Assembly: GCA_028130375.1 (NCBI GenBank)
Contig: GCA_028130375.1_3658.1
DNA length: 64,000 nucleotides
Source of the DNA: a phage
Reading direction: 5' to 3' (one strand)
The position numbers and the translations under genes were made by a program. Below, one piece after another: positions 1 through 64,000 of this stretch. Every line of letters begins with the position of its first letter. The first letter of the stretch is position 1. Below the pieces are notes generated by a model that was not told where the DNA came from, ran no database searches, and worked only from the letters and a program-made list of their open reading frames with translations.

Positions 1-1
1 A

Positions 2-18
2 GGGGAGGCCTCCTCCCC
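2..18 (+). promoter_or_regulatory. 5' stem-loop (GGGGAGG / CCTCCCC, 3-nt loop) directly upstream of the RBS of the first gene
   Basis: Perfect 7-bp inverted repeat at 2-8/12-18, followed by AAGGAGAG and ATG at 46; same hairpin-RBS layout recurs upstream of many genes. Confidence 0.35.
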
Positions 19-45
19 ACAAAAAACTAAGGAGAGCACCAAACG

Positions 46-1371
46 ATGAGCAAAACCAAATTAGAACTTACCTGGATAGGTAAAAACGAGCGCAAAAAGT
101 TAGAGCCCCACATTTTGTTAGAAGATTCTAGCAAATCTTACCACAGCCAGAAAGTGACCGAAAACGATATTTTTGATAATAAACTGATTTTTGGAGATAA
201 CTTATTAGCATTGAAGGCGCTAGAGCAAGAGTATGCAGGCAAAGTGAAGTGTGTTTACATAGACCCACCATTCAATACCGGGAGGGCTTTTGAGCATTAC
301 GATGATAGCCTGGAGCATTCCATTTGGCTGGGCTTAATGAGGGATAGGTTAGAAATAATTCGTAATCTTCTAAGTGATGATGGGGTAATATTCGTTCACT
401 TAGATGATTGCGAAATGGCGTATTTAAAAGTTTTGATGGACGAGATTTTTGGTCGTGCAAATCAGTTAAATACCATATCGATGACCACAAATTCCCCTTC
501 GGGATTTAAGGCAACAGGAGCCACAGTTTTCTCCACAGCAAACTTTTTGCTTGTATATGCAAAAGATCGCACCCAGAAACCGCTTAACAAAATCTATATA
601 CCTAAAGGGTATGATACAGGATATAACAAATACCTATTAAACCCGGATGACCATTATAAAAATTGGACGTGGTGCGGTATTGCCGATGCGTTTGCAAAGG
701 CCAATGGCTATAAAGATGCAAAAGAAGCCAAGAAAAAACTGCCTGATACATTCGATGATGAATTAGCACAATTCGCAATTGATAATGCAGAACGTGTATT
801 TCAATCTGTTGCAATTGGTGGTGGTGCTAAAATAAAGAGAAAAGAAACTATCGAGAAGTCAAAGAAAGATAGGGATAAGGTTTATGTACATCCAAATGAG
901 GATGTTGAAGGATTTTATATCGCAAATGGTAGGCAAATGGTCTTTTACTCCAATAGGCTTTTGGAAATTGACGGTGAGATGCAACCTGCGGAACTAATAA
1001 CTGATGTTTGGACAGACATTAGTTGGAATGGAATAGCAAATGAAGGCGGCGTTAGTTTCAAAAATGGGAAAAAACCAGAAGCGCTTTTGAAGCGGATTTT
1101 CGAAATGTGCACGCGAGAAGGCGATTTGGTATTGGATTCATTCGGTGGTTCTGGAACTACTGCTGCTGTAGCTCATAAGATGAAAAGACGCTGGATCTCA
1201 ATCGAGCTAGGTGATCATTGTCATACCCATATTATTCCGCGCTTGGAAAAAGTGATCGATGGCGAAGATCAAGGTGGTATTTCTAAGTCTGTAAACTGGC
1301 AAGGTGGTGGTGGCTTCCGTTATTACAAACTTGCCCCGGCCTTAGTTGCGAAAGATAAGTCTGATCAATAA
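46..1371 (+). CDS. DNA methyltransferase, beta-class amino-MTase (N6-adenine or N4-cytosine); motif IV DPPF precedes motif I
   Basis: 441 aa; ..VYIDPPFNTG.. near N-terminus and ..DSFGGSGTTAAVA.. (FxGxG SAM-binding) near C-terminus; RBS AAGGAGAG. Confidence 0.8.
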   Translation: MSKTKLELTWIGKNERKKLEPHILLEDSSKSYHSQKVTENDIFDNKLIFGDNLLALKALEQEYAGKVKCVYIDPPFNTGRAFEHYDDSLEHSIWLGLMRDRLEIIRNLLSDDGVIFVHLDDCEMAYLKVLMDEIFGRANQLNTISMTTNSPSGFKATGATVFSTANFLLVYAKDRTQKPLNKIYIPKGYDTGYNKYLLNPDDHYKNWTWCGIADAFAKANGYKDAKEAKKKLPDTFDDELAQFAIDNAERVFQSVAIGGGAKIKRKETIEKSKKDRDKVYVHPNEDVEGFYIANGRQMVFYSNRLLEIDGEMQPAELITDVWTDISWNGIANEGGVSFKNGKKPEALLKRIFEMCTREGDLVLDSFGGSGTTAAVAHKMKRRWISIELGDHCHTHIIPRLEKVIDGEDQGGISKSVNWQGGGGFRYYKLAPALVAKDKSDQ

Positions 1372-1384
1372 AGAGTACAATCAA

Positions 1385-1690
1385 ATGATGAAACGTTATA
1401 AACCATACACTTTTGAAATCGATTTCGAACTTGACGATATGTTCACTGTGGAAGCTCAGGCAGTTGTCCAGTTGCCAGACCCAGAGTGTCGTGATTCTGA
1501 TGTTGACTATTATGGATTTAGACAGATCACTGATGTGCATGTTTACCACAACGGTGAAGAGGTGGACTTCCACAAACTGCCAAACGATATGCGCCACTCA
1601 ATTTACAAACGTGCAGCCCGTGAACTAGAGTCCTATCTTGATGCAGCGACGACAGCAGCTGCATTTGCCGAAGAAGTGGGAGGTTTCTGA
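1385..1690 (+). CDS. hypothetical protein
   Basis: ORF; first ATG after upstream stop at 1369-1371 chosen over the track start 1346. Confidence 0.45.
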   Translation: MMKRYKPYTFEIDFELDDMFTVEAQAVVQLPDPECRDSDVDYYGFRQITDVHVYHNGEEVDFHKLPNDMRHSIYKRAARELESYLDAATTAAAFAEEVGGF

Positions 1691-2085
1691 TGATTACAGA
1701 TGTGAAGATTGTCCAATACCACTTAACCAAGTTGGAAGATGCTGAGAAAGAGCTTGCAGAAGTTCTGAATAGTGGATATACTTTGCTATCATGCGCCTGC
1801 TCAGACACCTACGCTGTGTGGACACTTATCAGGAAGGAAGAGCCTGCAGGGATCTTGGTGCCAAACCCTAAGATTATTAGTGAGGTGGATGACTACCCCC
1901 AGGACGGCCTGCCAGAAGGCTGGGAAGTATGGGAAGGTGGTGAAAACCCTGCACCAGGTAAGTGGGTAAAATACAAACTACGTAGTGGTGCACAGTACGC
2001 TGACTACTCTGATGACCTAGACTGGAGTCATTCTTCACCAGGATCATCTGCAAGTTCATATGATATCGTTGCTTTTCAGGAATAA
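1690..2085 (+). CDS. hypothetical protein
   Basis: 131 aa ORF; ATG overlaps upstream stop (TGATG); GGGAGG RBS. Confidence 0.5.
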   Translation: MITDVKIVQYHLTKLEDAEKELAEVLNSGYTLLSCACSDTYAVWTLIRKEEPAGILVPNPKIISEVDDYPQDGLPEGWEVWEGGENPAPGKWVKYKLRSGAQYADYSDDLDWSHSSPGSSASSYDIVAFQE

Positions 2086-2097
2086 GGAGAGGGTGTT

Positions 2098-2580
2098 ATG
2101 TCAGATTTTATGTGGAAAGTAGGCTATGCCACTCCTGAAATGTGCGAGGCTTGCTTTGTGAAAATAGGCCGCGAGGATATCGACAAAGTGATCCTTAAGT
2201 TTCGTGATGTGGCTGTGATCGGCAACCGAGTGCTTAAGCACTTAAAGAATCTGAAGCTCACTAAAAAGAAGTTCTTCGGGCTTTTCGAAGAGAAAGTTGA
2301 TGCTTGGACCCATTGCATTCAGGAAGCTAAATCTCACTACAGTGCTATCGTTACTCCAGAACGGGTAGCTAAGATGGAAGGATTCATTAACAGCACAGAA
2401 TTTGAGTGTCTGAAAGCTGCACTCGATAGTTATCCGAAATGCCTTAAGCACTTGGACAAGTATGCAGAAAAGGATGGGGAAATGTATCTAACCCTGGACG
2501 CATATTATGAGATGCAAGAAATTTTAAATTTAGATTTGACATTGGTATCCACCGAGTATACAATAGGTATCCGGGTTTAA
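2098..2580 (+). CDS. hypothetical protein
   Basis: 160 aa ORF; RBS AAGGAGAGGG 6 nt upstream. Confidence 0.55.
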   Translation: MSDFMWKVGYATPEMCEACFVKIGREDIDKVILKFRDVAVIGNRVLKHLKNLKLTKKKFFGLFEEKVDAWTHCIQEAKSHYSAIVTPERVAKMEGFINSTEFECLKAALDSYPKCLKHLDKYAEKDGEMYLTLDAYYEMQEILNLDLTLVSTEYTIGIRV

Positions 2581-2586
2581 CACTAG

Positions 2587-2613
2587 GCCCTGCCCGAAAG
2601 GGTGGGGCTTTTT
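2587..2613 (+). terminator. intrinsic terminator (GCCCTGCCC-GAAA-GGGTGGGGC, T5)
   Basis: 9-bp stem with two G-U pairs, GNRA tetraloop, then TTTTT; identical copy at 12754-12781. Confidence 0.6.
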
Positions 2614-3396
2614 GCATTAGGAGACAGCAAATTGAAATTTATCTACAAAGAACACTACCACAAAGGTGTTGTGTGGAGTCTATTTGACGGGTCTGGTGGT
2701 GCAGTCATTGACTGGGCAAAAGCTGGGTACCTGTGCCTGTGCTTTAATGCAGAAGGCGCTGATCACGGCAGTTATGCAGAGGTGATCACCGATCATCCCA
2801 ACATTCACTATGTGGACTATTGGATTGACCCGTGGTTCCCTCAGGAAACTTTTTGCATGTATCCGGCTCCAGATTTTATTCTTGCATTTCCTCCGTGCAC
2901 GCATTTAGCGGTATCAGGTGCTGCACATTTTAAGAAAAAGCTGGCTAAGGACCCCATGATCCAAATTAATGCTGTAAAGGATGCTCGGGTTGCGGAAGAG
3001 CTGGGAGAGATTTACGATTGCCCGTGGCATGTAGAGAATCCTGTGGGTGTTATGTCCACACTGTGGCGCAAACCTGATTACCGTTTTCACCCTTCGGATT
3101 ATGGCGGGTATTTACCGGAAGATGATGTAAACCCATGGTTTCCTGAATTTATAGCTCCACGTGATGCCTATCCAAAAATAACTTGCGGCTGGATAGGTAA
3201 TGGATTTATAATCCCAGCCACAAAACCTGTCCCGCAAATAGTTGACGCGGTTAGCGGGTATTCCATGCAACACGCCAAGCTGGGTGGAAAGAGTGCAAGA
3301 ACGAAGATGATTCGAAGCCTCACACCACGTGGCTGGGCAAAAGCCGTATTCCTAGCAAACGAGCCTGTAGTAAGGAGCAGAATTAATGGGAAGTAA
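2602..3396 (+). CDS. DNA (cytosine-5)-methyltransferase-like protein, compact and divergent
   Basis: Motif I-like SLFDGSGG, motif IV-like AFPPCTHLAVSGA (PC with catalytic Cys, T replacing Q), motif VI-like VENPVG; track start is GTG inside the terminator, a TTG at 2632 behind AGGAGA may be the true start. Confidence 0.5.
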   Translation: MGLFALGDSKLKFIYKEHYHKGVVWSLFDGSGGAVIDWAKAGYLCLCFNAEGADHGSYAEVITDHPNIHYVDYWIDPWFPQETFCMYPAPDFILAFPPCTHLAVSGAAHFKKKLAKDPMIQINAVKDARVAEELGEIYDCPWHVENPVGVMSTLWRKPDYRFHPSDYGGYLPEDDVNPWFPEFIAPRDAYPKITCGWIGNGFIIPATKPVPQIVDAVSGYSMQHAKLGGKSARTKMIRSLTPRGWAKAVFLANEPVVRSRINGK

Positions 3397-5464
3397 ATTT
3401 ATGGCATCTGCATACAACCGTTTCGGTGAGCCAAACCCGAAAGCAACTAAGTATAAAAGTGGGGGAAGTGTGAAACGAGACTATCGTGATGAAAAAGAAG
3501 TTGAAACTGTAGAGACTGTTTTAGAAAATACTAAAATTGTCCCTGTCCCACAACAAAATATCGGTCTGATGGCTGCACAATATTTTGGTGTGCGATCAGC
3601 ATTGTCACAAGAAGACGGTGTGACAGTCACTGCAACATATTTCCCATATTACGACCGCTACGGAAATCTGTCCGGTTTCAAAAAGCGTGACTGGACTATT
3701 CCTAAAGAACAAAGGGGCCACTTCTCCGTTGTTGGCATCGTAAAGGCCAACTCCCAGATGTTTGGTCAAAAGCTGTGTGCATCTTCCAACAACCGTAAGC
3801 AGATTAACGTTTGTGAGGGAGAAGGTGATGTTATTGCAGCATGGCAGGCTGCATATCAGATACAAGTAAAAGGGATTCTCACCAACGCTAAAGCCCCGGC
3901 AAAGGTGAAGCAGTGGGCTAAAGAGGTCCAGGACGGGATCGACGCAGTTATCAACGGTGGTGATCTGGCAGGAAAACCCTGCCTGCCTTTTGTTGGAATT
4001 AACTGTGGATGTGCAAACGCAGTAGATACTTTTGCAAACAATGAGAAGTTTATCCGTAGCTATGGAACAGTTGTACTGGCAATGGATAACGATGCAGCTA
4101 ACGAGGTAGAGAAGCAAAAACACGTCATTAAAGGTGTTGAGGCCACGCACAATATCGCAGCATTTTTGATGGCTGATAACGTTTACCACGTAGAATACCC
4201 TGGTGAAGTAAATGACCCTGACGGGGTAAAAGATATCCGTGACATGCTGAAGGCTAAAAAGCTGGAAGATATTGTCAACATGTTCCGGCATCCTGTTAAA
4301 TATGTGCCTGATGCTGTGTCGGATTTAGAAGACTTCTCTATCGAGTCTTTGCGGAAAAAGACTTCCAACGGGGTAGATATCAGCGCAGAGTTCCCAAAAC
4401 TGCAAAAAATGCTAAAAGGCTTGCACAAAGGGACACTCGTAATGCTTACAGGGCCATCAGGGGGCGGTAAAACAACTGTAGCTAAAAAACTGGAACATTG
4501 TATTGCAAGATACCTAATGGACCCGACATGCCCGAAGGCTGATGACTATGAAGAGGATGATCGTCTATGTATGATCCATCTTGAGGAGGACCCAGAGGAA
4601 GCAATTAACTCCTTGTATGCAAACCAGTTAGGGTTTGATGTTAAAGAGTTTGTTGAAGATCCTAGCCAGTTTTTAACTGATCAAGAACACGCAGAGATTC
4701 ACCAATCATGGGCAAAAGCTGGAAAAATCAAAGTGTTCAAACATTTCGGGTCTATTCCGGTGGATGAGTTGATTACCAAGCTTAAGCAAATGGTTTGCCT
4801 GTACCATTGCCGTTATATTGTGCTGGATCACCTGTCCATGGTAATTTCAGGGCTTAATGTTAAGGATGAGCGAAAAGAACTGGACATGGCTATGACTCAG
4901 CTGGCTGCGTTTTGTAAGCAGTTTAACGTGTTTATCTTGGTGATCGCTCACCTCAAACGTACAGAGATTGTGCCTCCTAAGGACAAGGATGGTAACCCGT
5001 TACCTTTCTGGTATCCTGTGCGAAAAGAGAATTTGCGAGGATCGGCGGGGCTTGAACAGTTGAGTTGGGTAGTCATAGGTGTCGAGGCCGAAGAAATGGT
5101 GGATCGTTCTCGTGGACGTGTCCGTCTGGTAGGTCTTAAAAACCGTCCAGCAAAAACTCTAGGTATTGCTGACACTTTGGTTATGGACCCGCACACAGGT
5201 AAGTTCCATGATGCCAGTAATTGGTACTGGGACAAAGAAATGCAAATGTTTACAGACGGAGAAGGTGGGGAGGTTGTTTGGAGACCTCAAGCTATGTTTG
5301 AGGATCAGGAGCATGCAGTTGTAGAAACACCTATGGGCAAGGTTGTGGCTGATAAGGTTGTAACTCCTACTGTTAAGCCTGTTGACACGCAGGAAGACCT
5401 CCAGTACGATGATCCATCCTCTGACCAGGTCCCTGGTTTTGAGGATGATGAAACGCCTTTTTAA
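3386..5464 (+). CDS. DNA primase/helicase (T7 gp4-like: TOPRIM primase + DnaB-family helicase)
   Basis: 692 aa; TOPRIM-like CEGEGDVIAAW and VLAMDNDAANE; Walker A LTGPSGGGKTT, Walker B IVLDHLS; acidic C-terminus ..FEDDETPF; RBS AAGGAG. Confidence 0.88.
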   Translation: MGSKFMASAYNRFGEPNPKATKYKSGGSVKRDYRDEKEVETVETVLENTKIVPVPQQNIGLMAAQYFGVRSALSQEDGVTVTATYFPYYDRYGNLSGFKKRDWTIPKEQRGHFSVVGIVKANSQMFGQKLCASSNNRKQINVCEGEGDVIAAWQAAYQIQVKGILTNAKAPAKVKQWAKEVQDGIDAVINGGDLAGKPCLPFVGINCGCANAVDTFANNEKFIRSYGTVVLAMDNDAANEVEKQKHVIKGVEATHNIAAFLMADNVYHVEYPGEVNDPDGVKDIRDMLKAKKLEDIVNMFRHPVKYVPDAVSDLEDFSIESLRKKTSNGVDISAEFPKLQKMLKGLHKGTLVMLTGPSGGGKTTVAKKLEHCIARYLMDPTCPKADDYEEDDRLCMIHLEEDPEEAINSLYANQLGFDVKEFVEDPSQFLTDQEHAEIHQSWAKAGKIKVFKHFGSIPVDELITKLKQMVCLYHCRYIVLDHLSMVISGLNVKDERKELDMAMTQLAAFCKQFNVFILVIAHLKRTEIVPPKDKDGNPLPFWYPVRKENLRGSAGLEQLSWVVIGVEAEEMVDRSRGRVRLVGLKNRPAKTLGIADTLVMDPHTGKFHDASNWYWDKEMQMFTDGEGGEVVWRPQAMFEDQEHAVVETPMGKVVADKVVTPTVKPVDTQEDLQYDDPSSDQVPGFEDDETPF

Positions 5465-5522
5465 TGTTTAACAAAGAGTGGGAGGGGTAGTACAACCGCC
5501 TCCCCTTTAAGGAGAACTGTAT

Positions 5523-8300
5523 ATGAGCATGTGGTCGTTCGATTTTGAGTCATCCGGTTTGCTGGAAGACCCAGATCTTTATTATCACTGCGGTCTGTTT
5601 AAAGAGCTGAATAAGAACCGTTTTATGCTGTTCCTTCCTCTAAATGACCGCACACACTACTCCGAGGAGGATATGGAGAAGGCTAAGAACTTTATTCTGG
5701 CAAAGAAAACTCTTTATAAAGATTTTGAAGTTCGCATAGCAGATTTTTCGGAGTTGGAAGGTTGGCTCACAGGCAATTCCGACTGGTCACCAACAGCTTT
5801 GAACTGCCATAACTGCTACAGTTATGACTTTATGCTGATGGAAAGATTATCCGGTATTCATTTTGATATGTTCCGTGATCCTAAATGCATGGGGACTATC
5901 AACGACCACCAGGTTAACCTGTTTGATACGTTGGCGATGAGCCGAATCTTATGGCCTGATCGCCCTTTACCAAAAGGTTGTCCTGACTCCGTATTCAACC
6001 CGGTTACTAAGAAAATGCAGCCTGTTGGTCCTCACGGCCTTATGGCATGGGGCTACGCCCTTGGTAACCAGAAAGTTCAAATTGATGACTGGCGCGATCT
6101 TCCGTTGTGGAAGTATGTGGATCGTGTATTCGAGGACGTTATCATCCAGGAGCTGCTCTGGAAAGAGCTGGTAGCGGAATCAAAAGGTGTATTCTACGGC
6201 AAATCTGACATGCAGAACTTTATGTACGATCCTGCCAAAGAGAAGCCGAAAGGGTTCAAGAAGATCACCTGGAAGAACGCATTGCGCCGGGGTATGCTGC
6301 AACACTTCCTGATGGAGCTGCAGGCCCGTCAGGGTGTGTATTTTGACATAGATGGAGCTATTGCTTTACGTGACCGTTGCGATGCGTGGATGAAAGAAAT
6401 CGCTGATCGTGTTGAACCGCAACTACCTTTAAAAGAGCTGTCAATGTCTCAGCGGCCCAAGTTCCCTGAAAAGCCGTTTAACCAAGATGGGACAATCTCC
6501 AATAATGGTTGGAAATGGTTAAAAGATAAGCTTGGCTATCCTGTAGATATGAGCGCTTTAGAGTTCAAAGCCCCGCCTAAGCGAGCATTTACCTCTACAG
6601 GAGATGTCAGTAAGATGGGGATAAAATGGTGTGAAGAGATGGGCTGCAAAGACCCCGATAAGATGGCTGATTTCTTGAGAGGCTATATTAAGGGCACCTC
6701 CACACCACAACCTTTACCTAAAGAGCTAATGGATCAGGCAATAAGTGATCTACAGCAGAAGCGAATGCCGGACTGCAAGATACCTATGAAAATCAGCAAC
6801 CAGGACGACATTAAGCGATACCTGATCAGTGCTGGTTGGCTTCCAACAATGTGGAGAACTAAGGATGTAACTAAAGACAGCAAGAAGAAAGCTCTACCTG
6901 ATGCAGATGTTGATGCACGAGTATATGCATATATGGACGAGCTTTTAGAGTCAGAGTATTGTGACCTGATTATCAACTTCTGGAACAAAACTGATGCTAA
7001 GTTCCAGACAACCGTGCACAAGTTCCGAAGCTTTCCTAACTCCGAAAGGATTAAAAAGGAAGTATTCGGGAAAATACGTAGAAAAGCTAGGGCACTTATT
7101 ACTTCTCCGCAACTGAAAGATACGTTTGGACACCTATGCCCTAATCTTGAAAAATTGAACGGAGAGATGGCTAAAGATATCGTCTTGTGGTTATCATTGC
7201 GAAACCGCAGATCGGTCCTTGATCCAATCAAGGAGGATAAGGTTGATACTGGTCTTCTTAATCACCCACGTTTGAAGATTGACCATAAGCTTCCTGCTAA
7301 AAGTTCTGGATTAACAAACACTTCCCGACAGAAACACAGTATTTGTGCAAACATGCCTAAACCATCTCCTAAAGTGGTTATGGGTAAAGAGATGCGTAGT
7401 CTGTGGGGTGTTCCTCCAGGATACTTTGAGATCGGTATTGACGGGTCCAACTTAGAGCAGCTTATCGGGGCTTGGGGTGCCTTTGAGTTCGACAACGGCC
7501 TGTATTACGATGTTGTAAGTAACGGGGACGCACACCAAAACAATGCTGAGGCATATACAAAAGTAGCAGGTAGAGAGGTGTCTCGTAACGACGGTAAACC
7601 TATCACGTATGGGGTTATGTATGGGGCACAAAAAGATAAAGTTGCAGATATGCTGGACATCTCTCCAGAGTTGGGACAAAGGGTAATCGATGCACTCTGG
7701 GATGCCAACCCTGGTCTTAAGGGGCGTAAAGAAGATCTGGAGAAATTCTGGGAAGCAACGGGTAAGAAGTTTATCTACTCTTTTGATGGTCATGCTATCT
7801 GGACCCGATCTAAACACTCTTTACTTAATGCATACCAACAAAATGGCGGTGCATCGTTGTGTGATTTAGTTGGGATACTCATGCACCACCAAATGGTGAA
7901 GCGTGGGTGGTACGATGAAGGTGTCCGTCGTATTATTTATTACCATGACGAATATCAGCTTCAAGTCCCTGACACACCGAAGTATAAGACTGTGTACACC
8001 TTCGACACAATTGAAGAACTGGAAGCATTTAAGGCAGAACAGGAGGCCAAACTTCATGTGTTCGACGGTCATAAGTACAAAAAGGCACGCAAAGATGAGG
8101 ACGGAAACGAAGTAGTTGACAGGGACGGAAACACGGTGTACGATCCTATCCTGAACGATGACGGAAAGCTTGAGCTTATCTGGAGCCCTGTGGGTGAAAT
8201 GGTGGTGCATTGCTTCTGGCAAGCTTCTAAAATGATGGGAGTCCCGTTCCAGATCACAGGTGAATACCTGTGTGGTCGTAATTGGGGTGATTGTCACTAA
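5523..8300 (+). CDS. DNA polymerase, family A, with N-terminal 3'-5' proofreading exonuclease
   Basis: 925 aa; Exo I MWSFDFESSG; motif B ..KPITYGVMYGAQ..; motif C ..YYHDEYQ..; RBS TAAGGAG. Confidence 0.9.
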   Translation: MSMWSFDFESSGLLEDPDLYYHCGLFKELNKNRFMLFLPLNDRTHYSEEDMEKAKNFILAKKTLYKDFEVRIADFSELEGWLTGNSDWSPTALNCHNCYSYDFMLMERLSGIHFDMFRDPKCMGTINDHQVNLFDTLAMSRILWPDRPLPKGCPDSVFNPVTKKMQPVGPHGLMAWGYALGNQKVQIDDWRDLPLWKYVDRVFEDVIIQELLWKELVAESKGVFYGKSDMQNFMYDPAKEKPKGFKKITWKNALRRGMLQHFLMELQARQGVYFDIDGAIALRDRCDAWMKEIADRVEPQLPLKELSMSQRPKFPEKPFNQDGTISNNGWKWLKDKLGYPVDMSALEFKAPPKRAFTSTGDVSKMGIKWCEEMGCKDPDKMADFLRGYIKGTSTPQPLPKELMDQAISDLQQKRMPDCKIPMKISNQDDIKRYLISAGWLPTMWRTKDVTKDSKKKALPDADVDARVYAYMDELLESEYCDLIINFWNKTDAKFQTTVHKFRSFPNSERIKKEVFGKIRRKARALITSPQLKDTFGHLCPNLEKLNGEMAKDIVLWLSLRNRRSVLDPIKEDKVDTGLLNHPRLKIDHKLPAKSSGLTNTSRQKHSICANMPKPSPKVVMGKEMRSLWGVPPGYFEIGIDGSNLEQLIGAWGAFEFDNGLYYDVVSNGDAHQNNAEAYTKVAGREVSRNDGKPITYGVMYGAQKDKVADMLDISPELGQRVIDALWDANPGLKGRKEDLEKFWEATGKKFIYSFDGHAIWTRSKHSLLNAYQQNGGASLCDLVGILMHHQMVKRGWYDEGVRRIIYYHDEYQLQVPDTPKYKTVYTFDTIEELEAFKAEQEAKLHVFDGHKYKKARKDEDGNEVVDRDGNTVYDPILNDDGKLELIWSPVGEMVVHCFWQASKMMGVPFQITGEYLCGRNWGDCH

Positions 8301-8349
8301 TGTAAACTATCAACACATGGAAGTGTTGTTGAGCAAAGAGGAGACTTTT

Positions 8350-8667
8350 ATGGTAGTAGAACCAACAAAAACATTTACATCCATGACTATCCCTGTTATT
8401 ATGCAGGTGGAGTGTGTTCAGGTATCTCAAGTGTGGCCAGGCACTAAAATCCCAACAGGGCCTGATTTCTTTCAGGTTGGGAAAGTGTACAATGTCTGGA
8501 AGGCACCAGATTGTCACCCTTTCATTAAAGAGAAGGCACCAAATTGCTACCCTTTCATCAAAGATGACCGTGGAATGCTGTGGTATCTTGGAAATGATTT
8601 GACACTGCACCTTGGGAATGCTATTATTGCAGTATTCAGACTTAACAAGAAGGAGACTGATCAATGA
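8350..8667 (+). CDS. hypothetical protein
   Basis: ORF; internal ATG at 8350 behind AAAGAGGAG chosen over GTG 8260 that overlaps the polymerase. Confidence 0.45.
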   Translation: MVVEPTKTFTSMTIPVIMQVECVQVSQVWPGTKIPTGPDFFQVGKVYNVWKAPDCHPFIKEKAPNCYPFIKDDRGMLWYLGNDLTLHLGNAIIAVFRLNKKETDQ

Positions 8668-8891
8668 CGACTTTGGTTAAAGCTACCTTTGTAGAAGAAA
8701 AGATGACAGACCTGTCATTCTTTAAAGAAGGAAAGACCTACGAGGTTTATTACGATAAAGCTCGTGCAAACAAGATGATTAAAGACGAGGAAGGGATTGC
8801 CTGGTTTATCTCCCATCTGGCAAACGGTGAGTATCATATCTACGGAACCACCCTGCTTGCCAAGTTTGTAGCTGTTGAAGAGGACCTATGA
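8664..8891 (+). CDS. hypothetical protein
   Basis: 75 aa ORF; RBS AAGGAG; ATGA overlap with upstream stop. Confidence 0.5.
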   Translation: MTTLVKATFVEEKMTDLSFFKEGKTYEVYYDKARANKMIKDEEGIAWFISHLANGEYHIYGTTLLAKFVAVEEDL

Positions 8892-9082
8892 AAGTAAAGT
8901 ATCTGGCTGAGGGTATGAGTAGGTATTTCACCCTTGGTGAAGAATATTGGCCCTTTACAAGCAACGGCGATGTCTACGTGAAAGATAATTTCGGCACGCC
9001 GTGGTTTCTGCACCCTAATGGGCTGGGATACTCCATTTACTGCGGTGCAGTGAACAACACAACACTTGCAGAGTTTGTATAG
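8888..9082 (+). CDS. hypothetical protein
   Basis: 64 aa ORF, coupled to upstream gene. Confidence 0.45.
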   Translation: MKVKYLAEGMSRYFTLGEEYWPFTSNGDVYVKDNFGTPWFLHPNGLGYSIYCGAVNNTTLAEFV

Positions 9083-9092
9083 AGGAGGTAGA

Positions 9093-9464
9093 ATGTTAGT
9101 AAAAGGTACCCACACAGTCAAACAACGTATTGAAGTTGAGATTGATGACTGCGAGCTGAAGCATATTTTACGGTCATGCTCCAACGTTTTGCTCCTTAGC
9201 ATTCTTCAGGAGCGAGCAGAGAACGAGTTCTTAAATGCACTGGCAGGCCGTCCTGGTGACTTCTGTGTGCGTAAGCGTGGTGACAACAAGTCATGGCTGT
9301 GGGAAATCGATGCCGACTGGGATTACCACAAAAATGAGGGTATAGATGAGCCTATTCGTGAATTGACAGACAAAGAGGTTCAGATGTACAATGAAGTTTG
9401 TCATTGGGCAACACGCCAACAAATTTACCTCGACCCTGTGTGGTTGATTGAAAATAGTCATTGA
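9093..9464 (+). CDS. hypothetical protein
   Basis: ORF; ATG 9093 behind GAGGAGG chosen over TTG 9066. Confidence 0.5.
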   Translation: MLVKGTHTVKQRIEVEIDDCELKHILRSCSNVLLLSILQERAENEFLNALAGRPGDFCVRKRGDNKSWLWEIDADWDYHKNEGIDEPIRELTDKEVQMYNEVCHWATRQQIYLDPVWLIENSH

Positions 9465-9540
9465 CAAGAAGTAAGATTAGATATAAGATGCTTCACACAA
9501 ACAGAGCGTTGATTGTTTAACACTTAAGGAGACCGCTAAG

Positions 9541-9795
9541 ATGAAAATTACTTTGAAGCCAGAATGCGTTGCAAATGACCGAGCTTTTAAAGATTGCACA
9601 GTCGGTGCAATTTATGAAGCAGAGTTTTGTGAGAACCCTCTGGTAAAAGCCCTTCTGGAAGAAGGGGCCCCTTTATCACAAGAAGAGATCGATGAGCTGG
9701 AAAACTCAGCACAGTGCCTTACCTTTAAAGATGACGAAGGAGACTCTGTCTGGTGCACTGTTAATGAAGTAGTTTTTGTAAAACCTGAACATTAA
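9541..9795 (+). CDS. hypothetical protein (paralogue of 9859-10119)
   Basis: 84 aa; RBS TAAGGAGA; shares ..RAFKDCT..(D/N)GD.V(W/F)CT.. with the next gene. Confidence 0.55.
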   Translation: MKITLKPECVANDRAFKDCTVGAIYEAEFCENPLVKALLEEGAPLSQEEIDELENSAQCLTFKDDEGDSVWCTVNEVVFVKPEH

Positions 9796-9798
9796 TAC

Positions 9799-9827
9799 TT
9801 GACAACAGTGATGGGGCCTAATATAAT
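9799..9827 (+). promoter_or_regulatory. sigma70-like promoter (TTGACA-17-TATAAT)
   Basis: Consensus -35 at 9799-9804 and -10 at 9822-9827 between the two paralogous genes. Confidence 0.55.
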
Positions 9828-9858
9828 GGCCCTATCAAAACGAAAGGGGACCACAGCA

Positions 9859-10119
9859 ATGACCAAACAATATCAACGAATTAAAGCCAAGGTTAAGCCA
9901 GACTATCTGGAGAAGGACTCTGCTTTTCGGGACTGCACAGCCGACAAAGTTTACACAGGGACTGTCCTGTTGAACGATAAACTTGAAGTAGATGTGCTGG
10001 GTAAAGAGGCCGTTATCGAGGATGACAACGGTGACTGTGTTTTCTGCACCACACGGGAGCTAGAAGTCTTAGAATACTTCGGTGAAATCTTCAACTCCTT
10101 AGACGACGAGGAAGCGTGA
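9859..10119 (+). CDS. hypothetical protein (paralogue of 9541-9795)
   Basis: ATG 9859 behind AAAGGGGA and downstream of the promoter; the track start 9799 lies in the -35 box. Confidence 0.5.
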   Translation: MTKQYQRIKAKVKPDYLEKDSAFRDCTADKVYTGTVLLNDKLEVDVLGKEAVIEDDNGDCVFCTTRELEVLEYFGEIFNSLDDEEA

Positions 10120-10508
10120 TGAAAAATATTTGGGATATTGGTATCTTTGAAGCCTCTAAGCTTGACGGTGCTGATGGGGTGATTATGGTGTCTGATGGCA
10201 AGGCAACACTAACTTCAGGAGATATCATCTATGCCTTGGACGAGCTGGCGCTTCTGAAATCTACCGGTAACACTTTAGAGGAGCGTCTTCAAGGCTTCGC
10301 CTTCAAAGAAGGCACAAATACCGCCATGATGTGCACCACACGGACAGTCCAGGTTGGTAACGGTGTCTATATGATCATTGCTGTGTGTCCTAAATTCAGC
10401 AACGTCAACAAAGATGATGCTGACGCTGTCAACGATGTGGTTGTTCTCTTCGTGGGTGACGCTATGGCAGACCTGATGAATGCAGGAGAAGCGGCAAATG
10501 AAGACTGA
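10116..10508 (+). CDS. hypothetical protein
   Basis: 130 aa ORF. Confidence 0.5.
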   Translation: MMKNIWDIGIFEASKLDGADGVIMVSDGKATLTSGDIIYALDELALLKSTGNTLEERLQGFAFKEGTNTAMMCTTRTVQVGNGVYMIIAVCPKFSNVNKDDADAVNDVVVLFVGDAMADLMNAGEAANED

Positions 10509-10800
10509 AAACATTACCCCAGCAGGGTTCTTAAAAGTATACCGTGAACTGCTATATACTACAGAGGACAGTGTTCTAGAGTATCCAGAATATCTTTTGC
10601 TGTATAAGTATCTACAGGAAGCTGGTGAAAATCTGCCAGTTAGTGCAGAAGGCGGTCCGAACTGGGTATACAGCGCATGGAGAAAGGTTGACATTCTCCC
10701 AGATCCAGGTAAAGATATGGTAGTTTGGCAGCTTATCAACAACATCGGGATTCCAATCTTTGATGAAGCTGTTAAAATCTATTTTGAACTTAACGATTAA
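10498..10800 (+). CDS. hypothetical protein
   Basis: ORF; ATG 10498 behind AGGAGAAG, overlaps upstream stop. Confidence 0.45.
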   Translation: MKTENITPAGFLKVYRELLYTTEDSVLEYPEYLLLYKYLQEAGENLPVSAEGGPNWVYSAWRKVDILPDPGKDMVVWQLINNIGIPIFDEAVKIYFELND

Positions 10801-10817
10801 TATCAGGAGACCTTAAG

Positions 10818-11063
10818 ATGACTGAAGTAGTTGCTCGCGCAGGACAGAAAGTACGTTGTGTTGAAGTAGGTTTTGGTGGCAAAGGGTGTCAAAACTTGAC
10901 TCAAGGTAAGGAATACGCTGTTATTTCTGGTGGTGGCGACGAAAGTATCGTGTTCGAGGGTCACATCCTGGATGCTGAAAACTTTGAAATCTTTGACGAC
11001 GATGGGGATCCGATCACCTGCCTGCTGGACGGGAATTGGGGAACTTTTGAAGTGATTGGCTAA
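10818..11063 (+). CDS. hypothetical protein
   Basis: 81 aa, Gly/acidic rich; RBS CAGGAGA. Confidence 0.5.
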   Translation: MTEVVARAGQKVRCVEVGFGGKGCQNLTQGKEYAVISGGGDESIVFEGHILDAENFEIFDDDGDPITCLLDGNWGTFEVIG

Positions 11064-11146
11064 CAAATATCTATTGTAATTTGCAGAAGGGGATGCTAAA
11101 ATAGTGTCTCCTTCTATGTTGTTCAAATAAAATCGGAGATTCCATA

Positions 11147-11512
11147 ATGGAACAAATGAACGATCAAACGTCGGTTGCAATGAACGAGCAAGAACAACCT
11201 CAAGAATTTTTCTTAGGGTTAAGTAAAGATCAAGTGTCTCTTTTGCTAGTGCTTTCTTCTTTCATGGGAAGACTTCAGGAGCTCACACAACAACCGGAGG
11301 CTGAACAATTATTTCAGGCTCTGCGCGAAGAAGAAAAATATCGTCGTTTGGACTATGCCTTAGGTTGGGTAGCTCAACAACGAGATATGCTGATGGCTCT
11401 CTCTGGGACCACAAGTTTTGCAATGGGCCTGTTGGCTCAAGTTCAGGACAAATTAATTCAGGCAGGGTTTGCACACACGGCAAACACTAACGAAGAACAA
11501 GGAGACAAATAA
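11147..11512 (+). CDS. hypothetical protein
   Basis: 121 aa ORF; RBS CGGAGA. Confidence 0.5.
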   Translation: MEQMNDQTSVAMNEQEQPQEFFLGLSKDQVSLLLVLSSFMGRLQELTQQPEAEQLFQALREEEKYRRLDYALGWVAQQRDMLMALSGTTSFAMGLLAQVQDKLIQAGFAHTANTNEEQGDK

Positions 11513-12738
11513 TGAGCGTTATTCAACAATTCGCTAACCCGATGAATCCGCGTGAAACTGTTTTACTGGCTCACGGCATGATTAAACGTGTCAGCATCAA
11601 GCCTATCAAAGGTGCTGATCCTACAACAGGTATTAAAACCACTGTGTGGCAAGGTAAGAAAATTGAATCCAGCCACACCATCTCTTTACTGATTTCTGAA
11701 CTGGATTCCTCTGATAACCTGCTTCAAGGTGGTGAAGAAGTTTGGATCAGTATGGGTGATAAGCTGCTTAAACCTGGTCATCAAGACTCTGTCTCTGTTA
11801 AAATTGATGACAAGTGGGAAACCGTAACGCCGGGATGGATCGTAAATATCCCTTTGAAGGCAAACGAGCATAACGGTAAGACCTATTACAAAGGCTCACT
11901 AGCTAAGATGGTCAAGCTGGGTGCAGGAGAGGCTCCAGCAGCGACCCAGCAGCAAAAACAGCAACAAGGTGCACAATCACAAGGCCAGAAGCAGAAACCT
12001 CAGCAGAATGCCAATCAGGACGTTTTACGCATCTATGGCGATGTGACTCAGATTGTTGGCAACGTGGTTACTGTTAATGACCACAAGATTGGCGAAGGTG
12101 CCATGGTTGTCACTGATGAGCAGCTTAAAGACCTGGTGGTAGGTGGTCGTGTTGCAGCCATTGTTGACAAAGACACCGGAAACATTATCAGTGGTTTCAA
12201 AGCCTATCCACCTAAGGCAGAGAACGGCACCCAAGGCTCTGGTGGCAAGCGTAAATCCTCTTACGACCCTATTGGTGTGGAGACGGGACATAGCATCAAT
12301 GCGTTGCAAATCATCCTAGATCGCGGGTTTAAGGTGGACGACCCACTAAGCGTGGCTAAAACACTGCACGTAGTCACCGTTGAGCTTAAGAAAGAGTATG
12401 CTCAAGCCACCAACCGAACTGAGGATGAAGTAGGTGCCAGTGTCGGTAATGCGGTGTTGAACGCTTGTCGCCGTATTGACAAGAAAACGAAAGTTGATGA
12501 TTTTGCAGCGGCAATTACTGCAGAAGCAAAAGATGTCTTGACTAATCTGGCTGAGCCGTTGTACGATTGGATCAAGAACGGTGCTGGGTCAACTGACCAT
12601 CAAGAACCTCAGGCTGCCAAACAGGAAGCAGCTCCACAGCAAAACACTGTAGACGCTCCTCCTGTAAATGATGAGGAAGATGACCCAATGGATCAGAATC
12701 CAGCACAGTACGCCTTTGATGATGACATCCCTTTTTAA
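11512..12738 (+). CDS. putative ssDNA-binding protein with E. coli SSB-like acidic C-terminal tip
   Basis: 408 aa; Gln-rich linker; C-terminus ..AFDDDIPF matches the host SSB tail DDDIPF; sits in the replication module; RBS AAGGAGA. Confidence 0.55.
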   Translation: MSVIQQFANPMNPRETVLLAHGMIKRVSIKPIKGADPTTGIKTTVWQGKKIESSHTISLLISELDSSDNLLQGGEEVWISMGDKLLKPGHQDSVSVKIDDKWETVTPGWIVNIPLKANEHNGKTYYKGSLAKMVKLGAGEAPAATQQQKQQQGAQSQGQKQKPQQNANQDVLRIYGDVTQIVGNVVTVNDHKIGEGAMVVTDEQLKDLVVGGRVAAIVDKDTGNIISGFKAYPPKAENGTQGSGGKRKSSYDPIGVETGHSINALQIILDRGFKVDDPLSVAKTLHVVTVELKKEYAQATNRTEDEVGASVGNAVLNACRRIDKKTKVDDFAAAITAEAKDVLTNLAEPLYDWIKNGAGSTDHQEPQAAKQEAAPQQNTVDAPPVNDEEDDPMDQNPAQYAFDDDIPF

Positions 12739-12753
12739 CAATTAGTTAACATA

Positions 12754-12781
12754 GCCCTGCCCGAAAGGGTGGGGCATTTTT
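12754..12781 (+). terminator. intrinsic terminator, second copy of the GNRA-loop hairpin
   Basis: GCCCTGCCC-GAAA-GGGTGGGGC then ATTTTTG, just after the SSB-like gene. Confidence 0.6.
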
Positions 12782-12800
12782 GTATAATGAGATCTGAAAA

Positions 12801-13217
12801 ATGACATTAGAAGATATCATTGTTAAACCTGAGAACTATGACCAATACAATCTGTCAACTCAATCTGTAGACCTCGGATGCGCCACAGTCAGTGCATGGC
12901 TGGTTAACGGAAAAGAGCTGGATAAATGCTTAGAAGCTCACATGTCTATTAACAAGTTTCTGGATGAAAATACTCACTGGCTTGAAGGTGCAGGCGTATA
13001 TGCTTCATGGTTGGAGAGTATGGGATTCGACTACCAATCTGAAGAGGGGTGGTGGAGCTATTTAGCTATCTGCCCAGAGACGCTGCAATGCTTCATGAAA
13101 TATTCTGAAGATTTGGAGTACCGGGCGGTGGTTGATAGTGCTATTGCCCGTTATAGCCGTAAACCTTTTTCCCACGACATTAAAACTGTGGAAGAATTTG
13201 TTGAAGTTTTCTGTTGA
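12801..13217 (+). CDS. hypothetical protein
   Basis: 138 aa ORF. Confidence 0.5.
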   Translation: MTLEDIIVKPENYDQYNLSTQSVDLGCATVSAWLVNGKELDKCLEAHMSINKFLDENTHWLEGAGVYASWLESMGFDYQSEEGWWSYLAICPETLQCFMKYSEDLEYRAVVDSAIARYSRKPFSHDIKTVEEFVEVFC

Positions 13218-13313
13218 CACAAGTTGAAAGGTGTGCAATTATAACTTCATAGAACGGGAGGACGTGATGAACGAAGAAAACTGGGATGTATAACTAACAG
13301 GAGGCCACTGCCC

Positions 13314-13511
13314 ATGATTTATCGAATCCGTGTAAGAGAAGATGCACCAGGCTGTTACTTTGACTGGCGTGGGTGGTGGTTTCTCCACCCGATGGATGGA
13401 CTCACAGATAGAATGCTGGATGCTGCCCTTTATACAGATACCGACATAGAATATAATCTCTATCTGAAGGACGGTATAGATAACGGTCTATTTGAAGCAA
13501 TTCCTGTGTAA
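13314..13511 (+). CDS. hypothetical protein
   Basis: 65 aa; RBS ACAGGAGG. Confidence 0.45.
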   Translation: MIYRIRVREDAPGCYFDWRGWWFLHPMDGLTDRMLDAALYTDTDIEYNLYLKDGIDNGLFEAIPV

Positions 13512-13579
13512 GAGACTGTGATAGCCATGTTTTATGATCTTCCTGTAGCACCACCACCTGTTGAACCCGGAGAACTAAG

Positions 13580-14005
13580 ATGACCTATGAAATGCCAAAA
13601 CTGATTCGTGACGATGCCCAAAACGCCCACACCTTTATCATGGGCAAACGCATGGATATTATTTGTCATAAAGATTTCTGGGAAGGGAGTTACTTCACAG
13701 AGTATTTTGGTAAACTGGACAATGGTCTGCTGATCCAGCTCTACACCGATGCGGAAAACAACATTCACTGGGAGTTCGAAACTGAAGATATCCATAAACT
13801 TTTCACCTTCCTCGGTATTAAGGTTGAGGCCAAGTTTGAAGAAGGTGAGTGCGACGATTGTGGATTCTATGAGGTAACAGATTTCTATCTCCCGAGTGGT
13901 GAGAACCTTTACTATGAAAGCCACTTCGGTAACTCCAATATGCCACAGTGCTGGACTGAGTTTTTTGAAATTGCGGAAGAGGAGCTGGCATACCGTGATT
14001 ATTGA
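13580..14005 (+). CDS. hypothetical protein
   Basis: 141 aa ORF; RBS CGGAGAA. Confidence 0.5.
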   Translation: MTYEMPKLIRDDAQNAHTFIMGKRMDIICHKDFWEGSYFTEYFGKLDNGLLIQLYTDAENNIHWEFETEDIHKLFTFLGIKVEAKFEEGECDDCGFYEVTDFYLPSGENLYYESHFGNSNMPQCWTEFFEIAEEELAYRDY

Positions 14006-14453
14006 TACTGTAGAGGGGGATTTAATCTCCCTTTTTAAGAGCGGTGCTGGTCACCTGATCCACGGTTGCAACTGCTTCCACACAATGGGCAAGGGGATAG
14101 CAAAACAGATCGCCCGTGAGTTCCCTCAAGCACTGGCAGCTGACAAAGAGACCAGACATGGTTGCCTAAGTAAACTGGGCGCGTTCTCAAGATGGGAGCA
14201 CTTATCTCCGATAGGTATTGTCTACGGAATAAATCTGTATACTCAGTTCTACCCAGGGCCTAATGCTGAATATTTCTCAATCCTGAAAGGCTTTGAGCGA
14301 GTCAATGAGGTATTCGAGGGATCGACTTTACCATTCTACATCCCTAAGATCGGGTGCGGCATAGGCGGTTTGAAGTGGGAACACGTAGAGGACGTTATTA
14401 ACCTTGCCACTTTCGACATAGATATTGTCGTGGTGGAGTACAAAAAGTGTTGA
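13995..14453 (+). CDS. macro-domain (ADP-ribose binding/processing) protein
   Basis: ..GDLISLFKSGAGHLIHGCNCFHTMGKGIAKQIAREFP.. and ..IPKIGCGIGGLKWE.. fit the macro-domain Gly-rich motifs; start uncertain (GTG 13995 used; alternatives GTG 13896, ATG 13914). Confidence 0.55.
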   Translation: MIIDTVEGDLISLFKSGAGHLIHGCNCFHTMGKGIAKQIAREFPQALAADKETRHGCLSKLGAFSRWEHLSPIGIVYGINLYTQFYPGPNAEYFSILKGFERVNEVFEGSTLPFYIPKIGCGIGGLKWEHVEDVINLATFDIDIVVVEYKKC

Positions 14454-14478
14454 CGACAATCTTCTGAGGTGATATAGT
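14450..14478 (+). promoter_or_regulatory. sigma70-like promoter (TTGACG-17-TATAGT)
   Basis: -35 at 14450-14455, -10 at 14473-14478. Confidence 0.45.
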
Positions 14479-14507
14479 TTCCACAACAACTAAGAGAGGA
14501 GAGCACT

Positions 14508-14678
14508 GTGGAGACTAAAATCTTAATTCTTGCTGTGGTAGATACAACCGAAGGAGCTATATTCGAATCTGCAGGAGGGTATTTCTACCTACCATACGGA
14601 AAAAGAACTTCCGAGCCAAGTAAAGATTCAATCCTCAAAGTGTTCCCGTGTGCTTTCTGGCTGGAGATTTTGGTATAA
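14508..14678 (+). CDS. small hypothetical protein (56 aa, GTG start)
   Basis: Not in the ORF track (<60 aa); strong RBS AGAGGAGAG before GTG at 14508; stop TAA 14676-14678. Confidence 0.3.
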   Translation: METKILILAVVDTTEGAIFESAGGYFYLPYGKRTSEPSKDSILKVFPCAFWLEILV

Positions 14679-14704
14679 GATTGCAGAGGATTTGGGAGAG
14701 AATT

Positions 14705-14899
14705 ATGAGAAACAAGAAAGAACTTTACTCTGGTGAGTGGATCAACGATCAACAGGTGGGAGAGGTAACCTGCTTCCGATGTTTTACCAGGTACAATCTT
14801 AAAACTGCACCAAAAAGTGTTCCAAAGACTGACGGTTATTACATAAAAGAACCTCATTGCCCAAAATGTAAATGCCGATTGTACTGGAGCAATCTGTAA
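14705..14899 (+). CDS. small zinc-ribbon-like protein
   Basis: ATG 14705 behind GGGAGAG; CxxC...CxxC pattern (..CFRCF.., ..CPKCKC..). Confidence 0.45.
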   Translation: MRNKKELYSGEWINDQQVGEVTCFRCFTRYNLKTAPKSVPKTDGYYIKEPHCPKCKCRLYWSNL

Positions 14900-14903
14900 G
14901 AGG

Positions 14904-14931
14904 TTGACATCTGAAAACTGCAGTGTATAAT
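14904..14931 (+). promoter_or_regulatory. sigma70-like promoter (TTGACA-16-TATAAT)
   Basis: -35 at 14904-14909, -10 at 14926-14931. Confidence 0.5.
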
Positions 14932-14962
14932 ATACGCATAAACTAACAGAGAGCGATGTATT

Positions 14963-15154
14963 ATGGTAATTTTTAACCGGGATGGTATCATAGTTAGACA
15001 GCACCCGTTCCTTGAATACTATCAAATTGAGCAATGGTGCTACGGGGATTGCAGTCACTCCTATGGACAAAGTTGGGGGTATCGCACAGTTTTTGAATCA
15101 ACAGATCTTGACAAAGTAAGACAGAAAGTTTTAGAACTTCTTAACAACAAGTGA
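14963..15154 (+). CDS. hypothetical protein
   Basis: 63 aa ORF downstream of promoter. Confidence 0.45.
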   Translation: MVIFNRDGIIVRQHPFLEYYQIEQWCYGDCSHSYGQSWGYRTVFESTDLDKVRQKVLELLNNK

Positions 15155-15164
15155 GTATCGTGCC

Positions 15165-15497
15165 ATGGTAACATTGGAAAGACGTAAAGCTATCGCCGCC
15201 ACACTGGCAGACATCTTTTGGGATTGCAACTTAAAAGATACCCGATATTGTGGCGCATCTGTAGATGTATTATTCCCACGGCCCACCATTGTTGCAATGG
15301 GCAACCTGCTCGATGTGGTATATGGAGCATGGGACAAGGAAGGTGGATTCTATATCTGGCAACCTGACTACGGGACCTGGAAAGAGGTTAGTGGTTCTGC
15401 GGACTTCACTCCTGCAGAGGCTAAAATGGATGGCTGGAAAATCTATGTCGGTAACGACATGGAACTGAAAGGCGAAATTGTTTACTGGTTACCTTAA
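15165..15497 (+). CDS. hypothetical protein
   Basis: 110 aa ORF. Confidence 0.5.
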   Translation: MVTLERRKAIAATLADIFWDCNLKDTRYCGASVDVLFPRPTIVAMGNLLDVVYGAWDKEGGFYIWQPDYGTWKEVSGSADFTPAEAKMDGWKIYVGNDMELKGEIVYWLP

Positions 15498-15517
15498 GAA
15501 AGTGCAGGAGATAAAGT

Positions 15518-15763
15518 ATGAACAAAGGGTGGACATTTGTAGACGGCGTTAAAAACATGCCTCTAGGAAAGTATATTGTAGCCATGGCAGATGAGAATGG
15601 CAAGGTGGATTTCGGAGTTTGCGAGGTTGTTCTTGCAGGATCTGGTGACTATGCTCACAAAACTGGGATAATTAACGGTCATTTCTACTTTGATTACAAC
15701 CCTGTTGTGGCGTATATGGCTATGCCAGAGTTAGAGCTCTCAAAGGAGGGTGCAGATGTTTAA
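15518..15763 (+). CDS. hypothetical protein
   Basis: 81 aa; RBS CAGGAGA. Confidence 0.5.
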   Translation: MNKGWTFVDGVKNMPLGKYIVAMADENGKVDFGVCEVVLAGSGDYAHKTGIINGHFYFDYNPVVAYMAMPELELSKEGADV

Positions 15764-15953
15764 GCTTAAATCTGCATGGAACATCGCTGTGGGGGACGAG
15801 ATCCGTATCCCAGGTGGAAAGACCATTATGAAGATATCTCGTATCGAGTACGAAGGTGATCGTGTATTTCATATCTTTGCAGAGGATGGTCGAGAAATTT
15901 ATATACAGGCAGGCTCTCACATCTATATTCGTAAGAAAGGGGACGACAAATGA
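15756..15953 (+). CDS. hypothetical protein
   Basis: ATG 15756 behind AAGGAGGG; overlaps upstream stop. Confidence 0.45.
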   Translation: MFKLKSAWNIAVGDEIRIPGGKTIMKISRIEYEGDRVFHIFAEDGREIYIQAGSHIYIRKKGDDK

Positions 15954-16279
15954 CAGAGATCATCATTTCAACTGCAGGGTATGTGTTCCTGACAATCATT
16001 GCACTGACCATTCTGGTTGTGGTATATGGAATTGTTATTCTCCCTATTCTTGAGACAATTAGTTTGTGTCGGTGTTGGAGAAAGGCTTACGGTCCACAGC
16101 CGTGGAAGGACTGGCCCCACCTTGTGCACATAGCGTTCTCTTATGCTTATGATCACGCCAGCAGTGCATGCATAACCGGGTATCACGCCCACAACTGGAG
16201 CTGGGAAGGGTTGAGGAAATGGAATGTTACAAAGACCATACCTCTCCGCATGTACAAACCTAAAAACAAAGACAGCTGA
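15950..16279 (+). CDS. putative membrane protein
   Basis: 109 aa; N-terminal hydrophobic segment ..ISTAGYVFLTIIALTILVVVYGIVILPIL.. Confidence 0.5.
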   Translation: MTEIIISTAGYVFLTIIALTILVVVYGIVILPILETISLCRCWRKAYGPQPWKDWPHLVHIAFSYAYDHASSACITGYHAHNWSWEGLRKWNVTKTIPLRMYKPKNKDS

Positions 16280-16324
16280 TACTTGAAAATTCCTGGCATA
16301 TCAAGTGTAAGGAGGATTTCTAAA

Positions 16325-16537
16325 ATGGATTTCCTCCTTTTGATATTTCACCGGGTTAGATATTTTAAAATTCTTAGAAAATCAGAAAATGGATCGAAAA
16401 CTAAAATGGATTTTTCAGAGCAGGCGCGACAAACCGAATCACTCATCCTATCGTTTGCACCATATTCCAGTCCACCATTACAGATTTCCCGCACATGCTT
16501 ACATCCTTCTACTGGAACTTCCTCCACTTACCCTTGA
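16325..16537 (+). CDS. doubtful small ORF in a repeat-rich region
   Basis: ATG behind AAGGAGG but sequence is low-complexity and overlaps AAATGGATTT repeats. Confidence 0.2.
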   Translation: MDFLLLIFHRVRYFKILRKSENGSKTKMDFSEQARQTESLILSFAPYSSPPLQISRTCLHPSTGTSSTYP

Positions 16538-16591
16538 CCTTTTATGGTAATAATCTAACCACTATCTTGAGGTTGCGGTACAGCTTTCCGG

Positions 16592-16678
16592 GTACTCGAT
16601 CTGTTTTTCGTTTCAAAGATTGAATTTTCTTAAAATTTTTCTCGATAAATTTCTCAGTACTCGATCTGTTTTTCGTTT
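16592..16678. repeat. direct repeats (2 x 22 bp GTACTCGATCTGTTTTTCGTTT) in an AT-rich non-coding island
   Basis: Identical 22-mers at 16592-16613 and 16657-16678, with nearby CGAAATCGATTTTTCG palindrome and AAATGGATTT repeats. Confidence 0.6.
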
Positions 16679-16885
16679 TCTGAATCGGATTTTCTGGAAA
16701 TCGTTCCGGAGCTCGACCTGAAATTTTTGGGAACGAAATCGATTTTTCGTTTTCAGAAATGGATTTTTAAAATTTCTATATGGGAATATTTTATGGGATA
16801 CTGTTTTATAGGAAATTGTTACGGAGGGTAATTAGCACGCTAATTAAATTTATTAAATGCGAGGAGTTCTCATTTAGAATTTTGA

Positions 16886-17215
16886 ATGATAATCATTCTC
16901 GTTTGCAGAATAACGGGCACCCCCGGTGATTGTCTCCCGGCCCCTGTTGCCCCGGCTTGTTATTATAGTATCACACAGGACAAAGAAGGCAAGGATTTTT
17001 TGCATAAATTTTTAAATGATAATGATAACCGTTCTCATTTTATGCAGCGCCCATCCCCGGTGGTTATCTCCCCCGTCACCGGTGCCTGCCGTCCTTTCGA
17101 TAGGTATATTGTGCCACCTGGCGGGGCCGCTGTCAACACCTTTCAAAAAAAATTATAACCAGGTGCGCCCACTGCCAGGACCTGGCGGGGCCAGTCTGGC
17201 AGGGGAGAGTGAAAG
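16886..17215. repeat. GC-rich repeated element family (two ~80-bp imperfect copies plus three ACCTGGCGGGG boxes)
   Basis: TTkAATGATAAT..CCCCGGTG(A/G)TT(G/A)TCTCCC.. at 16886-16965 and 17016-17100; ACCTGGCGGGG at about 17116, 17180, 17399; the 17-mer CCCGGTGATTGTCTCCC recurs inverted at 26051-26067. Confidence 0.5.
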
Positions 17216-17451
17216 CTTGCAAACCTGGTAGGGCTATGCTATAGGGTAGGCAACAACTGGAGAGGAGGTACAAAAATGAAAGGTAATATGATCCCCTGGA
17301 AAATGTAGCGACTAATGACGCTGAGGCTATCGCCATGGTTGAAAAGGCTATGGCGGGAGCGTTGGAACATAAAGAAGAGTACGAAAAAATGGTGGTTAAC
17401 CTGGCGGGGGCGGCAGGTGGATTCTATCATAAAAATAATTTAAAATAGTCG

Positions 17452-17479
17452 TTGACAACAAGGTTAATCATGGTATTAT
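17452..17479 (+). promoter_or_regulatory. sigma70-like promoter (TTGACA-16-TATTAT)
   Basis: -35 at 17452-17457, -10 at 17474-17479; first of a long series of promoters preceding the small genes. Confidence 0.5.
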
Positions 17480-17529
17480 TACCCTACAAGGTGAACAACA
17501 CCGCACTAACCAGTAAAGAGGATAAATTT

Positions 17530-17727
17530 ATGAACGCATACGGGATCAAAGTACGTCGCAACACTCGCCAGGTGGTCACCAATCAAGTGATTTGCCGGGT
17601 GGATGTAACCATCAACAACGGGCAAGGCCTTTATAAATTTCGTCGCGGTCATAGCTATACCCTGCAACAGCTTAATCGTTGCGCCCTGACAAAAGGTCAG
17701 ATCAACCACTGGTTTAATAAAAAATAA
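17530..17727 (+). CDS. hypothetical small basic protein
   Basis: ATG 17530 behind AAAGAGGA and downstream of promoter; track start 17452 is the -35 box. Confidence 0.45.
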   Translation: MNAYGIKVRRNTRQVVTNQVICRVDVTINNGQGLYKFRRGHSYTLQQLNRCALTKGQINHWFNKK

Positions 17728-17730
17728 GTA

Positions 17731-17759
17731 TTGACATATAGTCCGACACCAAATACACT
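17731..17759 (+). promoter_or_regulatory. sigma70-like promoter (TTGACA-17-TACACT)
   Basis: -35 at 17731-17736, -10 at 17754-17759. Confidence 0.5.
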
Positions 17760-17791
17760 AAAAGCACAAAAGACACTAAGAGGATAAAATC

Positions 17792-18190
17792 ATGAAAACC
17801 ACTACCTTTAATTTTGATAATGCAGACTTTTCTTTTTCTGATGTCAAGAACTGCCGCCGTGATCGTGGATTTTACAAGGCTTATAATCTGGTGGGCCTGG
17901 ACGATGACAATAATTTGCACGAAGTAGCTGAGATCCGGTATTATGCCGCCGCCAGCGGGAACACTTACTACTGCGTTTTTTGGATACACGACAACAAGAA
18001 CAATAAGTACGGCTATACTGGCGGCAAGGCGAGCGGTCACGGTTATGATAAAGCTAACGCAGCACTTGAGAGCGCATTAAATGCTATGGGGATCACTGCC
18101 GACGGCTGGATCTACGAAGAAGAGTTTTTGTCGGCACTTGCTGACCACCTAGGCTATAAAAAGCACATTGTAACATGCGCCCACGAATAA
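17792..18190 (+). CDS. hypothetical protein
   Basis: 132 aa; RBS AAGAGGA. Confidence 0.55.
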   Translation: MKTTTFNFDNADFSFSDVKNCRRDRGFYKAYNLVGLDDDNNLHEVAEIRYYAAASGNTYYCVFWIHDNKNNKYGYTGGKASGHGYDKANAALESALNAMGITADGWIYEEEFLSALADHLGYKKHIVTCAHE

Positions 18191-18196
18191 AAATCA

Positions 18197-18225
18197 TTGA
18201 CACGCTGCAAAATTTAAGTAAACTA
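18197..18225 (+). promoter_or_regulatory. sigma70-like promoter (TTGACA-16-TAAACT)
   Basis: -35 at 18197-18202; followed by 5' hairpin GGCGGGAA-TGT-TTCCCGCC at 18235-18253, then RBS and ATG 18273. Confidence 0.5.
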
Positions 18226-18272
18226 GACACAAAAGGCGGGAATGTTTCCCGCCAGCACAAAGGAAAAAGATC

Positions 18273-18677
18273 ATGAATAAGAACGTACGCCGCATCATGA
18301 ACGAGTTGGCAAACGATGAAAAAATTATTGACATGCATTTGATCAACATTTGCCGCCGTTGTGTAACATATAACAACCGCGCCGCAAAAGCGCGTGAGAT
18401 GAACGCAAAAGGCACCTTAAAGCCATTCCAGGTGGTGGTAAAGGCCATTAAAGATGTAACTAATACGGCAAACCAGGTACAGGGGAACACCAACGAGAGT
18501 ACCAATATTGATCCAGCTTACATCATGAAACGGATCCGGACCTGCAAGAACAAAGAGCAAGTGTATAATGTCATAGACTGGTTGGATTCTATGGGCGATG
18601 TGGTTTACAATAGGTTTTCTGCAGCTATCGAGATCCAGCTTGACAGGTTGGACGGTAAAGTACTGAAAACTTACTAA
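18273..18677 (+). CDS. hypothetical protein
   Basis: 134 aa; RBS AAAGGAAAAAG. Confidence 0.55.
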   Translation: MNKNVRRIMNELANDEKIIDMHLINICRRCVTYNNRAAKAREMNAKGTLKPFQVVVKAIKDVTNTANQVQGNTNESTNIDPAYIMKRIRTCKNKEQVYNVIDWLDSMGDVVYNRFSAAIEIQLDRLDGKVLKTY

Positions 18678-18679
18678 GT

Positions 18680-18725
18680 TTATTTTTAGATGGCCTTGAC
18701 TTCAGGGCCATCAATAAAGTAAACT
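18680..18725 (+). repeat. repeated 46-bp promoter/stem-loop element, copy 1
   Basis: TTATTTTTAGATGGCCTTGACTTCAGGGCCATCAATAAAGTAAACT: inverted repeat GATGGCC/GGCCATC encloses a -35-like TTGACT, then -10-like TAAACT. Confidence 0.6.
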
Positions 18726-18757
18726 AATCTCAACTAAGCGAAAAAGGGGGCTTTAAG

Positions 18758-18877
18758 ATGAGCACTACACGCCAATACACAAAGGTAACTATTATCGTTT
18801 GCGTTGTCGGTTACATCCTGGCGCAAATGTTAATGAGTAGCGCTAACAGTTTTGCAAAATTTTTCTTAAATTTTTAA
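18758..18877 (+). CDS. small hydrophobic peptide (39 aa)
   Basis: Not in the track; RBS AAAAAGGGGG; MSTTRQYTKVTIIVCVVGYILAQMLMSSANSFAKFFLNF. Confidence 0.3.
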   Translation: MSTTRQYTKVTIIVCVVGYILAQMLMSSANSFAKFFLNF

Positions 18878-18905
18878 TTGACAAACTGACTTAGATCGAT
18901 ATACT
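18878..18905 (+). promoter_or_regulatory. sigma70-like promoter (TTGACA-16-TATACT)
   Basis: -35 at 18878-18883, -10 at 18900-18905; followed by 5' hairpin GGGAA-AAC-TTCCC at 18919-18931. Confidence 0.5.
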
Positions 18906-18956
18906 TAAACACGTAAACGGGAAAACTTCCCAGAGCACACAAAAGGAGAAAACACC

Positions 18957-19298
18957 ATGACTACTATGACCGCCGCAGAAAAAGCTATGCAGATCGCCGC
19001 GCTGAAAAAACAGATCGCAGACCTTGAGAACAAGATCGATAACTTTGAAATCGACGAGGACAAGTACGACGAAAACTATGATGAATGGTTAGACGAGATC
19101 TACGGCGAAATTATGATCGGAAACATTTCTTTTCTTCCGTCGCGTATCCTCAAGGAGCTAGATCCTATCGCTTACCGCTGCGGATTTGGCGACTACATCG
19201 ACAGCCTGGATATTGAGGACGATGAAGAATACCAGGAACTACAGACAGAGTTAGAAGAAGCAAAAGAAGAGCTTGCGGAGCTGGAAGAAAACGAGTAA
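18957..19298 (+). CDS. hypothetical acidic coiled-coil protein
   Basis: 113 aa; Glu/Asp-rich helical repeats; RBS AAAGGAGAA. Confidence 0.55.
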   Translation: MTTMTAAEKAMQIAALKKQIADLENKIDNFEIDEDKYDENYDEWLDEIYGEIMIGNISFLPSRILKELDPIAYRCGFGDYIDSLDIEDDEEYQELQTELEEAKEELAELEENE

Positions 19299-19299
19299 G

Positions 19300-19345
19300 A
19301 TTATTTTTAGATGGCCTTGACTTCAGGGCCATCAATAAAGTAAAC
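19300..19345 (+). repeat. repeated 46-bp promoter/stem-loop element, copy 2
   Basis: Identical to copy 1. Confidence 0.6.
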
Positions 19346-19387
19346 TTTATACTGTTAACACTGAACTAATTCAGAGGAGTTAAAACC

Positions 19388-19633
19388 ATGGCAGCACTAA
19401 TCACCAAATATTATGCCCCTACCAACACCAAAAGCGCCCGTATCATGGTAAAAGGCTTCGGACGTAAAAAGGTTTACACCTGGGATTATGCCTTAGACAC
19501 GGAAGACAACTACACCAACGCGATGACCGATTTTATTAATGATCTGAACACGCGGATCTTGACAAATTATAAAATTACCGATATTGCCTATATAGGGGAA
19601 GGCGGGATCTGTTTTGTCGGTATCGTCAAATAA
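19388..19633 (+). CDS. hypothetical protein
   Basis: 81 aa; RBS AGAGGAG. Confidence 0.5.
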   Translation: MAALITKYYAPTNTKSARIMVKGFGRKKVYTWDYALDTEDNYTNAMTDFINDLNTRILTNYKITDIAYIGEGGICFVGIVK

Positions 19634-19709
19634 GCTGTTTTTTCGGTGGTCCTGGTAGCAGGGCCATCTATAAAGATAGTTTATCAACACAATGAAAGGA
19701 GAAAGTAAC

Positions 19710-20063
19710 ATGATCAGCGGGGCAAGTTTTATTATTGGCGCTATTGCTACGGCTTTAATTGTAAACAAGATCCAATCCAAAAACGAAAAAGAGAGCAACG
19801 CGCTTACAGAATACCCATTTTGGGTATTCAACGACAATGAAGACTACATTATCAAGTACAAGGATGAGAAAGGGGACCAGGTAACACCGAGACCGATCCC
19901 AGCTTACAAGATGCAAGAAACATTATACCGCTTAAAGGCTGGCGGCGCAAAAATCGTAGACTTTTGGGGATATGATTGCAAGGATCAGGAGACTATAAAA
20001 CGTCGTATCCGGGCGATTCAGGCAAATATTGAGATCAGTAAAGGGGGCGTTTATGAAAATTAA
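19710..20063 (+). CDS. hypothetical protein with N-terminal transmembrane segment
   Basis: ATG 19710 behind AAAGGAGAAAG; ..ASFIIGAIATALIV.. Confidence 0.5.
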   Translation: MISGASFIIGAIATALIVNKIQSKNEKESNALTEYPFWVFNDNEDYIIKYKDEKGDQVTPRPIPAYKMQETLYRLKAGGAKIVDFWGYDCKDQETIKRRIRAIQANIEISKGGVYEN

Positions 20064-20250
20064 TTTCGAAAAAATTGTAAAGCGCCCCCACGATTCCGAA
20101 GAGCTGCCGGAACGCCGCCAGCGTAACAATAAACTGAATAAACCGAAAAGGTTCGGGAAGATCTGGAGAAATCACTATGATCGCAAATTACCGAGCCTGC
20201 TTTTGGAACGTGAACGACAGGCGGAACGATACCGCCACAAAGACAAATAG
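20053..20250 (+). CDS. small basic protein
   Basis: ATG 20053 behind AAAGGGGG; Arg/Lys rich. Confidence 0.35.
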   Translation: MKINFEKIVKRPHDSEELPERRQRNNKLNKPKRFGKIWRNHYDRKLPSLLLERERQAERYRHKDK

Positions 20251-20431
20251 CAACCAACGCCCCGCCATTGTGAGGGGCTTTTTATTTCTATCCCGCCGAT
20301 AGCGCCCCTGGTTGGCCCTACAAGCGCCATAAAGGCCCCTACCTATGCAATCCCCTTTCTTAACCTGAAAACAGCGTCTAGGGCCGTTTTATGGCGTTAA
20401 AAATATTATTGACAGTGATTCTATTTAAAGC

Positions 20432-20460
20432 TTGACACCTTGGGATAGTCCGGATATACT
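20432..20460 (+). promoter_or_regulatory. sigma70-like promoter (TTGACA-17-TATACT), with a second TTGACA at 20409
   Basis: -35 at 20432-20437, -10 at 20455-20460. Confidence 0.5.
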
Positions 20461-20495
20461 AACCACATCAAAGCAAGAAGGAAGGAGTAAACGCC

Positions 20496-20756
20496 ATGCG
20501 TAAATTAAAAAATTTTGATAAAGTCGATGTTGTCCTGAATAATTTTTACTACTGCAATAATAAAGCCGTTTGGTGGCGTGATAGTTCCACCGATAAAGTT
20601 AAAGCGCGCTTTCTCCAAGGGCACTGGCAAGGCCGTCCAGTGATTAAAATCCTGGGGCAATTGGTAGCGTTTAAAAATTGCCGCCGTGTTGATGACGTTG
20701 AAGAGATTCTAAACATTTTACGCCACAATAATTTAAAAAATAGTGTTGACAAGTAA
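20496..20756 (+). CDS. hypothetical protein
   Basis: 86 aa; RBS GAAGGAAGGAG. Confidence 0.5.
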   Translation: MRKLKNFDKVDVVLNNFYYCNNKAVWWRDSSTDKVKARFLQGHWQGRPVIKILGQLVAFKNCRRVDDVEEILNILRHNNLKNSVDK

Positions 20757-20773
20757 GTCTCAATAAGTATACT
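20746..20773 (+). promoter_or_regulatory. sigma70-like promoter (TTGACA-16-TATACT)
   Basis: -35 at 20746-20751; followed by 5' hairpin GGCGGGAA-GTT-TTCCCGCC at 20784-20802. Confidence 0.5.
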
Positions 20774-20830
20774 TAAACACACAGGCGGGAAGTTTTCCCG
20801 CCACTAACAAAGAAAATAGGAGAAAATATC

Positions 20831-21454
20831 ATGACCACCGTTAACATTACTACAGGTTACAATTTATCTTTCGACGTGCTGACCGGCGAACAAAAAGAAA
20901 AAGCTGTTGAAATGGTCCGCGAAAGAGAAGAACACAGCGGGGATAACTTTTTTGCAGAAAGTGTAATTGAGTACTATAAAGAATATGTTTTTCCAGAGTA
21001 TGGCCTTGAAGATACCGAAATACATTGGTCCGGCTTTTGGTGTCAAGGCGACGGCGCATCAATTAGCGCTGAAAATGTAAACTTAGAAAAATTCTTGCGT
21101 AAGGTTAAAGCGCTTACAAAATTCCGCTTAATTAGACACTTGTTCGGCACAATGCATGATGGCGAACTGTCAGCCAGCGTTGAACGTATCCCGTTTAGCC
21201 ATTATCATCACGAAAACACAATAGGCGGGTGCATCGATACCAATTGGCTAGACCTGACCACCAAGCAAGAGGATAAAGTTGAAGAGCTGGAAGAGCTGAT
21301 CACCGAGACGGTACGGGAGTTATCCCGCAAGGTTTACGTAGACCTGGAGCAAGCCTATCTTGAACAATTCACCACCGAAAACCTGATCGGCCTTATCGAG
21401 GCCAATGATTGGCGGTTTGATGTGGATGAATATGGCGAGATGACTTTTTCATAA
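20831..21454 (+). CDS. hypothetical protein
   Basis: 207 aa; RBS AATAGGAGAAA. Confidence 0.55.
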   Translation: MTTVNITTGYNLSFDVLTGEQKEKAVEMVREREEHSGDNFFAESVIEYYKEYVFPEYGLEDTEIHWSGFWCQGDGASISAENVNLEKFLRKVKALTKFRLIRHLFGTMHDGELSASVERIPFSHYHHENTIGGCIDTNWLDLTTKQEDKVEELEELITETVRELSRKVYVDLEQAYLEQFTTENLIGLIEANDWRFDVDEYGEMTFS

Positions 21455-21462
21455 ATAAAGTG

Positions 21463-21490
21463 TTGCAATAACCTAAAAACCTGCTATATT
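21463..21490 (+). promoter_or_regulatory. sigma70-like promoter (TTGCAA-16-TATATT)
   Basis: Followed by 5' hairpin GGGGCAA..TTGCCCC at 21500-21518. Confidence 0.45.
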
Positions 21491-21542
21491 AGAACTCAAG
21501 GGGCAAGAAGTTTGCCCCACACAAAACAAAGAGGAAAACATC

Positions 21543-21923
21543 ATGAAAAGCACCACTAAAGCCATTGACACCGTTATGTTTAACCTGGTTACCTTTCGCG
21601 AGGATATGAAAGATCTTCCACGTGAAACAGTGCGCGATCACATTGAAAACTATCGCAAACTAATCAAAGAGTTGCCTTTAAAACGTGACCAGTACGCGGC
21701 TAACGCTATGCTTAACGCTATGATCAAGAAAATGATCCAGTGTGATTTGACTTTAGCTTATGATTATGCAGGTGGTCGTTTTGCAGTATACAATCAGCCC
21801 GTGCCCGGTATGAGCACCACCGAAGAATTGCACGCGTTAAATCTGAAACAAGATGTATGGGATAACATGCCCCGCGTGGTGGTGTGGGCAGAAAGCGGAA
21901 AGATTTACGGCGATAATTTTTAA
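21543..21923 (+). CDS. hypothetical protein
   Basis: 126 aa; RBS AAAGAGGAAAA. Confidence 0.55.
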   Translation: MKSTTKAIDTVMFNLVTFREDMKDLPRETVRDHIENYRKLIKELPLKRDQYAANAMLNAMIKKMIQCDLTLAYDYAGGRFAVYNQPVPGMSTTEELHALNLKQDVWDNMPRVVVWAESGKIYGDNF

Positions 21924-21933
21924 TCAGGTAACA

Positions 21934-21959
21934 GGCGGCATATTTGCCGCCTTATTGTT
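21934..21959 (+). terminator. intrinsic terminator (GGCGGCA-TATT-TGCCGCC, T-rich tail)
   Basis: 7-bp stem then TTATTGTT. Confidence 0.5.
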
Positions 21960-21987
21960 AAACAGAACTGCAAAAGAGGTACATAGA

Positions 21988-22359
21988 ATGGAATTTATTA
22001 TTTTGGCTGTAGTAGTTGCCTTGTTCAACGCCTGGATAGCTGGCAAAATAGGTAGATCCGCTTTTCTATGGTTTGTTATATCTATTTTCCTGGGAGTGGT
22101 TGCAACCATTGTACTAGTTATCCTTGCAATTGTTGACAAGGATAATAATAAGAAGGGTAAAGTATTTTCCGACCTGTATGACGCCCAAACTTTTGTTAAC
22201 GCCTATTATAGTGATCTTCCGGTCTCCTTGCGCTGCAGCCTGGCGCAACAAGTTTTTGATGAGGCTAAAACCAGAGATCAAGCCCATGAGATATGTTTAA
22301 CTGAGGCGGATCGCCTATTTGAGAGGAATAGAAAATATGTGGGCCAACCGTTTAAATAA
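21988..22359 (+). CDS. putative membrane protein (two transmembrane segments)
   Basis: ATG 21988 behind AAAAGAGG; ..ILAVVVALFNAWIAGKIG.. and ..FVISIFLGVVATIVLVILAIV.. Confidence 0.5.
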   Translation: MEFIILAVVVALFNAWIAGKIGRSAFLWFVISIFLGVVATIVLVILAIVDKDNNKKGKVFSDLYDAQTFVNAYYSDLPVSLRCSLAQQVFDEAKTRDQAHEICLTEADRLFERNRKYVGQPFK

Positions 22360-22582
22360 TGCCACGTTAATTAATCCCTTTAGTGAAGATTTGAAGCCAG
22401 CCGCCTGGCGTGACGGATTCAATAACGAACGCTTTATTTTCAGGCCTGATCTTGAGGAATTTTATAACAATGGATCGAACAACAGCGGAGATAATTTTTC
22501 TTGTGGTGTGTGTCGTGATGGTACTCCTGGGGGCCATTGTAAACCACGTCACTACTACCAGGAGGAAAGGGGGAGACGATGA
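22337..22582 (+). CDS. hypothetical protein (frame choice uncertain)
   Basis: ATG 22337 behind GAGAGG; an overlapping alternative frame (22410-22595) encodes a hydrophobic peptide. Confidence 0.3.
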   Translation: MWANRLNNATLINPFSEDLKPAAWRDGFNNERFIFRPDLEEFYNNGSNNSGDNFSCGVCRDGTPGGHCKPRHYYQEERGRR

Positions 22583-22698
22583 CAACCAAGGATAAGCCAT
22601 GCACCGATAAGGTGCGCCGCGTTATGGTATGGCTTGAGATTATCGCCCTTGAAATATTGCTAGGAGTAGGGATGTACTTTATCGCTGTAAGTAACTAG
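22579..22698 (+). CDS. small hydrophobic peptide (39 aa)
   Basis: Not in the track; strong RBS AGGAGGAAAGGGGGAG; MTTKDKPCTDKVRRVMVWLEIIALEILLGVGMYFIAVSN; followed by a terminator. Confidence 0.35.
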   Translation: MTTKDKPCTDKVRRVMVWLEIIALEILLGVGMYFIAVSN

Positions 22699-22702
22699 GA
22701 AC

Positions 22703-22731
22703 GGCCCCCGATCATGGGGGCCTATCTTTTT
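22703..22731 (+). terminator. intrinsic terminator (GGCCCCC-GATCAT-GGGGGCC, TATCTTTTT)
   Basis: 7-bp GC stem followed by T-tract. Confidence 0.6.
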
Positions 22732-22837
22732 AAAAAATTTTTCTTCCGTGGTGTTGCAATCCGGTCCGGAATGTGGATAATAACAATCAACGGGGAGCTA
22801 ATCCCCACCACCACAAAAACCAGAAAGGAGAAACAAA

Positions 22838-23038
22838 ATGAGCAACAATATCCGCGTTATTAACTTCAAAAAAGAAGAAAAAATTGCCGTGCTGATTGAC
22901 GGTCAAGAAATCTTCAAGGGCGACTATGAAGATCATCAAACGGCGATTAGTATCACTCGCGTGATTGGTTACCATAATTTTTACCCCCAAGGCGCTGAGG
23001 CAGCGGTTAAACGAATCAAAGAGATTGTAGGCCTGTAA
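22838..23038 (+). CDS. hypothetical protein
   Basis: 66 aa; RBS AAAGGAGAAA. Confidence 0.5.
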   Translation: MSNNIRVINFKKEEKIAVLIDGQEIFKGDYEDHQTAISITRVIGYHNFYPQGAEAAVKRIKEIVGL

Positions 23039-23041
23039 AAT

Positions 23042-23087
23042 TTATTTTTAGATGGCCTTGACTCCAGGGCCATCAATAAAGTAAATT
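23042..23087 (+). repeat. repeated 46-bp promoter/stem-loop element, copy 3
   Basis: TTATTTTTAGATGGCCTTGACTCCAGGGCCATCAATAAAGTAAATT, two mismatches to copies 1 and 2. Confidence 0.6.
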
Positions 23088-23131
23088 TAAACCCTGTTAA
23101 AATACCACACAGTTAACAAGGAGTGATAGAC

Positions 23132-23431
23132 ATGTTTATCCAGGCTAATAATCTTTATTTCTTTGATGGTCAGATCGTAGATGGTGTGGAAGTGGAGATC
23201 ACCGGGTGCCCTGGCGGTCAGGCTATGACTTTTCGGAATAATGCCTTTGATGATTCTCATATCGTTATGAGAATGGAAGTTACGAAGCTGGACGACAAGA
23301 AAACACTTATTGACTATTCTGTGAAAGATCATCCAGACTACCGCATGATCCATGGCGATTTGTGCATTGTTGACCGTGACAAGGTGGGCGGCATTGTGAT
23401 CGCTATTGTGAACGATGTTTTCTCAAACTAA
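23132..23431 (+). CDS. hypothetical protein
   Basis: ATG 23132 behind CAAGGAG. Confidence 0.5.
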   Translation: MFIQANNLYFFDGQIVDGVEVEITGCPGGQAMTFRNNAFDDSHIVMRMEVTKLDDKKTLIDYSVKDHPDYRMIHGDLCIVDRDKVGGIVIAIVNDVFSN

Positions 23432-23448
23432 TTTCAGCAGGCGATTTT

Positions 23449-23799
23449 ATGAAAGTCAAACTATATTACCTTAATGAGCTTAACCCCCTTGCCCAGGTCC
23501 GCGCCCTAGCTAATACCTTGATTTGTGAGAAATCTGTATATTGTGTTGAGCTTAACGCCATGCGTGAACGTCTCAAAGGTGGTTACTTTGACATCCATGC
23601 TGCAATCAACGGCCTGAATATAGAATTTATACGCTTACGTAACAGCCGCCGGAATCTGGCAAGAATGGAACAAGATCCGGCCCACCTTCGTAAGCTGGTT
23701 ATTGAAAATCATCTGATGTTTAATGCCGAGGGTGATTATTACCATTTTCACCGCAAACGCTGGTACCGTGGCGGCAATACAGGCAAGAATGCAAAATAA
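23449..23799 (+). CDS. hypothetical protein
   Basis: 116 aa ORF. Confidence 0.5.
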   Translation: MKVKLYYLNELNPLAQVRALANTLICEKSVYCVELNAMRERLKGGYFDIHAAINGLNIEFIRLRNSRRNLARMEQDPAHLRKLVIENHLMFNAEGDYYHFHRKRWYRGGNTGKNAK

Positions 23800-24001
23800 G
23801 GCCCCAGGCAGGGCCTACAGCGACCTAAACACTAGCAGGCTATGCAATCGCATAGCCTTTATTGTTTTGACGTTACAACGGCCCTAAGGTGCTTAAAAAA
23901 AAATTTTAAATAAAGGCTTGCATCAAGTCGAACAATATGGATAATAAGAGGTGTAGGGAGGTGATGCCTCCAATCATTAACAAAAACAGGAGTTAAAGAA
24001 T

Positions 24002-24286
24002 ATGGCTATTGTTACCGCTGGCGATGTAGTAAAAATGGAAGCGAAGTATTTAAAAGCTGGTATGCATATCATCCGCAATGATCTTGAACTGGTCCTCACT
24101 ATGGTTGATTATAACCCTGGTCAAGATTATCCAAGTGTTGACTACTTTTTTGAGTATGTCGATGAAGAGCTAAAAGAGGATGAGGCCTACTGCGGAGAAT
24201 TCTGCAACTACTTTTGCCCTGACGAGGTTGTAAAAGTTATCTACCAACCTGGCGTACCTTTCCCGCTACACGCTATCAATAAATAA
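24002..24286 (+). CDS. hypothetical protein
   Basis: 94 aa; RBS ACAGGAG. Confidence 0.5.
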   Translation: MAIVTAGDVVKMEAKYLKAGMHIIRNDLELVLTMVDYNPGQDYPSVDYFFEYVDEELKEDEAYCGEFCNYFCPDEVVKVIYQPGVPFPLHAINK

Positions 24287-24341
24287 ACCCGGCGGGGCCG
24301 AAAAGGCCCCCAATTATGAAAATAAAGAGAGGTAAATCATC

Positions 24342-24575
24342 ATGATGGAACAAATTAAACGCACTGAGGCTATTAATGGCAATGTGATCTATTTTGTCAG
24401 CAAAAACGAAAAAGGCGTACCCTATGCGGCGGTAACAGTACAACCTGACGGCGATTATTGGTTTACTGTGTACGGCGCTTATTCTTTTGGGCGTCCAGTG
24501 CATGATAAAATTTTGAAAGTAGCGAACCCTACCGGGAAGAATATCACAGCAGAAAAATTTTTTGAAAATAGTTGA
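24342..24575 (+). CDS. hypothetical protein
   Basis: 77 aa; RBS AAAGAGAGG. Confidence 0.5.
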   Translation: MMEQIKRTEAINGNVIYFVSKNEKGVPYAAVTVQPDGDYWFTVYGAYSFGRPVHDKILKVANPTGKNITAEKFFENS

Positions 24576-24650
24576 CATGACCATATAAGACTGTAATATA
24601 TAAATCAAAGGGGGCAACAAGCCCCACCAACCACAAAGAGGATAAAAATC

Positions 24651-24830
24651 ATGGCTATTATTGCAAAGACTGAGATCGTAGGCTTAGATTCTATTCTCCT
24701 CGCATATGAGGAAGCTATAGAAATGTATGTGGTTTCCTATGGTGAGTATATCCGTGAATATAAATCTATTGATCTGGCTTTTGAATGTTATATTCGCCAG
24801 GTTAATAAAGCGTACGATGATTATCGTTAA
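24651..24830 (+). CDS. small hypothetical protein (59 aa)
   Basis: Not in the track; RBS AAAGAGGA; preceded by a promoter and 5' hairpin. Confidence 0.4.
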   Translation: MAIIAKTEIVGLDSILLAYEEAIEMYVVSYGEYIREYKSIDLAFECYIRQVNKAYDDYR

Positions 24831-24921
24831 AATAGTTTGACAACAAACAACCATCTAACAAAGCATAATACATAAGGTGGTAGAATGATCCGCCACCCGG
24901 AACAAAGAAGAGGTAAACACC

Positions 24922-25026
24922 ATGAAACAAAAATTAATTGATGCTGTGATCCTGGTTATTGCCCTGGGTATTGGCCTGATTGCAACCATGGCTAATATGA
25001 TCTTGTCTTCCAACGGTATCTGGTGA
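24922..25026 (+). CDS. small hydrophobic peptide (34 aa)
   Basis: RBS AAGAAGAGG; MKQKLIDAVILVIALGIGLIATMANMILSSNGIW. Confidence 0.3.
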   Translation: MKQKLIDAVILVIALGIGLIATMANMILSSNGIW

Positions 25027-25035
25027 GGTTGGCAA

Positions 25036-25251
25036 ATGATCACTAACAAAACAGGCAAAACAGAATTTTTACGCAACTTACAGATCGGCAAGCCTGAGAT
25101 CTGGTATTGCACTAAAACACCACGTGACGAAATGAAAGACTTCACCGCCACGTTGCAACGGGTAAAGATATCCATCACGCAGAAAAAGGCCTTATTAGTG
25201 GTGGAAGGTGAGATCCCCCAAACCGTTGTTATAGTTGAGCGTACAGCATAG
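25036..25251 (+). CDS. hypothetical protein
   Basis: 71 aa ORF. Confidence 0.4.
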   Translation: MITNKTGKTEFLRNLQIGKPEIWYCTKTPRDEMKDFTATLQRVKISITQKKALLVVEGEIPQTVVIVERTA

Positions 25252-25342
25252 TTTAATTTATACCGATACCCGAAAATTAACCAACAAAGCATAAACAGGC
25301 GGTTACCGCCGCCTTAAACGTAGCAGAAAGAGGATAGACACA

Positions 25343-25627
25343 ATGAAAAAGATGATCGCAGTGGTTGCCCTGGTTGTTGGACTTAATGCGCCTGTAATGG
25401 CTAAAGAGCTGGCAAAAGAGGTTAATCTAACGGATATTCATGCCGTCAATAAAATCGGGGTTACTTATCGCTTATGCCTTGCCGCTAAAACTTTCCAGGA
25501 CGGCACGACAGAGTACTACGGATTCGAGGGTATCCGGTGCGGTGAGCTTGCTCGCGACCTTAAGGAAGATCCAGACCTGGAAGATCTGCCCATCACCGTA
25601 AACGGTAAAGCTTACGTAAACCGTTAA
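25343..25627 (+). CDS. putative secreted protein (N-terminal signal peptide)
   Basis: MKKMIAVVALVVGLNAPVMA.. signal-like N-terminus; RBS AAAGAGGA. Confidence 0.5.
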   Translation: MKKMIAVVALVVGLNAPVMAKELAKEVNLTDIHAVNKIGVTYRLCLAAKTFQDGTTEYYGFEGIRCGELARDLKEDPDLEDLPITVNGKAYVNR

Positions 25628-25629
25628 CC

Positions 25630-25764
25630 ATGAGAAAGATAATCATCACCTTGGGGATTGTGGCGGGATCGCTGGCGCTCTTTCCCCTTATGGTTAGGTA
25701 TGTGCTGATCAGTATTGTCCTGGTAGTCAGTGATCTATTGGAAACGGTTGGCACCTTGTTTTAA
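25630..25764 (+). CDS. small hydrophobic peptide (44 aa)
   Basis: ATG 2 nt after upstream stop; two hydrophobic segments. Confidence 0.3.
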   Translation: MRKIIITLGIVAGSLALFPLMVRYVLISIVLVVSDLLETVGTLF

Positions 25765-25779
25765 AGAGCGATAAAAAAA

Positions 25780-25971
25780 ATGAATGTCGAACAAGTTAGA
25801 AAGGTATTGGCGGTACTGCGTTATCATAATCATAGAAAGGTCATAGACGATCCTGATTATGTCGATTCAAACCTGGAAGAGGATACACTACAAGCCATAA
25901 GTAACATGCAAGAATTGCTAAAGCGCATGACAGAGAAAAACCGACCGGACTACATAGGCGAAAAAATATAA
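25780..25971 (+). CDS. hypothetical protein
   Basis: 63 aa ORF. Confidence 0.45.
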   Translation: MNVEQVRKVLAVLRYHNHRKVIDDPDYVDSNLEEDTLQAISNMQELLKRMTEKNRPDYIGEKI

Positions 25972-26031
25972 TATTTATAAACTACAAAACAGGGCTTGCA
26001 ATGGTCCTGTTTTTTGTTATACTTATTCCAC

Positions 26032-26074
26032 GGCAGGCACCTGGCGACGGGGGAGACAATCACCGGGCCTGCCT
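26032..26074. repeat. GC-rich hairpin element related to the 16.9-17.4 kb repeats
   Basis: GGCAGGC..GCCTGCC stem encloses CACCTGGCG and GGGAGACAATCACCGGG, the exact reverse complement of 16923-16939. Confidence 0.5.
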
Positions 26075-26181
26075 GTCATATAAGAACTATAAAAACCGTT
26101 GACATCTGCCATGGGGTGGGGTAACATTTATCTTGAAGGGGCAAAAGTGCCCACACAACAACCAGGAGAGAGGAAAACATT

Positions 26182-26454
26182 ATGTCAAGCTGGATTAATC
26201 AAGAAGTCGAATCACGTTTTAATGCTATATGGGATCTCATCGAAAAAGAGGACGGAACATCAAGCCCCTACCTCAACAATTTGGAATTCCATTTTGTGGA
26301 AGCGATGAACGCAGAACATGATCACGAAGGTGGCGCGGATGAGTTCGCTAAAGGTTATGGCTTTAACAATGCCAACGAAATGATCGAGGCGGTAGTACTC
26401 CAGGCTGAGGAAGATTATCAATTAAAAACGCTTGAATTCTGCCGCCGTAAGTAA
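26182..26454 (+). CDS. hypothetical protein
   Basis: 90 aa; RBS AGGAGAGAGG. Confidence 0.5.
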   Translation: MSSWINQEVESRFNAIWDLIEKEDGTSSPYLNNLEFHFVEAMNAEHDHEGGADEFAKGYGFNNANEMIEAVVLQAEEDYQLKTLEFCRRK

Positions 26455-26514
26455 TAAGATAATGACACGGGCCAAAAGGCCCACTAATCAGAACCACACA
26501 AAGAGAGAAAGAAA

Positions 26515-26733
26515 ATGACAACCCGTAAAATTAAAGTTGTTTGCATTGAATCGACTGGGGGCGCTTTTGTAGTTGGTCAGGAATATAATGCGGTTTTAAT
26601 GGGTACGGATTGGAAGGTTAAAGGCCTTAATGGTTACGAGTACGGCACTACTTGCGGCTTGCGTGGTCGAATCGGATACGTGAGTTTAGACAATAAAGAA
26701 AAATTTGTTTTCGACACCCTTGTGAGTAAATAG
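26515..26733 (+). CDS. hypothetical protein
   Basis: 72 aa; RBS AAAGAGAGAAAG. Confidence 0.5.
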   Translation: MTTRKIKVVCIESTGGAFVVGQEYNAVLMGTDWKVKGLNGYEYGTTCGLRGRIGYVSLDNKEKFVFDTLVSK

Positions 26734-26810
26734 CATGAATTGCTAAAGACTGATCTGCGAACTGCTGTATTATCAACTAATCAAAACGAACCACATAAAG
26801 AGTAAACATC

Positions 26811-27074
26811 ATGAAACGTCTGGATCAGCTTAAATTAGTTCAGTACATGGCCTACAGAATTCTTGAAGTCCAAAAAGGTAGCAAAAAAGAGGTTTGCGAG
26901 AAAGCTTATAAGATCTTTACCCGCAAAAAAGATGACTGGATGCTGCGCCAGACCAAAAAGGCTGACATCTTGGGGTACCTGGAAGAAGAGATCCGCCTTG
27001 AAGAGCAAGAAGAGATCCGCCGTAGTGAGGCAGATTATCAGGCAGCTTGGGAAAGCTGGATGAGTAACAAATAA
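26811..27074 (+). CDS. hypothetical protein
   Basis: 87 aa; an alternative overlapping frame exists. Confidence 0.45.
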   Translation: MKRLDQLKLVQYMAYRILEVQKGSKKEVCEKAYKIFTRKKDDWMLRQTKKADILGYLEEEIRLEEQEEIRRSEADYQAAWESWMSNK

Positions 27075-27139
27075 TACAACAAGTTACGGTCAGGGGGTAA
27101 TAAAGCCCCTTGATCACATAAAAATTATGCTATCCCTGG

Positions 27140-27169
27140 TTGACAGGGATCGGCAGTTTTGCTATATTC
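27140..27169 (+). promoter_or_regulatory. sigma70-like promoter (TTGACA-18-TATATT)
   Basis: -35 at 27140-27145, -10 at 27164-27169. Confidence 0.45.
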
Positions 27170-27217
27170 TTTTTTGAAGGGAAGTTGTAAGAAAATTAAC
27201 TAAGAGGTAAAAACACC

Positions 27218-27637
27218 ATGAACATTAAATCTAATAATCCGGCATATAGCTTTGATAACGCTTTTTGTCACGGTCCGGCGGCGAAAGGATTCGAAATCGA
27301 TGGTAAACTAATTATTGTCAATGTTGACGGGGAAGAGGTTGCAGTATATCCGGTGGCAGACGTAAAAAGTCGTTTACAATGCCGCATGGATGTTACCGCC
27401 TACCAGCTTGATCCGGTCCGCATAGTTGCCCTGGTCCTGGAAGGAGAAATTAAAGCCATGCACCATAGCAACAGGTTTATTGGTGACGCTCAGGATAATA
27501 TGAAAGTATGCCGCCATAAAGTTAATGAAGTGCTTAAAGAGTACGGCTATAAAGATCTTATGATCAAACGTGAGGAAAAATTCCGCTACCGTAACGACCT
27601 GGCAAATCGGATTTTTGAAATATACGAATCATTATAA
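27218..27637 (+). CDS. hypothetical protein
   Basis: 139 aa; RBS TAAGAGG. Confidence 0.55.
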   Translation: MNIKSNNPAYSFDNAFCHGPAAKGFEIDGKLIIVNVDGEEVAVYPVADVKSRLQCRMDVTAYQLDPVRIVALVLEGEIKAMHHSNRFIGDAQDNMKVCRHKVNEVLKEYGYKDLMIKREEKFRYRNDLANRIFEIYESL

Positions 27638-27655
27638 TTTTTAACTGAATTATCA

Positions 27656-27679
27656 AGGGGCTTAGGCCCCTTTCTTTTT
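27656..27679 (+). terminator. intrinsic terminator (GGGGC-TTAG-GCCCC, TTTCTTTTT)
   Basis: Closes the plus-strand arm. Confidence 0.55.
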
Positions 27680-28298
27680 GTCTGCTCTTCCCCCCTACCA
27701 TAAACGGCCCTACCTGGCAAGTGGAATAATTGACGAGCCATCAATCCCACACACTGTACAAATATACATGTAAAATAGCTATTGCATAACCTTTCATTGT
27801 GTGGTAGCGGTGCTATTTTTTACCCGTTTTCCTTCCAAAATTGCACGTAATGCAGTTATTGCACAAAATTTAACCTGATGCACATCTTCAATATCTTGTC
27901 AACAACTAAAAATCTTTATAAGTCATACACTTACACAAACCAAAGAGCGTGTTCTACGTGAAAAATCGAGTATAACTATAGCCGCCAGATCTCAGAATTT
28001 ACGTACGCTCGCCATTCTATAGCCTGCTAAGCATTTATTCCAACCATAGAATAACGGAATAGTCAATACCTGCATAAAATAATTATTCGTGTAAACTGCA
28101 TAACATAAATCAGCTTAGGTGTCAACATTTTTCGTAAACAGTCTGAAATTATCACGGTGAGTTATCATAAACAGAGAAATCTTTAGTCGTCTAATGTTTA
28201 CTGTACGTTACTATACTAACTGAAATCATTAGATGACTAATAGAAAGATAAGAAATAATTAACAATACAATTATTTTATCTGTAACAATAAGGCAACT

Positions 28299-28531
28299 AT
28301 GCAAACGAATGGCATGGCGCGACGGAGTCGCGACATAATATAAAAGCAGTAACCATCACCCCCGTGATAGTTTGTCTGCAAACTATTAATCAGATCATAG
28401 TTGCCTTGTATTTAGTTAATCATGACATAACAAGCAAGGCAACTATAGATCTTCTAATAGTTGCCCTGCTTTTATATTATGTCATAGATTATTAACTTGC
28501 TAATAGTTATCATGCAAACGAATGGCATGGC
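28299..28531. repeat. 20-bp direct repeat pair (ATGCAAACGAATGGCATGGC) flanking GGCAACTAT palindromes
   Basis: Exact copies at 28299-28318 and 28512-28531; AAGGCAACTATAG..CTAATAGTTGCCCT inverted repeats between them. Confidence 0.6.
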
Positions 28532-28544
28532 TTATCATTTCCAT

Positions 28545-28620
28545 GTAAACTGTCAAGGTGTAAACTATCCAGGCGTAAACAGTCTATGCGGGAACAATCT
28601 ATACGTGAACAGTGAAACAT
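28545..28620. repeat. iteron-like array (5 x GTAAAC(A/T)(A/G)TC-like units, about 15-bp period)
   Basis: GTAAACTGTCA, GTAAACTATCC, GTAAACAGTCT, GGAACAATCT, GTGAACAGTG in tandem. Confidence 0.55.
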
Positions 28621-29159
28621 GAAATAATAACAGTCGTTATTGTTCCATATTGTGTCATAGTATGTCACCATTATGTCTAAAGTGTCTAAGGTGTCAGACA
28701 AGTTTTTCTCCTCTTTGTCAAGTGCTGCATGAAAAATTTACAATCTTGTATGGTAGCATTTTTGCGGCCATGTTTACATTCAGCGATGTATGTATAAGCC
28801 TTGTTGTGTGGGCGTTTAGACGTCTAGACGGTTGGAAGTCCACAGGTCAATATCTAATCTATCGGCTGCTAACTATATCCCACACAAATAGTAATAAATA
28901 TAATTGTTATATGCGTAAACAGTAACTCATGTTATCAATCCCTGTATGTATCGCCAGTGGTGCGCATAATGGGTATTATGTTAAATTGCCCGTAATGATA
29001 ACAGTTCTCACAATGATAGGTATTCTCATTCATCCACACAAAATAGGTTGCAAATGTTGTGCCACTGTGTGAACGGCCTGGCCTATTAATTTCTCTCACT
29101 GCCTCGATATTTGAGAATTGTTATAAGAATGAGAAGTATTCCCATTCCGTCCGCCTGGC

Positions 29160-29470
29160 AGCGCTCCTGTAGGTCCTGCAAGGACTCTAGCTGAAAGCTA
29201 GACCCTTCGGGCCTCCCTGTAGGTCAGGTCAAAATCGTGGCAGAACTGAGCCTGTTCAGATATTTCTGGCTGACTCTTCAGGTCTGTGTGGGAAAAGCCA
29301 ACCTCTCCGGCGGGGCAGGGGGAGGTCAATTAAAAAATTTACGTGGTGTATGAAGCGCTCTTCAGGTAAGGCAGGTATTATGGGATGAAACCCTCTTCAG
29401 GCAATGATATTTGTGGGTGTGATATTTGCTGGAAAGCCAGATATGACGGGACTCCCGGCGGGGCAGGGGT
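29160..29470. repeat. degenerate repeat cluster (CCGGCGGGGCAGGGG x2, CTCTTCAGG x3, CCTGTAGGTC x2)
   Basis: Exact 15-mers at 29306-29320 and 29454-29468 plus short recurring words; no convincing ORF. Confidence 0.5.
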
Positions 29471-30165
29471 AGTACAGACAGGGAAAATATGAGAATGTAG
29501 TTGGGGAAATTGATCAGACAGGTAGAGTATGGAATATGTTACAAGTATGTTAAATATGGAGGTTGAATATCTGTAGGATTTGTGTGTAAAATCAAAGACT
29601 TAAGGGGTGTTGTGGTATTTTCTATAAATAATTCAAGTTTAATAGGCAATATTTGTCTCTATCCGCTTTGTGTGGTAAACAGATTCAGATTAGATTGGTT
29701 TACAAGTGTATACATAATATACAAATTAAAGATACAAGAAACCCCCCTCCCCCCTTCGGCTACCATTCACCTTTTCCTCTGACTGGTACTTAAACACTTA
29801 TTCAGACTCTTCAGGTTATCACCCATATATCATATGGCAGTGACTGGTGTCCTCCGGCCCCTCTTTCGTCACCCGTCCGCTTCGCCATGCTAATGCCATA
29901 GCTAATGGTTCGGTTGTTCACCCTGTTCACTCAGGTGTATCTCTATACCCCTTCAAACCGAAGAGAACAGAAAACCCGAATTACTCGGTAAAAGAAAAGA
30001 GAAGAACTTAATTTTATCAGGATAGGCAAGAATGTCAAGGCATGACTGCTCACTAAACAAGCAAACAGTCATGTGTGGGAGGTAAGTGATTGTGGTGGTA
30101 GGAAATTTAGTTGAAAGATGTGTTATAGGTGCTTCCAGCACTTTAGCCGGGCAGCTAATTGTGTG

Positions 30166-30381
30166 TCAGTCCAGCGGTTCATCCTCTACTTCACTGAAAT
30201 CAATGTTCATGGTCTCTTCCCAACCATCGATCTCAGCACAAGAGTGGAGTTCTTTAGGGTTTACTCCCAAAGCCTCAGCAACAGAGTCTATATTTAACAC
30301 CTCTGGCAGGTATGATTCATCGAATTCAAGGTAAATCAGGCCACGAGTGTTGTCAGCTCCACCAAATATCTCTATCTTCAT
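30166..30381 (-). CDS. hypothetical protein
   Basis: 71 aa acidic ORF. Confidence 0.45.
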   Translation of the reverse strand: MKIEIFGGADNTRGLIYLEFDESYLPEVLNIDSVAEALGVNPKELHSCAEIDGWEETMNIDFSEVEDEPLD

Positions 30382-30502
30382 AAAATCTCCTCTGGGAATG
30401 AAAGTGTGAACAGGGTTTTATACGTTCTAATGCACAGGAATTATACACGTTTGCCTCTTCAGGCCATGCTTTAGCATGAGGAACCTGTGTGGGCTCGGTG
30501 CT

Positions 30503-30715
30503 TCATAGTCTACCACCTCTGAACTCTTCGTGCTCAGGCATAATAGAGAACCAGATATCTACGATGTCCTCCCACGTCAGGTCATCAGCCTCAGGATCTG
30601 TCTGGGACGAAGATGAAGAGTCCTCAGAATCTAAGTTTTCCTCTTTAACTGGCTCATCCAAGGGACATATGGTCACTCCTTCGGATGTCTCTTCAGATGC
30701 ATGTGTGTTGATCAT
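30503..30715 (-). CDS. hypothetical acidic protein
   Basis: 70 aa ORF. Confidence 0.45.
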   Translation of the reverse strand: MINTHASEETSEGVTICPLDEPVKEENLDSEDSSSSSQTDPEADDLTWEDIVDIWFSIMPEHEEFRGGRL

Positions 30716-30813
30716 GTTCCACCCGTGAGTATTCCGGCAACAGCCGCTATGGAAGTAATGATCATCAGGATCACCACTAAAACTTCAGACAATGTTCTCA
30801 TTGTGTATTCCAT
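30712..30813 (-). CDS. small hydrophobic peptide (33 aa)
   Basis: Not in the track; SD GGAG; stop overlaps next start (ATGA); MEYTMRTLSEVLVVILMIITSIAAVAGILTGGT. Confidence 0.3.
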   Translation of the reverse strand: MEYTMRTLSEVLVVILMIITSIAAVAGILTGGT

Positions 30814-30833
30814 ATTCTCCAAACTGTGTGTGG

Positions 30834-30862
30834 ATACTATCACGGGAGCGGTAATGTGTCAA
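30834..30862 (-). promoter_or_regulatory. sigma70-like promoter on minus strand (TTGACA-17-TAGTAT)
   Basis: TGTCAA at 30857-30862, ATACTA at 30834-30839 on the plus strand. Confidence 0.45.
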
Positions 30863-31020
30863 CAGAAACGCCGCGAGGGTTTGGTTAAAATCCGAGCGTA
30901 TGGTGATTTGGGTCAAAACGGACGTGCGTTCTCGCTACGCTCGAAAGAGAGATTTGTTTGTAGGAAGCTCTTAAACGCTCTGTAATGAGATTATCTGTCC
31001 AAGGTATGCAATCGTGCACC

Positions 31021-31050
31021 AGATAAAGAAAAGGACGCCACAGAGCGTCC
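31021..31050 (-). terminator. intrinsic terminator (minus strand)
   Basis: GGACGC..GCGTCC hairpin followed on the minus strand by TTTTCTTTATCT. Confidence 0.5.
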
Positions 31051-31075
31051 TAGGTGTCTTAAATTTGATATTTTG

Positions 31076-31387
31076 CTATACCCATGAGGGCTTATCAAGG
31101 TTGGAGTAGCTGAAAGGTGTCAAAAGGTGACTGTCAAAATCTCTCAAACTATCTAAATCTTTTTCCTCGTCCTGACACCATCTGTGCCTACATTTATTGT
31201 TGTAGTGCATAGAATGCATAGCGTTCTGCAATTTAACAGGCACAAGTGATTCAGGAGTAGATAGTATTGTTGGGTATGCCAGAACCACCTCAAACAGTGG
31301 AAACACATCGAAACTAAAGTCTACCTCTGCAGAGGTTGATGGCATGTAAGAGTATTTAGCCGCCTTTGTAGACATAATCCACCTCAC
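31076..31387 (-). CDS. hypothetical protein
   Basis: 103 aa ORF. Confidence 0.5.
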   Translation of the reverse strand: MRWIMSTKAAKYSYMPSTSAEVDFSFDVFPLFEVVLAYPTILSTPESLVPVKLQNAMHSMHYNNKCRHRWCQDEEKDLDSLRDFDSHLLTPFSYSNLDKPSWV

Positions 31388-31710
31388 ACAGGTTTGATAA
31401 TACCTTTACCGAATAACTCTTCGTATCTAATCTTATCCGGATCCCACTCCTGGATAATTTCGAAGACAATATCCAACCCTGGGATAATCACTTCTCCAGT
31501 GTCGAGCTTAGCAAGAACAAAACCGGAAGGTTGAATGGTTTCCCAGTTGCGCCGATTGGAATAGAAGACCTCGAAAATATCGCCGACCTTTATCTGTTGA
31601 TCAAGATGTTCAAGATTCTCTTTCATATAGACGCAGCGGATTTTTCGTGCAGGCCATAGACCACCTGCATCACGTTCATTTAGCTCTTTTACAGTGATTG
31701 GTATACCCAT
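31384..31710 (-). CDS. hypothetical protein
   Basis: 108 aa ORF; ATGA coupling. Confidence 0.5.
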   Translation of the reverse strand: MGIPITVKELNERDAGGLWPARKIRCVYMKENLEHLDQQIKVGDIFEVFYSNRRNWETIQPSGFVLAKLDTGEVIIPGLDIVFEIIQEWDPDKIRYEELFGKGIIKPV

Positions 31711-31730
31711 CTCAAATCTCCTTCATAGAT

Positions 31731-31756
31731 AGTAAAAAGAGGGGCCCAAGCCCCTC
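31731..31756 (-). terminator. intrinsic terminator (GAGGGGC-loop-GCCCCTC, T-tract on minus strand)
   Basis: Hairpin 31739-31756 preceded on the plus strand by AGTAAAAA. Confidence 0.5.
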
Positions 31757-31765
31757 TCTTTGTCA

Positions 31766-32071
31766 TTATTCTACAGAGCGTTTGAACAGAATGTCTGCCT
31801 CAGACATGTGCTCAACCTCTTCTTCGATTTTAGCGCGACGTTTTTCAGCCTCATAGCGAATATCGAACTCGGTAGCCACCAGAGATTTGATGAATTTAGG
31901 AGAATACAGGTGATCCTGCTTCTCAACGAGAATGATATCCTTAATGGCATCTTTCAGATCTTTAATCTGAAGTTGGAGTTCTACCAGTTCTTCGATTGTT
32001 TTGCGAAGGCGATCACGCTCTGCAGTGTCAGAAGGAAGAGAGGTGAACAGTTCAACTTTAGATTTAGCCAT
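31766..32071 (-). CDS. hypothetical coiled-coil protein
   Basis: 101 aa, charged helical composition. Confidence 0.5.
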   Translation of the reverse strand: MAKSKVELFTSLPSDTAERDRLRKTIEELVELQLQIKDLKDAIKDIILVEKQDHLYSPKFIKSLVATEFDIRYEAEKRRAKIEEEVEHMSEADILFKRSVE

Positions 32072-32099
32072 AGTAAGAGTCTCCTTATGTTGTTTTAAA

Positions 32100-32351
32100 T
32101 TAACGTTCTACAAAAATACCGTTCAGTTCAATAACCAGGAATTTCTGGTCTTCACTATCGTCTCGTGCCAGCACCTCACAGACGTATCGGTCATCCCCAT
32201 CATCATCGCAGTCAAATACAAGACTGAGGACTTTATCATGGTAAACCTTCGCCACTACCGCCTCGTAAGTATTGCCGATTGTGAATCCAAGATAATCTCC
32301 GATGCATTTGACAACAACATGGTCTCCAGCATTTAAGTCAATCTTCGTCAT
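32100..32351 (-). CDS. hypothetical protein
   Basis: ATG 32351 behind AAGGAG chosen over TTG 32417. Confidence 0.5.
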   Translation of the reverse strand: MTKIDLNAGDHVVVKCIGDYLGFTIGNTYEAVVAKVYHDKVLSLVFDCDDDGDDRYVCEVLARDDSEDQKFLVIELNGIFVER

Positions 32352-32478
32352 TACTGCGCTCCTTGGGTAATAATACTGTATGTAAAACTTTAACCAGAGA
32401 TGTGAATAACGCCCCAAAACACACCGATAGCGCTAAAACAGACAAGGCCATCATTAAAGCTTCAGTAAAATCAGTCAT
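32338..32478 (-). CDS. small hydrophobic peptide (46 aa)
   Basis: Not in the track; RBS AAGAGGTGAGGA; MTDFTEALMMALSVLALSVCFGALFTSLVKVL.. Confidence 0.3.
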   Translation of the reverse strand: MTDFTEALMMALSVLALSVCFGALFTSLVKVLHTVLLPKERSNDED

Positions 32479-32506
32479 TCCTCACCTCTTGTTAGTCACT
32501 ATACTA

Positions 32507-32770
32507 TCATTTATCCTTGTCGTCAAGAACTTTTTTAAATCTTTCAGGGATATCTCCCGTTCTTAGATAGTTCATGACCTCGCAAGGTTCCCACTTGAAT
32601 TTCTTACAGAGCAGGGCGGCTGAGATTGTTTCATTGCGAAAAGAAAGGATATTAATATCCCACTCTGAGAACCCCAACTTCCGAAGGGTAGCTACAGAAA
32701 TCCTCACCGCAACCCAGCAGCAAAAACATGCAACAAACGCCACTGCTACAACCCACATCAGGATGTTCAT
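32507..32770 (-). CDS. putative membrane protein
   Basis: 87 aa; N-terminal hydrophobic ..MWVVAVAFVACFCCWVAV..; RBS AAGGTG. Confidence 0.5.
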   Translation of the reverse strand: MNILMWVVAVAFVACFCCWVAVRISVATLRKLGFSEWDINILSFRNETISAALLCKKFKWEPCEVMNYLRTGDIPERFKKVLDDKDK

Positions 32771-32779
32771 ATAAGCACC

Positions 32780-32863
32780 TTACTGAAATACAAGACACAG
32801 TGTTAAGGTTACTGACCAGCAAATAATTAACAGTGCCGTTGCAACCTTGGCAAGATTTATCAT
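32780..32863 (-). CDS. small hydrophobic peptide (27 aa)
   Basis: ATGA overlap with upstream stop; MINLAKVATALLIICWSVTLTLCLVFQ. Confidence 0.25.
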   Translation of the reverse strand: MINLAKVATALLIICWSVTLTLCLVFQ

Positions 32864-33147
32864 AGTGCCTCTAAGATTTCATATCCTTCGGGTCGGAATA
32901 CAAGCCACTCCGTGGCTCCGTTTGGTCGATACGCTTTATACAGAACAACCTGGTCTCGGCACATGCACATGGCTACATAGTTTTCATCCACACCTGCAGC
33001 CTGCATTGCATCTTCTTCTCCGGCAACTGCTTTGCTTACAACTTCCTTGGTAGGCAGGTGTGCGATCAGCTCGTCACCATCATTAATTCCAAAATGGCTG
33101 AGTTCGCCGTTGGTATCTTTAATCTTAATCTTAACCAGATCTTTCAT
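32860..33147 (-). CDS. hypothetical protein
   Basis: 95 aa ORF. Confidence 0.5.
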   Translation of the reverse strand: MKDLVKIKIKDTNGELSHFGINDGDELIAHLPTKEVVSKAVAGEEDAMQAAGVDENYVAMCMCRDQVVLYKAYRPNGATEWLVFRPEGYEILEAL

Positions 33148-33476
33148 TAGTCTTCCCCCAGGTTCAAAGGTCCTAAGATTTCATATGCCAGATTAGAAGT
33201 TACAAGAGGGTCTTCTGCGTCTTTAGTATTATACCACCCGTGAATAACCAGAGCCCCACTTTGTTTCATGTCCAACTGGAACTCTTCTGCCGTTTCCTCA
33301 TCCAGCTCCAAGATTTCCATAAGGTATTTGATGTTAGGGAGGTATGCAGCTGTTACAGTCCCCTCTACCAGACCTTCAGGCCAACCTACATCTGGATGAC
33401 AAGTAGGAACCAGGTTGGTCAGCTTAATGGTGTACGCTTTTTCTGCACGAGCCTTCAGTAACGGGTCAATCTTCAT
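33147..33476 (-). CDS. hypothetical protein
   Basis: 109 aa ORF. Confidence 0.5.
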   Translation of the reverse strand: MKIDPLLKARAEKAYTIKLTNLVPTCHPDVGWPEGLVEGTVTAAYLPNIKYLMEILELDEETAEEFQLDMKQSGALVIHGWYNTKDAEDPLVTSNLAYEILGPLNLGED

Positions 33477-33826
33477 TATTCGTCCTCCTCTTCGGTACCT
33501 GCTTCCAGTAATAAGTTAAGAATATCTTCTGCACAAGGTTCATAGAACTCTTGGCCTTCATTATCGATGATTTTGTAGTCATCTCCACGAATAATCAGGG
33601 GATCACTCTCAAAATTATCGAGACCTTTAACAACGACAACACGATCGATTGCCATCATTGTAAGAACTTTATCGACATCTTCCTCTGCTACACCATACTG
33701 CAGCAGAATGTCTTTGGTAGGAGGAACAGCATCCACCACAACGCCGTTACCAAAACCTTCTGGAAGTTTAGCTAAAATATCTTCCGGAACCACATTCACA
33801 TCAAAACCGGTAATTTCTACTTTCAT
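33476..33826 (-). CDS. hypothetical acidic protein
   Basis: 116 aa ORF. Confidence 0.5.
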   Translation of the reverse strand: MKVEITGFDVNVVPEDILAKLPEGFGNGVVVDAVPPTKDILLQYGVAEEDVDKVLTMMAIDRVVVVKGLDNFESDPLIIRGDDYKIIDNEGQEFYEPCAEDILNLLLEAGTEEEDE

Positions 33827-34087
33827 TTACAGCACCTCTTCGTCAACTACTTCATAAAAATGGCCTGGGATTGCAATAGCGTTCTCACCTTCACCTACAA
33901 ACACAGTTCCGTCAAGAATCAACATCATAAGAATTTCTGTAATATCCTCTTCCGGAACGTTGCCAAAACCTTTAATCAGCTCGTAGGTTGGAATATTTAC
34001 CTCTAAGATGTCACCATCTTTAGAACGGAAATCAACACCGTCCTGAATCTCTGCCGTTTCAAGGTTTTTCAATTTAATCTTCATCAA
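33827..34087 (-). CDS. hypothetical protein
   Basis: 86 aa ORF. Confidence 0.5.
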   Translation of the reverse strand: MMKIKLKNLETAEIQDGVDFRSKDGDILEVNIPTYELIKGFGNVPEEDITEILMMLILDGTVFVGEGENAIAIPGHFYEVVDEEVL

Positions 34088-34163
34088 TCGGTCCCCTGTC
34101 TTGTTAAGATGAAGGTATTATTTCACACAGGGTTGGCGTTGTCAACACCTGTGTGCAAGAAAA

Positions 34164-34559
34164 TTACTGAAACAGTGCGGATAAATTACCTTCTGGTGGG
34201 AACTTATCTGCCAAAAACGGTGTTAGCACAGTAGCCTTCTGAAGATCTGGGGTCCACTCGTTGTTCAGAACATCCCAGTAGTACGCAATGTTGCTGTGTG
34301 GGTGCCGCATTACGAACTTTTTCCCTTCGTAGTCATCTGAAACCTCTACAGAAGAAATAACAACAGAATCTTCAAGGGTTTCTTCATAGAAAGATCCACC
34401 TTCAAATTTCCAACGAGATGCAAGAGCCCCTGCCTTGAACGCTGCAGATAACGGACTGTCGGCAAGAACATACATTTCTTGCACTCTGTCGCTGCGATCT
34501 TTGCTTCTTACGTTGTATACAGTATCTGAGCTATACTCAACACGGTATAGGCTTACCAT
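34164..34559 (-). CDS. hypothetical protein (paralogue of 36371-36769)
   Basis: Shares ..(V/R)HP(D/H)S..YW....(T/E)WTP.. with 36371-36769. Confidence 0.5.
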   Translation of the reverse strand: MVSLYRVEYSSDTVYNVRSKDRSDRVQEMYVLADSPLSAAFKAGALASRWKFEGGSFYEETLEDSVVISSVEVSDDYEGKKFVMRHPHSNIAYYWDVLNNEWTPDLQKATVLTPFLADKFPPEGNLSALFQ

Positions 34560-34891
34560 TACCGCACCTCCTCAATAACTTCCACATCTGAACCTACCAC
34601 AAATGCAAAAGGACAGGTTTCATGAAAGATATCCGGATCGCCGCCAAGCTTGCTAACAATTTCTCCACCACTAATAAACACAAGCTCACCGATATTCATC
34701 AGATTGCTGAAATAGTACCCATAATGATTAAAGAATGCAGCAGGGTCAGGTAGACTAGTAGCCTCAAGCACTACATCGGTTGAGGTTACTTTCTTATCAT
34801 AACCTCTCGCCTTTTGAGATGCAAGATCTGCAGAATCCTCAGGCGACCGGAGATGCATAGGAATTGTTTCACCAATAAAGCGTACTTTCAT
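34559..34891 (-). CDS. hypothetical protein, MKVK-type small paralogue family
   Basis: ATG 34891 (MKVRFIG..) chosen over TTG 34918; C-terminal ..FVVGSDVEVIEE.. resembles 36782-37036. Confidence 0.45.
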   Translation of the reverse strand: MKVRFIGETIPMHLRSPEDSADLASQKARGYDKKVTSTDVVLEATSLPDPAAFFNHYGYYFSNLMNIGELVFISGGEIVSKLGGDPDIFHETCPFAFVVGSDVEVIEEVR

Positions 34892-34895
34892 ATTA

Positions 34896-35159
34896 TCACC
34901 CAACAACCATAGCTTCAAAAGGAGTCATGAACGAATAAACGGCATCATCATCTGCTTCAGGGAATGCTCCCAAAGACTTCATATCTGAGCCCTTGACAAA
35001 TACAAGGTTTTGATCAAAGGCTTCTTGGGGGTCAATCCGATACATATTTCGTAAAATATCGCTTACCTCCTCATCAAGAGGTGAGTATGCTGTGCACGTT
35101 TTTCCGATCAAGCTTTGAGAATCAGGGTATCCACCTGAAGTTTTAAAATAAACAATCAT
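34896..35159 (-). CDS. hypothetical protein
   Basis: 87 aa ORF. Confidence 0.45.
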   Translation of the reverse strand: MIVYFKTSGGYPDSQSLIGKTCTAYSPLDEEVSDILRNMYRIDPQEAFDQNLVFVKGSDMKSLGAFPEADDDAVYSFMTPFEAMVVG

Positions 35160-35250
35160 ATAGTATCACCTCTGGTAAGAGATTGGGACTCCTTTCCCAC
35201 AAATAATTACAAATCTTCCTTAGCGAGGAAGTATGCTAATCCAAGCAGGA

Positions 35251-35520
35251 TTATTCCTCTACAATCTCATACACATCAGGAGTTACAATCAACTCTTCTC
35301 CGTTACCCGGTGCAACAAACACCACCAAACCTTCAGGTGTGTGCTTTTTAGCCATCTCGATAACATCTTCTCGCAGAGCTGGCTCCATCAGATCAAAACC
35401 TTCACCTAGGGCATCACGAACCACCTTCATATAGTCCACTGGTTGTGCTTCAACAATCATGCCTTCAACCAGTCCACAATTTTTGTCTGCCAGCTCAGTT
35501 TGGAATAATTTAATTTTCAT
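35251..35520 (-). CDS. hypothetical protein
   Basis: 89 aa ORF. Confidence 0.5.
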   Translation of the reverse strand: MKIKLFQTELADKNCGLVEGMIVEAQPVDYMKVVRDALGEGFDLMEPALREDVIEMAKKHTPEGLVVFVAPGNGEELIVTPDVYEIVEE

Positions 35521-35546
35521 TTAGAGGTCTCCTCAATTATTTGATA

Positions 35547-35648
35547 TTAATAGCCGTAACCTAACACATTAACTACAACTGCGATTGCAAACATAATTTC
35601 AAAGCATGCAATCTCTACATTTGGGACTAATTTCTTAATCACACCCAT
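35547..35648 (-). CDS. small hydrophobic peptide (33 aa)
   Basis: Not in the track; RBS GGAGAATGAGGTG; MGVIKKLVPNVEIACFEIMFAIAVVVNVLGYGY. Confidence 0.3.
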   Translation of the reverse strand: MGVIKKLVPNVEIACFEIMFAIAVVVNVLGYGY

Positions 35649-35657
35649 TGTAGCACC

Positions 35658-35978
35658 TCATTCTCCAAAGTCAATCTTTACTTTGCCTTTCCCCTTACCT
35701 TTCTTTCCACCGCATTTAGCCAGCTGACGTGCTGCAACATCTACCATACGGTCAGTTGCCTCGTAAGCATCACTGCCTTTAGCCTTGGCAATAACTTCTT
35801 TTCCAGAATTGTCAAAAATGAACGCCATAACTTCCTGGTGATCATTTTCAACTTTTACACTCACACGTGCATAGTTAACAGAGGGATGTAAACGCTCCAG
35901 CTTGGACATTTTGCGGGAAATAAAAGATACCATACCTTCTGTGATTTCTACATTGTTGCCAGTGATTTCAATTTGCAT
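35658..35978 (-). CDS. hpf: ribosome hibernation promoting factor / RaiA (S30AE family) homologue
   Basis: 106 aa; MQIEITGNNVEITEGMVSFISRKMSKLERL.. closely parallels bacterial HPF (MQLNITGNNVEIT..AKLEQ..) and ..AARQLAK.. matches ..LARQLTK..; own promoter and RBS. Confidence 0.8.
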   Translation of the reverse strand: MQIEITGNNVEITEGMVSFISRKMSKLERLHPSVNYARVSVKVENDHQEVMAFIFDNSGKEVIAKAKGSDAYEATDRMVDVAARQLAKCGGKKGKGKGKVKIDFGE

Positions 35979-36027
35979 AACGTGTTCCTTTTAAGGAAGA
36001 GGGAATAACTATCTCTCTTTGAAAACA

Positions 36028-36056
36028 ATGATACTAAATCTGAAGCGTTGTGTCAA
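36028..36056 (-). promoter_or_regulatory. sigma70-like promoter on minus strand (TTGACA-17-TATCAT) upstream of hpf
   Basis: TGTCAA at 36051-36056 and ATGATA at 36028-36033 on the plus strand. Confidence 0.5.
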
Positions 36057-36062
36057 CAGTTT

Positions 36063-36353
36063 TTACAGCTTGTTGTCGATAGTTTTTAAAATATCCACAG
36101 CAAGATCTGCCATTTTTCGAACATACTCTGCAAACTCAACAGGATCCTTGATCAAAGAATTCACAGGGTCGTACCCTAGAGCGTTTAAAATGGCTGCAGC
36201 ATCTACAACCTTCTCATCATTTGCGAAGATCTCTCCGTCAAACTTGTAGGTCCATTTCGAGTCAACCTTAGCAGAGCAGGGTTTGTCCATGCTTGTTACA
36301 CTATCGTCTTTAAACTCTCCTGCGTTATCAATATTTAGAATTAAATCCATCAT
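36063..36353 (-). CDS. hypothetical protein
   Basis: 96 aa ORF. Confidence 0.5.
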   Translation of the reverse strand: MMDLILNIDNAGEFKDDSVTSMDKPCSAKVDSKWTYKFDGEIFANDEKVVDAAAILNALGYDPVNSLIKDPVEFAEYVRKMADLAVDILKTIDNKL

Positions 36354-36370
36354 GGTGACACCTCACTGTT

Positions 36371-36769
36371 TCAGTTTAGCTTTTCTTCAACAACCCCATA
36401 ACTTGGGGCAGAGTCAAGAGCTTTCTGGTTTAAAAGTGGCGTAGCAGAATCTGCAAACGGTGTCCAAGTTTTTGTTCTGGCATTCCAGTAATGCTTCACT
36501 CTGGAATCTGGATGCACTATAACAAAAACTTTTTCACTTGTCAACACATTAATTTCTTCTACACCCTTGCTGATAATTTCTCCGTCATAGCCCCCAGTCT
36601 GGTATCCTTCGTACCAGGTTCTTGCATAGGCATAGCCAGCCTGCCAGCATGCAGCCTCCTCCGAGGTGGAGACTACGTAGAAGTCTTTCTCAAATTCTGG
36701 AACACGCCCTTGCTTTACGCTCCAAGCCCCGCGAATTTTCATTGTAACTTTAAACAGTTTATTTTTCAC
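36371..36769 (-). CDS. hypothetical protein (paralogue of 34164-34559)
   Basis: 132 aa; ..VHPDSRVKHYWNARTKTWTPF.. Confidence 0.5.
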   Translation of the reverse strand: MKNKLFKVTMKIRGAWSVKQGRVPEFEKDFYVVSTSEEAACWQAGYAYARTWYEGYQTGGYDGEIISKGVEEINVLTSEKVFVIVHPDSRVKHYWNARTKTWTPFADSATPLLNQKALDSAPSYGVVEEKLN

Positions 36770-36781
36770 AACGGTTACCCA

Positions 36782-37036
36782 TCACAGCTCTACAATATCT
36801 GCATCTGACCCTACCCCAAAGGCATAGTAGGACTCTTCCCCGAAATAATATTCAGGTGCACCAGCGGTGATCAGGTCTGATCCCAAGATAAACACCACGT
36901 TGTGGCCTACATAACTGTGATGTTGCCGCACAGGATCATCCCACGGCAACCCTTCAAAGTATACCGCAGGAACGACCTTTCCATTCAGGAAGGATTGTCC
37001 CAAGTAGATGTTAGAATCAAGAATTTTAACCTTCAT
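36782..37036 (-). CDS. hypothetical protein, MKVK-type small paralogue family
   Basis: MKVKILDSNIYLGQ..DLITAGA.. Confidence 0.5.
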   Translation of the reverse strand: MKVKILDSNIYLGQSFLNGKVVPAVYFEGLPWDDPVRQHHSYVGHNVVFILGSDLITAGAPEYYFGEESYYAFGVGSDADIVEL

Positions 37037-37253
37037 GATCGTCCTCCACTACCTCTACATCCTCACCTAGGGCAAAGTTATAGGTCCACTGACTGTCAAA
37101 GCATTCCTGAGATGCACCAGCGGCAATAAGATCTGCTCCTTTTATTTTTAAAAGGTCAGGGTAATCTTCGTTAGGGACAGCAGTAAACACTTTTCCTACT
37201 AAAGGCTCCTGACCAATATAGAAGCTTGAATCTAAAACTTTAACTTTCATCAA
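37026..37253 (-). CDS. hypothetical protein, MKVK-type small paralogue family
   Basis: MMKVKVLDSSFYIGQ..DLIAAGA..EVVE.. Confidence 0.5.
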   Translation of the reverse strand: MMKVKVLDSSFYIGQEPLVGKVFTAVPNEDYPDLLKIKGADLIAAGASQECFDSQWTYNFALGEDVEVVEDDHEG

Positions 37254-37537
37254 CGGTCTCCATCAGGTGGTTGTGGGACGTAAACACTGTTACGAATATC
37301 GTCAGCAGTGTAGTAATAAGTGGTTCCAACCCTGTCTCGGGCTGCAATGTACTCTGCTATACCAATAAGTGCCATTGATTTGGTGGCGTATCTTCCCAAC
37401 TCGTTAGCTCCCCAGTAGAATTTAGACCAGTAGGGAATAAGACCGAACAAATATACCTTTTGACGAACTTCCCAGTAAGTGCCTTTTCCGACAAGTTTAA
37501 ACTCTACTTCACTACTGTTAATCTTTTTCATTATCAA
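37250..37537 (-). CDS. hypothetical protein
   Basis: 95 aa ORF. Confidence 0.5.
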   Translation of the reverse strand: MIMKKINSSEVEFKLVGKGTYWEVRQKVYLFGLIPYWSKFYWGANELGRYATKSMALIGIAEYIAARDRVGTTYYYTADDIRNSVYVPQPPDGDR

Positions 37538-37830
37538 TCTCCCTCTACCGTGGTCGGATTGTCAGTAAGAAATTGAGCATTGGCTGGAGGCACGCCTGAC
37601 ATTTTCCACACAACCATAAGTTTGTAACCAGGCACTCTATTAAGTGCAGATCGAGTAGAGTTTGTGCACGTATACTTTCGCTTTCCAAACCCGTTCTCCA
37701 TCATAATCCAGTACCCAGTATCTTTGTCACCAGGTATCGGTAGACCACCTTCATCAACCCACTGAATGGACCACGGCACGATGGCTACAGCTTTATATTT
37801 AAACTTTTTAAACCACTCAAAAAGTTTCAT
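37534..37830 (-). CDS. hypothetical protein
   Basis: 98 aa ORF. Confidence 0.5.
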   Translation of the reverse strand: MKLFEWFKKFKYKAVAIVPWSIQWVDEGGLPIPGDKDTGYWIMMENGFGKRKYTCTNSTRSALNRVPGYKLMVVWKMSGVPPANAQFLTDNPTTVEGD

Positions 37831-38015
37831 AATTCAGCCTCGCTTGGCAACTCTTCTACCTTAACATGCCGAAAAGTGTTACCGTAATGGTTGATCCATG
37901 ACATCAGCTCGCTTTCTTGCTCTTCCTCTGGGATGAACTCTCGAATGCTGACAAGTTTTAAGAAAACCCAATCACAATCTGCACCCATTCTACCAGACAG
38001 GCAATAGTGCTTCAT
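37827..38015 (-). CDS. hypothetical protein
   Basis: 62 aa ORF. Confidence 0.4.
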   Translation of the reverse strand: MKHYCLSGRMGADCDWVFLKLVSIREFIPEEEQESELMSWINHYGNTFRHVKVEELPSEAEL

Positions 38016-38033
38016 AAAACCCTCCTGCCTGGT

Positions 38034-38228
38034 TTAGAATATTGCTTCTTCCATTGCGCCTGAGAGCAACAAAGAGGTGATCTGGCTAACATTCATCTCA
38101 GACTCTACTTCCTCCCCTTTGAAAGGTTCGCGGCAGAATAGGACTGTTTCAGGACTTTTACTTCGAACAATATAATACAAATCATTCAATGTGTTGTAGT
38201 AATAAGTGTTAAAACGTAAGTTTTTCAT
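38034..38228 (-). CDS. hypothetical protein
   Basis: 64 aa ORF. Confidence 0.4.
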   Translation of the reverse strand: MKNLRFNTYYYNTLNDLYYIVRSKSPETVLFCREPFKGEEVESEMNVSQITSLLLSGAMEEAIF

Positions 38229-38512
38229 TTTCTAGTCCTCTTCTTAGATTTTTGGGGAGAAACGCTTTCTGCAATACGAGACAGACGTTCTTCTGAAGCC
38301 TTACCTACTCCAGGTTTTTTGAGTGGATTATCTTTATGACCACAATCCAACTGGATATTGGATACCTCTCCAACTTTGTAAGTCAATTCTAGCAAAAGGT
38401 TGTCGTCCTTGTCAAATGTTTTTACGATAAATTTTTTATCGTTCTCCTGAACTTCATATCTGGTACCTGCAGTATACAGCATGGTGCCATCAGCATAGGA
38501 TATCCAGATCAT
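38225..38512 (-). CDS. hypothetical protein
   Basis: 95 aa, basic C-terminus. Confidence 0.45.
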   Translation of the reverse strand: MIWISYADGTMLYTAGTRYEVQENDKKFIVKTFDKDDNLLLELTYKVGEVSNIQLDCGHKDNPLKKPGVGKASEERLSRIAESVSPQKSKKRTRK

Positions 38513-38856
38513 TGAGCCTCCTTTTGCTGCAACAGCATTAACTCTTTGTTAGAGATCTTTACTGCTGTTTTTATTGTTCCATCTTCACGAAACCACGACC
38601 AGAACTCTACAGTGTCACCACTATCAAGTAAAGCATGCCCATGGTAAAAATCTTTGTCCTTAGACAGTTTCTCATCTATATCTGCATCAACACATTCGTG
38701 ATCCATAGCATTTTGCCTGAACGCATCGGTTATGCCAATGCACGCCTTGCTCTCAAGACTGGTATATCCGATATCTTTTAATTCAGTTTCCCAAGTCCAG
38801 TACCCTATAAAAGCTAAAACAGCTACCCACAGTAATAACGTTTTAATCTTTGGCAT
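38509..38856 (-). CDS. putative secreted or membrane-anchored protein
   Basis: 115 aa; N-terminal ..MPKIKTLLLWVAVLAFIGYWTWE.. Confidence 0.5.
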   Translation of the reverse strand: MPKIKTLLLWVAVLAFIGYWTWETELKDIGYTSLESKACIGITDAFRQNAMDHECVDADIDEKLSKDKDFYHGHALLDSGDTVEFWSWFREDGTIKTAVKISNKELMLLQQKEAQ

Positions 38857-38918
38857 TCTCTCTACCTCTTTCTTAGTTTATTTCACTATGGCACATCCTT
38901 TGTGCCATATCTCAACTA

Positions 38919-39389
38919 CTACTTAAATAGTAGTTCAAAATAGTGCAAAATTAACAGAAGTTGAACTACACCTAGTGCAACGGCGAGTATGTTAATCTTA
39001 GAATCGAAAAACTTCTTAACTTTTACTCTAAAAGGTTCCTTAATGTCCTTTACGATCCTATCTATAGATGACCTCATATCTCTGATTACCATCCTGAACA
39101 TTAAAGACGGATGCTCCCCCATCTCTGTAACGGAATCGAAAACATACTCTCTTCGGTCATAAGGGCCGCCAGCTCTGCGTATTAACCTCTCCACAGAGAC
39201 CTCGAACGTCACACCTGTAACGTAATCATCTATAACAAGTCGTGACGGGTCTTTACCTTTACTATCAAGAGGTATCAAAGTTATCTTTCCAGATTTTGTT
39301 AAAATTTCCCCTTTTTCAAGCAAGGTGTACCAATGCTCTCTGCCAAGACTGTTGAGGCACGTTTTTACATATTTAACAAACATCGTCAC
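38919..39389 (-). CDS. hypothetical protein with C-terminal transmembrane segment
   Basis: 156 aa; ..ILAVALGVVQLLLILHYF.. at C-terminus. Confidence 0.5.
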   Translation of the reverse strand: MTMFVKYVKTCLNSLGREHWYTLLEKGEILTKSGKITLIPLDSKGKDPSRLVIDDYVTGVTFEVSVERLIRRAGGPYDRREYVFDSVTEMGEHPSLMFRMVIRDMRSSIDRIVKDIKEPFRVKVKKFFDSKINILAVALGVVQLLLILHYFELLFK

Positions 39390-39589
39390 CCCTCATCGCA
39401 CGTCTGATATAACCACTCTATAAAATCTTGATACCATTCGCCCTCTGAGCGCTCCGTAGGCCAATAATCTTCACCCTCTCGTGCATTAAAATCTGAGTAT
39501 TCAACTTTCCACTCCTTTACCAGCTCGTGGAGAAGGTTTTCAGCCTGCTCTAAAGATTTATTTTTTACCATTGCTGTCTCCTTTTTCAA
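39386..39589 (-). CDS. hypothetical protein
   Basis: 67 aa ORF. Confidence 0.45.
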   Translation of the reverse strand: MKKETAMVKNKSLEQAENLLHELVKEWKVEYSDFNAREGEDYWPTERSEGEWYQDFIEWLYQTCDEG

Positions 39590-39790
39590 GATAGTTATAC
39601 ATCAGAACTGCACCACCTAAGATGGCTACCAGTAACAATATCCCAGATAGCATCTCAATAAACATGGCTTGAAACACTGGAAGGTCTCCCTAAATTAACG
39701 CACCATTTTAAATACATGCTCTTTTCCCATAAAGGTGCCTGGCTAAGATCTGCGTAGAACGCAATCTCTTTAAGAACAGTATAGATAGTT

Positions 39791-40018
39791 TTAGGTGCGG
39801 TCTCCATCCCTACTCTCCTTCCTGATATTCTTGTAGTAATCAACTAGGCACATTATTACGATGAAGATAACAACAGGCCAAAAAGGTGCAGCAGTGATGA
39901 TGGTGATAAAATCATCAAACTTCACCCTTCGTCTGGACACGATGCATACACCTGTCAAGAATACCGCTGTTATAACGGACATTACCAGGTAACCTATTAG
40001 CACAACATTTATACTCAT
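39791..40018 (-). CDS. putative membrane protein
   Basis: 75 aa; two hydrophobic segments. Confidence 0.45.
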   Translation of the reverse strand: MSINVVLIGYLVMSVITAVFLTGVCIVSRRRVKFDDFITIITAAPFWPVVIFIVIMCLVDYYKNIRKESRDGDRT

Positions 40019-40048
40019 TGGTCCTCCCTTTGTAGGTTAAATTGTATA

Positions 40049-40582
40049 CTACAAATGGTCGCTGAGGGTGTCAAGAAAATTATCCCGTTCTTTCTCAGAG
40101 TTTTCATGTGTGTAGCTGAAAAACATATCGAGAATAACCTTATTGATATATTCCAGCTCCTCTGTGTTCAGATGCTTAGCAGGATCTACAATGACATCCC
40201 AAATATCATACAGACCACACTCATGATACCCATAACGCCACTCAATTGTCAAGCTGAGCGGCAAATCTTTACCTTCACAAACAACCTTCCATCTACATAT
40301 GTTGGTATCTGGTCGTACCTGTGCACGGTACACCTGCACAAAATCCAATTTGAATTTGAGGTACTCGTCATACAATTTAAGCACAAAGCTCTCGATTTGT
40401 GGAGACACTTTTGCAGCAAACTGTGCGTATTTGTACTTGCACTGGATGATCTTTCTGCGTTTTGCAGTTAAATTTTTTGCCGCCAGTTGTTCTTCAGTGT
40501 ATCTCCACCTACGATCAACAAACGCAACAGGGTCTTTGTCCCCATAGAGGTCTTCCCAGTTAATCAGAAGCATACCTGTCAC
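40049..40582 (-). CDS. hypothetical protein
   Basis: 177 aa ORF. Confidence 0.5.
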   Translation of the reverse strand: MTGMLLINWEDLYGDKDPVAFVDRRWRYTEEQLAAKNLTAKRRKIIQCKYKYAQFAAKVSPQIESFVLKLYDEYLKFKLDFVQVYRAQVRPDTNICRWKVVCEGKDLPLSLTIEWRYGYHECGLYDIWDVIVDPAKHLNTEELEYINKVILDMFFSYTHENSEKERDNFLDTLSDHL

Positions 40583-40812
40583 TCCTCCACAACTTCAAGG
40601 CCTTTACCGCCTCGCTCTGGCAGATTACTTAAAGATAGGTAATACATATAATCAGGAGAGATCCTGCCAGACTCTGCACCTGCAGCTAGTAAATCCTTAC
40701 CTTTAACCAGGACAACATTCTCGTTTGCAGATAGCCGTTTTGCTTCCACAATTTTACCAACACAGTCAACCAAGGAAGGGTACCCTAAATCTGTAAGAAA
40801 TTTAACTTTCAT
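40579..40812 (-). CDS. hypothetical protein, MKVK-type small paralogue family
   Basis: MKVKFLTDLGYPSLVDCVGKIVEA..DLLAAGA..LEVVEE. Confidence 0.5.
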   Translation of the reverse strand: MKVKFLTDLGYPSLVDCVGKIVEAKRLSANENVVLVKGKDLLAAGAESGRISPDYMYYLSLSNLPERGGKGLEVVEE

Positions 40813-40849
40813 GCTACCTCCTACCTACCGTCCCTGGTAAGATAAATTA

Positions 40850-41248
40850 TTACTGAACAGAGCGCGGTGCTGGGAAGGATAACTCTTCTAAAGAGAAGAT
40901 TTCATTTCCTACCACCCAAGTTGCTGGGTCATCTGGATCAACAGGTTGGATAATCATTACCTCATCCGCCTCGCACACACGTTTACCACCCATAGTAGCG
41001 TCAGCCACTAACATACGCGGCTCTTCAGAAATGCACAGGTAGCCACCTCGGCCCACTGTTCCTTCCACGGGATCCTGCCCTTTGACCACAATGAATACCT
41101 TCTCTCCTGTGGAGATATTACTTTTCACACTAACAGTTTGACCAACTTTAGATGTACCGATCTTGGTGGCTTCAAACATTAAATCCCGAATTACTGTTGC
41201 ATAGTTGCCGGACACTTTCTTACCTTCTTTAGTAATCTCAATCTTCAT
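40850..41248 (-). CDS. hypothetical protein
   Basis: 132 aa ORF. Confidence 0.5.
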   Translation of the reverse strand: MKIEITKEGKKVSGNYATVIRDLMFEATKIGTSKVGQTVSVKSNISTGEKVFIVVKGQDPVEGTVGRGGYLCISEEPRMLVADATMGGKRVCEADEVMIIQPVDPDDPATWVVGNEIFSLEELSFPAPRSVQ

Positions 41249-41484
41249 AATCTAGGCTCCTTAAATGAATCTATGTAATCAATTAAATCCCAAGCATCGC
41301 GATGGGCTGTCAGAGGGTATACTTCTCCGAGAGGGATCATAGCAATAAGTCTATCAAAAACCCAGTCTGGACGCAACATTTTATGGTGATATTCCCACTC
41401 ACCTTCCACAGATTTTTTCTGAGTGATCAGGATCTCTGTGTAGTGTTTCGCCTGTCTTGAGTAGATTGAAAATGACTTGTACAT
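41245..41484 (-). CDS. hypothetical protein
   Basis: 79 aa ORF. Confidence 0.45.
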   Translation of the reverse strand: MYKSFSIYSRQAKHYTEILITQKKSVEGEWEYHHKMLRPDWVFDRLIAMIPLGEVYPLTAHRDAWDLIDYIDSFKEPRL

Positions 41485-41520
41485 AAATTACCCCCTCTTG
41501 TTGAAAACAACAATACACAA

Positions 41521-41835
41521 CTACCAGGTTACTGTCAAGTAGGCAACCGTATTATTTTTCTCTGGGGAGATGCCAACAACATCTACCTGCAGACCTCCTG
41601 CCCTTAAATCTCCAACAATGTGCGGGAAGTAATCTGAGAGATGCGAGGGTAGATTTATCGAAAATCCGCACCCCAGAAAGCCTGCTAACGCTTTATTTTG
41701 TATCTCCCCTACAATCGCATCATAAATGGAGTTAAGCTCGTCAGGGAGCGTTACAGGGCGTTTTAGCGCTAGCTGGTGTAATTTGTCCTTAGCACTCATT
41801 TTCATTTCAGGTCTACCTCTGGGGGTGCCAACCAC
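41521..41835 (-). CDS. hypothetical protein
   Basis: 104 aa ORF. Confidence 0.45.
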   Translation of the reverse strand: MVGTPRGRPEMKMSAKDKLHQLALKRPVTLPDELNSIYDAIVGEIQNKALAGFLGCGFSINLPSHLSDYFPHIVGDLRAGGLQVDVVGISPEKNNTVAYLTVTW

Positions 41836-42335
41836 ATAAATGGCGGCAAGTCTAAACGGTTTTTCTTATCCCACACAAAATATGCATATGCTTGCCCGTC
41901 AGTTCTGCCGTTTGATTGAAATGATGGACGCTTAGATATTGTGATCACAGTAGTAGGTGCATTATCAAGCCACCATTCAAATCTGGCTTTGCTTTCCAGA
42001 AAATTAAGACGCAAAAGCATAATAACTACGTCAGCATCTTTCAACGCCTTGTCTACAAACTCACGAGCCAGGCTGTATGGTGGGTTGGTGATAATACAGT
42101 CAACATGGTTGTATTCTGTATTCAGATAGTCAACACCTTCTTGTATTTCTCCCCATGCAGATCCTAACGGCATACGGGAGTAGAACACACCTGAGGCACT
42201 ATTCCTGCAAGGCTCTAAGTAGGTCCAGTCTTCTGGGAACGGAATAAGGTCATACAGCCCTTCTGCACACCACTCCGGTGTCACATACTCATCGTAGGCG
42301 TTACGTTGTTCATCAGGTTTTCTAGCACAAGTCAT
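41802..42335 (-). CDS. small DNA N6-adenine methyltransferase (NPPY motif)
   Basis: 177 aa; ..YLEPCRNSASGVF.. (motif I-like) and ..DCIITNPPYSLA.. (motif IV). Confidence 0.65.
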   Translation of the reverse strand: MTCARKPDEQRNAYDEYVTPEWCAEGLYDLIPFPEDWTYLEPCRNSASGVFYSRMPLGSAWGEIQEGVDYLNTEYNHVDCIITNPPYSLAREFVDKALKDADVVIMLLRLNFLESKARFEWWLDNAPTTVITISKRPSFQSNGRTDGQAYAYFVWDKKNRLDLPPFMWLAPPEVDLK

Positions 42336-42350
42336 GCAAATCTCCAGATC

Positions 42351-42374
42351 ATAAAAGCCCTCCGAAGAGGGCTT
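42351..42374 (-). terminator. intrinsic terminator (minus strand; UUCG-type loop)
   Basis: AGCCCTC-CGAA-GAGGGCT on the plus strand with flanking ATAAA, giving a T-tract on the minus strand. Confidence 0.5.
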
Positions 42375-42386
42375 TAGAATTAATGT

Positions 42387-43436
42387 TTAAGCTTCTTCGA
42401 CAATTCCTGCACCCAGGATTTTTTCATTGAGCTCTTTTGCTGTTTTAATAATATTGTCCACCAGACGCTTGCGGGTCTTATCTTTCACCTTAACCTCTTC
42501 ACCGCCGTTCAGAGTAGTCTTCAGTTGAGACAGAATATCCTGAAGTTCAACGACAGAGAATCTCTGCAGATCTTCTGAAGTAATCTCACTCAGGGCAATT
42601 CTGACGGTCTCGCCACTTTCCATCTGCAGATTCAGGAACACAGTGTGAACATCACCTTTCGAACCACCCGCTTTTGCAGATTCAACAGCATGAACTAACT
42701 CATCTAAAGATGTGCACTGGTGAATCTCCGGAAGACCTGCTTCACCTAACACGCCTTCTTCATCACCTTTTGCCAGAAGCTTTTTCGGTTTTTGTCCGTT
42801 CTGGATGCGTTGTATGTTGCCTTCATCCAGAATAATAGCTCCAGTGCGTGCTGCCAGCTCTTCTCCGTCCAACCACACTTCGCCACCAGCTGTGATGGAT
42901 GCGATCTCATCTTCTGTCAGCACCCCACCGTAGTATTTTTCGATCAGGCGTTCAAAACGTTTTTTCCAGTAGCTGACCTGAGTATTCATGTTCACACCGT
43001 TACCATAAGTGCCACCTTGATAGTAGTGGAACATAAACTCTGTGTCCGGAGCCACAGTACGTTCTTTACAACCAAGCCATAAGATTGTTCCAGCAGAGCA
43101 GCACATCCCTTCAGCATGTGCAACAACGCTTGCCTGAGACTCTCGGAATGCCTGCAGATAAGCCATTGCAATGTGCACGCAACCCCCAGGGCTATTGATG
43201 ATCACCCGAATGCTTTCTTCCGGCTGAGCCATACGGATCGTCTGCAGACGAGACATATGATCTTGTAAGTCTTCCAAATCGTCGATATAAAGAACGTGGT
43301 CAACAACAGGTGTTGGGTAGCTGTATGTTTCCATGATACCGCCCGGCATACCAAACATTTTATTACTCATAGGTTCGAAACCGTTCTGTTTTTCTTTCAT
43401 GCCGTGTACCATGGTTCTGCGAGGTGTTAAATTCAT
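42387..43436 (-). CDS. ClpP/S49-family serine protease-like protein with long C-terminal helical extension
   Basis: 349 aa; ..VIINSPGGCVHIAMAY.. and ..GMCCSAGTIL.. resemble the ClpP INSPGG and active-site Ser motifs; C-terminal third is charged/helical. Confidence 0.55.
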   Translation of the reverse strand: MNLTPRRTMVHGMKEKQNGFEPMSNKMFGMPGGIMETYSYPTPVVDHVLYIDDLEDLQDHMSRLQTIRMAQPEESIRVIINSPGGCVHIAMAYLQAFRESQASVVAHAEGMCCSAGTILWLGCKERTVAPDTEFMFHYYQGGTYGNGVNMNTQVSYWKKRFERLIEKYYGGVLTEDEIASITAGGEVWLDGEELAARTGAIILDEGNIQRIQNGQKPKKLLAKGDEEGVLGEAGLPEIHQCTSLDELVHAVESAKAGGSKGDVHTVFLNLQMESGETVRIALSEITSEDLQRFSVVELQDILSQLKTTLNGGEEVKVKDKTRKRLVDNIIKTAKELNEKILGAGIVEEA

Positions 43437-43496
43437 GAGAAATCCTTAATATTGGAAGTTGAAAGCTATTTATTTAAACCTGATTCACATTTACCT

Positions 43497-43808
43497 TTAT
43501 TTAGCAATCACTATGGAATACTTACGATTGTCAGAAGCATCACAACTCAATGATTGCCAGTCTACCACATACCACGTATCATTGTCAACAATTACTTTAT
43601 CGCCTGTTCTGTAGCAAGTGCTGCTTTCAATAATTCGAGACTCGATAAAGAATCTGTGTCGGCGCTCACGTAGCAACGCTAAGTTAATTATATTACCACC
43701 GCTGTCCTTGGTCCACACATTCTTGGATCCCTTATTTGCCAAAATTGTCTCGCCGTTATAGACAAACAGGCAGTATATTTTATTCAGTTTCTCTTGTATT
43801 GTAGCCAT
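43497..43808 (-). CDS. hypothetical protein
   Basis: 103 aa ORF. Confidence 0.5.
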   Translation of the reverse strand: MATIQEKLNKIYCLFVYNGETILANKGSKNVWTKDSGGNIINLALLRERRHRFFIESRIIESSTCYRTGDKVIVDNDTWYVVDWQSLSCDASDNRKYSIVIAK

Positions 43809-43836
43809 ACTGTCCTTCTCTCTGTTTTGTCCGATA

Positions 43837-43865
43837 ATAATATCTAAAGCTTACCTATTTGTCAA
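43837..43865 (-). promoter_or_regulatory. sigma70-like promoter on minus strand (TTGACA-17-TATTAT)
   Basis: TGTCAA at 43860-43865 and ATAATA at 43837-43842 on the plus strand. Confidence 0.5.
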
Positions 43866-43909
43866 CAACTGTTTTAGATATTTAAGGGTGGAATAACCAC
43901 CCTTCTGTA

Positions 43910-44698
43910 TTACTCGGAAACAGGGGTCCAAATATGATTTGCACGATCCTCAATAAGATTGAGTGCGATCTGACGACCCAACCCAGAACGAACGACATCG
44001 TCTGGACTATCAAAGCTGATCATTCCAACCTCAGGATCTGGATGACGAGTAAAGAAATCCGTCACCCATGCAAGGCCAGATTTACCAGGGATGTCACGTT
44101 GGCTATTATCACCCATAATTACAAGGGTGGCTTGATCAGAGATCCTTGTGATAATTGACAACATTTCTTCAGGGTTAGTTTGCTGTGCCTCGTCAATCAG
44201 GACAAAGCATCGCTCATCGAAACTACGACCACGAATGCTTTCAACTTCACAAATCTCGATACGGCTGTTCTGACCGTCTCCCAGCATTGCGGCAAAAGCA
44301 CCTTTGCCAACACGACGACAAATCGTGTCCATCATGCTTCGAAGATAGGGCCACAGTTTCTGCATTGCATTTCCAGGTTTAAATCCTGAAGTCTTTCCTG
44401 TCTGAACGTAAGGACGTGCAACAATAATCTTATCAATCTCGTTCTTACGCAGAAGATCACCTGCATATGCAGATGCCATGAATGTCTTACCGGATCCAAA
44501 CACACCGTTTACAATAATAATCTTACGTGACCCTAGATAATCAAGATACTTTTGCTGCTTCTTATTCATTGGTCGGAGAGCTGGAGCGGTGTGCTCTCTT
44601 TCGTCAGCAAATTTCTCAGCAGCCTTACGCAGGCGATCAGATTTGCGAGCCTCTCTAGCTTCATCACGCATGCGTTTTGTTTCTTTAGCTCGACCCAT
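43910..44698 (-). CDS. phoH: PhoH-like ATPase
   Basis: 262 aa; Walker A ..VNGVFGSGKTFMA.., Walker B ..FVLIDEAQ.., ..LVIMGDNSQRD.. as in the PhoH family. Confidence 0.78.
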   Translation of the reverse strand: MGRAKETKRMRDEAREARKSDRLRKAAEKFADEREHTAPALRPMNKKQQKYLDYLGSRKIIIVNGVFGSGKTFMASAYAGDLLRKNEIDKIIVARPYVQTGKTSGFKPGNAMQKLWPYLRSMMDTICRRVGKGAFAAMLGDGQNSRIEICEVESIRGRSFDERCFVLIDEAQQTNPEEMLSIITRISDQATLVIMGDNSQRDIPGKSGLAWVTDFFTRHPDPEVGMISFDSPDDVVRSGLGRQIALNLIEDRANHIWTPVSE

Positions 44699-44736
44699 GT
44701 TGGGACTCCTTTCAGATTGAGATGTGCCAAGTACTT

Positions 44737-45087
44737 TTACTGCAACAGTTTTTCAATAGCCGCTTCCATGCTGCTTGCAACAGCCTGAACTCGGATATTC
44801 ATCTCTTCTTGGTGGATCAGCTCCTTAAGCTCTTTAATGGTAAATTCTTTAGAGAAACCTTCCACCATAATCTTGTGCAAGGCTTCTTGCGTGTCTACTT
44901 GCAAGAACTTTTCCAGTTTGTTGGCAGAGGCTTCTAAATCAGCCCGAATACGAGGGTCATCTGTGCGATTCAGCATTAGGCGTAAGCCATCAAGATTAGT
45001 AGAAATAGCATCTGCATGTTGAGTAACTAACCGTGGCAAAATGAGATCTACAAACTTATTAGCCAAATCGATACGTTCTTGTGTCAC
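44737..45087 (-). CDS. hypothetical protein
   Basis: 116 aa; GTG start overlaps upstream stop. Confidence 0.45.
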   Translation of the reverse strand: MTQERIDLANKFVDLILPRLVTQHADAISTNLDGLRLMLNRTDDPRIRADLEASANKLEKFLQVDTQEALHKIMVEGFSKEFTIKELKELIHQEEMNIRVQAVASSMEAAIEKLLQ

Positions 45088-45197
45088 TGTTGCACCCCCT
45101 CTTCATCTTCATGATGTTTCTTTTCACGCTTGTGTTTTTTCTTAAGCTCAAGCGCAATCTCTTTCTTGTACGCCTTCTTCAAGGCTTTTTTAGCCAT
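45084..45197 (-). CDS. small highly basic protein (37 aa)
   Basis: Not in the track; strong RBS AGAGGAGGTG; MAKKALKKAYKKEIALELKKKHKREKKHHEDEEGVQQ. Confidence 0.35.
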   Translation of the reverse strand: MAKKALKKAYKKEIALELKKKHKREKKHHEDEEGVQQ

Positions 45198-45227
45198 TTG
45201 GCACCTCCTCTGCTTTCATTACGGCAA

Positions 45228-45256
45228 TTATAACCAACTCAACAAAGCTTTGTCAA
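45228..45256 (-). promoter_or_regulatory. sigma70-like promoter on minus strand (TTGACA-17-TTATAA)
   Basis: TGTCAA at 45251-45256 on the plus strand. Confidence 0.45.
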
Positions 45257-45259
45257 CAA

Positions 45260-45733
45260 CTAGTCTACCTGAACCCAACCGCCTGATACTTTTTTAAACA
45301 TTCTTTGGTTATCACTGCCTCTGAACGGTTTCTTGGTTGGTAAATCTTTTACATACTTACCGTCAATGATGATATCAGCCAGTTTAAGAACATCACTAGA
45401 GATATGGTCAAATGTGAACCCAGTATATACAAGAATAGTTTTCTTGTCACCAAATTTTTCCTTAATTTTCTCCATCAGGCTAATAATATCTGGCTCATTA
45501 TAGTATGCTAAGGGTTCTCCACCCAGTAGAGAGATACCGCACACAGACGGGTTATCTAAATCTGACAAGATTTTTTGCAAGTCTTCTTCAGTGAACTTCC
45601 TCCCCTTATCTTTTGACCAAAATGCCTGATTAAAGCAACCAGGGCAAGCGTGTGGGCACCCAGATACCCACAAGGCAGTTCTAATACCTGGTCCTTCGGT
45701 GTAAGATATTTCTGTGTATCCAGCAATGTTCAT
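45260..45733 (-). CDS. nrdG: anaerobic ribonucleotide reductase activating protein (radical SAM)
   Basis: 157 aa; ..VSGCPHACPGCFN.. CxxxCxxC radical-SAM cluster motif; adjacent to nrdD. Confidence 0.85.
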   Translation of the reverse strand: MNIAGYTEISYTEGPGIRTALWVSGCPHACPGCFNQAFWSKDKGRKFTEEDLQKILSDLDNPSVCGISLLGGEPLAYYNEPDIISLMEKIKEKFGDKKTILVYTGFTFDHISSDVLKLADIIIDGKYVKDLPTKKPFRGSDNQRMFKKVSGGWVQVD

Positions 45734-45846
45734 AGATACTCCGCATCACATTTAGGGCAATGCCAAATAAAATCGTCTAGTGCCTTGCACCAACGAAGAT
45801 TACAACTACAGCCGCACTTGCAAATTTTATAAATACCTGATGACAT
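45730..45846 (-). CDS. small Cys-rich protein (38 aa, 8 Cys), coupled to nrdG
   Basis: Not in the track; RBS AGGAGGTG; MSSGIYKICKCGCSCNLRWCKALDDFIWHCPKCDAEYL; stop overlaps nrdG ATG. Confidence 0.4.
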   Translation of the reverse strand: MSSGIYKICKCGCSCNLRWCKALDDFIWHCPKCDAEYL

Positions 45847-45909
45847 ACTGCACCTCCTAGCTCACTGTGTGTCAATAATATGCCACATCCTTGTGGCTTT
45901 TGTCAAGAA

Positions 45910-48033
45910 TCAGCAACCACAACTTCCGTAGTGCTTAACTCGCTCGATAACTTCCGCTTGCTTACCTTTATTGTAAGGACGGGAGTTAGGACTGGAAAGG
46001 TATCCAGACACACGTCGAATTACACTGATCGTTCCCTCTTCATGGTTTCCACACTCTGGGCATACAAAGCCTTTAGCTGTTGCACTGAACTCACCAGAGA
46101 AACCACACTTGAGACATTTATCCACAGGTTGGTTAATACCAAAATACATAATGTGTTTATACCCGAAGTCAACAAGAGCCTCTAAAGCATCCAGGTTGTT
46201 TTTCAGGTTAGGTGTTTCTACGTATCCGATGTTGCCACCAGAGGAGATCATAGCAAAACCTTCCTCATACTCCCACTTATCAAAAGGAGAGCTATTTATC
46301 CATACTGGCTGATGGAAACTGTTGGTGAGATATTCATGCTCGTGCTTCAACACTTCCGGATATTCACGATCCAGACAGGTTGCAGCTTTATAGCATAGAC
46401 TCTCAGAAGGAGTGCCGTACAAGCTAAATGCTAGTCTACTTTCCTTCTTGTATCGCTCACAAGCATCTCTCATGTGCTGAAGGATTCCAAGAGCTAAAGC
46501 CTTGTCACCCTCTCTGCCCAAAATCTGACAGGTTTCATACACACCGATATACCCAATACTGATGGAAGCGTACCCGTCATAGAAGAGTTTATCAATACTC
46601 TCTTCAGGATCCAGGCGAGCAAGAGCGCCTTCACACCACATGATGGGGTTCTGCCCTGCCTTTGTTCCTTTTAGACGATTAACCCTTACAAGGTGAGCCT
46701 CGTATGCAAGATCCAAGTATTCGTCAAGAACTGCAAAGAAATCAACACCTTCCGTCTTGGCTTTTGCCGCAATCATTGGCAGGTTAAGGCTAACAACGCC
46801 TAAGTTAAATCTGCCAAGGTATTTCTCCTCGCCTGTTTCCAAGTCATTGTATTTGCTAAGAAAACTCCTGCAACCCATGCTAGTTACTTTGCCATCTGTC
46901 GAGCCTGTCACTTTTCTATTTAGTGGTACAGATACGAAGTCAGGATAGATACGTTCTGCACAGCATTCCAGAGCTAATCGTTTCAAATCATAGTTAGGAT
47001 CCCCAGGGTTCATGTTGACACCCTCTTCCAGGAAGAACAGCACTTTAGGGAACACAGGTGTGATACGTTCTTCACCAAGACCCATTTTGTGGACTTTCAG
47101 GTAGTTTTTGGTAATCATTCTACCAAAGACCGAGGTATCCAGTCCTAAACTCAATGTGATGAATGGAGTTTGCCCGTTGACAGAAGTTAACGTGTTGATT
47201 TGATAGAGCAAAGTCTGCATGCTGTCAAATACGTCTTTATCTGTCATTTGCATTGCAACAGTTTCAGCATCCGGCAACCAATGTTCCTGGCAAAATTTAA
47301 GGTTCTTCTCATAGGTTGCTTCAGCATACTGTGCCAGATAATGATCAATATGGCTCATAGTCTGACCACCATATTGAGCACTAGCTACCGCACTAGAGAT
47401 TTGGCTAAGGATTGTTGTTGCAACCCCTATTGACTTCGGCTTACTGACATGGGCGTTACCAATGTTGAATCCGTTTTCCAACATATCTGGATAATTTACC
47501 AAACAACAGTTTGTTAACGGACTGATCAAGTAGTCAAGATCATGCACATGGATGAATCCTTTATTGTGCTCTTCGGAGACACGGTCTGGCAGGATCTGTG
47601 TTGATGCAAGGTGTTTGCTAAGAATACCTGCAAGCAGGTCGCGATGAGTGTGTACATGATTAGTAGGCTTATTTGCGTTTTCTTTTGTAAATTCATCACA
47701 AGTTCGATCCAAGAAGCCACTAATATCTGCAAGCAGTTTTCCACCTGCCTCTCTGTTATTATCTCTTGTCTGTCTATACTGGATGTATTCTCTGGCTGCA
47801 CATTTTAAACCCATATCCATAAGAGCATCTTCAACAAGGATATGGATATTTTTTACAGAGATCGTGCACTGGTCGGTTGGTAGATTGTTAGCAACAACTT
47901 CATTAACCGCGCAGGCGATCCGGTAAGCTTCTTCTTCAGTATGTCCAGACTCAAGTAAGGCGGACTCTGCCGCCTTGATCACCTTAATTCCGTTATAGAA
48001 CTCTTCTCTACCGTCCCGTTTTACAACTTTCAC
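45910..48033 (-). CDS. nrdD: anaerobic ribonucleoside-triphosphate reductase (class III)
   Basis: 707 aa; N-terminal ATP-cone-like ..VVKRDGREEFYNG..; C-terminal zinc ribbon CLKCG..CPECG and glycyl-radical region ..IRRVSGYLS.. Confidence 0.88.
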   Translation of the reverse strand: MKVVKRDGREEFYNGIKVIKAAESALLESGHTEEEAYRIACAVNEVVANNLPTDQCTISVKNIHILVEDALMDMGLKCAAREYIQYRQTRDNNREAGGKLLADISGFLDRTCDEFTKENANKPTNHVHTHRDLLAGILSKHLASTQILPDRVSEEHNKGFIHVHDLDYLISPLTNCCLVNYPDMLENGFNIGNAHVSKPKSIGVATTILSQISSAVASAQYGGQTMSHIDHYLAQYAEATYEKNLKFCQEHWLPDAETVAMQMTDKDVFDSMQTLLYQINTLTSVNGQTPFITLSLGLDTSVFGRMITKNYLKVHKMGLGEERITPVFPKVLFFLEEGVNMNPGDPNYDLKRLALECCAERIYPDFVSVPLNRKVTGSTDGKVTSMGCRSFLSKYNDLETGEEKYLGRFNLGVVSLNLPMIAAKAKTEGVDFFAVLDEYLDLAYEAHLVRVNRLKGTKAGQNPIMWCEGALARLDPEESIDKLFYDGYASISIGYIGVYETCQILGREGDKALALGILQHMRDACERYKKESRLAFSLYGTPSESLCYKAATCLDREYPEVLKHEHEYLTNSFHQPVWINSSPFDKWEYEEGFAMISSGGNIGYVETPNLKNNLDALEALVDFGYKHIMYFGINQPVDKCLKCGFSGEFSATAKGFVCPECGNHEEGTISVIRRVSGYLSSPNSRPYNKGKQAEVIERVKHYGSCGC

Positions 48034-48308
48034 TTTTTCTCTCCAAAACCATTCTTAACAAAAGAGATGAAATCGTCGGCACCGCCTATATGGACACTGT
48101 CAAGATCGCTTTCTAAGAAGATCTGCGGCAACGTTCTGGGGACAATTGGACTGCACTTCTCAATAAGCTCTTCTTTTGTGTAGCCCTCGCCAAGTGTCTT
48201 ATATACAAAAGGCAGACCTTTGCTGATTGCAAATTCTTTTGCTCTGACACAATGTGGGCAGTTATCCTTACCGTAAATGATGATGAAAAAAGATTTTTCG
48301 CAGCTCAT
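48030..48308 (-). CDS. glutaredoxin/thioredoxin-like protein (CPHC active site)
   Basis: 92 aa; ..YGKDNCPHCVRAK.. and ..TLPQIF..IGGADDF.. typical of the glutaredoxin fold; between nrdB and nrdD. Confidence 0.7.
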   Translation of the reverse strand: MSCEKSFFIIIYGKDNCPHCVRAKEFAISKGLPFVYKTLGEGYTKEELIEKCSPIVPRTLPQIFLESDLDSVHIGGADDFISFVKNGFGEKK

Positions 48309-48311
48309 ATA

Positions 48312-49400
48312 TTAAAACTCCCAAATTTCTTCTTCAGCGTCGTTAACAGTTGTGTTGACGCGGTAGTCAGTGTTCGACATTTCTTGGTTCGCCGTCTGTT
48401 GTAATGAAGGTTTCATCCACACCTGCATAAACGGTAGCGGGTCCTTTGTTGGCGGCACAAAGTCTTTGTCGATGTCGTAGTAATCATAAATCGGTGAGCA
48501 GTTATAGTCAACCCACTCTTTAAGCAACGGTGAGTTAAGACCTATAATCGCTCTTCCTTCGCTGAAAATATAGTCACTCCAACCGTACTCTTTGGTTCGT
48601 ACTTCATCAAGAATCTCTTTTAACTCCCCCTTTATCTCAAGGAAGCTTTTCTCCCATGCGGGATCATTAAGCAAGATATCAATGATGGCAAAATCACCTT
48701 TCGAATGTAGCATTTCGTCAAGCATGATTTTTTGAACAAGCTGCGCCACCTGAACAAAGATACCCTGTTCAGCTACTGCGAAAGTGCATGCAAAACTTGC
48801 AATAAACTCAATACTTTCCAGAGCTAAAAGCGCAAAAAGCGCTCTAAGAATGCATTTCCGCACAATATCTTCTTCAACACTAGAAGGATCCAGGCGGTAT
48901 TTTGCACCAATAACCTCAAGCTCTTGCATGTATTTGACAATAACGCCGGATCTGCTCAGAACGTTTTGGTTTTCCTGAATCTCTTCTATAATCTCACGGG
49001 CATTGGGGAGGCATTGTCTAACAATCTCTGAGTAAGTTAGTGCGTGAAGAACTTCAATCTCTGACTGTTTCATCAATAGAGTGAAAAGCTCACTATTAGT
49101 GATGAATGGTGAAAAGAGGCAGATGATCGATCTTGCCGCAACGCTATCAGCCTCCCATTGCCACATCAAGGTCTGCACCATCACGTCATAAGTTGACTTT
49201 GAGCATGTTACAAAATCTGAAATAGATTGCGACAAATCCACTTCATCCTCTGCCCAATCTTGCTCTTTTTGTTTTTTGTATAGTTCAAACAGTTGTGGAT
49301 ATTTTTTGTTGATAGAGTCGTACATACCCATTTGCTGTCCCAGAAACAGCGGATAGTCACCAGTTTTATGAGCGGTGTTCTCAGCATTAAATACAGCCAT
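48312..49400 (-). CDS. nrdB: ribonucleotide reductase small subunit (class Ia)
   Basis: Ferritin-like ORF next to nrdA; ATG 49400 (MAVFNAEN..) behind GAGGTAGA chosen over the upstream start at 49460 that overlaps nrdA. Confidence 0.8.
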   Translation of the reverse strand: MAVFNAENTAHKTGDYPLFLGQQMGMYDSINKKYPQLFELYKKQKEQDWAEDEVDLSQSISDFVTCSKSTYDVMVQTLMWQWEADSVAARSIICLFSPFITNSELFTLLMKQSEIEVLHALTYSEIVRQCLPNAREIIEEIQENQNVLSRSGVIVKYMQELEVIGAKYRLDPSSVEEDIVRKCILRALFALLALESIEFIASFACTFAVAEQGIFVQVAQLVQKIMLDEMLHSKGDFAIIDILLNDPAWEKSFLEIKGELKEILDEVRTKEYGWSDYIFSEGRAIIGLNSPLLKEWVDYNCSPIYDYYDIDKDFVPPTKDPLPFMQVWMKPSLQQTANQEMSNTDYRVNTTVNDAEEEIWEF

Positions 49401-49417
49401 TATTCTACCTCTAAAAT

Positions 49418-49431
49418 GGGGCCGAAGCCCC
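49418..49431 (-). terminator. terminator-like hairpin between nrdA and nrdB (GGGGC-UUCG-GCCCC)
   Basis: GC stem with UUCG-type loop and weak T-tract on the minus strand; may act as an attenuator. Confidence 0.35.
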
Positions 49432-49438
49432 TTTAAAA

Positions 49439-51754
49439 TTATAGTGCACAGCTTTCGCAATACGGATCTTCAACTGAACTATCTGCAATCAAAGGATAGT
49501 TCTTTCTGGTTTCATCTTCAGCCTGTTTCTTGGCATGAAGTTCCTCTGCCAAGGAGTCACCAGCACCAACCCTAGAGTTTAAATAATACCATGTCTTCAT
49601 CCCGAATTTAGTGGCACGGATAAGGTACCCTAACTGCTCCTTCATTGAAATTTTACCATCTTTCAACTTGGTGTAGTCTATGTATAAATCCGCGCTGATT
49701 GCCTGACCTGTGAATTTTTGAATCACGGCATACATATCGATCATGTCGTTAGTATCAACGTCCCAAGCCGAGGTGTAATACTCTTTCAACTCATCATAGT
49801 CAGGAACGATAAACAGCACCTGCCCTTGTGGCGACTTTTTAAAGATAATGTGCTCACGGACAGGATAAACCCCGTTAGTGGTGTTTGTTGCCAGCGAAGA
49901 GCTTTCATTAGGCATATATGCTTCAAGAACGCTATTACGTAGCCCACCATTCTCAATGATTTCTTTACGTAACCCTTCCCAATCCTGTTTAAGAGAAGGA
50001 TCTTTCACCACGCTATCGACCTCTTTGTTATAGGTGTCGATTGGTAACCAACCTTCTGGATATTTTGTTTTATGCATCCACTCGCAGACACCACGCTCTT
50101 TTGCCAACCGTAAACTTGCCTTATGCAAGCTGTAGCTGTGAAGTTCTGCAAGATCGTGAACGAGCTGTTTACTTTCAGGAGACCCGTAAGTAACCTTGTG
50201 GCTGGCAATAAAATGTGCAACATTGGTAAGGCCAACCCCGATGGATCTGCGTTTTTTAACTGTGCTTTCCATATTTTCATACGGATATGTCATGATTTCC
50301 ATAACATTGTCAATCATAAGCACCGTATAGTATGCAACATCCTCATACTCCTCTGGAGTAACCCTCCCAGCTACAAGAGATGACAGGAAGCACAATGCAA
50401 CCTCTCCATCATCAGCATCGTACTTGAAGATATTACGCATATCTGAATAGCCTTTTGTCGGGAGGGCTATTTCTGCACACAGGTTGCTTGAATAGATCAC
50501 ATCTTTAAAAGGTGTATGTCTATTCATCTCATCTGTCCAGTATACGTACAGCCTTCCCACCTCAGTGCGCTGCGTGATCAGTTCAACAGCAAGATCTCTA
50601 GCTCGGATCCATGTTTTAGGAATACTGTCATCTTTAGCAATACGATCAACCTCTGCATCAAACTCCTCCATAGACATGGTGAAGATACCCTCATGCAGTT
50701 GAGGCGCGTGCTTATAAGAAACAAGCATCCAATCTAAATTCTTAGCCACACGGTTGATAAACGACCTATTAATACCGATGGAGTAGTCCATGGTGTTGAT
50801 TCTTTTTGAAGCAACAGTCATAGGGTTTCTCAAACGGATTAGCTCATCAATCTGCGGGTCCAGTGCAAGGAATGATACTGTTGCAGAACCACCACGTGAT
50901 TGTTGTCTGTTCTCCTTAACCCCAGCATCAATACCTCGATAATATGGAATCTTACCCATATGTTTAATAGTGTTACCACGAACACCATCGCCTGCAGATC
51001 TTGAGGATAAGTAGTAGCCGATACCTGCTTGGTTAACCGTCATTGTGTACGCAACTTCACGTGCCACACCAATAGATTTTGCTGTATCGTCAGCTTTTAT
51101 TACACAACAAGATGCATACCCTGTCTTACCTGTGCGCAGCCCGTTTAAGTACGGTGTTGGGGCATTGATCTTTAAGTCGGACAGATAAGTGTACAATTTT
51201 ACAACATCGTTGATACGACGTTCTTTCGGCATATTCTTCATGACAGCCATTGCTATCCCCATAAACATCATCTGGGGAGATTCAAACAAGGTGTCTTTAA
51301 GAGTATCCTTGATCCCGTATTTGTCGCGAAACTGTTTAAGGACTGCATAGCCATAACCGAGATCTTTACTGTGGTCAATAACAGCGTCTAAAGTGTTTAG
51401 CTCGGTAAAGCTATAACCCATATCCTCCCAATAACCTTTCTCAACCATGTCATTGTAAAATGATGGTAAGGAAGGGATCTTTGTAAACCCTCCAAAAGCC
51501 TCTTTATAGATCTGACCAATAAGAACACGACCAGCCATACGGGAATGTGCTTCGTCTTTACGGCTAACACAAGAGTCTATAATAGCTTGGTTAACTTCTT
51601 TGGTTGTACATCCATCATACAACCGCTTGTAGGCATCCAGTGCAATATGTGACCAATTGCCGTTACCATCGTCACCGAAAATAGCTGCCTTATTTAAACG
51701 TTCTGGATCGAATGCCACTTCACATCCGTTGCTTTTAATTACCTTGGTGATCAA
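49439..51754 (-). CDS. nrdA: ribonucleotide reductase large subunit (class Ia)
   Basis: 771 aa; N-terminal ATP-cone-like ..KVIKSNGCEVAFDPERL..; C-terminal ..CESCAL redox tail. Confidence 0.9.
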   Translation of the reverse strand: MITKVIKSNGCEVAFDPERLNKAAIFGDDGNGNWSHIALDAYKRLYDGCTTKEVNQAIIDSCVSRKDEAHSRMAGRVLIGQIYKEAFGGFTKIPSLPSFYNDMVEKGYWEDMGYSFTELNTLDAVIDHSKDLGYGYAVLKQFRDKYGIKDTLKDTLFESPQMMFMGIAMAVMKNMPKERRINDVVKLYTYLSDLKINAPTPYLNGLRTGKTGYASCCVIKADDTAKSIGVAREVAYTMTVNQAGIGYYLSSRSAGDGVRGNTIKHMGKIPYYRGIDAGVKENRQQSRGGSATVSFLALDPQIDELIRLRNPMTVASKRINTMDYSIGINRSFINRVAKNLDWMLVSYKHAPQLHEGIFTMSMEEFDAEVDRIAKDDSIPKTWIRARDLAVELITQRTEVGRLYVYWTDEMNRHTPFKDVIYSSNLCAEIALPTKGYSDMRNIFKYDADDGEVALCFLSSLVAGRVTPEEYEDVAYYTVLMIDNVMEIMTYPYENMESTVKKRRSIGVGLTNVAHFIASHKVTYGSPESKQLVHDLAELHSYSLHKASLRLAKERGVCEWMHKTKYPEGWLPIDTYNKEVDSVVKDPSLKQDWEGLRKEIIENGGLRNSVLEAYMPNESSSLATNTTNGVYPVREHIIFKKSPQGQVLFIVPDYDELKEYYTSAWDVDTNDMIDMYAVIQKFTGQAISADLYIDYTKLKDGKISMKEQLGYLIRATKFGMKTWYYLNSRVGAGDSLAEELHAKKQAEDETRKNYPLIADSSVEDPYCESCAL

Positions 51755-51981
51755 TTTGCTTCCTCCACTTCACTAACGTATTTATCAAGGCAGGTATCAG
51801 TATCTTGCTGGATAAAAGTATCCTCTTCTACAGAGATATTTATAATTTTACCTGTATACTCGTCATAATAGACATCATCATACATTTTAATATCGTTTGT
51901 CAGGCCATTGAACCAAAGCCAACCAACATACTCTGCCCGACTTGCAAAACCAAGATCCTTCCACTTGGAGTTATGACTCAT
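51751..51981 (-). CDS. hypothetical protein
   Basis: ATG 51981 behind AAGGTGGTG chosen over the longer track ORF. Confidence 0.45.
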   Translation of the reverse strand: MSHNSKWKDLGFASRAEYVGWLWFNGLTNDIKMYDDVYYDEYTGKIINISVEEDTFIQQDTDTCLDKYVSEVEEAN

Positions 51982-51991
51982 CTTCACCACC

Positions 51992-52465
51992 TTAGCTTTC
52001 AATACCGAATAATTTTTCCAGGCGATGCAGATCTTCAAAATTGAAAGGTTCATCAACAATATGAATATCTTCAGCCTTTTCAGATTGTTTTGTATACTTT
52101 CTTACATTAACACGATCCTCTACAGGGATATCATACGGGAGATCTTGAACAAGCATTGCCTCACCAGGTGCTTTATCTACATCTAAAATATCTACACCGT
52201 TATACATTTGTGGGTATCTAAAGTCTGCACGCATGACACCAGCAAATACATCTGCCTTTCGATAATGTGTTGGCTTATTTTTGCATCGAACGTTTTTTCC
52301 ACGAAGAACATCAATACTTTTTAAATCAAACCCTACGGCAAAGAGTGCAGCTCGGAGACCGTTTCGTGTGCGAACGTTAAACCCGGGGACGGTAGATAGA
52401 AAATCTAAAGTAACTGAAATAAATGTCTTTTTAGGAATCATAACATTACTCATATCTGTCTCCAT
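51992..52465 (-). CDS. hypothetical protein
   Basis: Start moved to ATG 52465 (SD GGTGAG) because a promoter -10 box abuts the track start at 52492. Confidence 0.4.
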   Translation of the reverse strand: METDMSNVMIPKKTFISVTLDFLSTVPGFNVRTRNGLRAALFAVGFDLKSIDVLRGKNVRCKNKPTHYRKADVFAGVMRADFRYPQMYNGVDILDVDKAPGEAMLVQDLPYDIPVEDRVNVRKYTKQSEKAEDIHIVDEPFNFEDLHRLEKLFGIES

Positions 52466-52493
52466 TTCTGGCTCACCAACAAAGTGAGCCATT

Positions 52494-52522
52494 ATTATAG
52501 ATTATCTAATACTATTAGTCAA
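52494..52522 (-). promoter_or_regulatory. sigma70-like promoter on minus strand (TTGACT-17-TATAAT)
   Basis: AGTCAA at 52517-52522 and ATTATA at 52494-52499 on the plus strand. Confidence 0.5.
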
Positions 52523-52551
52523 CACAAAAGTTACCTATCGCTGTGATAGGA

Positions 52552-53535
52552 TTAACCTTTCACGAAGTGGTTATTAAGCAGTTGTCTGTGCTGAACCCAC
52601 CCACAAAAGTTGGCAGACCAGAATTTACCATCACGGTCTTGATGGGTTACACCTTCCTGCCAAGTACTGATGTCTTGTGTGATTTCACATGAAGACAGGT
52701 AGTAGTTTAAACGTTCCATTGCGTTATCGTGATCCATAGGTGTTGCCTGGTGCTCGTAAGGGCTTGCATGAATACGATCCCCACCAATCAATTTTTTAGC
52801 CACACTATCTGCCTTTTCAAACGTGCTGTCAATATTTCGATAAGATACTTGTGCACAGCAACTAGCACTGATAGACAGAGCTTCTTTAGTATCGAGAATG
52901 CAGAGCTTTCCTTCTGTGTCACGTACAGCGTAGTTAAACTCTCCGTCCAAATAAACGTGCTCTACATATGGGGTGTGCCATTGACCCGGTTTAAGGATTT
53001 CAGGAGTGCTATTCTCAAGAGCCTCCCACATACAATTAGCTAACATCTGAATCGTAGGATCCGCATCGTGCCAGCAACGGAGGTGGAAAAAATTATTCCA
53101 CTCGGTGCTTGTTACAACTGTTTTCATGCGCTGGAACGGCTCCACTAAGCGGTTACATACTTGCTTATGGTAACCAGCAAGGGCGAACTTCTCTGCATGC
53201 CAAGCGGCGTTTTTTGCAGCTTCTTTCCAAAACTCTTCAGGAGTTAGCTCCATGTCAGTGTACTCTACACGGATCTTTTGATCGTGTTCCCCACCATCTT
53301 CCATTCCTCGCTTATTTACACCGAAGCGAACTGGCATTGCCGGATTCTCCACAATCTGTTGCAGCATCTTGCCGACAGGTACTGCACGGGAAGACATGGC
53401 GTTTCGGCTGAACACTCGGTGCGTCATAAGCTCTGAGTGAATAATTCGAGGATACTCTAGTTCAAAAGTGGTGATACGCTTACCTTTCTCGGAAATGCTG
53501 TCAGCAATAATCTTTGCAGTGCACAGTTTTAGCAT
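52552..53535 (-). CDS. ThyX-like (flavin-dependent thymidylate synthase family) protein, divergent
   Basis: 327 aa; ..TTFELEYPRIIHSELMTHRVFSRNAMSSRA.. aligns by eye with the ThyX core ..[30 protein letters not shown].. but RHR is THR and SxRY is SSRA. Confidence 0.45.
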   Translation of the reverse strand: MLKLCTAKIIADSISEKGKRITTFELEYPRIIHSELMTHRVFSRNAMSSRAVPVGKMLQQIVENPAMPVRFGVNKRGMEDGGEHDQKIRVEYTDMELTPEEFWKEAAKNAAWHAEKFALAGYHKQVCNRLVEPFQRMKTVVTSTEWNNFFHLRCWHDADPTIQMLANCMWEALENSTPEILKPGQWHTPYVEHVYLDGEFNYAVRDTEGKLCILDTKEALSISASCCAQVSYRNIDSTFEKADSVAKKLIGGDRIHASPYEHQATPMDHDNAMERLNYYLSSCEITQDISTWQEGVTHQDRDGKFWSANFCGWVQHRQLLNNHFVKG

Positions 53536-53735
53536 TATTTAGCTCTCCTTGTTTTAATTTTGGAAATTTCGTCTGGGTTTATGTTGGCCTTAAATGCAAG
53601 GTATCTGTTGAACATGTCAGAGCACATATCTTGGGTGATCCTAGAGGCATACACTAGCTTACCTCCTAGATCATACACCTCTAGCCAGTCACCGTATCTG
53701 ACTACAGGATCGCCACCTTTAGAACATCTGCCCAT
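53535..53735 (-). CDS. hypothetical protein
   Basis: 66 aa ORF. Confidence 0.45.
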   Translation of the reverse strand: MGRCSKGGDPVVRYGDWLEVYDLGGKLVYASRITQDMCSDMFNRYLAFKANINPDEISKIKTRRAK

Positions 53736-53736
53736 T

Positions 53737-54330
53737 TCAAATACCTTCTAAAAATTTTCCTATTTTATACCAGCTATTAGCGGTATAGTCAACACTGACC
53801 TTTAACTCCTCGAATTGCTCATAAGGCGTATCTTTTAGGATTTTAATAACTTCAGGTCGTGAAGCGAATTGGTTCAGGTATTCATGCCTGTCGTCAATTA
53901 TAACATCTACAGCCACATTCCCTTTGAAATGTGTGGCGTAGAAGCCGTGGCCCTGGGTGTGATCGTCCAGATCCATAAAATCACTGGTCCAACGCTTTAA
54001 GAACCTTGATTTAGATGCAAGGTGACCTTTCTTGCATACCGAGATAAATGCAAGCTTGTGACCACGAGCCACCAAATCTTTCATAACCTCAATAGCCCCC
54101 TCTTCAGGCTTAAGGAAGTCGTAGAGGAACGGATCACTCCAGAAATCAAAAGGTCCTATGATGTTTTCTTTGGGACGATCAGGCCAATACTTTGACAGAT
54201 CGTAATACATTAACCCATTAGAAGGTTTAGCTACTGTCTTACTGGCTGGACCATACAAACGCTCCAACCACTCCCACCATGCTGTTCCTGAATCTACCAG
54301 TGTCAGATCTACATCAATTCCGATTAACAT
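53737..54330 (-). CDS. HAD-superfamily hydrolase, putative 5'(3')-deoxyribonucleotidase
   Basis: 197 aa; N-terminal MLIGIDVDLTLVD (DxDxT motif I). Confidence 0.55.
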   Translation of the reverse strand: MLIGIDVDLTLVDSGTAWWEWLERLYGPASKTVAKPSNGLMYYDLSKYWPDRPKENIIGPFDFWSDPFLYDFLKPEEGAIEVMKDLVARGHKLAFISVCKKGHLASKSRFLKRWTSDFMDLDDHTQGHGFYATHFKGNVAVDVIIDDRHEYLNQFASRPEVIKILKDTPYEQFEELKVSVDYTANSWYKIGKFLEGI

Positions 54331-54938
54331 TCTTCTTGGGCCTCTTTAGCATCAATATACTTGCACACAATCTCCGATGCACACTCCCAAGGTGCACCTT
54401 CAGGGTTTACAACATCAAACTCAACCCCTTTTATTCCGTTCTTTTCCAGACTTAGATAGGTTCTGGAATCATTTCCCCAGTCATATCCTACACGGTGAAT
54501 ACGGAACAACAACAGATCTCCACCTGTGCTGTATGCGTACTCGCTAAGGCATGCCAGCTCCTCTTTGAATCCCCCATCGGAGTAAACAATAACCCCTTTA
54601 CCTTCAGGGAAATCTTTCTTCAAAGATGCGACTGCGGCTTTACCGAAAGCATCTTCACCAAAGATAGGTTTAATCAGATTTTCACTACAATGGATCATCC
54701 ATTCTCGCGGAGAAACATGCTTGCCGTCTATCATTAAGAAAGGGCAAGGCTCTTCTTTGTAGTGGCGGTCATAAAGTGCATTCCAGAGTTGAGGAGTTAC
54801 ACCAGCTGCCTTAATTGCCACACTGAAGAGCATTTCCTTAACCTCACGGTGGTGTGAGTTAGGAATAGCTTCCAACAAGAGATCTGCAATGTGATCCTTA
54901 CCACTGCTGGGTGGGGCGTTAAGAACAATAATATCCAT
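54324..54938 (-). CDS. deoxynucleoside monophosphate kinase (T4 gp1-like)
   Basis: 204 aa; N-terminal P-loop MDIIVLNAPPSSGKDHIADLL resembles T4 dNMP kinase MKLIFLSGVKRSGKDTTADFI. Confidence 0.65.
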   Translation of the reverse strand: MDIIVLNAPPSSGKDHIADLLLEAIPNSHHREVKEMLFSVAIKAAGVTPQLWNALYDRHYKEEPCPFLMIDGKHVSPREWMIHCSENLIKPIFGEDAFGKAAVASLKKDFPEGKGVIVYSDGGFKEELACLSEYAYSTGGDLLLFRIHRVGYDWGNDSRTYLSLEKNGIKGVEFDVVNPEGAPWECASEIVCKYIDAKEAQEEC

Positions 54939-55141
54939 TAAAAACCTCCGTGGTATTCTTCAACTGCATCAATAATACTTTTACACTTATCTACCAGCTC
55001 GTTAGCCACTACAGCATCGTCTTCCCAAACAGCCTCCTCAATCTGATCAAGCAATGATCGCATCTTACTCATCATTTCTGGGATAAAGTTTTCTGAAAAG
55101 CTGTCTGGAATTGTTAACTCTAGTGTCATTTCGGTCTCCAA
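54938..55141 (-). CDS. hypothetical acidic protein
   Basis: 67 aa ORF. Confidence 0.45.
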   Translation of the reverse strand: METEMTLELTIPDSFSENFIPEMMSKMRSLLDQIEEAVWEDDAVVANELVDKCKSIIDAVEEYHGGF

Positions 55142-55156
55142 TCATACTATGCGTTA

Positions 55157-55615
55157 TTAGAAGTTTGTTTTTACACGTCCCTTCTCATCAACCTCGTTGT
55201 TAGCTAAAAGCGTTACAAAGTCTGTGAAACGAACATGAAGAACCCTTTTCTTATCAAGGTATCCTAAAGCCACCCCTGAGAAATTTAGCATCAAAGGGGC
55301 TAAAGAAGCTCTGGCACTGAAATGCTGTTGTTCTACCCTTCCAACACCCTTAGTGTAGGATGGGTTAAGATTGTAAGTTCTGAATCCCAGTTTTGTTGGA
55401 GCTTTAGAATTAAAAACGACTTTATAGCGTTTCTTACTCAACTTATGCTCCAGGATAAGCATTCCCTTATCACCTTTGATAAGTTGAAAATCTGTAAAGT
55501 GCTCTTTTAAGACGAAAGGTAGTGCCAGTCCCATCGCCTGTCCTCTTTGTACCGCTGTCTCACCAAAAGCTTTTGCATCAGTAAGTTCTTTGGTCAAGTC
55601 TATGCTTTTGATCAT
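55157..55615 (-). CDS. hypothetical protein
   Basis: 152 aa ORF. Confidence 0.5.
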   Translation of the reverse strand: MIKSIDLTKELTDAKAFGETAVQRGQAMGLALPFVLKEHFTDFQLIKGDKGMLILEHKLSKKRYKVVFNSKAPTKLGFRTYNLNPSYTKGVGRVEQQHFSARASLAPLMLNFSGVALGYLDKKRVLHVRFTDFVTLLANNEVDEKGRVKTNF

Positions 55616-56396
55616 ACCTGGTCTCCAAAATGTATTGTAGTTCTTTCTTGCCTATACTCTTCATTCCAGCAGTCTTACCTGCTTCTTCTTGAAAAGAAGA
55701 ATAGCATTCAGCAAACACTCTGTCAACACCGTTAACTAAAGATTTTATGAAATATGTTGATTCTTCAGATTTTGGGTCATCATCCCCCAATACTTTTCCA
55801 GCATTATACCCAACACGTCTTACACAGAAGTCGTAGTCATCTGGTGTGCTAAAAGAAAATAACTTATTCTCTCCAATCTCTACAGGATCCCTATTGCACG
55901 CCTTTTTCTCCCAAATTTGGAAAACACATGGCACGTCATAAGGTTTGCCATTAAGTAAAAACGAATTCTTAGGGCACCTTTCGCTGTAGACAAGGTGCAT
56001 CGACATGTCCAGTTTGTTTGCAAAAAATATTTTTTCAAATGTCCGTGGCAAGATGAAGGCTATAGCCCCTCCAAGCTCTAGCAATGATGCACAATGGTTA
56101 AAGAATTTGCAAGCTAAGGATGAATTCTTGCCAAATGGTGGGTTACCTATGAAGACATCTGCCTTGGGATGCACCTCCAAGAAGTTTGCCTGAATGCACG
56201 GTGTTGGTCCTTCAAATTCAGGATCTGGTACTAAATCGTACGACAGTATCTCTGAAAATAGTTTTGAAAAAGAACCCCTTCCAGCAGAAGGCTCAACGTA
56301 TGCACAATTCCCATACTTATCTTTTACTTTACCAACAAGATATTCTGCATACTCAGGGTTTGTGTAGTATTTGTCGTTGGACTCTTTCTTGCTCAA
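55578..56396 (-). CDS. DNA N6-adenine methyltransferase, gamma-class (motif I then NPPF)
   Basis: ..YVEPSAGRGSF.. (motif I) then ..FIGNPPFGKN.. (motif IV); no in-frame ATG near the 5' end, TTG at 56396 behind GGAGG proposed. Confidence 0.6.
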   Translation of the reverse strand: MSKKESNDKYYTNPEYAEYLVGKVKDKYGNCAYVEPSAGRGSFSKLFSEILSYDLVPDPEFEGPTPCIQANFLEVHPKADVFIGNPPFGKNSSLACKFFNHCASLLELGGAIAFILPRTFEKIFFANKLDMSMHLVYSERCPKNSFLLNGKPYDVPCVFQIWEKKACNRDPVEIGENKLFSFSTPDDYDFCVRRVGYNAGKVLGDDDPKSEESTYFIKSLVNGVDRVFAECYSSFQEEAGKTAGMKSIGKKELQYILETRYDQKHRLDQRTY

Positions 56397-56409
56397 AGTG
56401 CCTCCAAAA

Positions 56410-56433
56410 GGAAAAGGGAGGCGCAAGCCTCCC
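56410..56433 (-). terminator. intrinsic terminator (minus strand; GGGAGGC-loop-GCCTCCC)
   Basis: Hairpin 56416-56433 with T-tract on the minus strand, after the exonuclease gene. Confidence 0.5.
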
Positions 56434-56441
56434 TATAATTG

Positions 56442-57425
56442 TTAGATTATCTGAATCAGGGTATTTTTCATTTCTTCTCTGGTGCGGATGTTGTTACGGT
56501 CACGAACAACAGATCCACAACCTTCGCAGCGATATGTTTTAAATGCACTCAGTTGAGTATACGCCAAAGCTTCTTCCTCGTGAAGGTGTTCTCCACCACA
56601 GCGTGGGCAACGAACTTTTGGCTCCTCATCCTGGTAGTACAATGACATGTTGGGGTGCTGCTTAGCAAACGGGCGAGCCAGCAAATACAGGCCTTCCAGA
56701 GATAGGATATCGCCAACATTGTACTCCCGCATCTGTTTAAACGCCTCAAGATCACCGTGAACACACTTGATCCACATTTCAAATGTGTGGTCAATCAGTT
56801 TCTGTCGGGCAAGTTGGAAGTATTTGCATGCATACTCCAAAGTGTTTGCATTCAAACGGAATGCCTTCTTGATCATTTTAAGGGTGTCAACCTCTTTGTA
56901 GGGGCTTGTTGGAGGCAATCCGTGAAATGCAAATCGTTGGTTGGCCCACCCACAGTCAAAACCTGAATTGTGGGCTACTGCGACATCACATTTATCCAGA
57001 TAATACCACAAATCCTGAATCAATTCGAGATCATTGTGAATATCCTCATCCCACATTTTGTAATCAGGAAGAGCGCAGTCAACCACACTAGGACTGTCTA
57101 ACCACTTACCTGCGAAAGTTAGCATGTAGGGCATAATTTCAATACCGCAGGTTTGAATGTTGGTCTTATAGTGCCCAAAGAACCAGCCGTTTGTTGGAGA
57201 TGTCTCTGTATCATACACCCAAACTTTAGCACCTTTGTGCTCTTCAAGGAAGCGCTCCGTTGCTTCTCCTACAATCTCTGACATATTCTCTTGTGCACGT
57301 TTAAGCTGTAGTCGGATCCAGCTCTCACGTGACTCACGGCCTAAAAATTCACGAGCAATTTGTCTATTAGTGTATCCCTGTTGCTTTAGTGTTAAAATTT
57401 GCTCAAGAGTTAACTTTGTCATCAT
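56442..57425 (-). CDS. DEDD-family 3'-5' exonuclease with N-terminal HTH-like region and C-terminal zinc ribbon
   Basis: 327 aa; Exo I ..VWVYDTETSP.., Exo II ..VAHNSGFDCGW..; ..CPRCGG..CEGCG.. Confidence 0.6.
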   Translation of the reverse strand: MMTKLTLEQILTLKQQGYTNRQIAREFLGRESRESWIRLQLKRAQENMSEIVGEATERFLEEHKGAKVWVYDTETSPTNGWFFGHYKTNIQTCGIEIMPYMLTFAGKWLDSPSVVDCALPDYKMWDEDIHNDLELIQDLWYYLDKCDVAVAHNSGFDCGWANQRFAFHGLPPTSPYKEVDTLKMIKKAFRLNANTLEYACKYFQLARQKLIDHTFEMWIKCVHGDLEAFKQMREYNVGDILSLEGLYLLARPFAKQHPNMSLYYQDEEPKVRCPRCGGEHLHEEEALAYTQLSAFKTYRCEGCGSVVRDRNNIRTREEMKNTLIQII

Positions 57426-57437
57426 CGTTAAGATTCC

Positions 57438-57659
57438 TTAGTAAAACTGAAGAATGTCTTTTAAAGCGAAGTCACGATATTCGCCCTTGTCTACATCGAA
57501 GGCACGCATCAACCACTGCTCTTCTTTATGATACTCTGTAGAGCCAAACCATAAATTAGGCTCAGTAACGCAGCGATCTGCAACAACACCTTTCCAGTTA
57601 CGGTATTTCATCCTGATCAGGACTGAGTCGCAAGGATTGAATACCTTTTTCATCCCCAT
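57438..57659 (-). CDS. hypothetical protein
   Basis: 73 aa; RBS GAGGAG; overlaps the 3' end of the HNH gene. Confidence 0.4.
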   Translation of the reverse strand: MGMKKVFNPCDSVLIRMKYRNWKGVVADRCVTEPNLWFGSTEYHKEEQWLMRAFDVDKGEYRDFALKDILQFY

Positions 57660-58203
57660 AGAAATCTCTCTCCTCAGTTTTCTTTATAAACTCCTGCATG
57701 TAGAACTCAATAGCCTCATGCTTGGTGCACTCTGGATTAATGACAAGATTGAGATCTGATTCTGCTCGTGCAATGATCGTAGCTTTAGAGCATCTCCTCA
57801 AGAACTTTGTCATATCATCTCTGTAGTTTTTGTGGAGCGGGAAGTCGCTGTAGTCTTTCTCCAAATAGTCAGCCATCCGGCGCAACGCCTCTGATAAACT
57901 GCAATCTGTATACTCGTTACAGTATTTCATCCAGTATTTAAGCACATACCCCTCAAAGGTATTAGTGCATTGTGACAAAACACCCCTGCAACGACCAGTC
58001 AGATGGTCATGATCCAAACAAGGCTTACGAAGTGGCTCGCACAAGATCGGATCAAGACCATCCTGCTCCTCTGACAATTCTTTTCGAAAGTTGGCTATGT
58101 CCTTAGAATCTTTTAACCACCCGTTATGAACGGGGGCTTTGACAGCTTTCTTTCTTATTTTACGCTTTGCGATAATCCCTCCAGATGCGCCCTGCCTATC
58201 CAA
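57598..58203 (-). CDS. HNH endonuclease
   Basis: 201 aa; ..CLDHDHLTGRCRGVLSQCTN.. classic HNH core. Confidence 0.7.
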   Translation of the reverse strand: MDRQGASGGIIAKRKIRKKAVKAPVHNGWLKDSKDIANFRKELSEEQDGLDPILCEPLRKPCLDHDHLTGRCRGVLSQCTNTFEGYVLKYWMKYCNEYTDCSLSEALRRMADYLEKDYSDFPLHKNYRDDMTKFLRRCSKATIIARAESDLNLVINPECTKHEAIEFYMQEFIKKTEERDFYGDEKGIQSLRLSPDQDEIP

Positions 58204-58784
58204 TAAGCATCTGCGAGATCGGCCTTACCTTGTACCAAATTGATCCCATCTAGGAACCCAGGTTCAGATACTTCGCAGGCCTTAACCATCAACTTTTTAT
58301 CCATCGTAACAGGTTTCTTCACAGTATGCTCTTTACCTGTCTTTTTGTCAAGCTTTTTCTTCTCCTCGAAAGCAAGTTCCTCAGGAAGATGACCACGAGC
58401 AAACTTTTTGGCAGTTGTTGGTGTCACTGTGTGGACCTTAAACAGGCCGTCATTTTCACAATCAGCTAAGGCATCCCAAAGCATAACTTCAAGACCGTAA
58501 AACAACCCAGCCAGTTCACGTGTGGCATCCCCGCGTGATCCAAAGGAAAGCCCTTCCATAACTACAGTGTCAACGCCGTGCGTGTGGATATAATATCTGA
58601 CCTGTTTGCAGATCCAGTCAATACGCTCAGCAGCTGTTGCAAAAGAAACCGTCCCTGGTTTCTTCTCTTTTGCAGATGAGCTTTGAGTTCGTAACACAAC
58701 CTTATGAACAGGCTTTCCATCGTCCCATACAACGCAAGCTGTGTGTGTCAACGACTGGTCTATGGATAATAGACGCTCTCTCAT
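58155..58784 (-). CDS. RuvC-like Holliday junction resolvase (RNase H fold)
   Basis: 209 aa; ..LLSIDQSLTHTACVV.. (N-terminal Asp), ..VVMEGLSF.. (Glu), ..GKADLADAYWIG.. resembles RuvC DAADALA motif. Confidence 0.5.
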   Translation of the reverse strand: MRERLLSIDQSLTHTACVVWDDGKPVHKVVLRTQSSSAKEKKPGTVSFATAAERIDWICKQVRYYIHTHGVDTVVMEGLSFGSRGDATRELAGLFYGLEVMLWDALADCENDGLFKVHTVTPTTAKKFARGHLPEELAFEEKKKLDKKTGKEHTVKKPVTMDKKLMVKACEVSEPGFLDGINLVQGKADLADAYWIGRAHLEGLSQSVK

Positions 58785-59116
58785 GCTTCCTCATCCTCCT
58801 CTCCTTCATCAGGAGCATAAGCCTTATCTTTGAACAATACGAGAGAGCAAAGCTTAACATCTGTTTCCACACTGGTGAACATGCATAACCGCTCGCCCTC
58901 AATCAGCTCACAATCCTCTTTTAAAACAGCAGACCATACACGGTCATCTGCGTAATCATCCGTGTACAGGATGTATGAAATGGTGTCATCTTCATACAAC
59001 CGCCACATACCTGTGGCAACAACGAATGTATTTTTTGTTTTAAGTGTCCCTGTTGTGTGATCATCCTCAAAAACAGCTTCCATAATTGCGTTATCTACAG
59101 AATTTTTAGTCATCAA
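58781..59116 (-). CDS. hypothetical protein
   Basis: 111 aa ORF. Confidence 0.5.
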   Translation of the reverse strand: MMTKNSVDNAIMEAVFEDDHTTGTLKTKNTFVVATGMWRLYEDDTISYILYTDDYADDRVWSAVLKEDCELIEGERLCMFTSVETDVKLCSLVLFKDKAYAPDEGEEDEEA

Positions 59117-60252
59117 ATTGCTCCAACATTTCTAAGAACGTTAACAAGTTTTGTTTGATCATTGAATGTTCGCTTCATATACAAACAGTCAAAAATTATA
59201 CTCATCCATTGACCTACGGAGATTCTACGATCAATACCATTGAAGTCAGTATACTTAACAACACCTTTCGGGAACCACTTCTTGTACTGATCAATAATAG
59301 CCACCCACATCTCCTTTGGAGTGCTGCACTGAGACAGTAGGTAGAATGCTGAGGCATCTCCGAACTTACCCTTACCGATAAGTCCTTGATACGGCTTGAT
59401 GTTGTCAGCAGAGTCACCACACAGCATTTGGTATCCGAAGAACAGCATTCCGTAACCACCAACCTCTCCATTAGGCTTCATGAAGATGTTCCCCATACCG
59501 TTATCGATCAGCATAGGGGTTTCCCTTACAAAATCTCCCTTATCGTTTCGCATGGGATCGAACACAAGCCCCGGTAGTGTTCTTTGGTCCTTATCAATAG
59601 AGATAATAAACTTGTTGAACTTACCTGTTTTTTGGTAGTGGTTCCAACCTTCAAATTGCTGGATAGCTAACCAGTCATCAGCCTCGATACCGTTGATCAC
59701 TTGAGCATTATACTGCTTTTGGAGATACTGTCTTGCATCTCCAAGCAGCAGTGGTCGAAGAGTATTGTTACGGTTGGCTTTGTATCTTTCCGGCATTGGA
59801 AGATCTAGTCTGAAGTTACCTGTGCCTCCCAACACCCCGACACATCGCTCTTCCGGAATACCAAGATAGTTAAGAACTGCATTTGCCTTACATTTTATTG
59901 TGTGCAAGCAGTTCTCTACAGGGTCAGGTGTTTGGATATCCAAGACATCAAAATCTTCACGTGTCCACGGAATAAACTCCTTACCAGACTTTTTACATGC
60001 GGCTTCACGGTTGGTATTCTCAGCTTTTAGCCAACCACCAACGGTGTTCTTCTGCCGCCCCCAGAACTCTGTTCGTGTTTTAAACATCTTCTTACGTCCG
60101 GAGGCTTTGTGTGTTACCTCAATTGTCCTTTTTTCACAACTTGCTGCAGCTTGATATGCAACCTGATCGAAGTCATAATAAACTATAGCGTCAGGTTCAA
60201 GAAGATCAGCCAGACAATCTATGGACTCAATAAGTGGATATTCTCTACTCAA
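59113..60252 (-). CDS. 5'-3' exonuclease / flap endonuclease (T7 gp6 / T4 RNase H family)
   Basis: 379 aa; ..VINGIEADDWLAIQ.. matches the G(Y/I)EADD signature of 5' nucleases. Confidence 0.72.
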   Translation of the reverse strand: MSREYPLIESIDCLADLLEPDAIVYYDFDQVAYQAAASCEKRTIEVTHKASGRKKMFKTRTEFWGRQKNTVGGWLKAENTNREAACKKSGKEFIPWTREDFDVLDIQTPDPVENCLHTIKCKANAVLNYLGIPEERCVGVLGGTGNFRLDLPMPERYKANRNNTLRPLLLGDARQYLQKQYNAQVINGIEADDWLAIQQFEGWNHYQKTGKFNKFIISIDKDQRTLPGLVFDPMRNDKGDFVRETPMLIDNGMGNIFMKPNGEVGGYGMLFFGYQMLCGDSADNIKPYQGLIGKGKFGDASAFYLLSQCSTPKEMWVAIIDQYKKWFPKGVVKYTDFNGIDRRISVGQWMSIIFDCLYMKRTFNDQTKLVNVLRNVGAI

Positions 60253-60553
60253 AGACCCTCCTGTTAGTTATTCTGCAAGATGGTTGGATGCTATAATGGA
60301 ATGCATCATCACTCTCTGCAATAAGTGACTCAACATCCCAATACTTTTCAAAAAGGAACGGATTAGACCCCCAGTGGTGGGTTATTTTCATCAAGGAGTC
60401 TGGTATCATATAACCACAGATCTTAATTACATCGCCAGGTTGAATTGTGTTTTCATGAAGGTTGCTTGCCTTCTTCAGAATCATACCTTTATGATTCTCG
60501 TTTGCATACAACTGGACAATATCTTTATCTTCAACAATAAAAATTTTAAGCAT
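60245..60553 (-). CDS. hypothetical protein
   Basis: 102 aa; RBS AGGAGA. Confidence 0.5.
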   Translation of the reverse strand: MLKIFIVEDKDIVQLYANENHKGMILKKASNLHENTIQPGDVIKICGYMIPDSLMKITHHWGSNPFLFEKYWDVESLIAESDDAFHYSIQPSCRITNRRVFE

Positions 60554-60586
60554 ACCTAGTTCTCCTAGTTTATAGATATCTGACCG

Positions 60587-60616
60587 ATAATATCAGATTA
60601 ATAACACTTTTGTCAA
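60587..60616 (-). promoter_or_regulatory. sigma70-like promoter on minus strand (TTGACA, 17-18 nt spacer, TATTAT-like -10)
   Basis: TGTCAA at 60611-60616 on the plus strand. Confidence 0.45.
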
Positions 60617-60906
60617 GACTTTTTAGTCTTTCTTGGAGAGCTTTTTGTTGATCTTTTCCTTTTGTGGTAGATTCCAAGTGCAGCGTTTTCTTGGGCGCAC
60701 GTTTTAACAGTTCTCAGACAAGAGCTTTCAGCTTTAGGCAGGTTTAACTCCCACCAACCAAGCCAGTAAAGTTCTGATTCAGACAACTGCTCAGATTCAG
60801 CCTTCCGATACAAGGCTTGCATACCCCTGATGATATCGTCCAGAGGTGTATCGAATACAAAAGCTGTCTTATCGAATTTCTCTTTTACAGATCTCTTAGC
60901 CATCAA
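60613..60906 (-). CDS. hypothetical basic protein
   Basis: 97 aa ORF. Confidence 0.45.
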   Translation of the reverse strand: MMAKRSVKEKFDKTAFVFDTPLDDIIRGMQALYRKAESEQLSESELYWLGWWELNLPKAESSCLRTVKTCAQENAALGIYHKRKRSTKSSPRKTKKS

Positions 60907-61360
60907 GGTAACCCTCTATCCACGAAAAGTCAGTCTTCCATTCTGGAACTTTACTAAGCTCGCGCCACTCTGCAAAGCAGTCTCGGTAATACGCCTCTGC
61001 CATACCTCTGGTGATCTTATTCACCTTAGCCAACTGATTAACTGCCTGAGCATACTTTCCACGGATATTTGCTAATCCAGGATGTACCGATGTGTGACAA
61101 TCTGGGCACAACGCTATCAGTCCGACAAGCCGGATCACTCCCTCTTCGAAAGTGTAAAGTTCATGACACTCCACTGGATGTTTGCTGCCTTTACCGCCGC
61201 ACACCTCGCAAGTGTAGTTTGCCTCTCTGTAGCACTTCTTACGGATCTTATCCCACTCACTCTTCTTCACAGCGTTTCGGAGGTTATTATACCAAGCTGT
61301 TTCTGGGATCAGTTGCACAATAAGCCTGCGTTCAGACCTCATTAAACGTCCGTCTTCCAC
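60896..61360 (-). CDS. putative HNH-like zinc-finger nuclease
   Basis: 154 aa; ..CEVCGG..HPVECHELY..CPDCHTSVH.. (CxxC..H..CxxC H pattern). Confidence 0.4.
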   Translation of the reverse strand: MEDGRLMRSERRLIVQLIPETAWYNNLRNAVKKSEWDKIRKKCYREANYTCEVCGGKGSKHPVECHELYTFEEGVIRLVGLIALCPDCHTSVHPGLANIRGKYAQAVNQLAKVNKITRGMAEAYYRDCFAEWRELSKVPEWKTDFSWIEGYLDG

Positions 61361-61369
61361 GTATCCCCC

Positions 61370-61576
61370 TTATTCAAAGAAATGGGTGCGAGGGCAGGAA
61401 CCTGCCTCGCCTTGTTTCACAAGCTCGTAGAGCTCACCTTGGCTTGTCTCATAAAGGCAAATACGTTTACCATTGTCCCGATACACATCGACAAGATACG
61501 CTGTTTCACCTGCAAACACGACACCACAGGCCAGACATGCTGCCATGAACAAAATTGCCAACAGAAAATCTTTCAT
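61370..61576 (-). CDS. small secreted protein (signal peptide), possibly lysis-associated
   Basis: ATG 61576 behind GGAGTG; MKDFLLAILFMAACLACGVVFAG.. hydrophobic N-terminus; next to endolysin. Confidence 0.45.
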   Translation of the reverse strand: MKDFLLAILFMAACLACGVVFAGETAYLVDVYRDNGKRICLYETSQGELYELVKQGEAGSCPRTHFFE

Positions 61577-61607
61577 GGTTAAACACTCCATAACATTTTA
61601 TGAGGTA

Positions 61608-61636
61608 ACAATACCACGTCCGTGTGGTTATGTCAA
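61608..61636 (-). promoter_or_regulatory. sigma70-like promoter on minus strand (TTGACA-17-TATTGT)
   Basis: TGTCAA at 61631-61636 on the plus strand. Confidence 0.45.
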
Positions 61637-61639
61637 TGA

Positions 61640-62110
61640 TCAATCCAGGACAATGCCGCCTGCCTTTTTAAACACATCGATCAACTTCTCGATCTTCTGT
61701 TCATGCTGACCATATCCAGCGCCGGGTAACGAAGCCCAGCGGGAACGGCATTTGCGGATAGCTTCGTGGATACGCCCTTCGTCAATGTCGGCGAGAGCCT
61801 TGCACTCACGGATCAGTTGCAACGCAATCTTGTCCTGACTGGCAGGGCCAAAATCTGGTAATCCTAACTGTTTCATGTAGTGTTTAGCAAACTTCTCCAA
61901 AACCTGGTAACGACCAGCAGCGGAGGAGGTAAGTTTAGCATTTAGCTTAACGTAAACACCTGGATGCTTGCTGTAATCGCTGAACAGCTTGCCGCCGACT
62001 ATGACATCGTACCCCCGATCCTTGGTAGGTTGTCTACCATTATCTGTTCCTTCCGAATATGCAATCATATCCAAGAAAGCTTTTCGTTGAACATTTTTAT
62101 CAAGTTTCAT
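61640..62110 (-). CDS. endolysin, lambda R-like lytic transglycosylase
   Basis: 156 aa; ..QRKAFLDMIAYSEGTDNGRQPTKDRGYDVIVGG.. and ..RWASLPGAGYGQHEQ.. closely match lambda R (..QRKAFLDMLAWSEGTDNGRQ.., ..IWASLPGAGYGQFEH..). Confidence 0.85.
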   Translation of the reverse strand: MKLDKNVQRKAFLDMIAYSEGTDNGRQPTKDRGYDVIVGGKLFSDYSKHPGVYVKLNAKLTSSAAGRYQVLEKFAKHYMKQLGLPDFGPASQDKIALQLIRECKALADIDEGRIHEAIRKCRSRWASLPGAGYGQHEQKIEKLIDVFKKAGGIVLD

Positions 62111-62234
62111 TTTTCATACTCTCCAGTTTGCTCATAACTAACCCGATCAACAACACTGCATAGTGTGGTTATGTAGGTGCCAATTGAAAAACCATCATTC
62201 AATTGGCTACCGTTACCTACTAAACCATCCTACA

Positions 62235-63518
62235 TCATTCCAGAACCTCCCAAGTATCTGGGTTAACATTTCGGACGCAGATACCGACAGGGAATTGGTA
62301 GTTGTTGTCTTCTGTCCTTGCTTGATATTTGAAGGTGACAAACTTGCCGATCATTTCCTGCATTCTGTCATAGCTACGCTCCTCGTGCGTACCTTTCATC
62401 TTCATTTTAACAACAATACCTTCCTTGTCAACACAGATAAGAACACCTTCATCATTCTTATCTTTCTCAACGTCAATAACTTTCACCTCTGCGTCGTTGA
62501 ACTTTTTCCATTTCAATGCTTCAGATGTTCGCTGACCGTACTCATATTTACCACAGAAGTTACGCATAATGGTACCTTCATATCCTTCGGACATGAATAT
62601 ACCAACAGATTCTTCGCAATGATCAACTGTGTACGCAAGCTCTGCGTCAACAACCTTGATATGGTCAAGCATCAGAGTGGTAACGGTATCCTCTGCATCC
62701 ATAAGATCCTTGCAGCGTCCAGACTCTGTTTCGGGATCCCACCACACCTTGTCGCTAGGAATATCAAAAATGTGATACTCCAGATCGTAGCTACAGTACC
62801 CACCGTAACGCAAATCATCACGAACAGGCTCAACATCGACAGGAATATCTACCTTGTTGAAGTTTTTGTATGTTGATAAGCCGGACTTAATTGCGGCATG
62901 ACGGCGTTTTTTATCTGCCTCATAGTCTTTATCGATCTCGGCCTGAATCTCTTCCTGTGTGCGCCACCGTTTAGCAAGAGACACTATTTTCTGCAAAGGA
63001 AGACCATGAATGTATAGTTCCCCATCAAGTTGTTTAATCCCAGTGGTAGAATGGAAAGAACGAAGTTGCTCTAAAAGCTTTCCTTGAATAGGGTAGGACT
63101 TATTACCACGGGAAATAAATTTAGGCTCACCATTTTGGAAAACAACAAGCAGACGAAGGCCATCTAACTTACGCAAGATCCAGCAAGGTAGTTTAAGTGC
63201 CTTGCCACGCTTCAGGTAGTCATGCACCAGCATGGGTAAAAGATCAACACCCTGCTCGCAATCTTCCATGTTTTCAACATACCCCAGACGGACTTGTTTT
63301 TCCCACTTGCTGATAGCCTCAAGCTCGGCCTGTTGCTCAGCTGTAGTCTCATTGGCACGACCTACGTTCTTAGGTGTGCATACCGTCTCTTTGTACTGCA
63401 ATTTACCGTCAAGCTTGCCAAACTCTACGATAACCTTTTCGCCATCAGTGAATACTTTCCACTGTTGGTAGCTGCCATCTTTGTTCAGTGCGTACAGTGT
63501 TGTTTTGATTTGATGCAT
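62235..63518 (-). CDS. ATP-dependent DNA ligase
   Basis: 427 aa; adenylation motif I K-x-D-G-x-R present as ..RKLDGLRLLV.. Confidence 0.72.
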   Translation of the reverse strand: MHQIKTTLYALNKDGSYQQWKVFTDGEKVIVEFGKLDGKLQYKETVCTPKNVGRANETTAEQQAELEAISKWEKQVRLGYVENMEDCEQGVDLLPMLVHDYLKRGKALKLPCWILRKLDGLRLLVVFQNGEPKFISRGNKSYPIQGKLLEQLRSFHSTTGIKQLDGELYIHGLPLQKIVSLAKRWRTQEEIQAEIDKDYEADKKRRHAAIKSGLSTYKNFNKVDIPVDVEPVRDDLRYGGYCSYDLEYHIFDIPSDKVWWDPETESGRCKDLMDAEDTVTTLMLDHIKVVDAELAYTVDHCEESVGIFMSEGYEGTIMRNFCGKYEYGQRTSEALKWKKFNDAEVKVIDVEKDKNDEGVLICVDKEGIVVKMKMKGTHEERSYDRMQEMIGKFVTFKYQARTEDNNYQFPVGICVRNVNPDTWEVLE

Positions 63519-63787
63519 TACTCGGCCTCTTCCTTAAAAATTTTAAACATCTCTTCTTTACTCATTACCAACCAGTCTCCCATAAAGTCAACTAGCCAAT
63601 CTCCCTGGTACAAGACAAGGTTACCAAAAGGCTCGACAAGCTCACACATGCGACGAAGATCTCTGGTCCGAACAGGTGACGATGCAAACACACCTGTATC
63701 AATCCACCGTTGCAGATCAGATACTGATGAAGAGCTTCCGTCAAACTGGTGGGCTTCTACAGGTTTAGCAAGATTAAATAACGGCAT
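63518..63787 (-). CDS. hypothetical protein
   Basis: 89 aa ORF coupled to ligase. Confidence 0.5.
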   Translation of the reverse strand: MPLFNLAKPVEAHQFDGSSSSVSDLQRWIDTGVFASSPVRTRDLRRMCELVEPFGNLVLYQGDWLVDFMGDWLVMSKEEMFKIFKEEAE

Positions 63788-64000
63788 TGCAGTCCTCCTT
63801 CTGTAGTAGGTCTTTTATAGGATAAACAAGTAAGTGTGGATCGGAATAACGTATAGTCCTATTCTGCCACACTATGAACTTTATTACAACCAAATTTACA
63901 ATATCTTTATCACCATGTAGCCCAACACACACATTTGTCCATATTTTGTGGTTGAAGATCTTGCTATCAATGTAGATTTTAGTGTCAAACTTATCTTCCA

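Follow-up and report, generated by a model that had tools for sequence, protein, structure and literature searches.

An apparently rearranged ThyX homologue in a gene array that probably supplies ordinary DNA precursors to an rV5-like coliphage

The canonical motif of flavin-dependent thymidylate synthases (ThyX) is R78-H-R-x-x-S-x-N-E-x-S88-x-R90-Y91, and 5-hydroxymethyl-dUMP has been trapped from ThyX reactions quenched with acid. PolB of Streptomyces cacaoi, a UMP/dUMP C5-methylase of polyoxin biosynthesis (4P5A), is collinear with ThyX. In phage T5 a gp1-like kinase, a 5'-deoxyribonucleotidase, a thymidylate synthase and ribonucleotide reductase (RNR) occur together and the DNA is unmodified; the T5 thymidylate synthase is a ThyA with DHFR and the T5 nucleotidase is unrelated to the one described below. 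The gp1 kinase of phage T4 phosphorylates hm-dCMP, and phages with a substitute for T in their DNA have genes for dTMP nucleotidases. Current proposals for the ThyX mechanism let Tyr91 act as the general acid when the carbinolamine loses its hydroxyl, and Arg78 as the stabiliser of FADH-. In T. maritima ThyX, Y91 is described as strictly conserved, and flavin is oxidised approximately 1000-fold more slowly when it is mutated; R78 stabilises the N1/C2=O of FADH- (PMC11940539).

The DNA analysed here (the window) is a phage contig of 64,000 nucleotides which is 99.9% identical to Escherichia phage rV5_ev147; it represents a Vequintavirus, i.e., an rV5-like E. coli myophage. An earlier note, made from the letters of the window, had drawn attention to a divergent ThyX-like protein encoded next to a dNMP kinase and a HAD nucleotidase, and had suggested a non-canonical nucleotide pathway. 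Its three ORFs, at 52552-53535 (327 aa), 53737-54330 (197 aa) and 54324-54938 (204 aa), are genuine genes and chance ORFs are ruled out, because they match PHROG families with E-values of 5e-113, 6e-47 and 4e-44, respectively, and because 107 of the 123 phage records that match the 4.5-kb segment keep it at 95% identity or more. The matches span 80% or more of its length in 118 records. The features of the region are:

48312..49400, minus strand: NrdB, class Ia ribonucleotide reductase beta subunit (ORF; annotation of a 99.4% identical genome)
49439..51754, minus strand: NrdA, class Ia ribonucleotide reductase alpha subunit (ORF; annotation of a 99.4% identical genome)
51992..52492, minus strand: 166-aa gene directly downstream of ThyX (phrog_5557, E 8e-75)
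52552..53535, minus strand: flavin-dependent thymidylate synthase homologue, 327 aa, predicted to be rearranged (circular-permutation type)
52750..52770, minus strand: putative relocated motif H256-A-S-P-Y-E-H262, corresponding to canonical H53-E-T-P-F-E-H59 (HMMER, hhalign)
53383..53424, minus strand: altered ThyX motif T38-H-R-V-F-S-R-N-A-M-S-S-R-A51 (sequence; 133 representatives)
53535..53735, minus strand: 66-aa ORF between HAD and ThyX (phrog_4903, E 5.6e-35, 'unknown function'; hypothetical in related genomes)
53737..54330, minus strand: NT5C-type HAD 5'(3')-deoxyribonucleotidase, 197 aa (PF06941, 27.1 bits; phrog_420, E 6e-47)
54324..54938, minus strand: T4 gp1-like dNMP kinase, 204 aa (phrog_139 'deoxynucleoside monophosphate kinase', E 4.4e-44)
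55578..56396, minus strand: putative N6-adenine DNA methyltransferase with an NPPF motif (phrog_5172, E 4e-129)

The four minus-strand ORFs of 204, 197, 66 and 327 aa abut or overlap: the kinase stop and the HAD start overlap by 7 nt, and one base is common to the stop of the 66-aa ORF and the start of ThyX. They belong to a tightly packed array, entirely on the minus strand, in the order methyltransferase-like gene, two small ORFs, gp1-like kinase, HAD, 66-aa ORF, ThyX, two small ORFs, NrdA, NrdB, glutaredoxin and NrdD/G. The methyltransferase gene, which also has weak DNA methyltransferase PHROG matches and is annotated in the 99.4% identical genome, is the first gene past a terminator-like hairpin at 56415-56434. 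A near-consensus promoter-like sequence (TTGACT-17-TATAAT, 11 of 12 positions) is found at 52494-52522, just upstream of the 166-aa gene, and promoter-like sites are no commoner than chance (21 observed vs 21.4 expected). The 166-aa protein is homologous to KpS8_135 (E 6e-48) and phi92 gp077 (E 2.6e-7), which occupy the same position. It was considered as a conserved partner of ThyX and rejected: the synteny is there, with homology detectable only within rV5, KpS8 and phi92. Downstream of ThyX, phages K8 and Ab15 carry the phrog_3506 family, and ICP1 and IME11 carry others.

For the two smaller enzymes the assignments of the earlier note were borne out. The 204-aa protein gave no Pfam or NCBIfam matches and no PDB-sequence matches with phmmer. 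Its AlphaFold (AF2) model (pLDDT 91.4) has a P-loop NMP-kinase fold nearest to gp1, with T4 gp1 (1DEK) as top PDB fold match (E 5.6e-6, TMq 0.60) and 1DEK chains A and B at ranks 1 and 2. The sequence contains the P-loop NAPPSSGKD, in which G13 and K14 are invariant among homologues, as well as SDGGF (120-124) and NDSR (156-159). Homologous kinases were found in 79 clusters, the longest contigs being approximately 130-150 kb, and the family is confined to the rV5-type phage group. The 197-aa protein scores 27.1 bits with Pfam NT5C, marginally above the gathering score of 24.8, and has an intact HAD motif I of the DxDxT form (DVDLT at 6-10, with D6, D8 and T10) and a motif IV reading IIDDR (144-148, with D146 and D147). 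phmmer against PDB sequences gave nothing useful for it. In phi92 this position is taken by gp079, for which a 5'(3')-deoxyribonucleotidase activity is predicted in the annotation.

The 327-aa protein likewise belongs with ThyX, as had been proposed from alignment by eye. In addition to the PHROG match to thymidylate synthase (E 5e-113) it scores 38.1 bits with Pfam Thy1 (gathering score 24.8), over profile positions 60-191 only, and it has the ThyX fold, with PolB (4p5a) among the best structural matches. Its score with the NCBIfam thyX equivalog TIGR02170, 39.5 bits, is far below the cut-off of 87.9, and phmmer against PDB sequences gave zero matches. The altered motif had been read correctly as THR (T38-H39-R40) and SSRA (S48-S49-R50-A51), and the protein is indeed longer than typical ThyX, by about 100 residues.

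The order of the conserved elements differs from that in canonical ThyX. In the 327-aa protein the THR motif (38-51) comes first, followed by R129 and R153 and then by S231 and H256-H262, so that the helix segment equivalent to S30/H53/E58/H59 aligns approximately 200 residues past the RHR-type motif, whereas it precedes this motif in canonical ThyX. A profile of 29 close homologues compared with PDB by HMMER gave pieces in swapped order, with residues 223-268 aligned to T. maritima 32-75; these matches are all sub-threshold and informative only on the swapped order. When a family profile of 133 sequences was compared with canonical ThyX by hhalign, residues 13-200 aligned to T. maritima 53-215 (score 51, probability 91%), and a second piece covered residues 212-327 (score 44, 80%), the reliable part being 212-266 to T. 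maritima 9-65. A template consisting of tandemly duplicated canonical ThyX gave a single collinear match over residues 13-327 (score 77, probability 96.5%, E 9e-10). Insertions are located at 53-100 and 179-214, together with a C-terminal tail that contains an invariant R317. The tail, W-x-Q-x-R317, was also compared with the RHR and R174 helices of a second copy of ThyX, and aligned too weakly with each to decide between them. The extra length appears to come from insertions and from a ThyX fold whose segments are out of collinear order, and from no simple extension.

An artefact of weak alignment, i.e., a collinear ThyX with a long unrelated C-terminal extension, would agree with the modest significance of the single alignment pieces (E about 1e-5 to 1e-6) and with the low confidence of the structure model around residues 231-260 (pLDDT <55). 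However, neither an H-x-[ST]-P-x-E-H motif nor an S30-type helix is found upstream of THR, where residues 6-29 fold into a plain beta hairpin, and the C-terminal HASPYEH, preceded by (C)AQVSYR, is family-invariant and was aligned to T. maritima 21-59 by two independent methods. As the tandemly duplicated template also lifts the score from 51 to 77, such an artefact is extremely unlikely. Going by the alignments, the rV5-type ThyX is most likely a topology variant, apparently an undescribed one; no description of a permuted ThyX was found in a literature search whose coverage is incomplete and does not allow a claim of priority.

Conservation was counted in 133 representatives with 37-52% identity to the 327-aa query. 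In the altered motif T38 is present in 129, H39 in 133, R40 in 109, S48 in 132, R50 in 133 and A51 in 133 of these; that is, canonical Y91 is replaced by Ala in all representatives and R78 by Thr in 129. R40, S48 and R50 stand for canonical R80, S88 and R90. The equivalents of R147 (R129, 132/133) and R174 (R153, 133/133) are kept, as are those of S30 (S231, 133/133) and H53 (H256, 133/133), H262 (132/133), and the equivalents of N169, E58 and H59, while E86 has become Ala or Ser in the subfamily. Overall, the arginines that hold dUMP by its uracil carbonyls and its phosphate occur in at least 109 of the 133 representatives, three of the four being invariant or nearly so. Judged from the T. 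maritima structures, the retained uracil-carbonyl arginines favour uracil over cytosine as the base of the substrate nucleotide. Where T. maritima has Q75 the protein has E35, which was weighed as a possible sign of dCMP use, on the model of the Asn to Asp change in ThyA-type hydroxymethylases, and was rejected as such because M. tuberculosis ThyX has Glu at this position and the uracil-binding arginines are invariant. G77-M78, H187-x-P189 (WHxPY) and R317 are newly invariant in the subfamily. In some members inteins split the motifs THR/FSRN, SS/SRA and HA/SPFEH; insertion of inteins in active-site motifs is typical.

The subfamily is very large: grouping at 50% identity gives 5,492 clusters, and 1,036 phage genomes carry a member, phi92, ICP1, Pakpunavirus, N4-like and phiCbK-like phages among them. 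The rV5 member is gp106 (PMC3606486). Other members are phi92 gp078 and a protein of ICP1, and N4 gp30 is placed here through literature citation only. In rV5, KpS8 and phi92 the genes for kinase, nucleotidase and ThyX lie next to one another in the same orientation, and no kinase or HAD is annotated near ThyX at the other loci examined, i.e., those of ICP1, Pakpunavirus K8, Acinetobacter phage Ab15, an Edwardsiella phage and the N4-like IME11. ThyX has RNR genes as neighbours in K8 and the Edwardsiella phage and a dCTP deaminase gene nearby in IME11, and in N4-like roseophages thyX is paired with a dCMP deaminase. No dNMP kinase is annotated in IME11, and the host thymidylate kinase must therefore handle the product there. 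With respect to other synthases, tblastn searches of the window and of 133 kb of the 99.4% identical genome gave zero matches with a canonical ThyX query and a best E of 1.6 with an E. coli ThyA query, and the annotation of the complete RudolfGeigy genome (231 features) lists one thymidylate synthase only. The 327-aa gene is thus the sole thymidylate-synthase-like gene of the phage.

The pathway suggested by the earlier note would require that ThyX transfers the methylene group to dUMP without reduction, or otherwise makes an hm-type product such as 5-hydroxymethyl-dUMP, that the kinase phosphorylates this product and that the HAD enzyme removes competing dTMP, so that a T analogue is present in virion DNA. 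In view of T4 gp1, the dTMP nucleotidases and the acid-quench experiments such chemistry is plausible, the whole subfamily has other residues in place of Tyr91 and Arg78, and the three genes are neighbours in rV5, KpS8 and phi92. On the other hand, the motif changes are family-wide and the kinase is limited to the rV5-type group; the same ThyX is present in over 1,000 phage genomes from many lineages and stands without kinase or HAD at the ICP1, K8, Ab15, Edwardsiella and IME11 loci. The dUMP arginines are kept, and the 231 annotated RudolfGeigy features include none of the enzymes expected for a T4 hmC-type or SPO1/ViI hmU-type pathway: no ThyA-type dCMP/dUMP hydroxymethylase, no dCTPase, dUTPase or dTTPase, and no DNA glycosyl- or aminoacyl-transferase, which is a result at annotation level only. 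Many restriction enzymes still cut DNA with 5-hydroxymethyluracil, so that sensitivity to them says little against a small modification of T. With this qualification, the Vequintavirinae have been described as 'exceptionally susceptible' to RM systems, from which the BASEL authors infer that they have no effective protection (PMC8594841), and a published PFGE figure is based on rV5 DNA cut with XbaI (PMC3606486). The literature search found no nucleoside composition or LC-MS data for Vequintavirus DNA. Taken together the modified-pyrimidine pathway is very unlikely, and there is only a slim chance that rV5-type ThyX, which has neither the Tyr that serves as general acid nor the Arg at flavin N1, makes another C5-substituted dUMP that the adjacent kinase and nucleotidase channel into the DNA of the Vequintavirinae. 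If it did, a very common group of coliphages would have an overlooked thymine replacement. Of the two parts of the earlier proposal the divergence of ThyX thus stands, and goes even deeper in that the topology seems permuted, while the non-canonical pathway finds no support.

It is also conceivable that the ThyX homologue has another function and that dTMP is made by the host ThyA. The substrate could then be UMP, as for PolB, or an RNA uridine, or the protein could be a non-catalytic nucleotide-binding subunit. E. coli carries thyA, so that the phage gene need not be essential. The high rank of PolB, which methylates both UMP and dUMP, the missed equivalog threshold, and the loss of Y91 and R78 alongside the newly invariant G77-M78, WHxPY and R317 would all be compatible with a changed function. 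An inactive protein is, however, hard to reconcile with strong purifying selection on all dUMP- and flavin-contacting positions. Inteins located inside the conserved motifs, and the steady linkage to RNR and to the dCTP or dCMP deaminases that feed the dUMP pool, also argue against another function, and no RNA-binding domain is evident. Another function is therefore unlikely, if less so than a modified pyrimidine. The literature search found no assays of any member of the subfamily.

Ordinary dNTP supply, including dTMP made by the rearranged ThyX, is the probable function of the locus. The gene array as a whole probably provides DNA precursors for the rV5-like phage: the ThyX homologue would make ordinary dTMP through a flavin-dependent reductive methylation of dUMP, the 204-aa kinase would convert dNMPs to dNDPs, and the 197-aa nucleotidase would trim or balance dNMP pools. 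For the 327-aa enzyme, the need for flavin, the substrate dUMP and the product dTMP are predictions. The subfamily-wide loss of Y91 and R78 and the score far below the NCBIfam equivalog cut-off count against the dTMP reading. The oddity is in the architecture of the enzyme and the pathway itself is usual; the gene cluster is an ordinary phage dNTP supply, already annotated so in rV5-like genomes. The noteworthy part is a ThyX that seems to combine a non-collinear topology with near-invariant Ala and Thr at Tyr91 and Arg78 in a very large phage family. If its members are active thymidylate synthases, the family needs an alternative to the proposed roles of Tyr91 and Arg78, and this would bear on the design of ThyX inhibitors and on annotation rules, the latter because the NCBIfam equivalog model misses the rV5-type family.

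Compared with known systems, the 197-aa protein resembles the NT5C family (cdN/mdN and phage NT5C-like proteins) in scoring above the Pfam threshold with HAD motifs I and IV intact; the score is marginal, however, and nothing marks it as a dTMP-specific exclusion enzyme. The kinase shares with T4 gp1 a P-loop ending in SGKD and a phage nucleotide-metabolism setting, but the two proteins are 16% identical, have no common Pfam model and differ in length (204 aa vs 241 aa for gp1). Moreover, the hm-dCMP pathway of T4 also requires gp42, gp56 and glucosyltransferases, none of which is found in the rV5-like phage. The T5 module covers the same functions as the rV5-like one; the rV5-like phage differs in having a rearranged ThyX and no annotated DHFR. 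Unlike PolB, the ThyX homologue has no secondary-metabolite context at its locus. With canonical ThyX (T. maritima TM0449, M. tuberculosis ThyX and PBCV-1 A674R; PF02511, TIGR02170), which as BLAST query misses the 327-aa type, it has in common the core of the fold, the H-R...S-x-R part of the motif, the equivalents of R147, R174, N169, S30, H53, E58 and H59, and a genomic role as the sole thymidylate-synthase-like gene next to RNR. The difference is that the H53 helix segment precedes the core in canonical ThyX and apparently follows it in the 327-aa protein.

A phage database search matched the 4.5-kb segment around the trio to Escherichia phage rV5_ev147 at 99.9% identity; of the 123 records matched, mostly from rV5-like coliphages, 107 showed 95% identity or more. 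This places the window in a Vequintavirus genome. In phage RudolfGeigy, which is 99.4% identical, the annotated genome has the trio within a long minus-strand array of replication and nucleotide metabolism genes. The open reading frames fall where the earlier note had placed them:

52494-52522: near-consensus promoter-like site just past the ThyX stop
52552-53535, minus strand: ThyX homologue, 327 aa
53535-53735, minus strand: small ORF between the ThyX homologue and the HAD gene, 66 aa
53737-54330, minus strand: HAD nucleotidase, 197 aa
54324-54938, minus strand: gp1-like dNMP kinase, 204 aa
56415-56434: terminator-like hairpin upstream of a methyltransferase-like gene

The kinase stop and the HAD start overlap by 7 nt, one base is common to the stop of the 66-aa ORF and the ThyX start, and this abutting or overlapping arrangement suggests expression as one unit. 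Promoter-like sites are no commoner in this region than expected by chance. A putative N6-adenine methyltransferase gene (55578-56396, minus strand) opens the operon; a related genome encodes four such putative enzymes and one Dcm-like C5 methyltransferase, despite the high restriction sensitivity reported for the Vequintavirinae (PMC8594841). Twenty GenBank records titled 'Campylobacter phage' match window positions 52000-56500, with C. jejuni as host in 18; C15 and A12a, the two listed, share 98.4% identity with this coliphage segment, and the Campylobacter host label on these coliphage-like records looks doubtful. Elsewhere in the window, about 2.5 kb (27640-30160) contains only a few short ORFs, mostly non-ATG and of 62-91 aa, at the junction of plus-strand and minus-strand genes and the peak of cumulative GC skew. 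ATAGTTGCC(T/C)TG repeats occur there in both orientations (28283-28515), and a perfect direct repeat of 20 nt has copies at 28299 and 28512. The repeats look iteron-like; candidate roles for the region are replication origin, terminus or regulatory region. Across all 64 kb of the window, neither a tRNA gene nor an Rfam family reaching the gathering threshold was detected; the tRNA cluster of RudolfGeigy falls outside the part corresponding to the window.

PHROG profiles matched the trio with E values of 5e-113, 6e-47, and 4e-44, and the family assignments made earlier for the kinase and the nucleotidase were right. The 204-aa protein had no match in Pfam, NCBIfam or PDB sequences. Its PHROG match was phrog_139 ('deoxynucleoside monophosphate kinase'), and its confident AlphaFold model (pLDDT 91.4) had T4 gp1 (1DEK) as the best PDB-chain match (E 5.6e-6, TM 0.60), followed by adenylate kinases and other P-loop kinases. 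This kinase family is small, with 79 clusters, longest contigs of about 130-150 kb and named members from Vequintavirinae-type phages; its P-loop, SDGGF, and DSR motifs are invariant. The 197-aa protein scored narrowly above the Pfam NT5C threshold (27.1 vs. 24.8) and has HAD motifs I (DVDLT, 6-10) and IV (IIDDR, 144-148). Gene order matches in phi92: a 187-aa gene annotated 'thymidine kinase' occupies the kinase position, and after it come a predicted 5'(3')-deoxyribonucleotidase, the ThyX homologue, two small genes and NrdA. KpS8 has size-matched genes at the corresponding positions.

That the 327-aa protein belongs to the ThyX family, as previously assigned, is borne out by its AlphaFold model (pLDDT 79.8, pTM 0.81): all 50 listed Foldseek matches in the PDB were ThyX or its homologue PolB. 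By sequence, the protein exceeds the Pfam Thy1 threshold only over profile positions 60-191 and scores far short of the cut-off of the NCBIfam thyX equivalog. Sequential aligners covered just 125-170 residues of ThyX templates of about 180-245 residues, because the segment order has changed. The family alignment has an invariant H256-A-S-P-[YF]-E-H262, preceded by (C)AQVS231YR, which corresponds to the T. maritima (Tm) motif H53-E-T-P-F-E-H59 and S30 helix; in canonical ThyX this segment precedes RHR by about 25 residues, and here it follows the corresponding motif by about 200. HMMER likewise placed query residues (q) 223-268, 21-50, and 127-175 on Tm 32-75, 73-102, and 165-213, respectively. 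A family profile of 133 diverse representatives was compared with an alignment of T. maritima ThyX and six canonical phage ThyX from GenBank, and a smaller family profile was also run. Against the single alignment two hits were obtained, q13-200 to Tm 53-215 (score 51.4, probability 91%) and q212-327, the reliable part being q212-266 to Tm 9-65 (score 43.6, 80%), whereas on the tandem-duplicated alignment the profile aligned collinearly in a single hit, q13-327 (score 77.0, probability 96.5%, E 9e-10). Such non-collinearity is the signature of a circular-permutation-type rearrangement, which would most plausibly have arisen by tandem duplication followed by differential loss. In canonical ThyX helices 1-2 lie between the strands that in the model form an N-terminal hairpin (6-15, 20-29), whereas the rearranged ThyX has no helices there.

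The altered motifs were also read correctly before, as T38-H39-R40 and S48-S49-R50-A51. Residues were mapped via alignments in the 133 representatives, which are 37-52% identical to the query.

ThyX residues (Tm numbering), their counterparts in the 327-aa protein and counts among representatives
H79: H39, 133/133
R80: R40, 109/133
N85: N45, 125/133
S88: S48, 132/133
R90: R50, 133/133
R147: R129, 132/133
N169: N148, 132/133
R174: R153, 133/133
S30: S231, 133/133
H53: H256, 133/133
E58: E261, 126/133
H59: H262, 132/133
R78: T38, 129/133
E86: A46, Ala 75/133, Ser 36/133
Y91: A51, 133/133

The T38 and A51 changes are thus fixed family-wide and not peculiar to this phage; G77-M78, H187-x-P189, and R317 are new invariant positions. 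Tyr91 and Ser88 have been termed strictly conserved, Tyr91 mutants oxidize flavin 1000-fold more slowly, and Tyr91 has been proposed to act as general acid when the carbinolamine hydroxyl is lost; Arg78 faces N1/C2=O of FADH-, and E86 contacts the flavin by its main chain only (PMC11940539). The motif changes therefore hit mechanistically important residues, and with Tyr91 and Arg78 lost, identity of the chemistry to that of canonical ThyX cannot simply be assumed. K-H-Q replaces R-H-R in the canonical, collinear ThyX of Salmonella phage SE131, Escherichia phage IME267, and Vibrio phage IME271 (loci L006, L007, L009), so the RHR triplet is not universal among annotated phage ThyX; these proteins keep S-R-R-Y, whereas the rearranged ThyX has S-S-R-A. 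Several rearranged members (proteins P0128, P0138, P0195, P0136; 520-650 aa) carry inteins exactly within T-H-R/(C)FSRN, SS/SRA or H-(A)/SPFEH, which is compatible with THR, SSRA, and HxSPFEH being active-site elements.

In an exhaustive profile search, 5,492 clusters (50% identity) had E values of 0.001 or lower, and 3,336 of them had 1e-30 or lower. By tblastn the rearranged ThyX was found in 1,036 phage records, including rV5-like, phAPEC8-like, and phi92-like phages, Vibrio ICP1, Pseudomonas Pakpunavirus and relatives, N4-like phages of Escherichia, Erwinia, Achromobacter, and Ruegeria, and Caulobacter phiCbK-like, Flavobacterium, and Cellulophaga phages; N4 gp30 has been cited as homologue of the roseophage thyX gene (PMC2784036). 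Canonical collinear ThyX was found in 2,682 phage records, and the commonest organism names differ. No description of the subfamily was found in the literature searched, an incomplete collection, nor any biochemical assay of a member. A small gene always directly follows the rearranged ThyX (here 51992-52492, minus strand). It is homologous within rV5, KpS8, and phi92 (phrog_5557, phrog_15711) and of another family, phrog_3506, in Pseudomonas phage K8 and Acinetobacter phage Ab15 (L011 5956-6300; L015 7001-7390). The latter carries the label 'thymidylate synthase', although its proteins are just 114-129 aa long; the label may simply be wrong, or the gene may encode a partner of ThyX.

The earlier note took the cluster of divergent ThyX, kinase, and HAD nucleotidase to be compatible with synthesis of a modified pyrimidine. 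The cluster is real; the loci of other lineages, the dUMP-binding residues and the genome annotation speak against the non-canonical pathway. No kinase or HAD gene is annotated near the rearranged ThyX in ICP1, K8, Ab15, an Edwardsiella phage or IME11; its neighbors include RNR (K8, Edwardsiella phage) and dCTP deaminase (IME11), and roseophage N4-likes pair it with dCMP deaminase (PMC2784036). These deaminases supply dUMP precursors. The annotated nucleotide metabolism genes of the complete IME11 genome are dCTP deaminase and the rearranged ThyX only, so the host thymidylate kinase would have to accept the ThyX product, and such acceptance is compatible with dTMP. Judged by T. maritima structures, the kept uracil-carbonyl and phosphate-binding residues argue for dUMP as the probable substrate. 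The annotation of a complete Vequintavirus genome (231 features) includes RNR Ia, RNR III and its activase, glutaredoxin, a single thymidylate synthase, several N6-adenine methyltransferases and one Dcm-like methyltransferase, but no dUTPase, dCTPase, dCMP deaminase, ThyA-type enzyme or DNA base transferase. Neither ThyA nor canonical ThyX as query gave a tblastn match. Vequintavirinae are reported to be exceptionally sensitive to restriction-modification systems (PMC8594841), and rV5 DNA has been cut with XbaI (PMC3606486). The literature search returned no study of the nucleosides in Vequintavirus DNA. Many restriction enzymes still cut DNA that contains hydroxymethyluracil, and sensitivity to restriction therefore argues only weakly against a small modification of thymine. 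Taken together, a modified-pyrimidine pathway appears very improbable, and the trio is best read, with reasonable confidence, as an operon for ordinary phage dNTP supply. The thymidylate synthase it encodes is a member of a very large, rearranged, motif-altered ThyX subfamily, and this structural variant is the part worth follow-up. T5, whose DNA is canonical, likewise encodes a dNMP kinase, 5'-deoxyribonucleotidase, thymidylate synthase and RNR, and T4 gp1 also accepts dTMP and dGMP; presence of the trio is thus not diagnostic of modified DNA.
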